Assembly: GCA_903847405.1 (NCBI GenBank)
Contig: CAINDP010000142.1
Coordinates: forward strand, 389-64,388
Length of the DNA: 64,000 nt
Direction of reading: 5' to 3'
DNA from: an uncultured Myxococcales bacterium
GTDB taxonomy: Bacteria > Myxococcota_A > UBA9042 > DTJE01
Part shown: positions 1-64,000 of the stretch, one piece after another
How positions within the stretch are numbered: position 1 is the first letter of the stretch
How the letters are laid out: every line of letters begins with the position of its first letter
Made by a program: the position numbers and the translations under genes
Notes under the pieces: generated by a model
Told to the model about the DNA's origin: nothing
What the model saw: the letters and a program-made list of their open reading frames with translations, nothing else
The model's database searches: none

Positions 1-2
1 CG

Positions 3-842
3 GGCTTCACGGTGAAGGTCACCGGCCTGAAGGGCGGCCATTCGGGGCTGGACATCAGCCGCAACCGCGGCAACGCGATCAAGGTCCTGGCGCGGGCCCT
101 CGAGGCCGGCGCCGGCGTGGACGGCGTGATGCTGGCGTGCCTGGAAGGCGGCAGCAAGCGCAACGCCATCCCGCGCGAGGCGTCGGCCTGCGTGTGGGTC
201 CCGGCGGACCGCGCGGCGACGTTCGCGGACAAGGTCCAGGCCATGGCGACGCGCATCCGCGTGGAACTGGGCAAGGCCGATCCGGACCTGGCGATCGCCG
301 TCGAGCCCATCTGCTGCGACGTGCCGCCGGTGGCCCAGTCGGCGACGATCCTCCGCACGATCCTGACGCTGCCCCACGGTCCCATCGTGATGAGCCAGGA
401 CATCCCCGGCCTGGTGGAAACCTCGACCAACGTCGGCATCGTCGCGCTGAACGACACCGAGTGCACCGTGACGTGCCTCAGCCGCTCCTCGGTCGGGCCG
501 GCGATGGACACCGTGCGGGAATCCATCCGCAACCTGGCCGAACTGGCGGGCGGCGCCGCCGACCTCGTCAACGGCTACCCGGGCTGGCGCCCGAACATCG
601 ACTCGCCGGTCCTGGCCGTCTGCCGCACGGTGTGGCAGGAGGTTTCCGGCCGCGAGGCGATCGTCACGGCGATCCACGCGGGCCTCGAGTGCGGCGTCAT
701 CGGCGAGAACGTGCCCGGCCTGGACACCATCTCGCTGGGCCCGGACATGCGGAACGTCCACAGCCCCGACGAATACCTGTCGGTCCCGTCCACGGCCCGC
801 TTCTACGCCTACCTGAAGGCGATCCTGACCCGCCTGGCCTGA
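3..842 (+). CDS. pepD: Xaa-His dipeptidase / aminoacyl-histidine dipeptidase (M20 family), C-terminal part; 5' end lies outside the window
   Basis: Translation (GGHSGLDI...HAGLECG...GPDMRNVHSPDE) matches the PepD/cytosol non-specific dipeptidase C-terminal region. The frame is open to the window start. Confidence 0.8.
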   Translation, partial: GFTVKVTGLKGGHSGLDISRNRGNAIKVLARALEAGAGVDGVMLACLEGGSKRNAIPREASACVWVPADRAATFADKVQAMATRIRVELGKADPDLAIAVEPICCDVPPVAQSATILRTILTLPHGPIVMSQDIPGLVETSTNVGIVALNDTECTVTCLSRSSVGPAMDTVRESIRNLAELAGGAADLVNGYPGWRPNIDSPVLAVCRTVWQEVSGREAIVTAIHAGLECGVIGENVPGLDTISLGPDMRNVHSPDEYLSVPSTARFYAYLKAILTRLA

Positions 843-930
843 TCCCCCGCCCGGATCGGATCCCGCAGACGTCCTTGCCCCACATGTGCTCCATCCACTA
901 CAATGTCGCGGGTTTCCCGAGGGCATGCCG

Positions 931-2364
931 ATGTTTCGACCCTTCTCCGCGACCGTGGCGTTCCTTGCGACGGCCACGGTCCTGGCAACCGCGGCACCAG
1001 CCCTCGCGGCATGCCCCAGCGGGTCCACGCAGGTGGCCGCCACCTGCGGATCCATCGACACGGCGGGATGCTGCGGCACCTTCGAGCGCGTCCGCTTCTG
1101 CGCAGGCGGCGTGCTGTGCGAAACCTACTGCTCGGCCGACTACTGCTACTGGACCGCGTCGTCGTCGAAATACGCGTGCGGCCCCAACCAGTTGGCTGAC
1201 CCCACTGGGGTCCATCCCCGCGAGTGCGGCTGCAACCCGGCCTGCCCCTCAGACCAGCAGTGCGTCGGCGGCGTCTGCCAGTGCGCACCGCAGTGCACCG
1301 GCAAGGACTGCGGCGACGACAGTTGCGGCGGATCCTGCGGCACCTGCAACTCCGGCCCCACGTGGGCCTGTGTCGTCGACACGTGCGTGTGCACGCCCAC
1401 CTGCGTGAATCGCCAATGCGGCTCGGACGGCTGCACCGGCAACTGCGGCACGTGCCCCACGGGCCAGATCTGCACGGGCGCCCTGCAATGCGTGGACAAG
1501 CCCTGCACGCCGGTGTGCTTCGCGCGCGAGTGCGGCGACGACAAGTGCCAGGGGTCCTGCGGGATCTGCCCGTCCGGCGAGACCTGCGACCAGTTCAGCG
1601 GCCAATGCCTGACCAGTTCCTGCACGCCCCAGTGCACCGGGAAGCAGTGCGGCACGGACGGCTGCACCGGAACCTGCGGAACCTGCGCCGAGGGCTCCAC
1701 CTGCAGCGCCCAGGGAACCTGCACGGCGGGTCCCTGCGTGCCTTCCTGCGATGGCAAGGTCTGCGGCAGCAACGGCTGCGAGGGAACCTGCGGCTCCTGC
1801 ACCGACGGAATGGAATGCGACGCCGGGGGCCAGTGCGTCGGCGGTTCCTGCCAGCCCCAGTGCACGGACCGGCAGTGCGGCAGCAACGGCTGCGACGGCA
1901 CCTGCGGCGCCTGCGTCCCGCCGGAAACCTGCGACGCCCTGTTCCACTGCGTCGCGCCCTGCCAGCCCCTGTGCGGCGTGCGGCAGTGCGGCGACGACGG
2001 CTGCGGGGCGTCCTGCGGCACCTGCGGGAACGGCCTGTACTGCGACGACGCCTATCGCTGTCGGGCCGGGACTCCCCCGGACCCGGGCACCGTGGAGGAC
2101 ATCGCGACCAGCGATCGGGGAGGCGGCGATGCGCCGGCGGGCACGGACCTTGCCGTCACCGATCGGGCCACGGACAAGGACGCGTCGGCGTGCCCGACCG
2201 GGTACACGCAGTATTACGGCCAGTGCATCCCCCCCGCCGAATCCAAGAGCGGTGGCGGATGCGCGTCGGGCGGTGTGCCCTCCCCTGCCGGCGCGTTCGC
2301 GCTGCTGACCGTGCTGGCGATCCTGGGGGCGGCGCGCCGTCGCAACCGCCTGGGGCAGGGATGA
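931..2364 (+). CDS. secreted cysteine-rich repeat protein (Myxococcus-type Cys-rich repeat, ~8 copies) with MYXO-CTERM-like C-terminal sorting tail
   Basis: ATG at 931 preceded by GAGGG. Signal peptide MFRPFSATVAFLATATVLATAAPALA. Repeated ~40-aa units C-x-P-x-C-x-G-K/R-x-C-G-x-D-G-C-x-G-x-C-G-x-C (TIGR02232-like). The C-terminus GGGCASGG...AFALLTVLAILGAARRRNR resembles MYXO-CTERM (GC-motif, hydrophobic helix, Arg cluster). Confidence 0.8.
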   Translation: MFRPFSATVAFLATATVLATAAPALAACPSGSTQVAATCGSIDTAGCCGTFERVRFCAGGVLCETYCSADYCYWTASSSKYACGPNQLADPTGVHPRECGCNPACPSDQQCVGGVCQCAPQCTGKDCGDDSCGGSCGTCNSGPTWACVVDTCVCTPTCVNRQCGSDGCTGNCGTCPTGQICTGALQCVDKPCTPVCFARECGDDKCQGSCGICPSGETCDQFSGQCLTSSCTPQCTGKQCGTDGCTGTCGTCAEGSTCSAQGTCTAGPCVPSCDGKVCGSNGCEGTCGSCTDGMECDAGGQCVGGSCQPQCTDRQCGSNGCDGTCGACVPPETCDALFHCVAPCQPLCGVRQCGDDGCGASCGTCGNGLYCDDAYRCRAGTPPDPGTVEDIATSDRGGGDAPAGTDLAVTDRATDKDASACPTGYTQYYGQCIPPAESKSGGGCASGGVPSPAGAFALLTVLAILGAARRRNRLGQG

Positions 2365-2404
2365 TTCGCAGATGTCCCGGCCGGCAGCGGCGCGGGGACG
2401 AACC

Positions 2405-3394
2405 TCAGAACATCAGCAACTGCACTTCCGACTGCATGGCCACCGCCTCGACGCCGCGAGCGCGGATCCGCCCGGCCACCGCCTCGGCCCCGTGGCCCAC
2501 GGCGATCACCCGCGTGACGCCCGTCTTTTCGACCAGCGCCAGCAGGCCGGCCGGGTCCAGGTGCCCCGTCAGCGGGATGCCTTCGTCCACGCGCATCCGG
2601 GCCAGCACGTCCGGCATCAGGCTGCGCCCGGACAGCCACACCAGGCGAACGCGCTCCAGCCCGGTGACCGTCCGCTTGAACCGCAGGACCTCGGGCAGCA
2701 CCAGGGCATGATCGTGCCGGGGGGCGCCACGGAACTGGCGGGCCGCCCCCGGATCGAACCCCATCACCCGGTACTGCTGGTTCACGGCCGCGATGGACCG
2801 GTGGACCAGCACGGGCACCCCGGCCTTCGTCAGGGCCCGCACGACCTCCTGGGACTTGCCCATCAACGACCCCAGGAACACCGGGGTGTTGCCGCCGGCC
2901 AGGGTGCGGCGCGCCACGTCCACGACCCGGGCCAGGGCGTCGGCGCGTTCCGGGAAGGCCTGCTCCAGGTGCCCGTAGTCCGCCCGGATCACCAGGACGT
3001 CCCCCTTCGGAACCTGCGCGACCTCGGCCATGGCGTGGGCCCGCAGCGCCACCTGGGATGCGTACAGCACGGTGGTTCCGTGCGTCGCCACCCGCACGAT
3101 CGCCGCGCCGGGCATGTGGCCGGAGGGGTGCATGGTGATGTCCAGGGGTCCCAGGTGCAGGACCTTCCCGAACGGCGCCACGAGGGGGGCAAAGTCCTTC
3201 CGCACGACCCGGACCAGGTCGCGGGTGCGATCCGTGCACAGCGCGACGGCATGGCGTCCGGCGTCCCGCACGCGGGCCGAGGACAGGAAGGTGAGGACGT
3301 CGGGGCGCGAAGCATCAAACCACAGGACCGAACCCACCAGGTGGATCCCGCGGTCCCAGGCAAACTCCGGCCGTTCCACCGCCCCCCCTGTCAC
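2405..3394 (-). CDS. beta-CASP / metallo-beta-lactamase-fold protein with degenerate HxHxDH motif (possible pseudo-enzyme)
   Basis: 329-aa frame ending ...VIAVGHGAEAV (beta-CASP motif C, HGE-like). N-terminal WFDASRP-DVLTFLSSARVRD aligns where MBL proteins carry ITHAHSDH, but the His/Asp residues are not conserved. The GTG start overlaps the pilS stop (GTGA). Confidence 0.55.
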   Translation of the reverse strand: MTGGAVERPEFAWDRGIHLVGSVLWFDASRPDVLTFLSSARVRDAGRHAVALCTDRTRDLVRVVRKDFAPLVAPFGKVLHLGPLDITMHPSGHMPGAAIVRVATHGTTVLYASQVALRAHAMAEVAQVPKGDVLVIRADYGHLEQAFPERADALARVVDVARRTLAGGNTPVFLGSLMGKSQEVVRALTKAGVPVLVHRSIAAVNQQYRVMGFDPGAARQFRGAPRHDHALVLPEVLRFKRTVTGLERVRLVWLSGRSLMPDVLARMRVDEGIPLTGHLDPAGLLALVEKTGVTRVIAVGHGAEAVAGRIRARGVEAVAMQSEVQLLMF

Positions 3395-5151
3395 GCCGGC
3401 AGTCGGATCTCGAATTCCGTCCGGACGTACGGCACGCTCGACACGCTCACGCGCCCACCCATCTCCTCGAGCAACTGGGTCACCGTCGCCAGCCCCAGGC
3501 CCGTGCCCCGGGGCTTCGTCGTGTAGAACGCGTCGAAGATCCGTTCCAGGTCCTCCTGGGGAATGCCGCAGCCGTTGTCGATGATGCGCACGACGCCCCA
3601 ACGCCGCCCGCCGTCGGTTTCCGCCCTCAGGCGCACGACCAGCTGGCCCCCGTCGGACATCGCCTCGATCGAGTTCTTGCACAGGTTCAGGAACACCCCT
3701 TGCAGGCGTTGGGGGTCCCCGGTCAGGGCCAGCCCCGCCTCGATGTCGGAGGCCACCTCCAGGCGCGACGCCGCCGGATCGCCCCGCACCACCTGCACGA
3801 CCTGCTCCAGCAGTTCCGACAGGTTCATGACCATGACCTCGCCCTTCCGCGGGCGTGCATAGTCCAGCAGCTCGGTGATCCACTCGTTCAGGCGGTCGGC
3901 CTCCCGAACGACGATGTCCAGGGCGCGCCGATCGTCGCCGACCATTCCGGAGGCCATGGAAAGCAGTTGCGCCGAGGCCGAGATCGCGGCCAGCGGGTTG
4001 CGGATCTCGTGGGCGACCACCGCGGACAGCTTGCCGATCGTGGCCAACTGCTCGTCGGCCTTCATCCGCGCCTCCAGAACCTTCACCGTGGTCACGTCCG
4101 ACACGTCCAGGATGCGCCCCATCATTTCGCCGATCCGCGACACCAGCGGCGTCACCGACACCTTCAGCCAGCGCTGCTCCCCGGAAACGCCCGCCCGCCA
4201 GACCTCGAACGGCTCCCGGTAGTTCGCCATGGGCTCGCGCAGATCCGGCATCAGTTCGAACAGGTCCCGGCCCTTCGACCGGTTCATGTCGATGCCCAGC
4301 ATCTCCTCGGCCGCCCGGTTCACGTGCAGGATCCGATCGTCCAGCCGGCAGGTGACGATGCCCGTGTTGACCGACGTCAGGATCGATTCGTGCAGTTGCC
4401 GCAGGTCCTCCAGGGTCGAACGATAGCGCTCCCTCTGGAGGTCCGACCGCCGCAACTGCTCGGACAGGTAGGACGACAGGATGCCGATGCTGATGAACGC
4501 CACCGCGTTCAGGCCCACCGAGTACAGGACGGCGTTCAGGGACCCCCGGGCGATCACCTCCGACAGGAACCACGGCAACCCGATCTGCCCCAGTTCCATC
4601 AACGCGATCAGGGTCATCATGCTCAGCGAGCCCAGGATCGTCAGGATCGTCCCGGGGCGCCCCAGGATGATCCCGCCCACGACGATGTTCAGCGAAAAGA
4701 AGAAGGTGAAGGCCGAACCCGTGCCCCCCGTGGAGGTGACGAGGACGGCGGACAGCAGGGCATCCTGGGCCATCTGCAGGAACGCGATGGCCTGCAACGA
4801 CCGGCGCCCCTTGACCGTCAGCAGGACCGGAAAGTACAGCGCGGCCGGCACCAGCCAGGCCATTCCGACCCACATCAGGGTGTCCCGGACCATTTCGATC
4901 AGGGACAGGCCCGTGCTGCCGGAAAAGATCGCAGTCGCGGTGACCAGGACCAGGAGGCTGACGATCCGAAGCCACGACAACCACAGCAGTTTCCTGCGCA
5001 GGGTCGCCACCGCCCAGGAGGTCGAGGGTTCCTCGGACCGCTCCCGCAGTTCGTCGCGCAACGGCCAGCGGGCCGGGGTCAGATCCCGGACCTGTGCCGA
5101 TGCTCCCGTATCCGTGGCACCGTCATCCATCCGGGGTTGCTCCAGGGGCAC
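3391..5151 (-). CDS. pilS: sensor histidine kinase, PilS-like (six N-terminal TM helices, PAS, HisKA, HATPase)
   Basis: N-terminal block of ~6 hydrophobic helices followed by a PAS-like region, the H-box (AHEIRNPLAAI) and the ATPase G-boxes (DNGCGIP, GTGLGL). Located immediately downstream of pilC as in Myxococcus and Pseudomonas pil loci. Confidence 0.6.
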   Translation of the reverse strand: MPLEQPRMDDGATDTGASAQVRDLTPARWPLRDELRERSEEPSTSWAVATLRRKLLWLSWLRIVSLLVLVTATAIFSGSTGLSLIEMVRDTLMWVGMAWLVPAALYFPVLLTVKGRRSLQAIAFLQMAQDALLSAVLVTSTGGTGSAFTFFFSLNIVVGGIILGRPGTILTILGSLSMMTLIALMELGQIGLPWFLSEVIARGSLNAVLYSVGLNAVAFISIGILSSYLSEQLRRSDLQRERYRSTLEDLRQLHESILTSVNTGIVTCRLDDRILHVNRAAEEMLGIDMNRSKGRDLFELMPDLREPMANYREPFEVWRAGVSGEQRWLKVSVTPLVSRIGEMMGRILDVSDVTTVKVLEARMKADEQLATIGKLSAVVAHEIRNPLAAISASAQLLSMASGMVGDDRRALDIVVREADRLNEWITELLDYARPRKGEVMVMNLSELLEQVVQVVRGDPAASRLEVASDIEAGLALTGDPQRLQGVFLNLCKNSIEAMSDGGQLVVRLRAETDGGRRWGVVRIIDNGCGIPQEDLERIFDAFYTTKPRGTGLGLATVTQLLEEMGGRVSVSSVPYVRTEFEIRLPA

Positions 5152-5152
5152 G

Positions 5153-6370
<1,218 letters not shown>

Positions 6371-6391
6371 GGAAGGTATCCTCCTGCCCGG

Positions 6392-7537
6392 CTACAGGCC
6401 TGCCTGCGTCAACATGTTTCCCAGTTCCTCGACGTCGCCTGCATGTGCCATGGCTTCCTCGCGGGTGATCATCCGGTCCCGGATCAACTTCAGCAGCGCC
6501 TGGTTCAGCGTCTGCATCCCGAACTTGGTCTGGCCCATCTGCATCTGCGAGTAGATCTGGTGCGCCTTGCCCTCGCGGATCAGGTTGCGGATGGCCGGGT
6601 TCGGCATCAGCAGTTCGATCGCGATCACCCGCCCCTTGCCGTCGGCCCGGGGCAGCAACTGCTGGCTGAGGATGCCCTCGCACACGAACGAGAACTGGGT
6701 CCGCACGCGCTCCTGCTGGTCCACCGGGAACAGGTCCATCACGCGGTGGATCGTCTGCACGGCGCTGTTCGTGTGCAGGGTGGACAGCACCAGGTGCCCG
6801 GTTTCCGACAGGCGCAGGGCCGTTTCCATCGTTTCGGTGTCGCGGATTTCGCCCACCAGGACCACGTCCGGATCCTGGCGCATGACGTAGCGCAGCGCGT
6901 CCGCGAAGTTCAGGGTGTCGGTCCCCACCTCGCGCTGGTTCACGATGCAGTTCTTGTGGCGGTGCAGGAATTCGATCGGATCCTCGATGGTCAGGATGTG
7001 CCCGCGACGGCGCTGGTTGATGGCGTCCACCATCGAGGCCAGCGTCGTGGACTTGCCCGATCCCGTCGGGCCCGTGACCAGGATCAGCCCCCGGGGCCGC
7101 TCGACCAGTTGGCTGACCGCCGCCGGGATGCCCAGTTCGTCGAACGTCATGATGCGCGACGGGATCTGCCGGATGGCTCCCGCGACGCTGCCGCGCTGCC
7201 GGAAGAAGTTCGCCCGGAAGCGGCTGACGTTCCGCCACTGGAACGACATGTCGATTTCGTTCTTTTCCTCGAAGCGCTTCTTCTGCGATTCCGTCAGCAC
7301 GGAGTAGCACAGACGCTGGGTGTCGGGCGGCGTCAGGGGCGGCACCTTCACGGGGTACAGCGAACCGTCCACCCGCAACTGCGGCGGAGTGCCGACCGTC
7401 AGGTGCAGGTCGGACGCACCCTTTTCGACCATCACCTGCAGCAACGCGTGGATGTCCAGGCCGGGATTGGACGATGCAGCGGATGCAGCGGGCCCCGCCG
7501 TCACCTGGTTCCTCGGGTCGTTGGTCGGCGCGTTCAT
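6392..7537 (-). CDS. pilT: twitching motility ATPase PilT (pilus retraction)
   Basis: Walker A GPTGSGKSTT, Asp box, Walker B and His box of PilT/GspE ATPases. 27-aa N-terminal extension relative to typical PilT; the true start may be internal. Confidence 0.9.
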   Translation of the reverse strand: MNAPTNDPRNQVTAGPAASAASSNPGLDIHALLQVMVEKGASDLHLTVGTPPQLRVDGSLYPVKVPPLTPPDTQRLCYSVLTESQKKRFEEKNEIDMSFQWRNVSRFRANFFRQRGSVAGAIRQIPSRIMTFDELGIPAAVSQLVERPRGLILVTGPTGSGKSTTLASMVDAINQRRRGHILTIEDPIEFLHRHKNCIVNQREVGTDTLNFADALRYVMRQDPDVVLVGEIRDTETMETALRLSETGHLVLSTLHTNSAVQTIHRVMDLFPVDQQERVRTQFSFVCEGILSQQLLPRADGKGRVIAIELLMPNPAIRNLIREGKAHQIYSQMQMGQTKFGMQTLNQALLKLIRDRMITREEAMAHAGDVEELGNMLTQAGL

Positions 7538-7545
7538 CGTCCGCC

Positions 7546-9381
<1,836 letters not shown>

Positions 9382-9392
9382 CGCTCTCCCAA

Positions 9393-9426
9393 TGGATCGT
9401 CCCGAGGCGGCTTCGGCTCGGGAGGG
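9393..9426 (-). repeat. short (internally deleted) copy of the palindromic repeat family (copy E), in the pilB upstream leader
   Basis: Plus-strand tggatcgtcccgag-gcggcttcggc-tcgggagg is the reverse complement of the element termini (cctcccgag...ccgaagccg.ctcgggacgatcca) seen at 33974, 37977, 55932 and 57101. It lies 12 nt upstream of the pilB start. Confidence 0.6.
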
Positions 9427-9597
9427 TTGGTTCGGGCGCTACCCGCGCCGCCGGCCCATTCTATCGGCGGAGCCCGCGCTGTGTCAAGGAAACCCCAGGT
9501 GCATCGCGTCGTTGTGGGATGCGGTCCACCGCGTTGTCCGGGCCGGAATTCGAGGCGGGGTGAGGGGCCGGCGACGACCGGCCGGGAGCAGGCGTTC

Positions 9598-10590
9598 CTA
9601 CGCGCGCCAGGAGTTCAGGACGCGCATGTAGTTCGCGCGCTCGAACGCCTCGGGGTTGGGGCTCTTCTCCAGGTTCATGCTGCCGCGGGCCTGGGCCAGG
9701 GACTCGTACTCGTGCTCGTCCAGCCACGCGGCCAGGCCGGTCCGCAGCTCCTTCGCATAGCCGGGGCCGTTGCGCAGCAGCGCCGACACGACCTGCACGA
9801 CGCCGGCGCCCGCCATCACGGACTTCACGACATCCTGGACCGTGTGGACGCCGCCCGACAGGGCCAGCGAGCCCTTGACCTGGCCCGACAGGAGGGCCAG
9901 CCACCGCAGGCGCAGCAGCAGTTCCGAACTGTCGGACAGCCGCAGGGACGGCGTGACTTCCAGGCGCTCGATGTCGATGTCCGGCTGGTAGAAGCGGTTG
10001 AACAGGACCAGGCCGTCGGCGCCCGCCCCTTCCAGCCGGGACGCGAAGTTCTTCAGGGAGGTGAAGAACGGCGACAGCTTCACGGCGACGGGGATCGTCA
10101 CCGCGCCCTTGACCGCCTTGACGATGTCCAGCGTGCGCTGCTCGATCGCGTCGCTGCTCTCGCCGACGCCCGCGGCCACGTAGTACACGTTCAGTTCCAG
10201 GGCGTCCGCGCCGGCCTGCTGGATCTGTTTCGCATAGTCCACCCACCCGGCGCCGGTCACGCCGTTCAGGCTGCCCACGACCGGGCAGGACACCAGGGCC
10301 TTCACCCTGCGGACCTGGTCCAGATATTCCTCCGGCCCCAGCCGGTACTCGCTCAGTTCGGGGAAGTAGGACTGCGCCTCGGCCGAGTTTTCCGCCGGCA
10401 GTTCGCGGTCCAGCAGTTCCTTGACCTGGTCCCGTGCAATCTGCTCCTCGAACAGCGAGTGCATCACGATCGCGCCGATGCCCGCCTCTTCCAGGCGGCG
10501 GACGGCGTCCAGGTCGGTCCCCAGCGGCGAGGCGCCGGCGATGATCGGGGACGTGAGTTCCAGTCCAAGGTACGTGGTCGTCAACTTCAT
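9598..10590 (-). CDS. dihydroorotate dehydrogenase-like protein (TIM-barrel flavoprotein partner of PFOR)
   Basis: 330 aa, MKLTTTYLGLELTSPIIAGASPL...VMHSLFEEQ... class-1 DHOD-like fold. This family characteristically sits next to pyruvate:ferredoxin oxidoreductase genes. Confidence 0.8.
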   Translation of the reverse strand: MKLTTTYLGLELTSPIIAGASPLGTDLDAVRRLEEAGIGAIVMHSLFEEQIARDQVKELLDRELPAENSAEAQSYFPELSEYRLGPEEYLDQVRRVKALVSCPVVGSLNGVTGAGWVDYAKQIQQAGADALELNVYYVAAGVGESSDAIEQRTLDIVKAVKGAVTIPVAVKLSPFFTSLKNFASRLEGAGADGLVLFNRFYQPDIDIERLEVTPSLRLSDSSELLLRLRWLALLSGQVKGSLALSGGVHTVQDVVKSVMAGAGVVQVVSALLRNGPGYAKELRTGLAAWLDEHEYESLAQARGSMNLEKSPNPEAFERANYMRVLNSWRA

Positions 10591-10618
10591 GATGGTCCTC
10601 CTCCTGCGATCGCCCGGG

Positions 10619-13600
10619 TCACTCCGCCTTGGTCCCGTCGGCCGGGGTCGGCTCGCCGTCCTTCGTCGGCATCGCCATGCGCGCGATCTGCTCGTAGACC
10701 GCGAAACGGTTCGCCTGCTCGCGCTGGGCCGTCTTCATCAGCGACTTGAAGTGCTCGGGGTTCTGGCGCTCCACCATGCGGAAGCGGGTTTCGTTCTTGG
10801 TGAACTCGGTCAGGTCGATCTTGGGCGCGCCCGAATCCATCATCAGCGGGCTGCCGCCCTGGGCGATGCGCCGCGGATCGAACCGGAACAGGGACCAGTG
10901 GCCCGAGTCGACGGCCAGGCGCTGCTGCTCGGGGCCGTTGGCCAGGTCGAATCCCTGGGCGATGCAGTGGCTGTAGGCGATGATGATCGAGGTGCCCGGG
11001 TAGGCGTCGGCTTCCTCGAACGCCTTGACCGTCTGGGCGTCCTTGGCCCCCATGGCGACCTTGGCGACGTACACGTTGCCGTAGGCCATCGCCATCATGG
11101 CGAGGTCCTTCTTGGCCGTGGTCTTGCCGGCCATCGCGAACTTGGCCGAGGCGCCCATCGGCGTGGCCTTCGAGGCCTGGCCGCCGGTGTTCGAGTACAC
11201 CTCGGTGTCCATGACCAGCAGGTTCACGTCACGGCCCTGCGCCAGCACGTGGTCCAGGCCGCCGTAGCCGATGTCGTAGGCCCATCCGTCGCCGCCCAGG
11301 ATCCACACGCTCTTCTTCACGAAGTAGTCGGCCAGGCTGTCCAGGCGGCGCGCCGCCGAACCCTCGATGCCCTTCAGGACTTCCCGCAGGGCGACCACGC
11401 GTTCGCGCTGGGCCTGGATGTCGGTTTCGGTGACCTGGGCCGCGTTCAGCAACCCGGACACCAGGTCGTCGCCGATGGATCCGGCGAGGGTCGTCATCAG
11501 GTGGCTCGCCAGGACCTTGTTCTGGTCGATGGCCAGCCGGTATCCGAAGCCGAACTCGGCGTTGTCCTCGAACAGGCTGTTGGACCACGCCGGGCCGCGG
11601 CCGTTCGCGTCCTTGCAGTAGGGCGTGGTGGGCAGGTTGCCGCCGTAGATCGAACTGCAGCCCGTCGCGTTCCCGATGATGGAACGATCGCCGAACATCT
11701 GGGACAGCAGCTTGACGTAGGGCGTTTCGCCGCAGCCCGCGCAGGCGCCGCTGTATTCGAACAGCGGGCGGAAGAACTGGGTGCCCTTGACCGTCGCCTT
11801 GATCTGCGTGCGGTCCGGATCGGGCAGCGCCAGGAAGAACTTGTAGTTCTCGCGCTCGGCCTCGCGCAGCGGCATCTGGGGCGCCATGTCCAGCGCCTTG
11901 TGCTTCGGGTTCGCCTTGTCCTTCGCCGGGCAGACCACCACGCACAGGGTGCAGCCGGTGCAGTCCTCGGGGGCGACCTGCAGCATGTACTTCCAGCCCT
12001 TGTACTCGCCGGCCTTGTAGTCCACCGACTTGAACGTCGCCGGGGCGTCCTTCAGCGCGTCGGGAGCGACGACCTTCGGGCGGATGGCGGCGTGGGGGCA
12101 GATGATCGCGCACTTGTTGCACTGGATGCAGATCGCGGGGTCCCACACCGGGATGTCCACGGCGATGTTGCGCTTTTCCCACTGCGTGGTGGCGGTCGGC
12201 CAGGTGCCGTCCACCGGGAACGCCGACACCGGCAGGCTGTCGCCGCGGTTCGACATCATCACGGCGGTGACGTTCTTGACGAAGTCGGGGGCGTCGTCCA
12301 CGACGGCCGGCGAGCGGCCGATGTCCGACGAAACCGCGGCCGGCAGGGCCACTTCATACAGGTGCGCCAGCGTGTGGTCCACGGCCTGGAAGTTCTGCTG
12401 GACGATGACGTCGCCCTTCTTGCCGTAGGTCTTCTTGATCGCCTTCTTGATCTGGGCGATGGCCTCGTCGCGCGGCAGGACGCCGGAGATCGCGAAGAAG
12501 CAGGTCTGCATGATGGTGTTGATCCGGACGCCCATGCCGGTTTCCTTGGCGACCTTGTAGGCGTCGATCGTGTACAGTTTCAGCTTCTTGGCCAGGATGT
12601 CCTGCTGGACTTCGCGCGGCATGTGGTTCCAGACGTCTTCCTTGTCGAACGGCGAGTTCACCAGGAACGTGGCGTTCGGCGCCGCGAACCCCAGCATGTC
12701 GTACTTGTCCAGGAACGACCAGTTGTGGCAGGCGACGAAGTTCGCCGTGCGAATCAGGTAGGCCGAACGGATGCGGCGCGGCCCGAAACGCAGGTGGCTG
12801 ATCGTGATCGCCCCGGCCTTCTTCGAGTCGTACACGAAGTAGCCCTGGCCGAAGTTGTCCGTTTCCTCGCTGATGATCTTGATGCTGTTCTTGTTGGCGC
12901 CGACGGTGCCGTCCGAACCCAGGCCGAAGAACACCGCCCGGACCACGTCGTTCGGCTCGATGTCGAAGTCGTGGTCGTAGGCCAGCGACAGGTGCGTGAC
13001 GTCGTCCTCGATGCCCACGGTGAAGTGGTTCTTCGGCTTCGCGGCCGACAGGTTGTCGAAGACCGACTTGACCATCGCGGGCGTGAATTCCTTGGAGGAC
13101 AGGCCGTAGCGGCCGGCCACCACTCGGGGTTCGACGGCGAAGGGCGAGGTGCCGTCGGCGCGGGCCTCGGCCAGCGTCGCCAGGATGTCCAGGTGCAGCG
13201 GCTCGGCCGGGGCGCCGGGCTCCTTGGTGCGATCCAGGATGGCGATGGACTTCGTGGTCGTGGGCAGCGCGGCCAGGAAGTCCTTGGTGGACCAGGGGCG
13301 ATACAGGCGGACGCAGACGATGCCGACCTTCTCGCCGCGGGCGTTGGCCCACTCGACGTATTCCTGCGCCATGTCGGCGCCGGAACCCATCAGGACCAGC
13401 ACGCGCTCGGCGTCGGGGGCGCCGACATAGTCGAACAGCTTGTAGTGGCGGCCCGTCAGGGCGCCGAAGCGGTCCATTTCCTGCTGGACGATGGCGGGGC
13501 ACCGGTCGTACCAGGGGTTGCAGGCTTCGCGGGCCTGGAAGAACGCGTCGGGGTTCTGGGCCGTGCCGCGAATCATCGGGCGGTCGGGCGACAGGGCGCG

Positions 13601-14218
13601 GGCGCGGTGTTCGGCGATCATGGATTCGTCCAGGATCGACAGCAGATCCTCGTCGGTCAGTTCCTCGATCTTCGCGACTTCGTGGGAGGTGCGGAAGCCG
13701 TCGAAGAAGTGCAGGAACGGCACGCGCGAGCGCAGCGTGGCGGCCTGGGAGATCAGCGCGAAGTCGTGGGCCTCCTGGACCGAGCACGACGACAGCATGG
13801 CGAAGCCGGTGTTGCGGCAGCCCATGACGTCCGAGTGGTCGCCGAAGATCGACAGGGCGTGCGCCGCCAGGGTGCGCGCCGAGACGTGCATCACGAACGA
13901 GGTCAACTCGCCCGCGATCTTGTGCATGTTGGGGATCATCAGCAGGAGGCCCTGGGAGGCCGTGAACGTCGTGGTCAGGGCGCCGGCCTGCAGCGCACCA
14001 TGCACGGCGCCGGCAGCGCCGCCTTCGGACTGCATTTCGGACACGCTGGGCACGATGCCCCAGATGTTCTTCCTGCCCTGCGCGGACCACTCGTCGGCCC
14101 ACTCGCCCATGTTGGACGAGGGCGTGATCGGATAGATCGCGATGACCTCGTTCGTCCGGTGAGCCACCGAGGCGGTGGCTTCGTTCCCGTCCAGAGTTAC
14201 CATGCGTCGGCTCGACAT
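10619..14218 (-). CDS. nifJ: pyruvate:ferredoxin (flavodoxin) oxidoreductase, single-chain PFOR
   Basis: 1199 aa. N-terminal PFOR domain, two 4Fe-4S ferredoxin motifs (CIQCNKCAIICP, CTGCTLCVVVCP), C-terminal TPP-binding domain (GGDGWAYDIGYGGLDH). Confidence 0.95.
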   Translation of the reverse strand: MSSRRMVTLDGNEATASVAHRTNEVIAIYPITPSSNMGEWADEWSAQGRKNIWGIVPSVSEMQSEGGAAGAVHGALQAGALTTTFTASQGLLLMIPNMHKIAGELTSFVMHVSARTLAAHALSIFGDHSDVMGCRNTGFAMLSSCSVQEAHDFALISQAATLRSRVPFLHFFDGFRTSHEVAKIEELTDEDLLSILDESMIAEHRARALSPDRPMIRGTAQNPDAFFQAREACNPWYDRCPAIVQQEMDRFGALTGRHYKLFDYVGAPDAERVLVLMGSGADMAQEYVEWANARGEKVGIVCVRLYRPWSTKDFLAALPTTTKSIAILDRTKEPGAPAEPLHLDILATLAEARADGTSPFAVEPRVVAGRYGLSSKEFTPAMVKSVFDNLSAAKPKNHFTVGIEDDVTHLSLAYDHDFDIEPNDVVRAVFFGLGSDGTVGANKNSIKIISEETDNFGQGYFVYDSKKAGAITISHLRFGPRRIRSAYLIRTANFVACHNWSFLDKYDMLGFAAPNATFLVNSPFDKEDVWNHMPREVQQDILAKKLKLYTIDAYKVAKETGMGVRINTIMQTCFFAISGVLPRDEAIAQIKKAIKKTYGKKGDVIVQQNFQAVDHTLAHLYEVALPAAVSSDIGRSPAVVDDAPDFVKNVTAVMMSNRGDSLPVSAFPVDGTWPTATTQWEKRNIAVDIPVWDPAICIQCNKCAIICPHAAIRPKVVAPDALKDAPATFKSVDYKAGEYKGWKYMLQVAPEDCTGCTLCVVVCPAKDKANPKHKALDMAPQMPLREAERENYKFFLALPDPDRTQIKATVKGTQFFRPLFEYSGACAGCGETPYVKLLSQMFGDRSIIGNATGCSSIYGGNLPTTPYCKDANGRGPAWSNSLFEDNAEFGFGYRLAIDQNKVLASHLMTTLAGSIGDDLVSGLLNAAQVTETDIQAQRERVVALREVLKGIEGSAARRLDSLADYFVKKSVWILGGDGWAYDIGYGGLDHVLAQGRDVNLLVMDTEVYSNTGGQASKATPMGASAKFAMAGKTTAKKDLAMMAMAYGNVYVAKVAMGAKDAQTVKAFEEADAYPGTSIIIAYSHCIAQGFDLANGPEQQRLAVDSGHWSLFRFDPRRIAQGGSPLMMDSGAPKIDLTEFTKNETRFRMVERQNPEHFKSLMKTAQREQANRFAVYEQIARMAMPTKDGEPTPADGTKAE

Positions 14219-14506
14219 CGTCTACTCCTTCGTGAACCGCATTCCGGGGGACCCGCGCTGGTCCGTTTAACAAGCGGAATCAGGCACTTGGCCCACCCCG
14301 CAGCCCGGCCGGAGTGTAGGAGCATGGCCTTGTTTTGTCAAGACCAATCCGACCGGATCCGGGCCATGAATGCGGGTTTGAGGGGAACGGAACACCCCGT
14401 AGACGTGGACGACCCGTCGTCGATGTCCCCGAACGGCCACCTTACGGTGTCGAGTACTGACAGCAATGCTACAATGTCGCCCCGCGTGGTCCCCGGAGGA
14501 TTGGAC

Positions 14507-15157
14507 ATGCCCGGTCAACTGGTCCTTGCGTCCGCATCCCCCCGACGCAAGGAACTACTGGAAAAAGTGGGCTTTTCGGTCAAGCCGATGCCCTCCACGA
14601 TCGACGAGGAACGGTTGCTGGCCGAACCCGCCGAAACCTTTGTCAAGCGAATGGCCCGCTCGAAGGTGCTCACCGTCGTCGAACGGATCCAGCAGACGCT
14701 GTACCCGGATGGGGAAACCGCCCGCCTGGGAGCCCGCCTGTCCCGCGAGGCGCCGCTGCGCTGGGTCCTGGGCGCCGACACGGTCGTGGTCCTCGGGGAC
14801 GAGATCCTCGGAAAGCCCATCGACCACGAGGACGCGGCCCAGATGCTGCTGCGCCTGCAGGGCACCGAGCACTTCGTGCTGACGGGCTTCTGCCTGTACG
14901 ACATGCGCAAGAACAAGGAAGGCATCCAGGCGGTGACCACCCAGGTCCGCTTCAAGCCGATGACCCGCGGCGAGGTCGAAAAGTACCTGTCCGTGGGCGA
15001 GTCGATGGACAAGGCCGGCTCGTACGCGATCCAGGGCGTCGGCGGCTACATCGTCGACGGCATCGTGGGCTCCTACACCAACGTCGTCGGCCTCCCGCTC
15101 TGCCAGGTGGTCGAAATGATGGCCGAAATGGGCGGGACGGATATTCTGCCTTTCTAG
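14507..15157 (+). CDS. maf: Maf-like nucleoside triphosphate pyrophosphatase (septum formation protein Maf)
   Basis: 216 aa, LVLASASPRRKELL...GSYAIQG motifs. ATG preceded by GGAGGA. It is the only protein-like part of a 1578-aa antisense-to-PFOR track ORF. Confidence 0.9.
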   Translation: MPGQLVLASASPRRKELLEKVGFSVKPMPSTIDEERLLAEPAETFVKRMARSKVLTVVERIQQTLYPDGETARLGARLSREAPLRWVLGADTVVVLGDEILGKPIDHEDAAQMLLRLQGTEHFVLTGFCLYDMRKNKEGIQAVTTQVRFKPMTRGEVEKYLSVGESMDKAGSYAIQGVGGYIVDGIVGSYTNVVGLPLCQVVEMMAEMGGTDILPF

Positions 15158-15166
15158 GGGTGGGGC

Positions 15167-15877
15167 GTGAACGCGCGCGAAACCGAAATCGCCGAAAACC
15201 TGGACCGGGTACGCCAGCGCATCGCCGACGCCTGCGCCGCCTGCGGACGGGACCCGTCCGAGGTGCTCCTGGTCGGCGTCGCGAAGACCCGCCCCGCCGA
15301 CGACGTCATCGCCGCCGTCTGGGCCGGGCTCGAGGACGTGGGGGAGAACTACGCCCAGGAACTGGCCGCGAAGGCACAACTGGTGCTGGATGCGGGCCTC
15401 AGGCCGCGCTGGCATTTCCTGGGCGGCCTGCAGACGAACAAGGTCAAGATGGTCCTGCCCTGGGCGGGCGCCGTCCACTCGGTGGACCGGCCCTCCCTGG
15501 CCGACGAAATCTCGAAGCGCTCCGACCCGAACCGCCCGACCGACGTGTTCGTCGAAGTGAACATCGGTGGCGAGGCCTCGAAATCCGGCGTGGCCGTGGC
15601 CGGCGCCCAGGACCTCTGCCGCCGCATCCTGGGCCTGCCGGGGATGAACCTCGTGGGCCTGATGGCGATCCCCCCGGTCGAGGACGACCCCGTGGCGGCG
15701 CGCCCGTGGTTCCAGGCCCTGCGGCACCTCCGGGAGTCCCTCGTGGAATCCCTCCAGCCGCCGCCGCACCTGCTGCGCCACCTGTCGATGGGGATGTCGG
15801 GCGACTTCGAGTCGGCCATCGCCGAGGGCGCCTCGGTCGTCCGCGTCGGAACGGCGATCTTCGGATCGCGGAAATGA
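15167..15877 (+). CDS. yggS: YggS family pyridoxal-phosphate homeostasis protein
   Basis: 236 aa alanine-racemase-fold PLP protein (VGVAKT...HFLGGLQTNK...MGMSGDFE). GTG start 10 nt after the maf stop. Confidence 0.9.
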   Translation: MNARETEIAENLDRVRQRIADACAACGRDPSEVLLVGVAKTRPADDVIAAVWAGLEDVGENYAQELAAKAQLVLDAGLRPRWHFLGGLQTNKVKMVLPWAGAVHSVDRPSLADEISKRSDPNRPTDVFVEVNIGGEASKSGVAVAGAQDLCRRILGLPGMNLVGLMAIPPVEDDPVAARPWFQALRHLRESLVESLQPPPHLLRHLSMGMSGDFESAIAEGASVVRVGTAIFGSRK

Positions 15878-17958
15878 ACACCCCCCCTCCCGAACCCGAA
15901 GGCGCCCGCAGCCGGATCGCCCTGGCCGCCGAGGCGCTGTTCGTGCTGGCGGTCCTTGCGGCCGTGTTCGTCTACAGTTTCCGTCCGAACTGGGATATCG
16001 ACATCTTCTGGCACATCGCGACGGGGCGCTGGATCAGCGACAACCTCGCCCTGCCCCGCACCGACCTCTTTTCGGCCACGGACCCGTCGCGCCCCTGGCA
16101 TACCTTCCAGTGGCTGTACGAGGTCCTCGTCTACCAGGTCGAGGCGCGCGCCGGCTTCGTCTGGGTCCGCCTCCTGCACACGGGCCTGTTCGTCGCCGCC
16201 TTCGCCCTGTGGTGGCGCACGTTCCGCCAAACGATTCCCGGGCGGGTTGCCGCGGCCTTCCTGCTGATCCTGGCGCTGGTCCTGTCGGGCGACCGGTTCC
16301 GGGTGCGTCCCGAGGTGTTCAATTTCTTCTTCGCGGCGCTGACCCTGCCGGCACTGCTGGGGTGGGGCGAGGTCGACGGCCGCCCGCGCAGGCGGACGCT
16401 GGCCCTGGTGGGCGTGGTGGCGGCCTTCTGGGCGAACATCCACGCAGGCGGGGCCCTGTGGCTGGTGATGTCCGCGGCGGCCGTGGCCTGCGGCAGGTTC
16501 GTCGCGTGGCTGGCGGACCCGGCCGATCGGGACGTGCGGCGGCGCCTCGGGGGCAGCCTCATGCTGGCGGCCGCGGCAACGCTGCCCATGCTGCCCATGC
16601 CCGGGTTCGTGGTTGGGGTCGTGACGGCCTTCACCATGTACGAAGGCAGCATGGCCCTCATCCCGGAGTGGCACCCGCCGGCCGCCTACTTCCAGGCGTC
16701 GATGGCGGGCAATCTGACGTTCCACCATGTCGTCTGCGGGCTGGTGCCGTACCTGGTCCTGGCCGGCGTCGGGGCCCTGGTCATCGCCGGGCTTCTGCGG
16801 CACACCTGGCGGGGATTCGTCCGGCGGACCGACCCGGGCCTGGTGGCCCTGGCCGGGCTGATGGCCCTCCTGGCGGCCCACACGGCGCGCTTCATCTACC
16901 TCGACGCGCTGGCACTGGCCGCCCTGGCGGTCGCGTATCGCGGGCGACTGGCGGCATCCCTGTCGTCGGTCGGGGTGAAACTGGGCGTCCTGGTCGCCAC
17001 GATGGCCCTGGCGGGCGTGTCCTACCAGAAATCCATCGTTGTCGACCGGCACGGCCTGACGCGCGCGGTGTCCGGAATGGCGAACGACCTGGAGCCGGAC
17101 ACCTTCCCCGTCGCCGCCTCCGACACCATCGCGGCCATGGGGCTGCAGGGCCGCATCCTGCAGTTCGCGTCGTGGGGCGGGTACCTGATCGGAAGGCACT
17201 GGCCGGACTGCACCGTGTTTTCCGACGGGCGCGGCAACTTCACGGACGACGAGCGGCTGGTGATCGAGGAAACCGGGGCGCCCTACCGGCGCGCGGAGGC
17301 CCTCGAGGCGGCGTGGCGGAAGTACCCGTTCGACATCGTGGTCTTCCCGCCGCCGGTATTCCCCCTGCTGACCTGGGACCGGGCCGACTGGATGCTGATC
17401 CACCGGGACGCGACCGCCGAGGTCTTCCTGCGCCTGTCCCCCGGCAACGCCACGAACCTGCAACGCGCCCTGGCCTGGTGGCGCGCCGTGGGGCTCGACG
17501 TTCCCGACGCCCCCGCGGACGCCGAGCGGGACTACCTCGCGGTGCTGTCGGAGCAGCACCTCCGGCGGGAGGACGTGCACCTGTCCCTGGAAAACGCCGC
17601 GGCGCGGGCCGAATCCGAGGACCCGCGCACCGCGACGGCGGGGTCATTCGAGGTGGCGATGATCCTCTTCGATTCGGGGCGCTACGACCTCGCGGCGACG
17701 TACTTCCGGAAGTCCCTCGACAGCGGGTTCCGCCACAGCACCAGCGGGTTGTACCTGGCGTGGTCCCTGTTCCTGGACGGCGACGTCGCCCGGGCCCGGA
17801 CGGCCCTGGTGGACACGGTCCTGGCCCCGGACCTGCAGTCCCGGCGCGACTTCGGCCCGCTGCGGTTCAAGGGACGCAAGATCCTCGATCTGCTGTCCGC
17901 CCGCCTCGGCTTCTCCTCCACGCCCCCTGCCCCTCCCTCCCCCGCCCCTCCCCCCTGA
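15874..17958 (+). CDS. polytopic membrane protein with C-terminal TPR-like domain (putative GT-C-type glycosyltransferase-like)
   Basis: ATG overlaps the yggS stop (ATGA). ~11 predicted TM helices (DIDIFWHIATGRWI...), then a soluble helical/TPR-like C-terminal region. Confidence 0.6.
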   Translation: MNTPPPEPEGARSRIALAAEALFVLAVLAAVFVYSFRPNWDIDIFWHIATGRWISDNLALPRTDLFSATDPSRPWHTFQWLYEVLVYQVEARAGFVWVRLLHTGLFVAAFALWWRTFRQTIPGRVAAAFLLILALVLSGDRFRVRPEVFNFFFAALTLPALLGWGEVDGRPRRRTLALVGVVAAFWANIHAGGALWLVMSAAAVACGRFVAWLADPADRDVRRRLGGSLMLAAAATLPMLPMPGFVVGVVTAFTMYEGSMALIPEWHPPAAYFQASMAGNLTFHHVVCGLVPYLVLAGVGALVIAGLLRHTWRGFVRRTDPGLVALAGLMALLAAHTARFIYLDALALAALAVAYRGRLAASLSSVGVKLGVLVATMALAGVSYQKSIVVDRHGLTRAVSGMANDLEPDTFPVAASDTIAAMGLQGRILQFASWGGYLIGRHWPDCTVFSDGRGNFTDDERLVIEETGAPYRRAEALEAAWRKYPFDIVVFPPPVFPLLTWDRADWMLIHRDATAEVFLRLSPGNATNLQRALAWWRAVGLDVPDAPADAERDYLAVLSEQHLRREDVHLSLENAAARAESEDPRTATAGSFEVAMILFDSGRYDLAATYFRKSLDSGFRHSTSGLYLAWSLFLDGDVARARTALVDTVLAPDLQSRRDFGPLRFKGRKILDLLSARLGFSSTPPAPPSPAPPP

Positions 17959-17960
17959 CC

Positions 17961-18005
17961 GTCGACGTGGACCTGCACGTGGACGTGGACGTCGACGTGG
18001 ACGAC
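17961..18005. repeat. hexamer tandem repeat (GACGTG/GACGTC/CACGTG)x7 in an intergenic region
   Basis: gtcgacgtggacctgcacgtggacgtggacgtcgacgtggacgac immediately after the stop at 17958. Contains the palindromic cores CACGTG and GACGTC. Confidence 0.7.
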
Positions 18006-18045
18006 TTCCCCCTTCCGCCCCCTGCCCCTTGATATCGGCCCCGCT

Positions 18046-19056
18046 TTGGGCAATCCTCCGCATTCGTCCTCTTCGGGAGTCCCGACCTTGGCGCACCTCA
18101 TCGACACCTTGCTGCTGCTGGCCCTGCCCGCTTCCGGGAAGTCCGAGGTCCGAACGTTCCTGGCGTCCCACCGCGACGAGGACTGCCAGAGCGCGTTCCA
18201 CCTGGGTCCGACGGTCCAGTTGGACGACTACCCCTACGTCCACCTGATGCGGCGGATCGACGACGAGGCCGAGGGTCTGGGCCTGGTCCGGCCGTTCTTC
18301 CATGCCGGGGACCGCCCCTTCAAGGACGGACGGGACTGGCTGACGCTGGTGGAACTGCTGAACCAGGACTACGCGGCCCTGCACCGGCCCGCCTACGCCC
18401 TGCCGCCGAACGCGGCCGAACACCTGTACGGTCGGATCGAGGCGGCGGCGGCGAAACACGGCATCCCGCCCCGGATCGGCAGCCTGCCCCAGGCCGACCG
18501 CATCCGGCTTTTCACCCTCCTGGAGCCCGAATGTCGCGGGGCGATCAGCGACTTGATTGCCGCCATCCCCGCGTCCCTGGAAGGCCGGACGATCGTGATC
18601 GAGTTCGCCCGCGGCGGACCGGACGGCTCGTCGATGCCCCTGCCGGACCCGCTGGGCTACCGCGCGTCCCTGGCCCGGTTGTCCCCCGAACTGCTGGAAC
18701 GCGCCTCCATCCTGTACATCTGGGTCACGCCCCAGGACTCGCGCCGCAAGAACGTCGAGCGCACCGATCCGAACGATCCCGGGTCCATCCTGAACCACGG
18801 CGTGCCGATCGAAGTGATGATGAAGGACTACGGGTGTGACGACATGGCCTGGCTGATCCAGCAGTCCGCGCATCCGGGCACGGTCACCGTCGAGGCCCAA
18901 GGGCGCACCTTCCAGGTGCCGGTGGCGCGCTTCGACAACCGGGACGACCTCACGACCTTCGTGCGCGGCGCCCGGGACCGGTGGCAGGACGCACAGGCGA
19001 CGCGGCTGCGGGACGGCCTGCGGGACGCCCTCGCGGTCCTGGTCGAAACTCCCTGA
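18046..19056 (+). CDS. hypothetical P-loop kinase-like protein (AAA_33-like Walker A)
   Basis: LLLLALPASGKSE Walker A-like motif (A-x4-GKS) near the N-terminus. No further family assignment possible from sequence alone. Confidence 0.5.
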   Translation: MGNPPHSSSSGVPTLAHLIDTLLLLALPASGKSEVRTFLASHRDEDCQSAFHLGPTVQLDDYPYVHLMRRIDDEAEGLGLVRPFFHAGDRPFKDGRDWLTLVELLNQDYAALHRPAYALPPNAAEHLYGRIEAAAAKHGIPPRIGSLPQADRIRLFTLLEPECRGAISDLIAAIPASLEGRTIVIEFARGGPDGSSMPLPDPLGYRASLARLSPELLERASILYIWVTPQDSRRKNVERTDPNDPGSILNHGVPIEVMMKDYGCDDMAWLIQQSAHPGTVTVEAQGRTFQVPVARFDNRDDLTTFVRGARDRWQDAQATRLRDGLRDALAVLVETP

Positions 19057-19063
19057 CCCGGGT

Positions 19064-20359
19064 TCACCGCGACGCGGCCTCGACCTTCGTCTTCAGCGCC
19101 TTCCAGCGGATGCAGGGGAACGTCGTCGCGCCGCGGCCCGTGCAGGCCTTGTCCCTGGCCCGCTCCAGTTGCGGCAGCAGGGCCCGCATCCGCGCCTTCG
19201 CGTCGTCGGCGTACCCGGAATCCAGGGGAATCGAGAAGAGGTCCTGCACCACTTCCTCGAGCCGGCCATCGTCCAGGGCCCTGTCGGCATCCCTCAAGGC
19301 TGCCCGGGCCAGGCTTTCCAGGTCCAGCCGGTTCGTCAGCCGGACGGCTTCGGCGTTCGCGGGCTCCAGGGCCAGCGCGGCGGCGACCTCCTTTCGGGCC
19401 TCCTCCAGGCGGCGGCCGGCGAGGAGCGACCGCGCCTGGGCCAGGGCGCCGGCAACGGCTCCGGCGACTGCGGGACTTTCGGGCGGAAGGGTCCCCGCCG
19501 CGGGGGACGTCGTCGATGGCGCCTGGGAGCCGGGCATCGTCGCGGATTGCGGCGGGGTCGACGCCGATTCGTACCGCTCCCGCCGGGAATCGAGGTGGGG
19601 CAGGACCAGCGCCAGCAGCGCGACCAGCAGCATGACCAGCAGGGCAACGGCCGCGGCGACGATGGCCCGGGGGAAGGCCGACCTCAGCCACCTCCGCATC
19701 CGCGAAGGCAGCGCGGGCATCTGGACGGTGCTGGAGCCGGGCAGTTCCACCAGGAACTCCACGCTCCCGAACCGCACGCGATCGCCCCCCGAAAGCTGCC
19801 ACACCTTGACGCGCTTGTCGTTGACGAACAGCCCGTTGGCGCTCCCGACGTCCTCGACCAGCACGGCGCCGTCCGGCCTGACCAACAGGCGGGAATGCAC
19901 CCGGGACACCGACGGATCCACCAGGACCAGCCCGCAATCCCGCCCGCGGCCGACCAGGGTGGTCGTTTCGACGATCTCCAGGGTCTGGTCCATCGCGCCC
20001 TGGGACTTCCCGACCAGCCGGGCGTGGACGATGCGCTCCTCGGTGCCCGACCGCCCTCCCCGCACCCGCAGGTTGAAGTCCCCGACCCGGACCGTGTCCC
20101 CGTCCCGCAGTTCCGTGCGCCCGTCGATGCGCTCCCCGTCGACCCACAGGCCGTTCGAGGACCCGGCGTCCTCCACGAACAGGCGCCCCTCTTCCACGAA
20201 CAGGCGCGCGTGCTGGCGGGAAACGTTCTCGGAGGGCAGGACGACGTCGCACTGGCGACTGCGCCCGACGATCAACTGGCCGGCATCGAACACGTACTCG
20301 TCCGTGACGGTGCCGAACCGGTCTTCGAGGATGAGGGTCCAGGAGGGGCGGGAGGCCAT
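19064..20359 (-). CDS. tandem FHA-domain protein with one TM helix and C-terminal TPR-like helical domain
   Basis: Two FHA cores (GRSRQCDVVL...SRQHARL...SNGLWVDGERI and GRGRDCGLVL...SRVHSRL...ANGLFVNDKRV), a TM segment (IVAAAVALLVMLLVALLALVL), then an Ala/Leu-rich repeat region. ATG at 20359 with GGGGAG RBS. Confidence 0.75.
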   Translation of the reverse strand: MASRPSWTLILEDRFGTVTDEYVFDAGQLIVGRSRQCDVVLPSENVSRQHARLFVEEGRLFVEDAGSSNGLWVDGERIDGRTELRDGDTVRVGDFNLRVRGGRSGTEERIVHARLVGKSQGAMDQTLEIVETTTLVGRGRDCGLVLVDPSVSRVHSRLLVRPDGAVLVEDVGSANGLFVNDKRVKVWQLSGGDRVRFGSVEFLVELPGSSTVQMPALPSRMRRWLRSAFPRAIVAAAVALLVMLLVALLALVLPHLDSRRERYESASTPPQSATMPGSQAPSTTSPAAGTLPPESPAVAGAVAGALAQARSLLAGRRLEEARKEVAAALALEPANAEAVRLTNRLDLESLARAALRDADRALDDGRLEEVVQDLFSIPLDSGYADDAKARMRALLPQLERARDKACTGRGATTFPCIRWKALKTKVEAASR

Positions 20360-20379
20360 GGTTGCTCCCCCGAGGGGGC

Positions 20380-22206
20380 CTATGCGCCGAAGCGGCGTCC
20401 GGGCTCGAACCACCCGGCGACGCGCGTCACCCGGCTGCGGCCGTCATCGCCCGCAGCGAGGTCCACCACGGAATCGATCAACTCGGCCACCAGGACCCGC
20501 GCCCCTGCGTCATCCAGGGTCGGAATGGCCAGGTGGAACGCCGCGGTCACACGGTCGGGCAGCAGTTCGGCCGAGCAGGCGACCGACAGGATCAGGCCGG
20601 GGCGGGCGCCCGTGGCCAGCCGTGCCAGCAACGGCAGGTCGTCGGCCTCGATGTCGCCGACGGCCACGACGTCCGGGTGCAATGCCAGCACGGTGCCGAC
20701 GGCCAGGGAACCCATGGCGACCGCGGCCGCACGATCCAGGATGATCGCGCCCTCGCGACGGGGCGACAGGTCCCGCGGTCCGTCCAGGACGACCACGCGG
20801 TCGCCCTCGGGCAGGGATCGCAGCAGGGCGTTCACGACGGCGGCACGCCGCTCGCGACTGCCGCCGCAGACCGCGATCCCGCGCCGGGCGCGGAGGGCGT
20901 CCTTCAGACGCTCGACCAGGTGCTCCTCGATCACGCCGGCGTGCGCCATGTCGTCCAGACTGAGGGTGGTCGCATGCGGACGCTCCAGGACGACCAGGCG
21001 GCCCTCGGCAGACAGCGGCGGGTTCACGATCCGGAGCATCGTCCCGTCGGGAAGGCGCCCGGCGACCTGGGGCTGGTTCAACGCCGTGCGGGGCAGGCCC
21101 GCAAGGTCCAGCAGGCGGCCCAGGATCCGGGCCTGCGTCATCTCGGACGAGAAGGTCTTGGAAACCTGGACCGGACGGCCCCCGCGGCCCACCCAGACCC
21201 GATCCAGCCCGTCGACCAGGATCGTCCGGACCTGCTCGTCGGCCAGCAGCTCCTCGAAGGGCCCGAGGCCCGTGAATTCGTACAGGACGTCCTGGGTCAG
21301 CAGGAACGGATCCACGTCGGCGGGGATGCGATCCTCACGGCGGAGGCTGTCGACCAGCCGCATGACACCGTCGGACATCCGCTGCCACTGATCGTCCGAA
21401 AATTCCGTCGAGGCCGGATCGATGCTGGCGAAGACGGTCGTCCCGGCCGCTTCGGCCACGACGTGCAGGGCCTCGGCCCAGCGTCCCAGGGCACCGCGTT
21501 CCGCACCGGCGCCGGCAACGCGCCGGGCCAGGCCCGACATCTGGCTGCGCCCCGCGTGGGACGGCTCGAAGGCTGCGTGAACCGCGGCGGCCTGGGCCTG
21601 GAGGTGATCGGACACGTCGGTCACCGGAGCCACGCGCGACGACACTTCGACCTCCACCGACTCGGGACGCTCCTCGGTCACGAACGGTTCAGCCGCGGAC
21701 GCGGCGATCGGAGGCGGCAGGCTGGGGGCGACCTCGAAATCGAACTCCAGCGGGACTTCGGACTCGACGCTGGCCTCCACCGGAATGGGGGGCATGACCG
21801 AATCCGCAGCCTCGGGCGAAAAGGCGGACATCGAAACCGTCGGGTGATGGGCGACCTCGGGAGCGCCGGCCAGGGGAAGCGCCGGGACGGGCGTGGGCTC
21901 GATGTCGGCCGTGGCCGCGACGTCCGAACACCGCAGGGTGAAGTCGCCGATGTAGACCCGGTCCTCGGGGCTCAGCACCCGGGGGCCCGAGATGCGGCGC
22001 CCGTTCACGTACGTCCCGTTCGTGCTCTTCTGGTCGGTGAGGGTGACTGCCCCCCCCTCGATCGTCACCGTCGCGTGCCGTTTGGACACGTTCGGTTTCG
22101 GCAGGACGATGGAGTTGCCCTGCACCCGACCGATCGACACTTCGGCCACATCGAAGAACTGTTCGCGCTCGGCCCCCCCTTTCTCGGCGACCGTGACTCT
22201 CAGCAT
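20380..22206 (-). CDS. FHA domain fused to a CpaF/TadA-like secretion-ATPase fold with degenerate catalytic motifs (predicted pseudo-ATPase)
   Basis: N-terminal FHA (SIGRVQGNSIVLPKPNVSKRHATV...TNGTYVNGRRI). The C-terminal ~330 aa align motif-for-motif with CpaF/GspE-type ATPases (GPFEELLADEQVRTILVDG; RLPDGTMLRIVNPPL). Walker A is CGGSRERRA instead of GxxGxGKT, Walker B is VVVLDGPRD, and the His box is lost. Confidence 0.7.
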   Translation of the reverse strand: MLRVTVAEKGGAEREQFFDVAEVSIGRVQGNSIVLPKPNVSKRHATVTIEGGAVTLTDQKSTNGTYVNGRRISGPRVLSPEDRVYIGDFTLRCSDVAATADIEPTPVPALPLAGAPEVAHHPTVSMSAFSPEAADSVMPPIPVEASVESEVPLEFDFEVAPSLPPPIAASAAEPFVTEERPESVEVEVSSRVAPVTDVSDHLQAQAAAVHAAFEPSHAGRSQMSGLARRVAGAGAERGALGRWAEALHVVAEAAGTTVFASIDPASTEFSDDQWQRMSDGVMRLVDSLRREDRIPADVDPFLLTQDVLYEFTGLGPFEELLADEQVRTILVDGLDRVWVGRGGRPVQVSKTFSSEMTQARILGRLLDLAGLPRTALNQPQVAGRLPDGTMLRIVNPPLSAEGRLVVLERPHATTLSLDDMAHAGVIEEHLVERLKDALRARRGIAVCGGSRERRAAVVNALLRSLPEGDRVVVLDGPRDLSPRREGAIILDRAAAVAMGSLAVGTVLALHPDVVAVGDIEADDLPLLARLATGARPGLILSVACSAELLPDRVTAAFHLAIPTLDDAGARVLVAELIDSVVDLAAGDDGRSRVTRVAGWFEPGRRFGA

Positions 22207-22352
22207 CTTCAACCCCCCGGAATGTCGACGCGCCATTTTTTCAGAGCCACTGCGGGATGTCAATTTCAAGGCCGTGCGCCGGCGCGTTCTCCCCGCACTG
22301 TTGCCCGCCGCCCGGGGGAACGGTACGATTGTGCCGATTCGAGGTCGATTTC

Positions 22353-23432
22353 ATGCCGGCTCGTTCCTGGTCACGATGGGCACTGGTGGTTGCGGCGCCC
22401 CTCCTGGGCGCAGTCGCCTGCGCCCCGCGGGTCCAGGAACTCCGCATGGACGCCATGGAATTCACCACCTCCCGCACGGCCGACGGCGTGGTCGTCGACT
22501 TCCTGGATCCGGACGTCCTCTTCCGGGAGGGCGTCCAGGCCTGGGAGGACAAGCACTGGGAGGACGCGGTCCGCAAGTTCGGCCTGATCCTCGGCAGGTT
22601 CGCCGACTCCCGCTTCGCCAGGCCCGCCCTGTACAACCGCGGTCTGGCGCTCCTGTCGGCGCCCCGCCCCGCCGAGGCGGCCCGGGACTTCGACGAGTAC
22701 CTGCGACGCTATCCCGACGATCCGGAACTGGCGGACGCCCTGTTGAAGGCGGGCGAGGCCTGGCAGGAGTGCGGCGAGTGGGCGAAGGCCGAGGAGGTCC
22801 TGAACCGTCGCCTCACCCTGGAACCCCTGACACTCCTGCAGGAAATGGAGGCCCGGGCACGCCTGGCCCGGGCGCTGCGGATGCAGGGCCGCTACGAGGA
22901 ATCCCGCGAGCAGGTCACCCGCGTCCAGGCCCTGGCCGATCGGAACGCCACGCGGCCCGAGATCCAGGGGAACTACTTCGCCGCGATGGCGACCTTCGAG
23001 GGCGCCGAGGCGTGGCACGACCTGTTTTCGCGCGTCAAGTTCACCCTGCCCACGGACCGCATGGAAAAGGACCTGACGGACAAGGCCACGCTGTTCCTCA
23101 AGGCCCAGGGCGAGTACCTGCGGACGCTGAGGATGCGCAACGTCTTCTGGGGCGTCCAGGCCGGGACCCGCATGGGCCGCATGTACGAGGAGTTCTACGA
23201 CGACATCATGAACGCCGAGGTGCCGCCCGAGTTCTCCCAGGAGGACCTGAAGGTCTACATGGGCGAACTGCGCCGCAAGGCCCGTCCCCTGGTCGCGAAG
23301 GCCGTGGCCGCCTACGAGCGCAACCTGTCGCTGGCCAAGATGTACGGCGCCCGGGACGAGTGGCTGGGCGACATGGCGAACCGCCTGTCCCGCCTGCGCC
23401 AGATCCTCGCAGAATCACCCGCCGACGAGTGA
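22353..23432 (+). CDS. TPR-repeat lipoprotein
   Basis: Signal peptide with lipobox (LLGAVAC). Multiple TPR-like helical hairpins (W/Y-rich, AxxxFxxxL patterns). ATG with GAGG 8 nt upstream. Confidence 0.7.
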   Translation: MPARSWSRWALVVAAPLLGAVACAPRVQELRMDAMEFTTSRTADGVVVDFLDPDVLFREGVQAWEDKHWEDAVRKFGLILGRFADSRFARPALYNRGLALLSAPRPAEAARDFDEYLRRYPDDPELADALLKAGEAWQECGEWAKAEEVLNRRLTLEPLTLLQEMEARARLARALRMQGRYEESREQVTRVQALADRNATRPEIQGNYFAAMATFEGAEAWHDLFSRVKFTLPTDRMEKDLTDKATLFLKAQGEYLRTLRMRNVFWGVQAGTRMGRMYEEFYDDIMNAEVPPEFSQEDLKVYMGELRRKARPLVAKAVAAYERNLSLAKMYGARDEWLGDMANRLSRLRQILAESPADE

Positions 23433-23445
23433 CGAACTACCGGAT

Positions 23446-24277
23446 CTAGAGGACGATCACGGGCCCCGGTTCCAACGCCGGCGCGGTCTGCAGCGGCACG
23501 CGCTGCCCGACCGGGCCCGACTCCGCCTGGACGGTTGCGGTTGCCAGTTCGGGCCGGTTGTGGTCCCGGGACAGGTGCGCCAGCAGCACCGTCCGGGGCA
23601 GCACGCGGGATGCGTCGGCCACCTCACCCAGGAAGCGGCCGCTCTGGACGTTCGACAGGTGCCCCCCGGTCCGACGCGACCCGCACCCGGTCCGCGTAAT
23701 GCCTGGGACTGTGACGCAGCATTTCCTCGTCGTAGTTCGCCTCCAGGACGACGGCGTCGGCGTCCACGAACCAGGGCAGCAGTTCGGGCCGGGCGCAACC
23801 GAGGTCGGTCGCCACCACCAGCGTGCGCCGATCCCCCCCCCGCCCGGCGCGCAGCACGTAGCCGAAGGTGGGCACGTCGTGCGGCAGGTCGAAGGGCGTG
23901 ACCTCGATGTCCTCGACCAGGTAGGTCGCTCCCGCCCGGACCTCCTGCAGCAGGCCCGCCGGCACCTCGGAACCCGCCTTCGCCTTGTGCAGTTTGCTGG
24001 CAAGCAGCAACGCCGAGCGGCCGGCCAGGACGGGAACGCGTCCCTCGACGCACCAGCGCAGGCCCCACCACCCCAGGTGGTCCGAATGCTCGTGGGTGAT
24101 CAGGGCGGCCTTGACGGTCCCCGGGCCGACACCGGCGTCGGCCAGGCGCTGCAGCAGCGTCCGCCGCACCGGGATGCCCAGGTCCAGCACGATCGTCGCG
24201 CGGCGGGATGTCACCAGCGCCAGGTTTCCCGAGGACCCGCTGACCAGCGACTGGTACGTCAGGACCGCCTCGTTCAC
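23446..24277 (-). pseudogene. MBL-fold metallo-hydrolase (YycJ/WalJ-like), interrupted by a +1 frameshift in a C6/G6 homopolymer (~23663-23668)
   Basis: Two overlapping track ORFs (23624..24643 and 23446..24003) together encode one MBL protein (…ALITHEHSDHLG…EANYDEEML…ASDRG | HLSNVQSG…LLAHLSRDHN). Removing one G from the GGGGGG run joins them as ...SDRGHLSN..., matching the YycJ GHxSN motif. Confidence 0.6.
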
Positions 24278-24305
24278 GGAGTGCTCTCCAGGGTGATGAA
24301 CGATT

Positions 24306-25079
24306 CTACTCCGGCGCCGGGGACTCGCCCGATCGGGGCCCGCAAGCCTTCGGAAGGTCCAGCCTCGTCGCCGGAAGCACCGGTGCCGTCGCCCGGCGTT
24401 CCAGGCGCCACAGGGGCGTCGCATCCTCCACCCGGTAGGGCCCGATCGCAGTGCGCCGCAGGGCCACGAGGTGCCCGCAGCACCCCAGCACCCGCCCCAG
24501 GTCCCGGGCCAGGGATCGCATGTACGCGCCCTTCCCGCACGAAACCCGCAGCACCGCGTCCGGGGGCAGCCACTCCACCAGGTCGGCACTGCGGATGCTG
24601 ACGGTCCGCGCAGGCTTGACCACCGGTTCCCCGCGCCGGGCATACCAGTACAGCGGGCGTCCGTGGTGCTTCAGGGCCGAGTAGGCCGGCGCCTCCTGCT
24701 GGATGTCTCCCACGAAGTCGGCCAGGGCCGTGCGGATCACGGCCTCGTCGGGCAGCGGCGAAGGGCCGCGGGCCACCACCGCACCGGTCAGATCGCAGGT
24801 GTCCGTTTCGGATCCGAAGCGCACCGTCAGCAGGTATTCCTTGTCGCCGGCCAGCAGCGCGTCGGCCTCCCGCGTGAACTCCCGGCCCACCAGGACCGGC
24901 AGGAGCCCCGTCGCGAACGGATCCAGCGTGCCGCCATGGCCCGTCCGCCGGATGCCCGTCACCCGGCGCAGCACTTCCACGACGCCCGCCGACGTGATGC
25001 CGACGGGCTTGTCCACCAGGACGATGCCGGGACCGAGGTGGGTGTCCCGCCCCGACGCGCCTTCGATCTCGTCATTCAT
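24306..25079 (-). CDS. truB: tRNA pseudouridine(55) synthase TruB (short form lacking the PUA domain)
   Basis: 257 aa, VDKPVGITS...GTLDPFATGLLPVLVG... TruB catalytic motifs. Last gene of the nusA-infB operon. Confidence 0.9.
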   Translation of the reverse strand: MNDEIEGASGRDTHLGPGIVLVDKPVGITSAGVVEVLRRVTGIRRTGHGGTLDPFATGLLPVLVGREFTREADALLAGDKEYLLTVRFGSETDTCDLTGAVVARGPSPLPDEAVIRTALADFVGDIQQEAPAYSALKHHGRPLYWYARRGEPVVKPARTVSIRSADLVEWLPPDAVLRVSCGKGAYMRSLARDLGRVLGCCGHLVALRRTAIGPYRVEDATPLWRLERRATAPVLPATRLDLPKACGPRSGESPAPE

Positions 25080-25117
25080 CCTGCGGTTCTCCGGGGAGGT
25101 GGGGCGTCGGGCCGTTC

Positions 25118-25681
25118 CTACTCGCGGCGCGGCTTGCGGTCGCCCGCTCTCGCGCTCCGCGGCATCGGCGGGTACCTTCGCGGCGTCTGGACCTTCGCGT
25201 CGTCGGGCTCCGCGGCGCCCTCGGCCTCCTCGGGTTCGACAGCGTCCTCGGGCTTCGCGGCGTCCTCGGGCACCACGACGTCCGCGACCTCCTCGACGAC
25301 CGCGATCTTCTTCGAGGCCACGGCTTCCTTGGGCGGCTTCGGGATGTGGAACAGCAGCTCCTCCACGCGCGCGGCCTGGTCGGGCACGTCGTCGTAGTAG
25401 AACTCCAGTTTCGGCATCCGCAGCATCGACACCCGCTGCGCCAGTTCCCGGCGCAGGAACGCCGAGCTCTTCTGCAGGCCCGCCAGCAGCTCGGCCTTCC
25501 CCTGCGCGTCGCCCTGGATGGACCGGACGTAGACGCGGCACAGCGACATGTCGGCAGTGACCTTCACGCCGGTCACCACCCCCATGCGCACCCGCGGGTC
25601 CTCGATCTCGCTGAGGATCAGCATCGCGAGGGCCCCGCGAATCTCGCTGGCAATCCGGTCGGTGCGCTTGAACGGCTTCAT
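25118..25681 (-). CDS. rbfA: ribosome-binding factor A with acidic C-terminal extension
   Basis: MKPFKRTDRIASEIRG... RbfA KH-like fold. GAGGGAG RBS. ~70-aa Glu/Asp/Pro-rich tail. Confidence 0.85.
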   Translation of the reverse strand: MKPFKRTDRIASEIRGALAMLILSEIEDPRVRMGVVTGVKVTADMSLCRVYVRSIQGDAQGKAELLAGLQKSSAFLRRELAQRVSMLRMPKLEFYYDDVPDQAARVEELLFHIPKPPKEAVASKKIAVVEEVADVVVPEDAAKPEDAVEPEEAEGAAEPDDAKVQTPRRYPPMPRSARAGDRKPRRE

Positions 25682-25694
25682 GGCTCCCTCGCGG

Positions 25695-25985
25695 TCACAG
25701 GAGGTGCAGGATCTCGATCGCATGATCGTCGATTTCGGCCAGGTACAGTTCGTCCACGAACGCGATCACCTTGTCGATCACCGAGTTCACGAACCGGTGG
25801 TCGTTGCCCACCACGCAGAATCCCAGGACCGCACTTTCCTGGCTGTCCTGGTCCTCGACCTCGGCCATCGCGATGTTGAACTGCTGACGGGTGCGCGCGA
25901 TGACGCGCTTGACCACGCTGCGCTTCCCTTTCAGGTCGGCGTTTTCCGGGATGGAGAGCGTCAGGCGGCAGACACCGACGACCAT
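25695..25985 (-). CDS. ylxP: DUF503 family protein (YlxP-like)
   Basis: 96-aa ORF between infB and rbfA (MVVGVCRLTLSIPENADLKGKRSVVKRV...), the conserved position and size of DUF503/YlxP. Confidence 0.75.
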   Translation of the reverse strand: MVVGVCRLTLSIPENADLKGKRSVVKRVIARTRQQFNIAMAEVEDQDSQESAVLGFCVVGNDHRFVNSVIDKVIAFVDELYLAEIDDHAIEILHLL

Positions 25986-26014
25986 GGCGGACCTCTGGGC
26001 GTTCCGGGACCCTG

Positions 26015-28564
26015 TCAACCGCTGGTCACACCCGTCCCGCGAACCGTCTCGTACTCGTAGAATTCGATGACGTCGCCGGCCTCGATGCCTTCCCAGCCGT
26101 CGATGCCGATGCCGCACTCCATGCCCTGCTTGACCTCGCGGACGTCGTCCTTGAAGCGCTTCAGACTGGACAGCTTGCCGGTGAACAGGGTGTCCTTGCC
26201 GCGGACCACGCGCGCCTCGAGGGTGCGCAGGATGTGGCCCATGGTGCACAGCGAACCGCCGATCTTGCCGACCTTCGACACGCTGAACACCTGCCGCACT
26301 TCCGCCTTGCCGACCAGCTTGGCGACCAGCTTGGGCGTCAGCAGGCCTTCCATGGCCAGTTTCAGGTCGTCGATGACGTCGTAGATGACCGAGTACCGAC
26401 GGATGTCGATCTTCTCCTGCTCGGCCAGGTGCTGCGCCTTCGGATCCACGCTGACGTTGAACCCGACGACGACCGCGTTGGAGGCGATCGCGAGGTTCAC
26501 GTCGCTTTCGGCCACGGCGCCGACCGCGCTGTGGACGACGCGCAGGGAAATCTCGGGATGCCGCAGCTTGGTCACGCTGTCCACCAGCGGGCCCAGGGAG
26601 CCCTGCACGTCGGCGCGCAGGATGACCTTCAGTTCCTTCATCTCGCCGGACTGGACCATGCTCAGGAAGTTTTCCAGCGAAACGCGGTTCGCGGAACCCG
26701 CCAGGCTGGCCCGCTTCATCTGCGCCATCTGGAACTCGGCGACCTCGCGGGCCTTCTTCTCGTCGGCCAGCGCCACGAAGGCGTCGCCGGCGTTCGGGAC
26801 CATGTTCAGGCCCGCGATGCGCACCGGGGTCGCCGGGGTGGCGACCGTGACCGGCTTGCCCTTGTCGTCCGTCATCACGCGGATGCGGCCGTGGGCCAGG
26901 CCCGCGACGATCGCATCGCCGATCTTCAGCGTACCGCCGGACACCAGCACCGTGGCCACCGGGCCCAGGCGGGAGTCCAGCCGCGACTCCAGCACGACGC
27001 CTCGGCCGGCCTTCTCCGCGTTCGCCGTCAGTTCCAGCACCTGCGCCTGCAGCAGGACCATTTCCAGCAGGTTGTCGATGCCCAGGTTCTGCTTGGCGGA
27101 AATCTCGCAGAAGATGTTCGGGCCGCCCCATTCCTCGGGAACCAGGCCCTCGTCGCCCAGTTCGCGGCGAACGCGGTCGATGTTCGCGTCGGCCTTGTCG
27201 ATCTTGTTGATGGCCACGATGATCGGCGCCCCGCCGTCCCGGGCATGGGCGATGGCTTCCTTCGTCTGCGCCATCACGCCGTCGTCGGCCGCGACCACCA
27301 GGATGACGATGTCGGTCACCGAGGCGCCGCGGGCGCGCATCTGGGTGAAGGCCTCGTGGCCGGGGGTGTCGATGAAGGTGATCAGTTCGCCGCCCGCGGT
27401 CTTCACCTGGTAGGCGCCGATGTGCTGCGTGATGCCGCCGGCTTCCATCTCGGCGACGTTCGCCGACCGGATCCGGTCCAGCAGCGTCGTCTTGCCGTGG
27501 TCGACGTGGCCCATGATCGTGACGACCGGCGGGCGCGGCAGCAGTTCCAGTTCGCTGTCCGGCTGCTCCTTCAGGACCACGGCCGGGTCGAAGCCGACCT
27601 TCTCCAGCGTGAAGCCGTACTCGCCCGCCATCAGGGTCGCGGTGTCCAGATCCAGGGACTGGGTCATGCCCGCCATGACGCCGTTCTGCATCAACTTCTT
27701 GATCAGTTCGTTGGCCTTCAGGCCCAGGGCGTGTGCGAGATCGCCGACCGTGATGGCCTCGCCCTCGACCCGGATATGCCGCTTCTGCTCCTTCGGCAGC
27801 GTCAGGACGGTCTTCTGCGGGCGGCCGCGGCGCTGGACCGTCTTGCGACGACGGTTCGACGGCCGCTGGGCCTCCTGGCGGTCGGCCTCTTCCTCGGGAC
27901 CGGTCAGCATGTCGCGAATCTGCAGGACGTCGCTGCGGCGATCGTAGACCAGCCGCTTGACCTTGGTCTTCTTGTCGGGAGCCTCGGCCAGCGCCTTCAA
28001 GGCTTCGGCGCGGGGAGGCTGCTCGCCGGGCCGCCCGATGGGAGGCAGCGGCGGCTTCGCGACGGGCGCCGCGGCAACCGGCGCCACGGGGGGAGGCGCC
28101 ACGGGGGCGACCACCACGGGGGCCGGGGGCGCAACGGGCGTCTCGACGGGGACTTCGACGACGGGTGCGGGGGCAACCTCGACGGACACGACGGGGGCTT
28201 CCACCACCGCTGCGGCCGTTTCGATCGGCTCCGCCACGGCTTCGACGGAAGCGGGGGCGACCTCGGGGGTCGGCTCGGGCGCCGTTGCCGGCTCCTCGAC
28301 CGCCGCACCGGGCTTGCCGGCAGGCGCCGGAGCCCCGGCAGTCTCGCCGGCACGACGCCGCACGACACGGCCGCCTTCCATCTTCTTGACCTGGACCTCA
28401 CCGGCCCGGGCAGTCTCGAAAAGCTTGCGCGCCTTCTCTTCCTGCTCCTTGGTCATCTGGGCGAGATGATCCTTCACCTCGATGCCGGCCTCCCGCAGGC
28501 GTTGGACGACCTGCTTCGACTCGACACCCAGCTCCTTGGCCAGTTCGTAGACACGCTTGCTCAT
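26015..28564 (-). CDS. infB: translation initiation factor IF-2
   Basis: 849 aa. N-terminal Ala/Pro/Val-rich low-complexity region, then G-domain ([29 protein letters not shown]) and C-terminal IF-2 domains. Confidence 0.95.
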
Positions 28565-28573
28565 CGGCCCCCC

Positions 28574-28843
28574 TCACGTACCGGCCCCCAGGATCCGCTC
28601 GGCCCACGCCGCGCCGCTCCCGGGTGTCCTCAGAGCCCGCGGGATTGACCCGCGAGCCAGGGCACGCTTCACACATTTCGAATCCGGGCAGAGGTAAGCA
28701 CCCCTGCCCCCCCGTCGTTGGTCCCGATCCACGACGATGCCTTCGTCGGGAACCGCGGCCAGCCGCACCAGTTCGGCCTGGGGGCGTTGCCTTCCGCACC
28801 CCACGCACCGGCGCAGCGGGACGTGACGGGTCACCCCGGTCAT
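28574..28843 (-). CDS. ylxR: YlxR/RnpM family RNA-binding protein (DUF448)
   Basis: 89 aa with PLRRCVGCG...GRGAYLCP motif. Overlaps the nusA stop by 4 nt. Confidence 0.85.
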   Translation of the reverse strand: MTGVTRHVPLRRCVGCGRQRPQAELVRLAAVPDEGIVVDRDQRRGGRGAYLCPDSKCVKRALARGSIPRALRTPGSGAAWAERILGAGT

Positions 28844-30375
28844 TCCGCCGGGCTCTTCTCCGGCGTCGTCGCTTCCGGAGCGGCTTCGGTCGGTTCAGCA
28901 GGCGCTGCCTCGACGTCCCCCTCGACCGGAGCATCGACCGGAGCATCGACCGGAGCGTCGACCGGAGCCTCGGCGTCACCGGTAACCGGCGCCACCACGG
29001 GCGGAACGACGATGCCGGACGCCGCGGCGACGGCCGCAGCCTGCGCCTCGGCCTTCATCTTCTGCTTCAGTTCATAGGAAACCTGCTGGATTCCCTGGGC
29101 CATCGACAGGGAAATCCCCGGGATCGCCGCAAGCTCGGTTTCGTCCGCGTTCAGAAGGTTGTCCGGCGAGTGGTAGCCCAGCTTGAACAGGTACTCGACC
29201 GTGCTTTCGTCGAGGCCCTCGATCTTGACCAGGTCCACCTTCAGCCGCGCCTTCAGTTCCTGGATCCGGCCTTCGCCGTGGATCTCGATGTTCCAGCCCA
29301 GCAGCTTGCTGGCCAGCTTGACGTTCTGCCCGCGGCGCCCGATGGCCAGGGACAACTGGTCGTCGCCGACGATCAGCTCGATCTGGTGGTTGTTCTCGTC
29401 GATCAGCACGCGCTGGACCTGCGCCGGAGCGATCGCGCTGCAGACGTAGCGGGCCAGGTCGATCGAGTAGGGGATGATGTCGATCTTCTCGCCGCGCAGT
29501 TCCTGCACGACGGCCTGGACGCGCGACCCCTTCATGCCGACGCAAGCGCCGACCGGATCGACATCACTGTCGGTCGAGGTGACCGCCAGCTTCGTGCGCT
29601 CGCCGGGCTCCCGGGCCACGGCCTGGATCTTCACGATGCCCTCGTAGATCTCGGGCACTTCCTTCTCGAACAGCTTGACGACGAACCGCGGGTCCGTACG
29701 GGACAGGATCACCTGGTGGCCCTTCGGCTCGCGGGTGACGTCCTTCACGTAGGCCTGCACGCGGTCGCCGGCACGGTAGGACTCGCGGGGGCACTGCTCC
29801 TTGAAGGGCAGGATCGCCTCGGCCTTGCCCAGGTCGACGATGACGTTGCCCTTCTCGAAGCGGCGGGCGACGCCGGTGACCAGTTCGCCCTTCCGGTCCT
29901 TGTATTCGTTGAAGATGATGGTGCGCTCGGCTTCCTGCACCTTCTGCAGGACCACGTGCTTGGCCGTCTGGGCGGCGATGCGCCCGAACGCCTTGCGGTA
30001 CGTCTGCAACTGCAGGATGTCGCCGTACTTCAGGTCTTCCTCGCGGGCCTTTTCCTTGTCGCCCTCCAGATAGAAGATCTGGAAGCCGAGTTCGTCGCCG
30101 GGCTGGGCCTCGGGGTCCACCTTCGCGGCGTCGTCCATGTCCAGCTCGACCATCGGGTTCTGGACGTCTTCCGACACCTTCATGTACTGGAAGAGTTCCA
30201 CCTGCCCGCAATCGGCGTTGAACGCCGCCTCGAGGGTGCGCTCCTCGCCGAATACCTTCTTCGCCGCCTTCAGGATGGCTTCCTCGAGGGCTTCGATGAA
30301 GACCTCCTTCGGAATCCCCTTCTCGCGGCTGACGAGGTCGATTACCTCAGACCAGTTCGGGTTCTCGACGGACAT
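28840..30375 (-). CDS. nusA: transcription termination/antitermination factor NusA with repetitive acidic C-terminal tail
   Basis: ATG at 30375 with GGAGGAA RBS. S1, KH1/KH2 and AR domains. The tail carries PVDAPVDAPVDAPVEGD repeats, encoded by a 12-bp DNA tandem repeat at ~28920-28980. Confidence 0.95.
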   Translation of the reverse strand: MSVENPNWSEVIDLVSREKGIPKEVFIEALEEAILKAAKKVFGEERTLEAAFNADCGQVELFQYMKVSEDVQNPMVELDMDDAAKVDPEAQPGDELGFQIFYLEGDKEKAREEDLKYGDILQLQTYRKAFGRIAAQTAKHVVLQKVQEAERTIIFNEYKDRKGELVTGVARRFEKGNVIVDLGKAEAILPFKEQCPRESYRAGDRVQAYVKDVTREPKGHQVILSRTDPRFVVKLFEKEVPEIYEGIVKIQAVAREPGERTKLAVTSTDSDVDPVGACVGMKGSRVQAVVQELRGEKIDIIPYSIDLARYVCSAIAPAQVQRVLIDENNHQIELIVGDDQLSLAIGRRGQNVKLASKLLGWNIEIHGEGRIQELKARLKVDLVKIEGLDESTVEYLFKLGYHSPDNLLNADETELAAIPGISLSMAQGIQQVSYELKQKMKAEAQAAAVAAASGIVVPPVVAPVTGDAEAPVDAPVDAPVDAPVEGDVEAAPAEPTEAAPEATTPEKSPAE

Positions 30376-30534
30376 CGGTTCCTCCGTTTGCACCGTTCGC
30401 GCCCTGCTCCGGTACCTCGTCCTCCCTCCGCACAGACCAGCCTTGTCGCCTGGGGAACGAAAGGAGGGGTGCGGCCGGCAGGTGCCCAGCCCTCAGGGTC
30501 GCGTATTGGTACTCCAACTCCGCGGGAATTGCAA

Positions 30535-30547
30535 GGGGGCGACCCCC
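30535..30547 (-). terminator. possible GC-rich hairpin terminator downstream of der (GGGGG-TCG-CCCCC followed by TTGCAATT)
   Basis: Short perfect 5-bp stem with a 3-nt loop 20 nt after the der stop. Weak T-tract. Confidence 0.3.
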
Positions 30548-30568
30548 GCCCCGGACCTGCGCGCGGAG

Positions 30569-31888
30569 CTACTTCGGTATCAGAAGGATGGGAACCCCCT
30601 CGAAGTCGTATCGACTGCGCAGTTCCCGCTGCAGGAACCGCAGGTAGTTCGCGGGAACGTCGGTGGTCCCGCCCCGGAACAGCAGGATTGTCGGGGGGTT
30701 GACCTGCACCTGGACGATGTACCGGATGCGCACCGAACGCCCCCCCGCGACGTGGGGGGGGTGCGTCTGGACGACTTCCTCCCAGAACTTGTTCAATTCG
30801 GCCGTCGCGATGCGCGAGAACAGGTTCGCGTGCACCCGCTTCACGGTCGGCAATACTTTCGTGATGTTGCGTCCCGCCAGGGCCGACGCCTGGATCCGGG
30901 GCGCGAATGCGAAGAAGGTCGTCTCGTCGTCCAGTTCCTTGCGGACCTCCTCGGCCCGTTCGCCCTTCAGCAGGTCCCACTTGTTGGCCACGACCACCAG
31001 CCCGCGGCCGCGCTCCATGATCAGGGACGCCAGTTTCTTGTCCTGGTCCGTCAGGCCCTCGGAGGCGTCGATGACCAGGATGCACACGTGGCTGCGCACG
31101 ATGGCCTGCATCGTCCGGGCGACGCTCATGCGCTCCAGCCCCATCGCGACCTTGCCACGGCGCCGGACGCCCGCCGTGTCGATCAGCAGGTAGTCCTGGT
31201 CCCCGACCTTGAACGGCGTGTCGATGGCGTCGCGGGTGGTCCCGGCGACGTCGCTGGTCAGGTAGCGGTCGTGGCCCAGCAGCGCGTTCGCCAGCGTGGA
31301 CTTCCCGACGTTCGGCCGCCCGACGATCGCGATCCGGATCGGCCCCGTGGCGTCCTCATCCAGGACCTCCTCCTCCAGCGGGGGAGCGTCCAGATCCGCG
31401 ACGATCCGATCCATCAATTCGGCCACGCCCGTGCTGCGCTCCGCCGTCATCGGGAACAGTTCCTGGATGCCCATGCGGTAGAACTCGGCCACCAGGGGGT
31501 CCAGCCGGGCGTTGTCCACCTTGTTGACCGCCACGAACACCTTGCGGTTGCTGCGGCGCAACATGTCCCAGATGACCTCGTCGGTCGCCGTCGGGCCCTC
31601 CCGGACGTCCAGGACCAGCACCAGGGCGTCCGCCTCCTCGAGGGCCAGTTCCACCTGCCGCTTCATCAGCGCCAGCATGCTGCCCTCTTCCGCCTCGGGG
31701 TCGAACCCGCCGGTGTCCACCAGGACGAAGGCCCGCCCGGTGTGGTCGGACTCCGCGTAGTGGCGATCCCGGGTGACGCCCGGAAAGTCCTCCACGATCG
31801 CTTCCTTGCGACCCAGGATGCGGTTGAACAGCGTGGACTTGCCCACGTTGGGGCGGCCCACCAGGGCGATGATCGGTTTGCGGGTCAT
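30569..31888 (-). CDS. der: ribosome-associated GTPase Der (EngA), tandem GTPase domains plus KH-like domain
   Basis: Two G-domains (GRPNVGKSTLFN, GRPNVGKSTLAN, DTGG/DTAG, NKVD/NKWD). Confidence 0.95.
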   Translation of the reverse strand: MTRKPIIALVGRPNVGKSTLFNRILGRKEAIVEDFPGVTRDRHYAESDHTGRAFVLVDTGGFDPEAEEGSMLALMKRQVELALEEADALVLVLDVREGPTATDEVIWDMLRRSNRKVFVAVNKVDNARLDPLVAEFYRMGIQELFPMTAERSTGVAELMDRIVADLDAPPLEEEVLDEDATGPIRIAIVGRPNVGKSTLANALLGHDRYLTSDVAGTTRDAIDTPFKVGDQDYLLIDTAGVRRRGKVAMGLERMSVARTMQAIVRSHVCILVIDASEGLTDQDKKLASLIMERGRGLVVVANKWDLLKGERAEEVRKELDDETTFFAFAPRIQASALAGRNITKVLPTVKRVHANLFSRIATAELNKFWEEVVQTHPPHVAGGRSVRIRYIVQVQVNPPTILLFRGGTTDVPANYLRFLQRELRSRYDFEGVPILLIPK

Positions 31889-31980
31889 GGTTCTCCTTGC
31901 TTCCCACGCGGACGCGAAGACGTCGGCGACGGGCGGGGGATCCTACAGGACGATCGGGTTGCACGCCAGTGGGCCGGTCG

Positions 31981-34194
31981 TCAGGGTCCCAGCGCCGCAG
32001 CCCTGGCCGATGCCCGGGCCGCCTCCTCGGGCCTTCCGGCAGCCGCCGCGACCCGGGACAGGGTCTGCCAGGCCCGGACATACGACGGATCCTCGTCCAC
32101 CGCGCGCTGCAGCCACGGCAGGGCCGCCGCGGGCAGACCGTCGTCCGCCAGCAGGGCACCCAGGTTGTTCATGGCCCGTGGATCCCGCGGGTCCAGCCTC
32201 AGCGCCGCGGCCAGCATCTCCCGCGCCGGGCCTTCCCCGCCCCGCAACGCCGCCAGGGTGGACAGGCCCCGCACCTGGGCGGCCAGGAACGCACGGGTCC
32301 AGCGATCCGCCCCGCCGGCCTGCGACCCGGCGGCTGCCGCCGCATCCAGCGCCGCGGAAACCCCGGCGGCAGGCCCGATCGTCCCCAGCGCGCAGGCCGG
32401 GAACCCGGGCACCAACCGGTCCCGCACCGCCCCGTCCACCGCGCCGTCCCCCGTCTCGATGTAGACCGGTCCCCGGAGGACGGCCAGATCCACGGCCCGG
32501 TTCAACGCCTGCGCCGGCGCCTCGCCCCCCGCCTCGAACGGCATCGTCCTCAGGGCTTCCCACAGGCCCTCCTCGCCGGGCCGCCCGCCGTGCGCCTTCA
32601 GGTGCCGCGTCACGTAGGGCGTATCCGAAAGATGCTGCCGGACCAGGCTCAGCACGTCGGGCCGCACCCCGTCCACGGCCTGCACGCCCAGGAGCGTCGC
32701 GGAAAGGTCGTCCGAACTGGTCAGGACCGTCGCCCCCGGGGGCAGGCCCTCCAGGAACGTGGCGGCGATCTCCCGGGGCTGGACCCGGGTCTTGTCCCGG
32801 TCTGCCGGCGCCATGACCCCCTGCAACACCACCAGCGCCCATCCGGCCACGACCGCCAGGGGCGCCCAGGACGGCCGCTGGACCCGTCGCGCCCCGGCGG
32901 CCAGGGCCTCGACTCCGGTGGCCGACAGGATGGCCAGGACGACCGTGGAAGGGACCAGGACCTGCAGGTCGTTGATGCCCATGGGGTTCACCCGAACCGC
33001 GAACACCACGTCGCCCACCAGCACGCCCAGCAGCGCCACCGCTGCAGCAGGCGCCCTCCGGGCCGTCCGGACCAGGCCCGCCAGCGCAAGGGGCCACAGG
33101 GCCAGCGTGCCTTCCGCGAGGGTCCCCAGGGCCATCCGGAGGTTCGCTTCCATCCGGACCAGGGACACGTCCCCGATCTGCCCGGCGAACGAGCGGCGGA
33201 TCCGGGCCCCCGTCAGGTGTTCCCAGACCCCGGCGGCCGTCGACGGGTCGCCCCAGTTCAGGAGGGGTTCCCGGGACGCGGCGATCGGCAGGTACAGCAC
33301 GACCAGCGCCCCGACGACCATCGCCGCCAGGGCCGTCGGCAGGACCCGCCACGCCGCCGGCCGACGGGCCGTCAACGCCACCGCCGCGACCGCCAGCACG
33401 AATCCCGCCTCGACCGGCCAGGTCACGTGGCCCCCGGCGCCCAACCCGACCAGGAAGCCGCCCAGCACCAGCCAGCGGGCATCGGCACGACGGACGCCGG
33501 CCAGGGCGCAGCCGATCGCCGCGGTCATCCCCGCCGCCGACAGCGCATAGACCTCGGTCGTGGTCCCGTGCAGCCAGGTCGTCGGGCTGGCCAGTAGCGC
33601 GGCAGGCGCAACCAGCGCGGCCCAGGGCAGCGTCCGGGACCCGCTGCCGGCCGGCGCCCCCGCCACGTCCCGGGCAACCGCCCAGGCCGCTGCGGCCAGG
33701 GCCCCCAGCGACACGGCCGACAGGAGGTTCATCCGGAAGAAGGCGTCCCCCGCGGGCAGGGTTCCGAAGGCCCGGCCCAGGAGGCAGAATGCCGGGAAGC
33801 CCGTGGGATGCGGCACCCCCAGGACCAGCGCGGCCGACGCCAGTTCACCGGCGTCCTTCACATACAGCCCCGGCGCCGCCAGCAGCGCGGCCAGGCATGC
33901 CACCGCGACGCCCACGAACACCGCGGTCGCGACCGTCCCCGATACCCCGGTCTGCGGCCCGTGCCCCGATCCTCCCGAGCGCGCAGGTGGAGCCGAAGCC
34001 GACTCGGGACGATCCATTCGACGCCGCCGGGCCTCGACCGCCACCGCGCATCCCCCGGCCGCGGTCATCCCCGCGACCGCCAGCAGCAACAGCAGTCCCG
34101 CCTGTGGCCACAGGGCGATTCCCGACAACAGGATGACGAGGATTCCCGCCAGGGAGGCAAGCACCCGGAACGGCAGGTCCGGCAGTGGCTTCAT
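31981..34194 (-). CDS. DUF2723/TMEM260-like polytopic membrane protein with C-terminal TPR domain (putative GT-C glycosyltransferase-like); repeat copy D lies in-frame near the N-terminus
   Basis: Conserved DAGELASAA...GVPHPTGFP motif after the first TM helix, >10 TM helices, then TPR-like C-terminus (NNLGALLADDG...YVRAWQTL). The start is uncertain (34194 or the ATG at ~34017 created next to the repeat). Confidence 0.65.
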   Translation of the reverse strand: MKPLPDLPFRVLASLAGILVILLSGIALWPQAGLLLLLAVAGMTAAGGCAVAVEARRRRMDRPESASAPPARSGGSGHGPQTGVSGTVATAVFVGVAVACLAALLAAPGLYVKDAGELASAALVLGVPHPTGFPAFCLLGRAFGTLPAGDAFFRMNLLSAVSLGALAAAAWAVARDVAGAPAGSGSRTLPWAALVAPAALLASPTTWLHGTTTEVYALSAAGMTAAIGCALAGVRRADARWLVLGGFLVGLGAGGHVTWPVEAGFVLAVAAVALTARRPAAWRVLPTALAAMVVGALVVLYLPIAASREPLLNWGDPSTAAGVWEHLTGARIRRSFAGQIGDVSLVRMEANLRMALGTLAEGTLALWPLALAGLVRTARRAPAAAVALLGVLVGDVVFAVRVNPMGINDLQVLVPSTVVLAILSATGVEALAAGARRVQRPSWAPLAVVAGWALVVLQGVMAPADRDKTRVQPREIAATFLEGLPPGATVLTSSDDLSATLLGVQAVDGVRPDVLSLVRQHLSDTPYVTRHLKAHGGRPGEEGLWEALRTMPFEAGGEAPAQALNRAVDLAVLRGPVYIETGDGAVDGAVRDRLVPGFPACALGTIGPAAGVSAALDAAAAAGSQAGGADRWTRAFLAAQVRGLSTLAALRGGEGPAREMLAAALRLDPRDPRAMNNLGALLADDGLPAAALPWLQRAVDEDPSYVRAWQTLSRVAAAAGRPEEAARASARAAALGP
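33974..34016 (+). repeat. internally deleted copy (D) of the palindromic repeat family, inside the 5' coding region of the DUF2723 gene
   Basis: cccgagcgcgcagg-tg-gagccgaagccgactcgggacgatcca: both termini of the full element with the ~33-bp centre missing. Read on the minus strand it encodes ...[14 protein letters not shown]... in-frame. Confidence 0.7.
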
Positions 34195-34248
34195 GGACTC
34201 ATCGGTCGCGGCCGATCGCCGGTGTCACGGCGGGGTGCGGCGCGTGTC

Positions 34249-36144
34249 TCAGGGAAGGAAGATCTCGGCGCCCTCGGCGTACGTCACGCCGCCCGTCACG
34301 CCGCTCAGGCCGCCGGTGATCAGGATGGCGCCGTTCAGCAGGCCGCCCACGATCCGGGTGGCGCGATGATCGATCCGCGCCAGGGCCATGTCGCCCACCT
34401 GCGTCACCGTCAGGAGCCCCTCGTTCGCCTGGACCAGCACTGCCGTGGACAGAGGCGCACCGTCCACGCCCAGGCCGCCCGTGATCAACACGGTCTTGCC
34501 GTCGCCCAGGGGCGTCACCTGGTGGTGCGTGCGCATCAGCAGCGCCAGGTTGGCCCCGGACAGCCCGGACGGCCGACCCGTGATGGTCTCGTTGGTCGTG
34601 TCGATGTTGTAGGCCGTCGGCTCGACGTCCGGGGCGCGCCCGCTCTTGCCGCTGGCGCCACCGAACGTCCACACCTGCCCGCCGATCGCCACGGCGATGG
34701 CCCCGAAGGCCGCATTGGTCACGCCGGTGACGGCGGTCAGGGGCTTCACCTGGCCGGTCGCCTTCGAGAACCACTCGGCGAAGGCGCCCGTGTCGTTGAC
34801 GTTTCCACCCAGGACCACGACGTCCGTGCATCCCTGGGTCGCGTTCCGGGCCACGCAGACCGACGAGGCCGCATAGCGCGGGGCCGCATTTTCCGAACCC
34901 GGGACCTCGACGCACTGCAGCCTGCCGCTCACGTCCGCCAGGCAACGGTACGACGACCGGCCCGCCGCGATGCGATCCGGGGCGTCCGCCGTCTGGACCA
35001 GCCCGGTCCGCACGAAGGCCTCGGGACCGGTGTCCCCGTCGATCGCCTCGACCAGCGCCATGGCGGTCGAGAATCCCAGTTCCGAGCGGGTCGCCGTTCC
35101 GACGGCCAGATCGACCACGTACGCGTAAGGCGACAGCGTCACCGGGCAGGCGCCCGTGCACTGCTGGGGGCGCGGGAACGGTACCGTCGACGTGCCGTCC
35201 ACCTCGACGCCGACCAGCGGGGATCCGCCGATCAGGATCAACTGCTGGCCGCCCAGGACGACCGAGCCCATCAGGCCCACGGCAGTCCCCAGGTCCGTGC
35301 CCAGGTCCACGACGTCGAACAGCGAACTGCTGGCGCCGAAGGTTTCGCTCGAGGTCGCGGTGCCGACCGTCAGCCCCGAACCCCCGAACTGCGAGAAGCC
35401 GCCGGCCAGAACCACGTCGCCGCCGGGTCCGGTCACCGCCACGTGGAAGGCACGGTCCGCCTGGACGTTCAGCGGGAACAGGGTCTGGAGGCTGCACGTG
35501 CTGCCGACGCACTTCGCCTGGGGATGGACGACGTACTGCATCCACTTCAGGCCGTTCGTGCAGCCGACCTCGTCCGCGGTGCAGGACTGCTGGAACGCGA
35601 ACCGGCACAGGGCCGGATCGGCGCATTCCGTGGTCGCCTGGCAGTCCGCATCGGCCTGGCAGGCGACTCCGCTGTTCTTCAGGTCGGCGCCGGGGACCGG
35701 GAACGTCCCGATGGAGCCGATCGGGTTCACCTGGATGAAGTACACGGCGTTTCCGGTCCCGTCCTTCGTCACGTCGATGCCGCCCCGGACGCCGCGGGCG
35801 ACCAGAGCCGTGGAAACGCAGTCCGCCGTCGAGTACGCGTCGTACACGACCACGTAGCCGCCGGCGACGTCCAGATCGGTCACCGCGAAGCCGAAGTTCG
35901 GCGGCGTGCACGGCGATTCGAAATAGGCCTTCGTGTCCAGCGACAGCGGGACCTTCTTGAACAGGCGGATCTTGAAGTAGGTCGTGCCGGGCACGAAGTC
36001 GCCGGTCAAGGCCAGGCTCAGGCGGCCCCCACCGTCAGGCGACGGCCCCTTGAAGGCCAGATCCGAACCGGAACCGCTGCAGCCCGCCAGGAGGGCGACT
36101 GCCGCGAGGCACATCCCGAAACGCGTGATGCGATGATGCGTCAT
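34249..36144 (-). CDS. lipoprotein with Kelch/beta-propeller-like repeats
   Basis: ATG at 36144 with GGGAGG RBS. Lipobox LLAGCSGS. Recurring ...ILITGG/VLITGG/VVLGG/LILIGG blade-like motifs. Cys-rich central region. Confidence 0.6.
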   Translation of the reverse strand: MTHHRITRFGMCLAAVALLAGCSGSGSDLAFKGPSPDGGGRLSLALTGDFVPGTTYFKIRLFKKVPLSLDTKAYFESPCTPPNFGFAVTDLDVAGGYVVVYDAYSTADCVSTALVARGVRGGIDVTKDGTGNAVYFIQVNPIGSIGTFPVPGADLKNSGVACQADADCQATTECADPALCRFAFQQSCTADEVGCTNGLKWMQYVVHPQAKCVGSTCSLQTLFPLNVQADRAFHVAVTGPGGDVVLAGGFSQFGGSGLTVGTATSSETFGASSSLFDVVDLGTDLGTAVGLMGSVVLGGQQLILIGGSPLVGVEVDGTSTVPFPRPQQCTGACPVTLSPYAYVVDLAVGTATRSELGFSTAMALVEAIDGDTGPEAFVRTGLVQTADAPDRIAAGRSSYRCLADVSGRLQCVEVPGSENAAPRYAASSVCVARNATQGCTDVVVLGGNVNDTGAFAEWFSKATGQVKPLTAVTGVTNAAFGAIAVAIGGQVWTFGGASGKSGRAPDVEPTAYNIDTTNETITGRPSGLSGANLALLMRTHHQVTPLGDGKTVLITGGLGVDGAPLSTAVLVQANEGLLTVTQVGDMALARIDHRATRIVGGLLNGAILITGGLSGVTGGVTYAEGAEIFLP

Positions 36145-36155
36145 GGCAATCCTCC

Positions 36156-37088
36156 CTAGCGCGGAAACAGCGTGACGTCCTTGGGGGCATAGCGTGCGTC
36201 GGGGCTCAGCCCGATCGAGCCGGCACCGCCGCCACTGGTCTTGGACAGCACCACGCCCGCCGCGGTCCCGCCACCGACCACGGCCGCGCCGACGATCGTC
36301 CAGAACCACCACGAGCCGTACCACGGGGTCTTCTTGACCTCCCGCTCCTTGGTCGGAACGGGCGTCACGGGCGTCTTCGGGATGTCGACGACGTTCAGGT
36401 TCAGCGACACGACGTTGGCCTTGCGCCCTTCGACCTTGAGGGGCTGGACCGTTTCCTTGTAGCCGACCTTGGAGATCCGCAGGGTGTAGTCCCCCGTCTT
36501 CAGCCGGACCGCCACGGGCGTCAGGCCGACGAAATCCTTGTCGACGTACACTTCGCCGCCGGCCGGCGTCGAGGCGATGTCCACCTTCAGCAGTTCCGGT
36601 TCCGGCTGGGGCTCCGGGCCGAGCATCTTTTCGATCGCGTTGGCGATGAACTCACCCAGGCGCGACGACTCTTCCGCGCCACCCTCGGGCGACTTGACGG
36701 CCTTGGTCGTGACGTCCACCAGGCGCATCTGCACGTTGAAGCGCCCCGCCTGGTCGCTGACCTCGGTGTACAGCACGACGTCCGCACCGCGCCCGGCCCC
36801 GATGTTCGCCAGGCACTGCGCGTCAAAATCCACGCAGTCGGCGTCCACCATCAGATCCATGGGGTCCGCATCGGGAACCTTCAGGACGTCGAACTGCGGG
36901 TATTTCGCCAGCTTGGCCAACTCGCCCTGGGTCAGCGCGGTGGCTTCCTCGGCGGGCAGGTTGTTGCTGGATACCCGGAGCACCAGGAACTTCGACCTGG
37001 GTTGATCCTGGGCCACCGCCTGCGAAGCCCCCCCGACCCACGTCGCAAACGCGACCGCCAGGAGCAGCGTTCCCTTGCACCTCGTCAT
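36156..37088 (-). CDS. PEGA domain-containing secreted/anchored protein
   Basis: Signal peptide. PEGA domain (GEVYVDKDFVGLTPVAVRLKTGDYTLRISKVGYKE). C-terminal TM (WWFWTIVGAAVVGGG) and Gly-rich tail. Confidence 0.7.
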   Translation of the reverse strand: MTRCKGTLLLAVAFATWVGGASQAVAQDQPRSKFLVLRVSSNNLPAEEATALTQGELAKLAKYPQFDVLKVPDADPMDLMVDADCVDFDAQCLANIGAGRGADVVLYTEVSDQAGRFNVQMRLVDVTTKAVKSPEGGAEESSRLGEFIANAIEKMLGPEPQPEPELLKVDIASTPAGGEVYVDKDFVGLTPVAVRLKTGDYTLRISKVGYKETVQPLKVEGRKANVVSLNLNVVDIPKTPVTPVPTKEREVKKTPWYGSWWFWTIVGAAVVGGGTAAGVVLSKTSGGGAGSIGLSPDARYAPKDVTLFPR

Positions 37089-37146
37089 GGCACGCTCTCG
37101 TATCAGGCCGGTGCTATACTACGGGCACCCAATCGGGGTGTCAACG

Positions 37147-38070
37147 GTGCACATCCCCAAGCAGGACAAGGCCGTGCGCTTCCGCGGCATCGGCTCCCTC
37201 CCCCTTCGCAACGCGGGGGTGGCCGGGGTCCTGGCGCTCCTTCCGCTGGTGCTCGCCTGCGCCTCGGCGGCCCGCTATGCGACGGGCCCCCTGCCGCCCT
37301 CGGCGCTGCCCGAACCCGCCGTGCGCCTCGAAATGGGAGGGCCCCCGGGCCAGGTGCCGGCACCGCCTGCCCGGCCGATCCTGCACCTGGAGGCCGCCGG
37401 CACCCCGGGTCGGCCCCCGTCCCCTCTCCCCGACGTGGACGTCCTGGGGCGCGTCCGGAGGCTTGTCATCCATCCCGGTCCGGCCCACGGCTTCCACATT
37501 GAAATCGACGTTCCGAAGGGCGTTCTGCTGGCGGACGTCCTGACGTACTCGCCGATCCGCCTGGACCTGGCCGAAGGGCATGAAGTGCGCCTGCGGGCGT
37601 TCCTGGGCACGCCGATGCTGCTGCGCCTGGACGATTCCCAGGGCCCGCTCTTCCTGGTGTCCGCCGGGCCGTTCACCACCGAAATCAAGGATGTCCCGAT
37701 CGAGGTGCGCGCCGCTCCCCGCCGGGCCTACGTCGAGGTCCTGACGACCGACGACCTGTGCCTGTGGACGGTCCTTGCCCGCAGCATCGAGGTGACGTCC
37801 CACGGCGTTTCCCTGGGGACGGTCGGTCCGGGCGCCACGGCGACGTTCGAGGCCCAGGGCCGACGCTGGCAGGTCACCTCGTCGGTGGCTTCCTCGCCCG
37901 AGGAATCGGACTGCGGACGCGAGGGGAGCAGCCGGCTGGCATTCTTCTGGGCCCGCGTGCCGCCCACCCCGCTCCTCCCGAGCGCGCAGGCGGCCGAGCC
38001 TTCAGGCGAAGGGATGGGTTTCCGCAGGAAACTCTCGCCGGAGCCGAAGCCGACTCGGGACGGTCAATAA
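37147..38070 (+). CDS. hypothetical lipoprotein whose C-terminal ~30 codons are supplied by repeat copy A
   Basis: GTG at 37147 after GGGG. Lipobox LLPLVLAC. The ORF runs through the palindromic element and ends at its distal flank (…[29 protein letters not shown]). Confidence 0.45.
   Translation: MHIPKQDKAVRFRGIGSLPLRNAGVAGVLALLPLVLACASAARYATGPLPPSALPEPAVRLEMGGPPGQVPAPPARPILHLEAAGTPGRPPSPLPDVDVLGRVRRLVIHPGPAHGFHIEIDVPKGVLLADVLTYSPIRLDLAEGHEVRLRAFLGTPMLLRLDDSQGPLFLVSAGPFTTEIKDVPIEVRAAPRRAYVEVLTTDDLCLWTVLARSIEVTSHGVSLGTVGPGATATFEAQGRRWQVTSSVASSPEESDCGREGSSRLAFFWARVPPTPLLPSAQAAEPSGEGMGFRRKLSPEPKPTRDGQ
37977..38067 (+). repeat. full-length copy (A, with an 18-bp internal insertion) of the palindromic repeat family
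   Basis: cccgagcgcgcaggcgg[ccgagccttcaggcgaag]ggatgggtttccgcaggaaactctcgccggagccgaagccgactcgggacggtca: terminal inverted repeat cccgag/ctcggg and central GGGTTTCC-gya-GGAAACTC hairpin. Confidence 0.75.
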
Positions 38071-38895
38071 TCACCGGGCGCCGGGAAGGCCGCCCCGCTG
38101 CAGCAGCGACGCCACATCCATCGAAATGGCCACGGCCGCGTGCACGAACACGCCCCCCCAGATGGTCCCCGTCCGCAGGGCCAGGACGCCCAGCACGGTC
38201 CCGGCGATGACGGCCCCGAAGGCCTCGGGCATGGGCTTGGTGAAGTGGAGCATGACGTAGGGGACCACCATGGCCGGCACGGCCAGCACGCCCAGGCGCT
38301 GCTTGGTGGCGTGCAGCAGGAACCCCCGGAAGAAGAACTCCAGGGCGAAGAACTGCGTCGCGTACAGCAGTTCCCAGGCCAGCATGTCCGCCCAGCCCTT
38401 CGGGTGCCGGTAGAACGGGTACGTGGCCTGGAACGCCTCGCTGCCCGACGCGATCGCCACCGCCACCAGCACCGGCGCCAGCAGCAGCAGGTAGACCGGC
38501 AGGTGCCGGACGAAGCCGCGCCCGTTCAGCCCGTAGGCCGACAGGGGCTCCCGGAACACCGCGACGACGATGAAGGCCGGCACGATGAAGTAGCAGGTCA
38601 CGCACCCCAGCGTCCATGCGGCGTGGCGGTACAGCGGTGACGCCGACAGCAGCGCATCCTTCAGCGCGCCGTCGGACAGGCCGGTCGCGAATCCCCACAC
38701 CCGGTCCGCCAGATCCGCCTGCAGTTGGCCGCTCAGGACGACGAAATTCAGCAGCGTCAGGAGGATCGCAGCGGCCCCCAGCGCGGTCATCGCCTTGAAG
38801 AGGGGCGACCGCCCGCCCGCAGCCGGCGCTTCCATGCACCGCTCCATCGCCACGATGGAATCGAGGACCACGACCGTGTAGAGGCGTCGCAACAT
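38071..38895 (-). CDS. CPBP family intramembrane metalloprotease (CAAX protease/Abi-like)
   Basis: Motif 1 EFFFRGFLL (EExxxR), motif 2 VMLHF (FxxxH), motif 3 HAAVAISMD, in a 6-7 TM protein. The start (ATG at 38895) is uncertain because the upstream part of the track ORF is antisense to prfB. Confidence 0.6.
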   Translation of the reverse strand: MLRRLYTVVVLDSIVAMERCMEAPAAGGRSPLFKAMTALGAAAILLTLLNFVVLSGQLQADLADRVWGFATGLSDGALKDALLSASPLYRHAAWTLGCVTCYFIVPAFIVVAVFREPLSAYGLNGRGFVRHLPVYLLLLAPVLVAVAIASGSEAFQATYPFYRHPKGWADMLAWELLYATQFFALEFFFRGFLLHATKQRLGVLAVPAMVVPYVMLHFTKPMPEAFGAVIAGTVLGVLALRTGTIWGGVFVHAAVAISMDVASLLQRGGLPGAR

Positions 38896-39036
38896 CGGCG
38901 GGATGGTAGCCGGAAACGCCGCACGACGCACCCCCGCCTTCCCTTCCTCCCCTCCGCCCGGACGCTGCGCGTTGACAAGCCCCCGCCCCTGCTGCAAACT
39001 TCGGCCCTCGCGGACGCCCCGCACGAGGAACCCACG

Positions 39037-40135
39037 ATGTTCGACAGCCTGAAGCAGCGCATCGCTGACCTCCGTGAGAGGACCGTCGTCCTCGGGAGGT
39101 ATCTTTGACCCGGAAACCAAGCATCGCCGCATCGCGGAAATCGACGAAATCAGCGGACTTCCGGACTTCTGGTCCAACCGCACCCAGGCCATGTCCCTGA
39201 GCCGTGAACGGACCCGCCTGCAGAAGGATCTGGACGCCTTTCAAAGCCCGGTCAAGACCCTCCAGGACGCCTCCGAACTGATCGAGATGGCCGAGGCCGA
39301 AGCCGACGCCGGGTTCGAGCCCGACATCGCGGCGACGATCGAGGATGCCGCGACGAAGGTCGCCGCCCTCGAGTTCAACCGCATGATGAGCGGCGAAAAC
39401 GACCGCGCCGACGCCCTCGTGACGATCAACGCCGGCATGGGCGGCACCGAGTCCCAGGACTGGGTCACGATGCTGTTGCGCATGTACCTGATGTGGGCCG
39501 AGCGGAAGGGCTTCGTGACCGAGATCCTGGACGAACTGCCCGGCGAAGAGGCGGGGCTGAAGCACGTGACCTTCCAGGTCGAGGGCGAATGGGCCTTCGG
39601 CTACCTGAAGGCCGAGATCGGCGTCCACCGCCTGGTCCGAATCTCGCCGTTCGACTCCAACGCCCGGCGCCAGACCACGTTCGCGGGCGTCAGCATCCTG
39701 CCCGACATCGAGGAATCGATCGAAATCGAGGTCAACGACGACGACCTGCGCGTGGACACGTTCCGGGCCGGCGGCGCGGGTGGCCAGCACGTCAACAAGA
39801 CCGACTCGGCCGTCCGCCTGACGCACCTGCCCACGGGCATCGTCGTCCAGTGCCAGAACGAGCGGTCCCAGATGAAGAACCGCAGCAAGGCCATGAAGAT
39901 GCTGAAGGCCAAGTTGTACGATCTGGAGCAGCGCAAGAAGGACGCCGAACGGGACCGCCTGGAAGCCGAGAAGCGCGAAATCGACTTCGGCAGCCAGATC
40001 CGCAGCTACGTCCTGCATCCCTACCGCATGGTCAAGGACCTGCGCACGGGCGTCGAAACCGGCAACTCCGAGGCGGTCCTCAACGGCGACCTCGACGCCT
40101 TCATCGAAGCCTACCTGATGCGCGGGCAGCACTAG
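39037..40135 (+). CDS. prfB: peptide chain release factor 2, expressed via programmed +1 ribosomal frameshift: join(39037..39105,39107..40135)
   Basis: Frame 0 [23 protein letters not shown] stops at CTT-TGA-C (39103-39109), preceded by the internal SD-like GGGAGG. The +1 frame continues [14 protein letters not shown]... through the GGQ motif ([21 protein letters not shown]) to 40135. Confidence 0.9.
39103..39109 (+). other. prfB: prfB +1 frameshift site CUU UGA C with upstream Shine-Dalgarno-like GGGAGG
   Basis: Canonical RF2 autoregulatory recoding signal read directly from the sequence. Confidence 0.85.
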
Positions 40136-40202
40136 CCTGCGTCATGTTGCCCCTTCCGCTCCCGCACGACTATCCTGCCCCAGTCCCTCGCGCGGCCTCC
40201 CG

Positions 40203-41498
40203 ATGCACGAAGCCCGCCAGCCCGAACGGCCCCGCACCCCCTGGGTCGCATCGACCTACTTCGCCGAAGGCCTGCCCTACATGCTGGTCCGGTACCTGGC
40301 GGGCGTCTACCTGACCGACATCGGCGTGAAGGAGTCCTACCTCGGCTTCGTGAACTTCCTGGGCATCCCCTGGAACCTCAAGTTCCTGTGGGCGCCCGCC
40401 GTCGACCTCTTCGGCACCAAGCGCGGCTGGCTGCTGAAGGTGCAGGCGACCCTCGTCGTGGGCACCCTGGCCCTGGCCCTCCTGGCCGCCTTCGGCCCCC
40501 TCGTCGTACCTCCCGGCGCCACCAGCCTCGAAGGCCTCGAAGGAGCCTGGGCCCTCCGGGGCTTGCTGGCCGTCCTGGTCGCGATGGCGTTCATCGCCGC
40601 GACCCACGACGTCACCATCGACGGCTACTACATGGAAGTCATCCAGAACCCGGCCGAGCAGGCGGCCTACACGGGCCTCCGCGTCCTGTGCTATCGCCTG
40701 GCGGTCGTCTTCGCCAAGTCCGTCCTGGTCGCCGCCGCCGGCGTGTGGGCCTGGTCCGGCGCCTTCGTCTGCGGCGCCGCGACCCTCGCGCTGCTGCTGG
40801 CCTTCCACTCCTGGTACCTGCCCCGGGTCGAAACCGCGCCTGCGGTCAAGCGGGACGGCGCCGAGGTCCTCCGGCAGTACGGGCACGCCTTCACGTCCTG
40901 GCTCCGGCAGGACCGCGTAGGCATCGCGCTGCTCTTCATCGTGACGTACAAGCTGGGCGACGAGATCCTGTTCAGCATGAACACGCCCTTCCTCCTCCGG
41001 GAACTGGGCGTGTCCAAGGTCCAGTTGTCCTGGGTCGCCGGCGTCGTCGGAACGGCGGCCTCCATCGCGGGTTCGCTGGTCTCGGCATGGGCGATCAAGC
41101 GCATGGGCCTCAAGCGCGCGATCTGGCCCCTCACGCTGGCCATGAACCTGAACATCTGGGCCTACGTGTGGCTGGCGGACACGCTGCCGGACCCCACGAC
41201 GAACCTGGGCATCGGCATCATCGCCGCGGTGCACGCCTACGAGCAGTTCGCCGCGGGCCTGGGAAACGCCGTGCTGGTGGTCTACATCATGCGGACGTGC
41301 AATCCCGACTTCAAGGCGGCGCACTACGCCATCGCCAGCGCCATCTCGTCGGTGGGTTCGTCCCTGTTCGGAGGGTTCGGCGGCGTGATCGTCGAGTCCA
41401 CCAGTTACGTGCACCTGTTCGTGCTGTCGTTCGTCCTGGCCCTGCCGTCGATGGTCTGCCTGCTGTTCCTGCGGATTCCGGACGAGCGGAAAACGTAG
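40203..41498 (+). CDS. ampG: AmpG-family MFS permease (muropeptide transporter-like)
   Basis: 12-TM MFS protein with YFAEGLPY...LGIPWNLKFLWAPAVD signature typical of AmpG permeases. Confidence 0.7.
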   Translation: MHEARQPERPRTPWVASTYFAEGLPYMLVRYLAGVYLTDIGVKESYLGFVNFLGIPWNLKFLWAPAVDLFGTKRGWLLKVQATLVVGTLALALLAAFGPLVVPPGATSLEGLEGAWALRGLLAVLVAMAFIAATHDVTIDGYYMEVIQNPAEQAAYTGLRVLCYRLAVVFAKSVLVAAAGVWAWSGAFVCGAATLALLLAFHSWYLPRVETAPAVKRDGAEVLRQYGHAFTSWLRQDRVGIALLFIVTYKLGDEILFSMNTPFLLRELGVSKVQLSWVAGVVGTAASIAGSLVSAWAIKRMGLKRAIWPLTLAMNLNIWAYVWLADTLPDPTTNLGIGIIAAVHAYEQFAAGLGNAVLVVYIMRTCNPDFKAAHYAIASAISSVGSSLFGGFGGVIVESTSYVHLFVLSFVLALPSMVCLLFLRIPDERKT

Positions 41499-41518
41499 GC
41501 GCCACCGAAAGAACCAAT

Positions 41519-41596
41519 CGTACCCGTACCCGAGCCCGTACCCGTGACCGCCGGGGCCGCCGGGATCGGGCACGGCGGGGACGGGTACGGGTACGG
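41519..41596. repeat. long inverted repeat with (CCCGTA)n/(GGGTAC)n arms between convergent genes; probable bidirectional terminator or REP-like element
   Basis: cgtacccgtaccc (41519-41531) pairs perfectly with gggtacgggtacg (41584-41596). The inner region is GC-rich and partly self-complementary. Lies between the ampG stop (41498) and the OMP stop (41613). Confidence 0.55.
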
Positions 41597-41612
41597 TAAC
41601 GCCCTCTGGGCG

Positions 41613-42914
41613 TTAGAAGACGTGCCCCATATCCACGTAGATGCCGATCGGGATGCCGATGGCCGCCGAATCCGGCGAGTACGCAAAGTCGAACCGTGCG
41701 ACGACCGTTTCGCCGACCTGGACCCGCACCCCGACGCCCGCGCCCCACTTGATCCCGGCCGCGGTCCCGTCCAGTTCCGGCGCCCGGCCGTACCCCGCCC
41801 AGACCCGTCCCGCGTCGGCCAGCAGCAGGGCCCCCACGCGAAACCGTTCGCCCAGCATGTGGAACGTCCAGAAGGTCGACCGCAGCTCGATGTCGCCGCC
41901 GATCTTGACCTTGCCGTGGTACCGGCCCTCGGGAACGCCCCGGAAGCCGTCCCGACCGCCCGGGTACTCGCGATTCTCGAAGGACGACGCCCGCGACAGT
42001 TCGTAGAACGGCACGTTTCCGAACAGCAGGTCCGCGAACAGCCGACTGGCCACCACCAGGTATTCGCCATACAACGGCACGTAGGCGCGACCGTCCAGCG
42101 TCGCTCCGCCGTAGTTCAGGTCGTTCCCCAGGCCCGGGGACGCCCGCACCTGCGCCTCGCAGAAGAATCCCTTCGAGGGCACGTACTCGTGGTTCCGCGT
42201 GTCGTAGGTGATGCCCGCCGCAGCCTGCAGCGCCACGTGATCCTGCAGGCCGTACAGCCGGTTCCGGTCCTTCCACAGGGCGCTGCCGGGGTACACGTCC
42301 GACCGCTCCCACAGGAAGCGCACCCCCGTCATCAGGAACAGGCCCTCGCCCAGGCGGTACCGGGCGTTCGCGCGCACCAGGGGTTCGTACTGCCGGTACT
42401 GGTACCGCTGGCGGTTCATCGACACCGTGGGATATGACGCCGGTTCCGTGGACGCGGCCTGGTACCGGCTGGCGTTGCCCAGGCCGTAGTACCCGGCGTT
42501 GTTCCGCTGGTTGTACTCGGCGGACACGAACAGGCGCAGGCGGCCCCCGGCCATCCCGGGAAGGTCCAGCCGCAGGAAGTCCATGTGGACCGGCAGGTAC
42601 AGGCCGCGACCGTCCCACCACTTCAGGCTCATCGCGATCTGCGCCTGCACCCGGTACCGGTACGGCGTGTACTTCGGGTCGTACTGGGCCACCACGGTCT
42701 GGACGCCCAGCATCAGCCCCATGTCGGTGTTGCCGCCGACGGCGGGCAGGGGCGCCCACTCCAGGCGGTTCGGGTCCCGGGCTTCCTTCTTCGCCGCGGC
42801 TTCGACGACCGGCGCGGCCGATACCGGCACCGATTCGACGGCGCCGGCGTCTGCCGACATCGCCAGGATCGCAACAATCGCCAGGGTTCTGCGCACCGTC
42901 ACATCCACTCGCAA
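41613..42914 (-). CDS. outer-membrane beta-barrel protein with Omp85/surface-antigen-D15-like C-terminal region
   Basis: Signal peptide (RRTLAIVAILAMSADAGA). Alternating amphipathic beta-strand pattern. C-terminal ...GGRDGFRGVPEGRY...GIYVDMGHVF ending in Phe. The track start is TTG; a GTG six codons downstream is an alternative. Confidence 0.6.
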   Translation of the reverse strand: MRVDVTVRRTLAIVAILAMSADAGAVESVPVSAAPVVEAAAKKEARDPNRLEWAPLPAVGGNTDMGLMLGVQTVVAQYDPKYTPYRYRVQAQIAMSLKWWDGRGLYLPVHMDFLRLDLPGMAGGRLRLFVSAEYNQRNNAGYYGLGNASRYQAASTEPASYPTVSMNRQRYQYRQYEPLVRANARYRLGEGLFLMTGVRFLWERSDVYPGSALWKDRNRLYGLQDHVALQAAAGITYDTRNHEYVPSKGFFCEAQVRASPGLGNDLNYGGATLDGRAYVPLYGEYLVVASRLFADLLFGNVPFYELSRASSFENREYPGGRDGFRGVPEGRYHGKVKIGGDIELRSTFWTFHMLGERFRVGALLLADAGRVWAGYGRAPELDGTAAGIKWGAGVGVRVQVGETVVARFDFAYSPDSAAIGIPIGIYVDMGHVF

Positions 42915-43086
42915 GGCCGGCCGGTCGCGGCCCGCCTAGACTACCGGCGGCACCCGGCGTGTCAAGGCGCAACGCCCCGTCCCACCGGGGTTTGAGCCCA
43001 CCCGAAACTTTATTTTCGCACCCGTCGATCCTTTTCGCCGCTCCTCCGTCTGTTGCCGGGTTGTCCATCCCATCACCCAGGAGGTC

Positions 43087-45657
43087 ATGATGAATCCCAC
43101 GATCGTTCGCATCCCCTTCCGCTTCGTCCTCGGGTCGGTTCTGGTCCTGCTGCTCGCTGCGTCCCGTCCCATCGGCGCCGCCCCCCTCGCCCCGGAGGCG
43201 CCCGGCACCGGCACCCTCGTCGGCCGCGACGCCGACGGCAAGACCGTGGACTTCCCCCTCCGGCACACGGACGTCCGGATCGAGGTGTCGGGCTTCCTGG
43301 CCCGCGCCCAGGTGACCCAGGAGTTCGCCAACCCCTACGACCGGCGAATCGAGGCCGTCTACGTCTTTCCGCTGCCGGAAAACGCCGCCGTGGACGACAT
43401 GACCCTCGTGGTCGGCGGCCGGACCATCCGGGGCGTCATCCGCGAGCGGGGCGAGGCCCGCCGGGTGTACGAACAGGCCCGGGCGAACGGCCAGACCGCC
43501 GCACTCCTGGAGCAGGAACGCCCCAACATCTTCACGCAGTCGGTCGCGAACCTGCTGCCGGGCGACGACGTGAAGATCACCATCACGTACGTCCAGACGA
43601 TCAAGTACGAGGCCGGAAGCCTGTCCCTGTCGTTCCCGATGGTGGTGGGCCCGCGCTACATCCCCGGCCACGTGACGACCCCCGAGGGGGACGCGATCCC
43701 CGTCACTCCCCGCGCCGCCTGCGTCCCGGACGCCGATCGCATCACCCCGCCGGTCAACAGCCCCGGCACCCGCTCGGGCCACGACGTGTCGATCGACGTC
43801 CAACTGGAAGCCGGGGTGCCCTACACGAACCTGCGGTCGAAGTCCCACGCCATCGAGGACCGCCGCATCGGCCCGACCTCCGCCGCGATCCGGCTGGCCG
43901 AGGGCGACGCCATCCCCAACCAGGACTTCGTGCTGGAATGGGACGTCCGCCCCGAGCGCGTGGCCGCCGGGATGCTGGCCCACCGGGAGGACGGCGACGG
44001 CTTCTTCACCCTGATGCTGGTCCCCGCGCCGTCGCCCCGTGCCGCCGACGTCACCCCGAAGGAAATGGTCTTCGTGCTGGACTGCTCCGGGTCGATGTCC
44101 GGCATGCCCATCGAGGCGTCGAAGTCCCTGGTCCGCCACGCCCTGGGCCACCTGAACCCGGGCGACACGTTCCAGATCCTGTCGTTTTCCATGACCGCGT
44201 CCGGCATGTCCCCGACGCCCCTGGCCAACACCCCCGCCAACATCGCCCGGGGCCTCGCCTACCTCGACACGCTGCACGGCGAGGGAGGCACCGAGATGAT
44301 CCAGGGCATCCGGGCCGCCCTGGCGGGCGGTAGTGACGACCGCCGCCTGCGTGTGGTCCTGTTCCTGACCGACGGCTACATCGGCAACGAGACCGAAATC
44401 CTGTCCGAGGTGCGGAACCGCGTCGGCGATGCCCGGCTGTACTCCCTGGGCGTCGGCACCTCCGTGAACCGCTACCTGCTGGAAAACCTGGCCCTGGAGG
44501 GCCGGGGCCAGGTTCTGTACCTCCGGCCCGGCGAGGATCCCGCGCCCGCCATCGCCCGGTTCTACGACCAGGTCCGCAGCCCGGTGATGACCCGCCTGTC
44601 CATCGACTGGGGCGGCCTGGACGTCGTGGACGCCTGGCCGGCGACGCCCCCCGACCTGTTCGCCGGCCATCCACTGCTGGTCACCGCCCGCTACCGGACC
44701 GCGGGCACGGCCACCGTCCGCGTCACGGGCCTCATCGCCGGCGAGCGGGTGTCGATCCCCGTCGCCGTGGCCCTGCCCGACCGCCAGGCGGCCAACCCCG
44801 CCCTGCGCAGCCTGTGGGCACGCCAGGCCATCGAAGGCCGCATGCGCAAGATGCTGCAGGGCGAGGTGCCCGACCTGGTCCGGCAGGTCATCGCGCTGTC
44901 GGTCGGCAACCGCGTCCTGTCGCAGTACACCGCCTTCGTGGCGGTCGAGGAGAAGGCCCGCACGAACGAACGCGGCGATCCGGTGAAGGTCGAGGTCCCC
45001 GTCGAGATGCCGAAGGACGTGTCCTTTGAAGGCGTGTTCGGGGATGCCGAGGAGCAGGCGGCCGCCCCGCAGTCGAACGCCCTGATGTCGCGCATGGCCC
45101 CGATGAAGGCGGCGCGCATGATGGCCGCCCCGTCGTCCCCGCCGCCGTCGGCGGCCATGGGTTCCGTCGGGTACGGTACCGGCGGCGGCGGCGCGACGGG
45201 CGGGTACGGCCGCGTGTACGGCCTCGGAAAGGCCTCCACCGCCGTCGCGTCGCTCGCGGATTCCGCCCGGGAGAAGAAGGCCGAGTCGAACCGGCCCCCC
45301 TCGGCCGTCGTGCAGGGGACGGCCTCTGGTGACGCGACCGCCGGCCTGCGCACCTCCGCCGGCCCCACGCTCCACGTCCAGCGGGCCGCGGGGCTCGGGA
45401 AGCCGGTCCTCGACGCGTTCCAGGCACGCCTGAAGGTCGCCCTGGCGTCGATCGCGAACGCCATGAAGGGGTCCACCGCGGTGCTGAAGGTGTCCGTCGA
45501 CGCGAAGGGCGGCCTGCACGTGACGGCCATCGAAGGGATGGCCGATGCGCCGCGGAACAAGGAGCGGTTGAAGAAGGCCCTGCAGGCGGCCGGGCTCTGG
45601 GCCACGGCACCGGCGAAGGCCCCGACCGGGACGGCCGACCTCAAGGTGACGTTCTAG
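43087..45657 (+). CDS. secreted VIT domain plus von Willebrand factor A domain protein with Gly/Ala/Pro-rich C-terminal region
   Basis: Signal peptide. VIT domain (residues ~40-170). vWA with MIDAS DCSGSM...TDG. 856 aa. Confidence 0.8.
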   Translation: MMNPTIVRIPFRFVLGSVLVLLLAASRPIGAAPLAPEAPGTGTLVGRDADGKTVDFPLRHTDVRIEVSGFLARAQVTQEFANPYDRRIEAVYVFPLPENAAVDDMTLVVGGRTIRGVIRERGEARRVYEQARANGQTAALLEQERPNIFTQSVANLLPGDDVKITITYVQTIKYEAGSLSLSFPMVVGPRYIPGHVTTPEGDAIPVTPRAACVPDADRITPPVNSPGTRSGHDVSIDVQLEAGVPYTNLRSKSHAIEDRRIGPTSAAIRLAEGDAIPNQDFVLEWDVRPERVAAGMLAHREDGDGFFTLMLVPAPSPRAADVTPKEMVFVLDCSGSMSGMPIEASKSLVRHALGHLNPGDTFQILSFSMTASGMSPTPLANTPANIARGLAYLDTLHGEGGTEMIQGIRAALAGGSDDRRLRVVLFLTDGYIGNETEILSEVRNRVGDARLYSLGVGTSVNRYLLENLALEGRGQVLYLRPGEDPAPAIARFYDQVRSPVMTRLSIDWGGLDVVDAWPATPPDLFAGHPLLVTARYRTAGTATVRVTGLIAGERVSIPVAVALPDRQAANPALRSLWARQAIEGRMRKMLQGEVPDLVRQVIALSVGNRVLSQYTAFVAVEEKARTNERGDPVKVEVPVEMPKDVSFEGVFGDAEEQAAAPQSNALMSRMAPMKAARMMAAPSSPPPSAAMGSVGYGTGGGGATGGYGRVYGLGKASTAVASLADSAREKKAESNRPPSAVVQGTASGDATAGLRTSAGPTLHVQRAAGLGKPVLDAFQARLKVALASIANAMKGSTAVLKVSVDAKGGLHVTAIEGMADAPRNKERLKKALQAAGLWATAPAKAPTGTADLKVTF

Positions 45658-45697
45658 GGTTCCCCCGCACGCCCCCCGATCGGTCACGCCCTTCCGA

Positions 45698-46036
45698 CTA
45701 CGGCCAGGACAGCGTCTTGCCGGCCAGGACGTGCACGTGCAGGTGATGCACCGACTGGCCCGCGTCCGCCCCGGTGTTGACGATGGTACGGTAGCCGCGC
45801 GCCTGGAATCCCGCGTCGTGCGCCACCCGGCGGGCAGCCAGCATCAACCGCCCCAGCAGGGCAGCGTCGGCTTCGGTGGATTCGGCGAGGGAGGCCAGGT
45901 GGACACGGGGAATCACCAGGACGTGGAACGGCGCCACCGGGTGGATGTCCCGGAAAGCCACCACGTCCTCGTCCTGGTAGACGATTGTCGCGGGGATCAG
46001 GCCTGAAGCAATGCTGCAGAAGATGCAGCCTTGCAT
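45698..46036 (-). CDS. HIT family (histidine triad) nucleotide-binding protein
   Basis: 112 aa, CIFCSI...HHLHVHVL histidine triad. Confidence 0.9.
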   Translation of the reverse strand: MQGCIFCSIASGLIPATIVYQDEDVVAFRDIHPVAPFHVLVIPRVHLASLAESTEADAALLGRLMLAARRVAHDAGFQARGYRTIVNTGADAGQSVHHLHVHVLAGKTLSWP

Positions 46037-46038
46037 GG

Positions 46039-46137
46039 CTACTTCTTGACGGGCAGGCGCTTCTTGGCGTCGCGCGCCTTCTTCTTCGCCTGACGGATCC
46101 GGGGACCACGAACACGACTGACCGACTTCTTGCCCAC
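46039..46137 (-). CDS. putative 32-aa highly basic peptide (ribosomal-protein-like composition), translationally coupled to the HIT gene
   Basis: GTG start preceded by GGAGG at 7-nt spacing. Sequence VGKKSVSRVRGPRIRQAKKKARDAKKRLPVKK (13 Lys/Arg of 32). Stop TAG 2 nt before the HIT ATG. Confidence 0.4.
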   Translation of the reverse strand: MGKKSVSRVRGPRIRQAKKKARDAKKRLPVKK

Positions 46138-46202
46138 GAAAACACCTCCGAAAGCCCCGCGTCCGGCGGGGGCGCGAAAGATAGCAGAAAGCGGAACGAC
46201 AG

Positions 46203-46628
46203 TCACTCTTTTCGCGAGGGCGCCTGAGGCGGGGTCGCTTCGACCAGTTCCACCAGCACGCCGTTCACGGAACGCGGGTTCAGGAAGGCCACGCGCGATC
46301 CGCCGGCGCCGGCCTGCCCTGCCCCGGGGACCGCGATCGCGCCAGCGGCCGTCGCCGTTTCCAGCGCCGCCCCGACGTCCTCCACGGCGAAGGCCACGTG
46401 GTGCAACCCCTCGCCACGCCGCTCCAGGAACCGCGACACCTCGGAGGTGTCGGCCGTCGGCTGGACCAGTTCGATCCGCGTGTCCCCCGCGCGCAGCATC
46501 GCCACGCGCACCTGGCGCGCGGGGATTTCCTCGATGCCGAGCAGTTCCAGGCCCAGCCCGTCGCGCCACACCCGCAGCGCCCCTTCCAGGTCGCGAACGC
46601 AGATCGCCACGTGATCCAAGCGTTTCAT
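46203..46628 (-). CDS. VOC-family protein, methylmalonyl-CoA epimerase-like
   Basis: 141 aa with HVAICVRDL and GLHHVAFAVEDV glyoxalase/VOC metal-binding motifs. ATG at 46628. Confidence 0.8.
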   Translation of the reverse strand: MKRLDHVAICVRDLEGALRVWRDGLGLELLGIEEIPARQVRVAMLRAGDTRIELVQPTADTSEVSRFLERRGEGLHHVAFAVEDVGAALETATAAGAIAVPGAGQAGAGGSRVAFLNPRSVNGVLVELVEATPPQAPSRKE

Positions 46629-46693
46629 GGGGGCCTCGGGATTTGGGGGGAGAGGGAAGGAACGCGGGGAGGCGGCAACCGATCGGGACGCGC

Positions 46694-46728
46694 GGGCCGG
46701 GGTCGCCATCAACGGCGCGCCCCGGCCC
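46694..46728 (-). terminator. candidate GC-rich stem-loop terminator downstream of groEL
   Basis: GGGCCGGGG...CCCCGGCCC 9-bp stem 14 nt after the groEL stop. No T-tract, as is common in high-GC genomes. Confidence 0.35.
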
Positions 46729-46741
46729 GCACGGTCGCGAT

Positions 46742-48740
<1,999 letters not shown>

Positions 48741-48805
48741 GTCGTTCCTCCTAGATGCTGTGTCCGACAACCCGGGCCTGACGGTTCCGTCGGCCCAAAC
48801 CAGAC

Positions 48806-48829
48806 CCGCAGGCGGAATCTCGCCTGCGG
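48806..48829 (-). terminator. hairpin between the Ser/Thr kinase stop and groES (CGCAGGCG-n6-CGCCTGCG), possible terminator or groES leader structure
   Basis: 8-bp perfect inverted repeat. On the minus strand it is followed by GGTCTGGTTTGG. Confidence 0.35.
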
Positions 48830-48854
48830 TCCTCATCCGCGGGTCAATTTGTAA

Positions 48855-49883
48855 TCATGGTTTCCGGAAGCGCAAGGGGAGCAGCCTCGCCAGACGGCCT
48901 CCCTTCTCGGGTTCGGACGGCTGCGCGGGGGGACGTGCGGCCGGAACCGAGTTCCCCGGGGCCCGTGCCAGCGCCAGGGCCGCCACGTCCCGGGTGGCGC
49001 CGACGATCGGCAGAACGGCGTCCAGCAGCGCCTGGCGGAACTCGGCCACCGACGCGTACCGCTCGCGCGGCTCGCGGGCCAGGGCCTTCTGGACCACCGC
49101 CTCCAGCGATTCCGGAATGTCGGGGTTCAGGGTCCCGACGCGGTAGGTCGGGATCGGCTTTTCCGACAGAAGGTACTGGACGTAGGAATCGGGGGTCGTG
49201 TCCTTGAGGTGCAGCGCGCGCACGCCGCACAGCACCTCGTAGGCGACCGCACCCAGGCTGTAGATGTCCGACAGGTCGCTGGTCACGCCCGTGCGGGCGG
49301 TTTCCGGCGCGACGAAGGGCGGGCTGCCGATCGACAGGGGCCGGGTCGGGCTGACCACGGGATCCTTTTCGTAGGCGGGGCGCGCGCTGCCCAGGTCCAG
49401 CACCCGCACCCGGGTGCCCACGCCCGGGATCTGCTCCAGCACGATGTTCCCGGTCTTGATGTCCCGGTGGATGATGTCCCGGGCGTGCAGTTCCGCGACG
49501 GAGTCGAGGACCGCGTCCAGGACCAGCGCGGCGGTGGGCAGCGCCAGGGGGCCGCCCTCGCGGATCGTGGCGTCCAGCGTCCGTCCGACGACCAGTTCCA
49601 TCGCGAAATAGGGGAGACCCGCGGGCGTCGTGCCCGTGCGCAGGATGCGCGGGAAGCACGGGCTGCGCAGCAAGGCCAGGAACGCCGCCTCGCGCTTCAG
49701 CCCGGCCACGGCCGCCACCTGGTCGCCGTGCATCGCGTGCAGCACCTTCAGGGCGACCTTGCGCCGGCCCACGCTCAACTGCTCGGCAAGGTAGATCCGG
49801 CCATACCCGCCGAACCCGATCTGGCGGACCACCCGAAAATCGTCCCCGAGAATCGTGTCAAGCAGTGGGTCGTTTTCGCTCAC
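48855..49883 (-). CDS. serine/threonine protein kinase (Hanks-type)
   Basis: GTG start. Gly loop GFGGYGRIY, VALK, HRDIKTGN catalytic loop, DLG, APE motifs. 342 aa, kinase domain only plus short tail. Confidence 0.9.
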   Translation of the reverse strand: MSENDPLLDTILGDDFRVVRQIGFGGYGRIYLAEQLSVGRRKVALKVLHAMHGDQVAAVAGLKREAAFLALLRSPCFPRILRTGTTPAGLPYFAMELVVGRTLDATIREGGPLALPTAALVLDAVLDSVAELHARDIIHRDIKTGNIVLEQIPGVGTRVRVLDLGSARPAYEKDPVVSPTRPLSIGSPPFVAPETARTGVTSDLSDIYSLGAVAYEVLCGVRALHLKDTTPDSYVQYLLSEKPIPTYRVGTLNPDIPESLEAVVQKALAREPRERYASVAEFRQALLDAVLPIVGATRDVAALALARAPGNSVPAARPPAQPSEPEKGGRLARLLPLRFRKP

Positions 49884-49952
49884 GGGCAGTAGTGTAGAAC
49901 CGGTGGGCTTCGGGAAGCAATATCTCCCTGCACGCGGGGAAGCGGAGGTCGA

Positions 49953-51029
49953 TTGACGCGGGGCCGCCCGATGGTCTATTCTCCGCGCCCGATGGGGACG
50001 CTAACGTATAAAGATGCCGGGGTCGACGCAGACGCGCAGGATCACTTCGCGGACGCTATTGGCCGAATGGTATCGGGCAGCCGGGGGCCCGAGGTCGTTG
50101 CAGGGATCGGTGGTTTCGCCGCGGCGGTTGCGCCCGACTTCACGGGGATGACGCGTCCCCTGCTCGTTTCCGGCACCGACGGTGTCGGGACCAAGCTGAA
50201 ACTGGCGTTCGCGACGGGGATCCACAACACGGTCGGCATCGATCTCGTTGCCATGTGCGCCAACGACGTCCTGACCACCGGGGCCCGGCCGCTGTTCTTC
50301 CTGGACTATTTCGGCACCGGTCGGCTGCAGCCCGGCGTTGCCCTCGGCGTGATCGAGGGGATCGTCGAGGGGTGCCGGCAGGCCGGGTGTTCCCTGGTGG
50401 GCGGCGAAACGGCCGAACTGCCGGGCTTCTACGCGCCGGGCGAATACGACCTCGCAGGCTTCTGCGTGGGCATCGTGGACCAGCCGAAGATGCTGACGGG
50501 CGCTGCATGCCGCGAAGGCGACGTGCTGATCGGCCTGGCGTCGTCGGGCGTGCACTCGAACGGCTTCTCGCTGGTCCGTCGCGTCGTCGAGGCGCGCGGC
50601 CTGTCCCTGCAGCGCACCTACGAGGGCTTCGACCGCACGCTGGGCGAGGTCCTGCTGACCCCGACCTTCATGTACGTCAACGCCTGGAAGGCCCTGGAAG
50701 GCCGCTTCGACGTGCACGCCATGGCCCACATCACGGGCGGCGGCATCGACGGCAACCTCCCGCGGGTGATCCCGGAAGGCCTGCACCCGATCGTGTCCCG
50801 GGCCTCGATCCCGACGCCGCCGATCTACCGGTTCCTGCAGAACGAAGGCGGCGAGCCGCGGATCGACGACGCCGACATGTGGTCCGTGTTCAACATGGGC
50901 GTCGGCTTCGTGTTCGCCGTGGCGCCCGGTGACGCCGAGGCTGCGACCCAGGCCCTGGCGGACGCCGGCTACCAGCCGTTCCGCCTGGGAACGCTGGCGG
51001 CCGGTTCCGGCGTGGTGGAGTGGACGTGA
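49953..51029 (+). CDS. purM: phosphoribosylformylglycinamidine cyclo-ligase (AIR synthase)
   Basis: PurM N and C domains (YKDAGVD...GGFAA...DGVGTK). TTG at 49953 after GGAGG. By homology the functional start could be the ATG at 49992 (MGTLTYKDAGVD). Confidence 0.9.
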   Translation: MTRGRPMVYSPRPMGTLTYKDAGVDADAQDHFADAIGRMVSGSRGPEVVAGIGGFAAAVAPDFTGMTRPLLVSGTDGVGTKLKLAFATGIHNTVGIDLVAMCANDVLTTGARPLFFLDYFGTGRLQPGVALGVIEGIVEGCRQAGCSLVGGETAELPGFYAPGEYDLAGFCVGIVDQPKMLTGAACREGDVLIGLASSGVHSNGFSLVRRVVEARGLSLQRTYEGFDRTLGEVLLTPTFMYVNAWKALEGRFDVHAMAHITGGGIDGNLPRVIPEGLHPIVSRASIPTPPIYRFLQNEGGEPRIDDADMWSVFNMGVGFVFAVAPGDAEAATQALADAGYQPFRLGTLAAGSGVVEWT

Positions 51030-51661
51030 GCGAGTCCCGACGCGTGCCCATCGCCATCCTGCTGTCGGGTCGCGGCACCAACATGGTGTCGCTGGTCCGT
51101 GCCGCCGGGGATGGCCGCCTGCACGCCGACGTGCGCGTCGTCGTCAGCAACAAGGCCGACGCCGGGGGCCTCCTGCTGGCCGCCGAACTGGGCATCCCGA
51201 CCCTGGTGCTGAACCACCGTGATTTCCCGACCCGCGAGGCCTTCGATTCTGCACTGGCCGATGCGCTGGACCAGCGCGGGGTCGAATTCGTGGCCCTCGC
51301 CGGCTTCATGCGCGTGCTGACGCCGACGTTCCTGAACCGCTTCCCGCGGCGCGTGATCAACATCCACCCTGCCCTGCTGCCGTCGTTCCCCGGCATCCAT
51401 GCCCAGGCACAGGCGTTGGGCTACGGCGCGCGGATCACGGGCTGCACCGTCCACTTCGTCGACGAGGGCACGGACACGGGCCCCGTCATCGCCCAGGTGG
51501 CCGTCCAGATCCGGGACGAGGACGACGAGGACACCCTCTCGGCCCGCATCCTGCAGCAGGAAAACCTCCTGTACCCGCAGGCCCTGGACGACGTCCTCTG
51601 CGGCCGTCTGCGCTTCGAGGGCCGGCGCGTTCTGCGCGCCCGGGAGGCAACCGGATGCTGA
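51020..51661 (+). CDS. purN: phosphoribosylglycinamide formyltransferase
   Basis: ILLSGRGTN...N(x)HPALLP...formyltransferase motifs. Start ambiguous among the GTGs at 51020, 51026 (GTGA overlap with purM) and 51044. Confidence 0.88.
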   Translation: MDVSESRRVPIAILLSGRGTNMVSLVRAAGDGRLHADVRVVVSNKADAGGLLLAAELGIPTLVLNHRDFPTREAFDSALADALDQRGVEFVALAGFMRVLTPTFLNRFPRRVINIHPALLPSFPGIHAQAQALGYGARITGCTVHFVDEGTDTGPVIAQVAVQIRDEDDEDTLSARILQQENLLYPQALDDVLCGRLRFEGRRVLRAREATGC

Positions 51662-53151
51662 GGTCTTCCTACGACGTGGTCATCGTCGGGACGGACCTCC
51701 CGGCCCTGGTGTTCGGGGCGCTGGCGGCCAAGAAGGGCTACCGCGTCCTGGTCCTGGGCCACGGCGGCAAGGACAACATCTACGACTTCGAAGGGTTCCA
51801 CTTCGTCCGGCGCCCCCACCTGCTGTTCGGTTTCGCCGAATCGAACCCCATCCGGGAAGTGTTCCGCGAACTGGCCCTGGCGCCCGAGATGCGCAACCTG
51901 CCGCGCCCGATGGCGCCGACGGCCAACGTGGTGCTCCCCGATGCCCGCGTCGAAGTGACGCACATGAAGGGGATCCTGGAGGAGGAAATCCAGCGGGAAT
52001 TCCCCGGCCGCATCGAGGCGTTCCGGGAATTCGTCCGGCGCATCGGCGACGTGGAAAAGGCCCTGGAGCCGATCCTTCGCGACACGCCGATCCTGCCCCC
52101 CGGGAACATCCGCGAATACCTGGCCTTCCGTCGGTACCGCAAGGGCCTCGACGGACTGCTGGGCGACGACGCGACCGACGCCCTGGCGCCCCTGGGGGAC
52201 GATCCGCGGATGCGGGCCTTCTTCGCCGCGCCGCTGGCCCTGATGTCCGGCCTGACCGAACCGTGGCGCCACCCCCTGCCCTTCGTCCGCCTGTCGAACC
52301 ACCTGCTGCGCAGCCTGCACTACGTCGAGTGGGGCGTGGACGCGCTGAAGAACCTGTTCCTGGACCGCATCCGCAACAACTCGGGCGACGTGCGATCCAC
52401 CGATTCGGTGGACATGCTGGTCGTCCGTCGGGGCCGCGTCCGGGAAGTCGAAATCCGGGCCCGCGAGGAGGCCATCGGCGTCGGGATGCTGGTCATCGGC
52501 ACCGACCTGGGGCCGGTCCTGGACCTCGTGCCGGTCGGCTCGGCCAAGCGCCGGTACCGCGCCCGGGTCGAAAAGATCCAGCCGTCCCACCTGCTGGTCA
52601 CCGTGAACGTCGGCGCCCGGCGGGCGGTCCTGCCCGAGGGCATGGCCCAGACCGTGTTCGTGATCGGCGACCCGAACAAGCCCCTCGAGGGCAGCAACCT
52701 CCTGGTGGTCCAGAGCGATCCGGCCATGCCGCCGTCCGACTCCCTGGACCCGGAACGGACGACGATCGCCGTGTGCGGCCTGCTACCGGCGGTGCGCTTC
52801 GACGGCAAGCCCGCCACGCTGGCGGCCTTCGGCAGGGAACTGCTGTCGGGCCTCAAGCAGTTGCTGCCCTTCCTGGACCAGCACCTGATCGCGACCTCCG
52901 TGTCGTCGGTCGCCATCCATCCGAAGTCGGGCGATCCGATCATCGATCCCACCGGCCTGGTGCCGGTCTACCCCGACGTCCTGCCCCGCAGCCTGGACCT
53001 TGCGACCTGGCCCGTCCGGACGGCGTACGGCAACGTACTGCACCTGGGCGACGGCACGGCCGGTCCGCTGGGGTTCGAAGGCGCCTTCATGTCGGCCTTC
53101 CAGGCCTTCTCCATCCTCAAGAAGAAGATCCCGCTGAAAAGCGGCGTCTGA
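51655..53151 (+). CDS. NAD(P)/FAD-binding Rossmann-fold oxidoreductase-like protein (phytoene-desaturase/amine-oxidase superfamily-like, atypical dinucleotide motif)
   Basis: N-terminal YDVVIVGTDLPALVFGALAAKKGYRVLVLG beta-alpha-beta. ATG overlaps the purN stop (ATGCTGA). Confidence 0.5.
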   Translation: MLRSSYDVVIVGTDLPALVFGALAAKKGYRVLVLGHGGKDNIYDFEGFHFVRRPHLLFGFAESNPIREVFRELALAPEMRNLPRPMAPTANVVLPDARVEVTHMKGILEEEIQREFPGRIEAFREFVRRIGDVEKALEPILRDTPILPPGNIREYLAFRRYRKGLDGLLGDDATDALAPLGDDPRMRAFFAAPLALMSGLTEPWRHPLPFVRLSNHLLRSLHYVEWGVDALKNLFLDRIRNNSGDVRSTDSVDMLVVRRGRVREVEIRAREEAIGVGMLVIGTDLGPVLDLVPVGSAKRRYRARVEKIQPSHLLVTVNVGARRAVLPEGMAQTVFVIGDPNKPLEGSNLLVVQSDPAMPPSDSLDPERTTIAVCGLLPAVRFDGKPATLAAFGRELLSGLKQLLPFLDQHLIATSVSSVAIHPKSGDPIIDPTGLVPVYPDVLPRSLDLATWPVRTAYGNVLHLGDGTAGPLGFEGAFMSAFQAFSILKKKIPLKSGV

Positions 53152-53170
53152 CGACCCAAGGGGGGTTGTG

Positions 53171-54625
53171 ATGCGGGGGACCCGGCTCCTCGCCCTGCTG
53201 ACCATCACCCTGGCGGCCGCGCTGCACCCCTCCGTCGTCGCAGCCGCGATTCCGCCCGCCCCGGCGGACGACGTCACCGTCAGCACCTCCGCGCGAACGA
53301 TCGATGCGGCCCCGGGCGCCCTGGACCTGGCGAAGGTGCTGGACCTCGCGATGCGGCAATCCGCCCTGATCGAGGCGGCCATGGCCGGCACCGAGGTGTT
53401 CGAGGCGAAGGTCGCCCAGGCCGAATCGTTCCAGTATCCGCGCGTCAAGCTGGATTCGATGCTGGGTCCCACCCCGGCCAAGCGGGGCACTCCGGAAGAT
53501 GGCTGGACGGACATGTCCGACTGGGGCGTCCTGGCTTCCGTCGAACTGACGGGCTACGTGCCCCTGTACGGTTTCAGCAAGATCCAGCACCTGAAGAAGG
53601 CAGCGCGCCTGGGCGTCGAGGTCGGGAAGGCCCTGGAGGACATCGCCCGGGCCGAGGTTCGCTTCCGCGTGATGAAGGGATACTTCGACCTCGCCCTGGC
53701 CCGGGAACTGCAATCGGTGATGGAGGAAGGCCGGGGCTACTTCGACAAGGCCAAGCGCCATGTCGAAAAGACGAAGGCCGAGGACGACCCGTCATTCGAT
53801 CCGATCGACGAGATGAAGATCCGCGTGTACGACGCCCAGGTGCAGGGGCGGGAACTGGAATCGATCCGCCAGCGCGCCCAGGCCCTGGGCGGCCTGCGGC
53901 AGGCATTCGGCGAGGATCCCCAGACCGGTCCGGACGTGCTGACGCCGGTCCTCGAGGCCCTCACGCCCCTGCGCGAGGTCACCCTGGACCAGGCCATCGC
54001 CGCGGCGGTCCAGGACCGGACGGACCTCGTGGCGTTGCGGCTGGGCGTGAAGGCCCGGAGCGCCGAGGCCCGGGCCCGGTACTGGATGATGTACCCGGAC
54101 TTCGTCCTGGCCGGCCAGTTCAGCTTCCACTACTCGAACGTCGCGGACGCCCAGCACAGCCCCTTCGCCAGCAATCCCTACAACGGGTGGAGCGCGGGCG
54201 GCGGCCTGGCCCTGCGGTGGGACATGGACCTGGCCCGGAAGCTGGGCGAACTGCGGGAGACCCGGGCGAACCGCGACAAACTGTCGGCGGACCTCGCGGA
54301 TGCCGAGCGCGGCGTGCGCCTGGAAGTCGAAAAGCTGTTCCTGGAAATGCGCGACATGAAGACGATGGTGGACGCCCAGACGGACGCCCTGAAGGCGGCC
54401 CGGGGCTGGGTCGTTTCCAAGCTGGACCTCTACGAAAACGACCTGGCGAGCCTGCGGGACGTTCTGGACGGCCTGCTGCAGTTCTTCCAGTGCCGACTGG
54501 ACCTGCTGAAGGCAATTCACGATTATAATGTTGCGGTTGCGGCACTGGAGCGCGCCGCCGGCCTCGACCTGGTTCCCGTGGCCGCAGCGGCTGCCGGGAC
54601 TGCGCCGGGCGTGGGCCGCGAATAG
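53171..54625 (+). CDS. tolC: TolC-family outer membrane efflux protein
   Basis: Signal peptide and two OEP repeats. ATG at 53171 after GGGGG. Confidence 0.8.
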   Translation: MRGTRLLALLTITLAAALHPSVVAAAIPPAPADDVTVSTSARTIDAAPGALDLAKVLDLAMRQSALIEAAMAGTEVFEAKVAQAESFQYPRVKLDSMLGPTPAKRGTPEDGWTDMSDWGVLASVELTGYVPLYGFSKIQHLKKAARLGVEVGKALEDIARAEVRFRVMKGYFDLALARELQSVMEEGRGYFDKAKRHVEKTKAEDDPSFDPIDEMKIRVYDAQVQGRELESIRQRAQALGGLRQAFGEDPQTGPDVLTPVLEALTPLREVTLDQAIAAAVQDRTDLVALRLGVKARSAEARARYWMMYPDFVLAGQFSFHYSNVADAQHSPFASNPYNGWSAGGGLALRWDMDLARKLGELRETRANRDKLSADLADAERGVRLEVEKLFLEMRDMKTMVDAQTDALKAARGWVVSKLDLYENDLASLRDVLDGLLQFFQCRLDLLKAIHDYNVAVAALERAAGLDLVPVAAAAAGTAPGVGRE

Positions 54626-54695
54626 GCCGGCCCACCCGCCGTCGAAGTCCCGCGAACCCCCGGGCAGCGGCCCGGGCTACAGCAAGGAGATCACG

Positions 54696-55301
54696 ATGCA
54701 CGTGCGGCCGATGAAGGCGTTCCTGGCAACCCTGGCAGTCCTGATCGGCGTTCCCTGGAGCGCGGCGGCGGCCAACCCCGGCGACCCCCTGGACTTCGTG
54801 AAGGCCCGGTACAACGAGCTGCAGGAAGTCGTGAAGAAGTTCCCGGAAAAGGCCCCGATGCAGAAGGGCATCCGCGACGTCATGGAGACGTTCGTGGACT
54901 ACCCGGAACTGTCGCGGCGGACCCTGGTGGATCAGTGGGACAAGCTGAAGAAGAAGGATCAGGCCGAGTTCGTCGCCGAGTTCAAGAAGATGATCCAGCG
55001 GTCCTACGTCAAGCGCTTCGACCCGGGAACGGTGTTCACGATCGACTACGCCGGCGACAAGCGGACGGATGCCGAAGGGGCGGTGACCGTGCCGTCGACC
55101 ATCCGCTCGGGGCGATCCGAGGCCAAGGTCGAGTACGTCCTGCGCACCCTGGCGGGAAAATGGCTGGCCTTCGACGTCGTGATCGACGACGTCAGCATGG
55201 TCCGCAACTATCGCAAGCAGTTCCACGACATCATGGTCAAGGAAGGCTTCCCGGGCCTGATGGCGCGCCTGCGGAAGAAGAACGCCGCCGCCCAGGAATG
55301 A
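54696..55301 (+). CDS. mlaC: MlaC/Ttg2D family lipid-binding periplasmic protein
   Basis: AAGGAGA RBS. Signal peptide. ...FVDYPELSRRTLVDQWDKL... toluene-tolerance Ttg2D family. Confidence 0.8.
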   Translation: MHVRPMKAFLATLAVLIGVPWSAAAANPGDPLDFVKARYNELQEVVKKFPEKAPMQKGIRDVMETFVDYPELSRRTLVDQWDKLKKKDQAEFVAEFKKMIQRSYVKRFDPGTVFTIDYAGDKRTDAEGAVTVPSTIRSGRSEAKVEYVLRTLAGKWLAFDVVIDDVSMVRNYRKQFHDIMVKEGFPGLMARLRKKNAAAQE

Positions 55302-55325
55302 CCCTGCCACCAGAGGATCAACCGG

Positions 55326-57089
55326 GTGCGCAGACTCGCAATCGCCGCCGTGCTGGTCGCCACCGTGGGGCTCGTGTTCGGCCCCGTGGTGGGATACGGC
55401 TTCGTCAACTGGGATGACGACCTCTACATCACCGAAAACCCCGCCGTGGATCCCGCGCAGCAGCCCGATTCCGGCCTGCTGCTGACGCGGTCGCTGAACT
55501 ACCCGGTGCCGGTCCCGATCGTCGCGTACCGGTGGGTGGCGTCCGTCGCGGGCTTCGATCCCGGGGCGTTCCACCTGTTGAACCTGGTGCTGCACGGCAT
55601 CAACGTGCTGCTGGTCTTCCTGTTCCTGTCGCGGTACCTGTCCGTCGGCCGCGCCGCCGTGGGCGCACTGCTGTTCGCCGTCCACCCGATCCAGGCCGAG
55701 GCCGTCGCGTGGTGCACCAGCACGAAGGACCTCCTGGCCGCCGGGTTCACGCTGGCTTCGCTGACCGCCAACGATCGGGCGCTGCGCGGCAAGGGCCCCC
55801 CGGGCCGGTGGCTGCTGCTGGTCGTGCTGACGGGCGCCCTGGCCATCCTGTCCAAGCCCTCGGCCTGCGTCCTTCCGGCGGCCCTGGCGGTCCAGGCGGC
55901 GCTCCTGGGCTCCCGGGGCACCCGTGTTCCTCCCGAGCGCGCAGGCGCAGGCGATGGGTTTCCGCAGGAAACTCTCGCCGCAGCCGAAGCCGACTCGGGA
56001 TACTCCAAATGGCACCCGCGGAATCTGCTGGCCTATGGCGCCCTGGTCGGAACCGCGGCGTTCGTGGCCGTGATGGCGGTCGCCTGGTCGGTGTCGTCCG
56101 CCGCGATCCACACGTCCCACTTCTTCACGGCGTCGTACTTCAGCGGCGTGCTCCAGGCCGTCGCGCTGCAGGCCCGTCATTTTTTGGTGCCGCTGGATCT
56201 GCAGCCGTTCTACGTGCGGTGGGTGGGCCTGCCCGCGTTCGACGTGCTGCACGTGACGGGCGTCCTGGTGATCGCCGGCCTGCTGGTCCTGGCGGTCGTC
56301 CGGTTCCGGAACCCCGACCCGCGGCCCCGGCTGTTCCTGGCGCTGTTCGCGCTGTTCTACCTGCCGGTGTCGGGCGTGGTCCCCATCCAGCGTTTCATCG
56401 CCGACAGCTACATGTACCTGCCCCTGGTGCCCCTGATCGCCCTGGCCTGCGTCCTGGTTCCCGAACGCTGGCTGCAAGGGACGGCCCGCCGGACGACCGT
56501 GGTTGCCGCGGTGGTGGTCCTGGCCGTGCTGCTGGCGTTCCAGGCCGCCCACCAGCGATCTCTGTGGGAATCCAGCCGCACCCTGTGGACCCCGGCCCTG
56601 GAAGCGAATCCGACCTCCCACGTGGTGTTCCGGCATTACGCGCAGGCCTGGTCCGGACCCTCGGGCATCGAGCGGCCCGTGGCCGTGACGCCCGAACTGG
56701 TCGAAACGACGATCCGCGAAGGCGCGATGGACAGCATCATGGTGGGCTGGTTCGCCCAACTGCTGCCGGCGGACCGGGCCCTGGCGCTGTTCCTGCGCCA
56801 GGTTGCCGCGGGCCCCGTCGACCTGGACCTCCACCGGAACTTCGTCACGTTCGTCGCGCTGCGGCGCCCGTCCCTGGACGCCACGGGCCTCGACCTGCTG
56901 GGCGTGGCGGCCACGGCCCTGGCCGACGATGGATTGCGGAAGGGCGACGTCGGGATGCTGCCGGCCCTCGCGCGGCTGCTGGCGACCCATGGCCTGGGCA
57001 GCGTCGCCCTGCCCTGGCTGGAGGATGCCGGCCGACGCACCGGCGACCCGCAGTTCGACAACCTCGCCCGATCCCTCCGGGACCCGTGA
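55326..57089 (+). CDS. TMTC/PMT-like polytopic membrane protein with C-terminal TPR-like domain (putative protein O-mannosyl/glycosyltransferase-like); carries repeat copy B in-frame
   Basis: GTG start after GAGGA. N-terminal GFVNWDDDLYITENP motif of the DUF1736/PMT_2-like family. ~10 TM helices. A 23-aa insert (PERAGAGDGFPQETLAAAEADSG) in a loop at codons 203-225 is encoded by the palindromic element. Confidence 0.7.
   Translation: MRRLAIAAVLVATVGLVFGPVVGYGFVNWDDDLYITENPAVDPAQQPDSGLLLTRSLNYPVPVPIVAYRWVASVAGFDPGAFHLLNLVLHGINVLLVFLFLSRYLSVGRAAVGALLFAVHPIQAEAVAWCTSTKDLLAAGFTLASLTANDRALRGKGPPGRWLLLVVLTGALAILSKPSACVLPAALAVQAALLGSRGTRVPPERAGAGDGFPQETLAAAEADSGYSKWHPRNLLAYGALVGTAAFVAVMAVAWSVSSAAIHTSHFFTASYFSGVLQAVALQARHFLVPLDLQPFYVRWVGLPAFDVLHVTGVLVIAGLLVLAVVRFRNPDPRPRLFLALFALFYLPVSGVVPIQRFIADSYMYLPLVPLIALACVLVPERWLQGTARRTTVVAAVVVLAVLLAFQAAHQRSLWESSRTLWTPALEANPTSHVVFRHYAQAWSGPSGIERPVAVTPELVETTIREGAMDSIMVGWFAQLLPADRALALFLRQVAAGPVDLDLHRNFVTFVALRRPSLDATGLDLLGVAATALADDGLRKGDVGMLPALARLLATHGLGSVALPWLEDAGRRTGDPQFDNLARSLRDP
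55932..55999 (+). repeat. full-length copy (B, 68 bp) of the palindromic repeat family, inserted in-frame within a CDS
   Basis: cccgagcgcgcaggcgcaggcgatgggtttccgcaggaaactctcgccgcagccgaagccgactcggg. Confidence 0.8.
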
Positions 57090-57100
57090 TATCCTGCCTT

Positions 57101-60911
<3,811 letters not shown>

Positions 60912-60915
<4 letters not shown>

Positions 60916-62597
60916 TAAATCTGCAGCATGTCGCTGCCGGGATAGTAGTGCCGCAGGATGTCCTCGAACGAAATGCCTTCCTGGGCCATGCCGATCGCGC
61001 CGACCTGGCACATGCCGACACCGTGACCGAACCCGGCGCCCGTGAAGGCGAACCCGCGGCCGCGACCGTCCGAGGCCTCGTCCACCACGAACAGGGACGA
61101 CCTCAACCCGCCCAGCGCCTTGCGGATCCGCAGTTCCGGGGACAGCAGCACCGTGGCCTTGTCCCCCTTCACTTCCAGGCGCAGGATGCGCCCCGACACG
61201 CCGCGCTCGACGACCCGCATCCCGCGGACCTCGCCCGGATCGGTGCCGGTCTGCTCCTTGATCCCCGACCGGATGTCATCGGCGGTCACGGCCTTGCGCC
61301 ACCGGAACGATTCCTTCCCGTACTTCGTGCTGCCGCAGTACAGCCCCTTGGGTGGCGTCTGGATGAACGCCTTCACGGCCTCCTCCGACCGTTCGCCGTC
61401 ATAGACCTTCGTCCCGTCCGGCGCGTCCGGCACCCCCTTCAGGTACTCGTGCCCGGACCCCTGCCAGACCGCGCCGCCGCTTTCGGAGTGGCCGCCGCAG
61501 TTGGCAGCGTAGACCGAATCCACCAGCCCGCCACCGGCAAACAGCATGCGGCCCCGGGTGTCTTCCACGGCCTTGCTGGTCCGCGGATCCTCCCGGGTCA
61601 GCCCCTTGTAGACCTGGCAGTGGACGTCGGCGCACACCATGTAGGGATCCGCGGTATGCCGGTTCCCCAGCTTGGCGAACAGTTCGCCCCGGGCGCAGGT
61701 CGCCTGGGCCCGCAGCGCCGCCGGCGGGGCATCCACGTAGATTTCCGACGGAACCAGCCCCTTCAGCAGCGTTTCCGCGTCCACCGCGTTCACGGCCGCC
61801 AGCTTGCCGTTCCGATCCGGCGTCAGGACCAGGCGCCCCCGGTAGGAGCGATCCTCCCGTCCGTGCCAGTTGAACCCCTTCCCGAACTCGACCGACCGGA
61901 CCGTGAACGACCGTCCCTCCGCGGGAGCGATCATCACCATGCCCGGGACCGTCAGCGCCACATCGACGCCCGCGCAGCCGACCCGCACCGTGCCGCGGGG
62001 ACGCTCCACGACCTCCTCGAACACCTCCAGGGTGCCCATGCCGGTCTTGGCCGCCAGTTCGTCCCGGCGCGCCCGGGCGGGATCCGGCGCATCGAACGGT
62101 GCGTCCTCCACCAGGGTCGTCGTGCGATTGTCCAGGACACGCCCGTAGAAGCCGAAGATGCTGCCCCGCTGGAAGGTCCGCACGCCGGACGCCCGGCCCT
62201 CCCACGAGGCCCGCTCGCGACGCAACCCGTCCAGGTCCCGGGACGGCAGGCGCGACAGCCCGACCCAGTAGCGGATCCGCGCCGGGATCCCGTCCTCCAG
62301 GCGCGCCGTGCAGGTCGTCTTGCCCTTCCCGATCCGCGTCGACGGCCCGCCGATGCCCTCGGGCAGGAACTCGAAGGGCCCCTCCGACTCGAACACCACC
62401 TGCGTTTCGCCCTCGACCAGGCCGACCGTCACGATCGGCACGTTGTCCTTGGTGAACAGGAATTTCGTCTGGTACAGCAGGGCCGTCCGGTCACGACGGG
62501 TGAAGTCCTCCCCCTCCTGCTCCTGGGCCAGGGCCGGGGAGGCGACGAGGAGGAATCCCAGGAACGGGAACAGGGCACGCACGATCACCGCCACCAT
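60912..62597 (-). CDS. SpoIID/LytB domain-containing protein (putative peptidoglycan amidase enhancer/lytic transglycosylase family)
   Basis: Signal peptide MVAVIVRALFPFLGFLLVASPALA, then SpoIID-like region (…YAANCGGHSE…YLKGV…). ATG at 62597. Confidence 0.75.
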
Positions 62598-62772
62598 GAT
62601 GCCGTTCCTGCTGAAGGGGATTCGATGAGGTCCCTCACGTCGACGCAATCCTGCCCAACTCCGCGGGAACCGTCAACGGTCTGGATACGGTCTGGAAGGG
62701 GAAAACGGGGAGGCCCGGATACGCGAAGGGCGCCCTAAGGCGCCCCCGCGTGCCGGTGGAAGGAGAGAAGTA

Positions 62773-63348
62773 CTACTCGGTCTCGTTGTCGACGAAGTAG
62801 GCAGACGCGCCGACCTGGCTGCACTCGCCGTACATCGCGTTCGGATCCGGGAAGATGATCCGCTGGAACGTGGACTTGACGGTGTCGCAGTCCAAGTCAG
62901 CGTGGGCGTTCGCCGTGGCGTGCGCCGAGTTCAGGACCTTGCCGTCCGAATTGTACGAGTACACGAAGTAGACCTGGTCCGTGATCTGGAAGGTCAGGGC
63001 CGACCACGTGGCGGTGTTCCACGCAGCGGCGTTCGTGTCGCAACGGCCGTCGCTGTCGCCGTCGAGCGTACCGCAGCAGGTCGTTCCGGGGGTCAGGTCC
63101 TGGCTGGTCGGGAACTGGCAGTAAATGCGCGTGCCGGCAGCGGACACGTGGGGGGCGGTGTAGTAATACGCCGAACCCTTGTAGATCTTGTCCAGTTCGT
63201 CGATCGCTTCCGTCGTCTTGGCGCGGCGCATGTACTTGATGAACGCCGGGACCGCGATGACGGCCAGGATGCCGAGGATGGCCACGACGACCATCAACTC
63301 GACCAGCGTGAAGCCCTTCAGGTTCAGTTTGCGGAACTTGTTCAACAT
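62773..63348 (-). CDS. pilA: type IV pilin (PilA-like major pilin candidate)
   Basis: AAGGAGG RBS. Prepilin leader MLNKFRKLNLKG|FTLVELMVVVAILGILAVIAVPAF (class III signal, Glu+5). 191 aa with 4 Cys in the C-terminal region. Confidence 0.8.
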   Translation of the reverse strand: MLNKFRKLNLKGFTLVELMVVVAILGILAVIAVPAFIKYMRRAKTTEAIDELDKIYKGSAYYYTAPHVSAAGTRIYCQFPTSQDLTPGTTCCGTLDGDSDGRCDTNAAAWNTATWSALTFQITDQVYFVYSYNSDGKVLNSAHATANAHADLDCDTVKSTFQRIIFPDPNAMYGECSQVGASAYFVDNETE

Positions 63349-63434
63349 GGCACCCTCCTTTTGAAACCACCTTGCCAGCAACCCGGCAACCCACCGCCCA
63401 CGGTTCGCCGGGGCGATCTTCGGTCACTATCTAA

Positions 63435-63450
63435 AGCAATTGGCGTGCCA
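63435..63450 (-). promoter_or_regulatory. sigma54 (RpoN) -24/-12 promoter for the pilin gene: TGGCAC-GCCAA-TTGCT
   Basis: Minus-strand reading caggcgTGGCACgccaaTTGCTttag matches the TGGCAC-N5-TTGCW consensus exactly, ~85 nt upstream of the pilin ATG. Confidence 0.6.
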
Positions 63451-63711
63451 CGCCTGTATTTCTGTAGTTACATGCAGTTGCAGGAGCAGACCTCCGACGG
63501 ATCTCCGCAGACTGACGTTTCGCGACAGCCTCAAGTGACATTTTACGTCACCGAGGCCCTTGGGATTCCCCTTCGTCGGGGTGCCGCCCGAGGGGGGCAA
63601 TGGGTCCGCGGAGCACGTGTGACCCGTCCCGCCGCCGGATCCGGACCGTGCCGCCGTTGACCGACGCCGGGCCGGCCGTATATGGTGGATGCGCCCATCG
63701 ACGAGGCCTTC

Positions 63712-64000
63712 ATGGCGCTGCGCGTCGCGGTCCTGACCCTGATTGCCGCGGCGGCCTTCCTGGTCCGGGCGGGCCTGGGCGCCGACCTCGTGGACGGTTC
63801 CCGGGTCCTGCCGTTCCCGGACGACCCGCCCTACCATTGGATGCGCCTGGAACGCCTGCTCCAGGGCCCGATCGCGCCCGACGCCATCGACCCGATGGTG
63901 GCCCACCCCCAGGGGGCCGTCGCGCATTGGCCCTGGGGGTTCGACCACCTCCTGCACCTGATCGCGGACGTGGCCGGCGCGGGGACGGACGGGGAGGCGG
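63712..64000 (+). CDS. hypothetical membrane protein, N-terminal fragment (continues beyond the window); possible GT-C family member
   Basis: ATG after GAGG. MALRVAVLTLIAAAAFLVRAGLG... TM helix then PFPDDPPYHWMRL motif. The frame is open to the end of the window. Confidence 0.4.
   Translation, partial: MALRVAVLTLIAAAAFLVRAGLGADLVDGSRVLPFPDDPPYHWMRLERLLQGPIAPDAIDPMVAHPQGAVAHWPWGFDHLLHLIADVAGAGTDGEA

Follow-up and report, generated by a model that had tools for sequence, protein, structure and literature searches.

A predicted sigma-54-dependent pilA-like gene with candidate tandem activator sites, unlinked from pilBTCS in an uncultured freshwater myxobacterium

The stretch of DNA analysed here (64,000 nucleotides from an uncultured Myxococcales bacterium; hereafter the window) carries a pilA-like prepilin gene on its reverse strand at 62773–63348, running from an ATG at 63348 to a stop codon at 62775–62773 and encoding 191 amino acids plus the stop codon. 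The first 12 residues, read directly from the sequence, form a class III signal peptide (63313–63348, reverse strand; MLNKFRKLNLKG), with a predicted prepilin peptidase cut between Gly12 and Phe13 that leaves MLNKFRKLNLKG on one side and FTLVELMVVVAILGILAVIAVP on the other (also read onward as FTLVELMVVVAILGILAVIAVPAFIKYMRRAKTTEA). The mature protein of 179 aa is a 'large' type IVa pilin whose anatomy, likewise read from the sequence, includes Gly-1, Phe+1, Glu+5, Gly14 and Pro22, and G12, F13, T14, L15 and E17 are invariant across 125 members of the pilin family. Both the Pfam model N_methyl (PF07963; 33.7 bits, cut-off 21.2) and TIGR02532 (32.8 bits, cut-off 16.3) match the protein, and a ribosome-binding site, AAGGAGG, lies 5 nt before the ATG (63354–63360, reverse strand), with GGAGG kept in the orthologue alignment. 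The initial annotation of this DNA had described a 191-aa prepilin with a class III leader (G|FTLVELM) and a strong ribosome-binding site, and these data bear out both descriptions. A longer pilin ORF from a TTG start, proposed by the automatic ORF call, is not supported, as the ribosome-binding site precedes the ATG and all homologues begin MLNKF or MLxR.

We found 698 homologues of the pilin, all from metagenomes or metagenome-assembled genomes labelled Myxococcales, Myxococcota or Deltaproteobacteria. Among the 120 listed, full-length identity is 58–95%. The first ~60 residues are almost invariant across the close family, which also shares six invariant cysteines (C77, C91, C92, C103, C154 and C176), of which C154 and C176 are candidates for the disulfide bond of a C-terminal D-region as in type IVa major pilins; a D-x-D-x-D-G-R-C-D stretch resembling a DxDxDG loop is present in the pilin family, and the conserved C-terminus is ETE. 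An N-glycosylation sequon, N-E-T, at the C-terminus was dropped as a family feature because its Asn varies (N/Q/R/H/G/K). Sequence matches in the PDB are confined to the α1 helix and the N-terminal 50–60 residues, the best being Geobacter PilA-N and Myxococcus xanthus PilA (8tj2), both with E=1e-12, followed by Neisseria and Pseudomonas pilins, with GspG the weakest (E=0.0026). The Myxococcus PilA equivalog model NF041775 matches residues 11–62 only, at 53.1 bits against a cut-off of 400, and leaves the globular domain unmatched. An AlphaFold2 model of the pilin computed from a 125-sequence alignment that includes more distant relatives reached a pLDDT of 90.6; with a 29-sequence alignment the pLDDT was 55 and the model unusable, a problem that the larger alignment fixed. 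The model contains a long α1 helix (residues 15–64), an αβ-loop region and strands at 129–134, 144–150, 159–167 and 178–187, which we read as a four-stranded sheet and a pilin architecture. Foldseek detected no significant fold match in the PDB, the top hit being a full-length alignment to M. xanthus PilA 8tj2 (E=0.29, TM 0.35). The window gene belongs to a distinct, Cys-rich family of large pilins.

In the window, the pilin gene has an STT3-like gene and genes for GH4, SpoIID-like and LigA proteins as neighbours; in the close clade (pilin at least 69% identical), the pilin usually has a GH4 gene on one side, accompanied in some loci by an STT3-like gene, and a gene with a SpoIID/LytB domain on the other. 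The STT3-like gene adjoins the pilin gene divergently, shares a 333-bp intergenic region with it and encodes a 643-aa GT-C membrane glycosyltransferase of the STT3 superfamily, followed by sugar genes for a DegT aminotransferase and an oxidoreductase. The canonical oligosaccharyltransferase motif WWDxG was not found beside the pilin, and the STT3-like protein has PWGYGH in place of the catalytic WWDYG. It is very doubtful that this neighbour is a pilin-modifying glycosyltransferase acting on the invariant C-terminal ETE and co-regulated from the shared intergenic region; were it so, the enzyme would be a new analogue of the pilin glycosylation proteins TfpO and TfpW, built on an oligosaccharyltransferase scaffold.

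Upstream of the pilin gene, 86 nt before the ATG, lies a predicted sigma-54 (RpoN) -24/-12 element, TGGCACGCCAATTGCT (63435–63450, reverse strand), of the form TGGCAC-N5-TTGCT. The exact motif TGGCAC-N5-TTGCW occurs once in the 64-kb window, with 0.04 occurrences expected, and any occurrence was seen in 4 of 100 shuffled sequences. When one mismatch is allowed, 1.4 matches are expected by chance, and the pilin promoter is the sole site in the window with at least 10 of the 11 bases. At this same stringency the motif, which contains GG-N10-GC, precedes the start codon by 70–180 nt at about 40 of the 79 related pilin loci; over all locus DNA, with the pilin promoters included, its rate is 0.010 per 350 nt of a single strand. 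Nearly all loci encoding a pilin at least 58% identical to that of the window carry it, with an N5 spacer that varies freely, and an alignment of 15 upstream regions contains only three conserved islands amid DNA that does not align, namely the -24/-12 element, the ribosome-binding site and a block ~100 nt further upstream. On the pilin strand, no sigma-70-like site was found between 62400 and 64000. By these comparative criteria, the pilin promoter appears to be functional and no chance match, and the element that the initial annotation had placed ~85 nt upstream of the gene proves to be unique in the window and conserved in orthologues.

The conserved block further upstream holds a perfect palindrome, GTGACGTAAAATGTCAC (63535–63551, unstranded), of the form GTGAC-N7-GTCAC with an A/T-rich N7, which is the sole exact copy in the window and which we designate predicted activator site 1. 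Its centre lies ~118 nt upstream of the predicted transcription start, and the site is ~101 nt upstream of the -24 element; the corresponding distance is -100 to -102 in most close-clade loci, and in a second clade the palindrome is found at about -175. Of 31 pilin upstream regions, 19 contain the exact core TGAC-N7-GTCA; its frequency across 1.1 Mb of locus DNA predicts ~0.7. A weaker dyad, CTGTCGCGAAACGTCAG (predicted activator site 2; 63512–63528, unstranded), lies 23 bp downstream of site 1, a distance common to the window and its nearest relative, L001; a second dyad at an offset of -77 or -78 is present in 6 of 15 close-clade loci (the window, L001, L002, L007, L009 and L010). We propose GTGAC-N7-GTCAC as a candidate activator recognition sequence, and the two dyads have the appearance of a typical tandem NtrC-type enhancer. 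The initial annotation had pointed to 63450–63700 as the region in which to look for upstream activator sites, and both dyads fall there; together with the sigma-54 element, their conservation in relatives supports its comparison with the RpoN-type promoter of M. xanthus pilA. Between the activator sites and the promoter lie about 85–100 bp of spacer with ~50–60% G+C, against 69% for the window; such an A+T-richer spacer would favour DNA bending and, judged by eye, contains no convincing IHF site.

To delimit the transcription unit, we took the start at ~63425 from the position of the -12 element, which gives a predicted 5' UTR of ~77 nt with GC-rich hairpins (63349–63425, reverse strand). The fold of this UTR (MFE -32.7 kcal/mol) has a z-score of only -1.2 and is no better than that of shuffled sequences, RNAalifold predicted no pairs in a consensus structure for the UTR from 12 orthologues, and an Rfam search of 62400–64000 gave no match. 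Beyond the stop codon, a 42-nt GC-rich hairpin of the terminator type (62715–62756, reverse strand) has an MFE of -33.4 kcal/mol and a z-score of -2.71, with 0 of 200 shuffles as good. It has no classic T-tract, and transcription may therefore read through into the downstream SpoIID-like gene; terminator hairpins without a T-tract are common in high-G+C bacteria.

A comparison with L001, whose pilin has 95% amino acid identity to that of the window, delimits the same unit in another way. The two have only 846 bp in common, a block that opens with the palindrome's first base and closes shortly beyond the hairpin. Within this block, identity is 96% over the activator sites (measured on the segment holding both), 40% in the spacer between these sites and the -24 element, 81% in the -24/-12 element, 38% from the -12 element to the UTR, 89% in the UTR, 93% in the coding sequence and 98% in the terminator hairpin; the flanks are at 42–48%. 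In the coding sequence, 25 codons differ synonymously and 10 non-synonymously. This footprint of conservation marks, independently, the same functional elements that we predicted from the window, and it shows that the pilin unit sits at different genomic sites in the two lineages, evidence of a relocation in one relative. In L001 the unit is flanked by unrelated genes, for FadL, GreA and a 7TM-PAS-GGDEF protein on its upstream side and for PanE and ADC on its downstream side. Judged from its sequence, the pilin gene would be a self-contained single-gene unit made up of two dyads, a spacer, a promoter, a leader with ribosome-binding site, the coding sequence and a terminator hairpin.

The genes for pilus assembly lie about 53 kb away. 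A pilB-pilT-pilC-pilS cluster (3391–9438, reverse strand) encodes the assembly and retraction motors, the platform protein and a PilS-like sensor kinase: pilB (7546–9438, with a likely ATG at 9381; Pfam T2SSE and MshEN), pilT (6392–7576; T2SSE), pilC (5153–6391; T2SSF) and the kinase gene (3391–5151; PAS, HisKA and HATPase), all on the reverse strand. The kinase matches the 6TM_PilS model at 15.9 bits, a weak, sub-threshold match that nevertheless spans the whole model, and it is 40% identical to the bona fide PilS of a related locus, L024. Upstream of pilB, we found a sigma-70-like promoter with a near-consensus TTGACA-N18-TAGAAT at 9487–9458, and neither a second sigma-54 promoter nor a second activator site. 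Six-frame motif scans of the 64-kb window revealed no other prepilin motif and no GAFTGA/ESELFGH activator motif, and the window contains no pilR and no rpoN. An ORF following pilS (2405–3388) was considered as pilR and rejected, as its product resembles a β-CASP/MBL exonuclease. The initial annotation had described a pil motor locus lacking both pilA and pilR, with the pilin unlinked from it, and this description stands; the search that it proposed for an enhancer-binding protein (EBP) yielded none within the 64-kb window. The other window genes examined have housekeeping or envelope functions, and include genes for IF-2, NusA, Der, RbfA, GroES/EL and LigA, genes for a peptide chain release factor (PCRF and RF-1 domains) and an AIR synthase-related protein (AIRS domains), and genes for FHA-domain proteins and several GT-C glycosyltransferases.

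Related loci place the pilin in a recognisable context. In L024, whose pilin is 58% identical to that of the window, Pfam assignments give the order pilB-pilT-pilC-pilS-pilR-small ORF-pilin, with a significant 6TM_PilS match for PilS and REC, Sigma54_activat and HTH_8 domains in PilR. In L016 (pilin 59% identical), tblastn detected homologues of each of the five proteins, arranged likewise, and the gene order of both loci matches M. xanthus pilBTCSRA. PilB, PilT and PilC of the window are 62–70% identical to their counterparts in L016 and L024, and PilS is 35–40% identical. Both loci also have the sigma-54 promoter together with the palindrome, perfect in L016, where pilR is adjacent, and with one mismatch in L024. 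Homologues in Nannocystaceae (~35% identical) also follow an EBP gene, and their promoter and activator site are weak or absent. In the close clade, no EBP gene is linked to the pilin except for one ~6.5 kb downstream in L009, and close relatives have neither pilR nor rpoN at less than 10 kb from the pilin. This distribution is most economically read as a departure of pilR and pilA from the cluster in the window's lineage, with pilBTCS staying together.

Together, these observations suggest, with a probability of about 0.8, that the window gene of this uncultured freshwater myxobacterium is orthologous to pilA and organised as an unlinked sigma-54 unit that would be activated in trans by a PilR-type protein. 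We regard this as the best reading because the palindrome recurs where the pilin follows pilB-pilT-pilC-pilS-pilR. In the mechanism that we propose, a PilR-type response regulator of the NtrC family would be encoded elsewhere in the genome and phosphorylated by the PilS-like kinase retained in pilBTCS, thereby acting on the pilin gene in trans. PilR would bind the two dyads, loop the DNA to contact the closed complex of the sigma-54 holoenzyme, and use ATP to generate the open complex at the pilin promoter. After insertion into the inner membrane, the prepilin would lose its leader to prepilin peptidase, which cuts behind Gly12, and the PilB/PilC/PilT machine, whose genes lie 53 kb from the pilin gene, would polymerise it. 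What we infer in this scheme is where transcription starts, which protein is the activator, that PilS is coupled to PilR and how abundant the pilin is in the filament; the sequence elements, their conservation and the synteny in relatives are observed.

The sigma-54 promoter could be genuine and GTGAC-N7-GTCAC nonetheless be bound by a different NtrC-like EBP, one that responds to another signal than PilS–PilR autoregulation. We consider this unlikely. It would fit with a pilR that is linked neither to pilS nor to the pilin in the window's clade, with the many NtrC-like regulators of myxobacteria, one of which, NmpR, is documented to cross-regulate pilA expression (PMC6211767), and with a palindrome unlike the PilR hallmarks of Pseudomonas aeruginosa, TGT-N11-AGA and GTCT (PMC6058289). 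PilR is nevertheless favoured as the activator because the perfect and one-mismatch palindromes of L016 and L024 occur at loci with a PilR-type gene between pilS and the pilin; moreover, a PilS-like kinase without its partner has been kept in the window.

It is likewise conceivable, and in our estimate quite improbable, that the protein serves as a minor, alternative or paralogous pilin, or as a pseudopilin of a type II secretion system, with the major pilin encoded elsewhere. Such a role would agree with the restriction of matches to known pilins to the N-terminal 50–60 residues, with the 2–5 copies per genome, some in tandem, of more distant family members, and with the one to seven pilA homologues often present in myxobacteria (PMC6060248). 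Against it, members 58–59% identical to the window pilin occupy the pilA slot after pilSR, and each close-clade genome yielded one copy (two hits, L002 and L003, share identical upstream sequence). The scores of the pilin against the GspG, GspH and GspJ models are far under their cut-offs (34.7 bits against 88.85 for the GspG model TIGR01710), close-clade loci have, up to 10 kb from the pilin, neither a gsp gene nor one for a minor pilin, and the gene appears monocistronic, with its own strong promoter, ribosome-binding site and terminator, unlike minor-pilin or gsp operons. We therefore favour pilA, and the encoded protein is most likely the major subunit of a type IVa pilus. The initial annotation had named it a PilA-like major pilin: the PilA-like assignment draws support from pilin anatomy and the synteny of L016 and L024, and the low NF041775 score (53 bits against 400) speaks against it, while the status of major subunit is a probable one, drawn from synteny and anatomy. 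Finally, a coincidental TGGCAC-N5-TTGCT, with transcription from an unrecognised sigma-70-type promoter, is almost certainly not the explanation, for despite the chance matches expected once a mismatch is allowed, an exact match is rarely expected, the motif is kept at ~40 related pilin genes well above its background rate, the element is conserved beside spacers diverged to ~40% identity, and the pilin strand offers no sigma-70-like site.

Earlier work on myxobacteria has described both the control of pilA by sigma-54 and PilR and the occurrence of unclustered pilA genes, and the biology of the window gene is textbook for the phylum. In M. xanthus, pilA has a sigma-54 promoter with PilR as regulator (PMC6211767), and the logic of a sigma-54 promoter with an enhancer is common to pilA of M. 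xanthus, P. aeruginosa and Geobacter (PMC6211767, PMC6058289, PMC3333781). The window gene resembles M. xanthus pilA in encoding a type IVa prepilin with a closely similar α1 helix, in the 'large' size of the mature pilin, a class discussed for Myxococcota (179 aa in the window, 208 aa in M. xanthus; PMC11046646), in its -24/-12 promoter with a predicted NtrC-type activator, and in the pilB-T-C-S-R-A order found in the window's relatives. It differs in a globular domain whose sequence shows no recognisable homology, in the six invariant cysteines, DxDxDG-like loop and C-terminal ETE of its family, and in the location of pilR and pilA outside the pilBTCS cluster in the window's clade.

With the pilA/PilS–PilR/RpoN system of P. 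aeruginosa, the window gene shares sigma-54-type transcription and a response regulator that binds upstream, both predicted for the window gene, as well as a six-transmembrane PilS-type kinase (a weak match in the window) and regulators that are not adjacent to pilA (PMC6058289). Here the differences are the TGT-N11-AGA and GTCT elements in place of the GTGAC-N7-GTCAC dyad, and the arrangement of the window genes, in which pilA and pilB do not diverge from each other and a separate sigma-70-like promoter precedes pilB. The M. xanthus NmpR sites, GCGCA-N5-TGCGC, are similar in forming two close dyads upstream of an intergenic sigma-54 site (PMC11841059), and differ from the window's GTGAC-N7-GTCAC in half-site and spacing; the pilA promoter of M. 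xanthus is not bound by NmpR (PMC6211767, PMC11841059).

An unlinked pilA is not unusual, since unclustered pilA genes are known in Nannocystineae and Sorangiineae (Sharma et al. 2018, PMC6060248). Like the window gene, these lie apart from the other T4aP genes and encode a pilin with cysteines in the middle of the C-terminal domain (PMC6060248); they differ in that promoters and activator sites were not described in that study, and the window's clade comprises uncultured freshwater genomes that keep pilBTCS. The window gene leaves the understanding of pilin regulation unchanged. What it adds to the systems above is a candidate activator sequence, the exact limits of the unit, its apparent relocation in one relative and a distinct family of Cys-rich large pilins, in the form of a cleanly delimited and comparatively validated, predicted sigma-54/enhancer-dependent pilin gene from an uncultured freshwater myxobacterial lineage. 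In such genomes, GTGAC-N7-GTCAC could be used to predict the PilR regulon and to annotate pilA genes that are unlinked from the pilus machinery.

Comparison of the pilA-like prepilin gene (62773-63348, minus strand) with its nearest relative, the related locus L001, whose pilin is 95% identical in amino acid sequence, shows 89% nucleotide identity from the activator site through the terminator (window 62712-63551; L001 9797-10636). The flanks of this unit in L001, a MAG contig, are wholly unrelated to those in the window. Because so similar a unit sits in unrelated flanks, sequence comparison suggests that it was relocated or horizontally transferred as a whole. Within the unit, the 5' UTR (63349-63425, minus strand, in the window) carries a GC-rich hairpin in every orthologue, ~30-45 nt before the ATG and often of the form GCCCG-loop-CGGGC. 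No consensus structure could be derived across the orthologous 5' UTRs, and the window 5' UTR folded no better than its shuffles. More distantly related pilins of the family come as tandem duplicates or are scattered in 3-5 copies per MAG (loci L030, L068 and L079; MAGs CAZJHX, JBLINL, CAUZEG, BTVJ and CANMLD), and many of these multi-copy genes are missing the sigma-54 motif.

In the window, the pilin gene shares a 333-bp intergenic region with a divergently transcribed gene (63682-64000, plus strand, running past the window end), identified by profile matches as encoding an STT3-superfamily GT-C membrane protein. The whole gene, present in the related locus L080 (2364-4295, minus strand), encodes 643 aa. 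Matches to Pfam STT3 (32.7 bits) and NCBIfam archaeo_STT3 (106.8 bits) are restricted to the N-terminal membrane half of the protein, which has PWGYGH at the place of the WWDYG motif. Genes for GH4, DegT aminotransferase and GFO/IDH/MocA proteins follow the STT3-like gene. Of the loci whose pilin is at least 69% identical, about half have the STT3-like gene beside the pilin. Each of three further large membrane proteins in the window is an actual or potential GT-C glycosyltransferase: one is TMEM260-like with TPR repeats (31981-34224, minus strand), one belongs to the PMT_2 family (55302-57089, plus strand), and one, of 541 aa, is without a family match (59290-60915, plus strand). Such proteins are unusually dense around the pilin gene.

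At the pil cluster, the likely pilB start (ATG 9381) is preceded, at a distance of ~77 nt, by a near-consensus sigma-70-type promoter (TTGACA-N18-TAGAAT; 9458-9487, minus strand). As judged from promoter motifs, then, different sigma factors appear to serve the motor genes and the pilin. The slot directly after pilS, taken by pilR in relatives, holds a beta-CASP/MBL-fold ORF (2405-3388, minus strand) with a distant likeness to ligase-associated DNA damage response exonuclease (a match of 74.7 bits, far under the cut-off). Also adjoining the cluster is a gene (886-2364, plus strand) for a 492-aa protein built of cysteine-rich repeats of ~40 aa (C-x-x-x-C-G-x-D-x-C-G-x-C-G-x-C), which has a MYXO-CTERM sorting signal and in which no Pfam domain was found.

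Six cysteines, in residues 77-104 and 154-176, are invariant across the pilin family, allowing up to three disulfides, as is the C-terminal ETE (residues 189-191). We know of no described pilin motif that matches this six-cysteine pattern, the ETE or the family's DxDxDG-like stretch at D96-D104, the last of which resembles calcium-binding loops.
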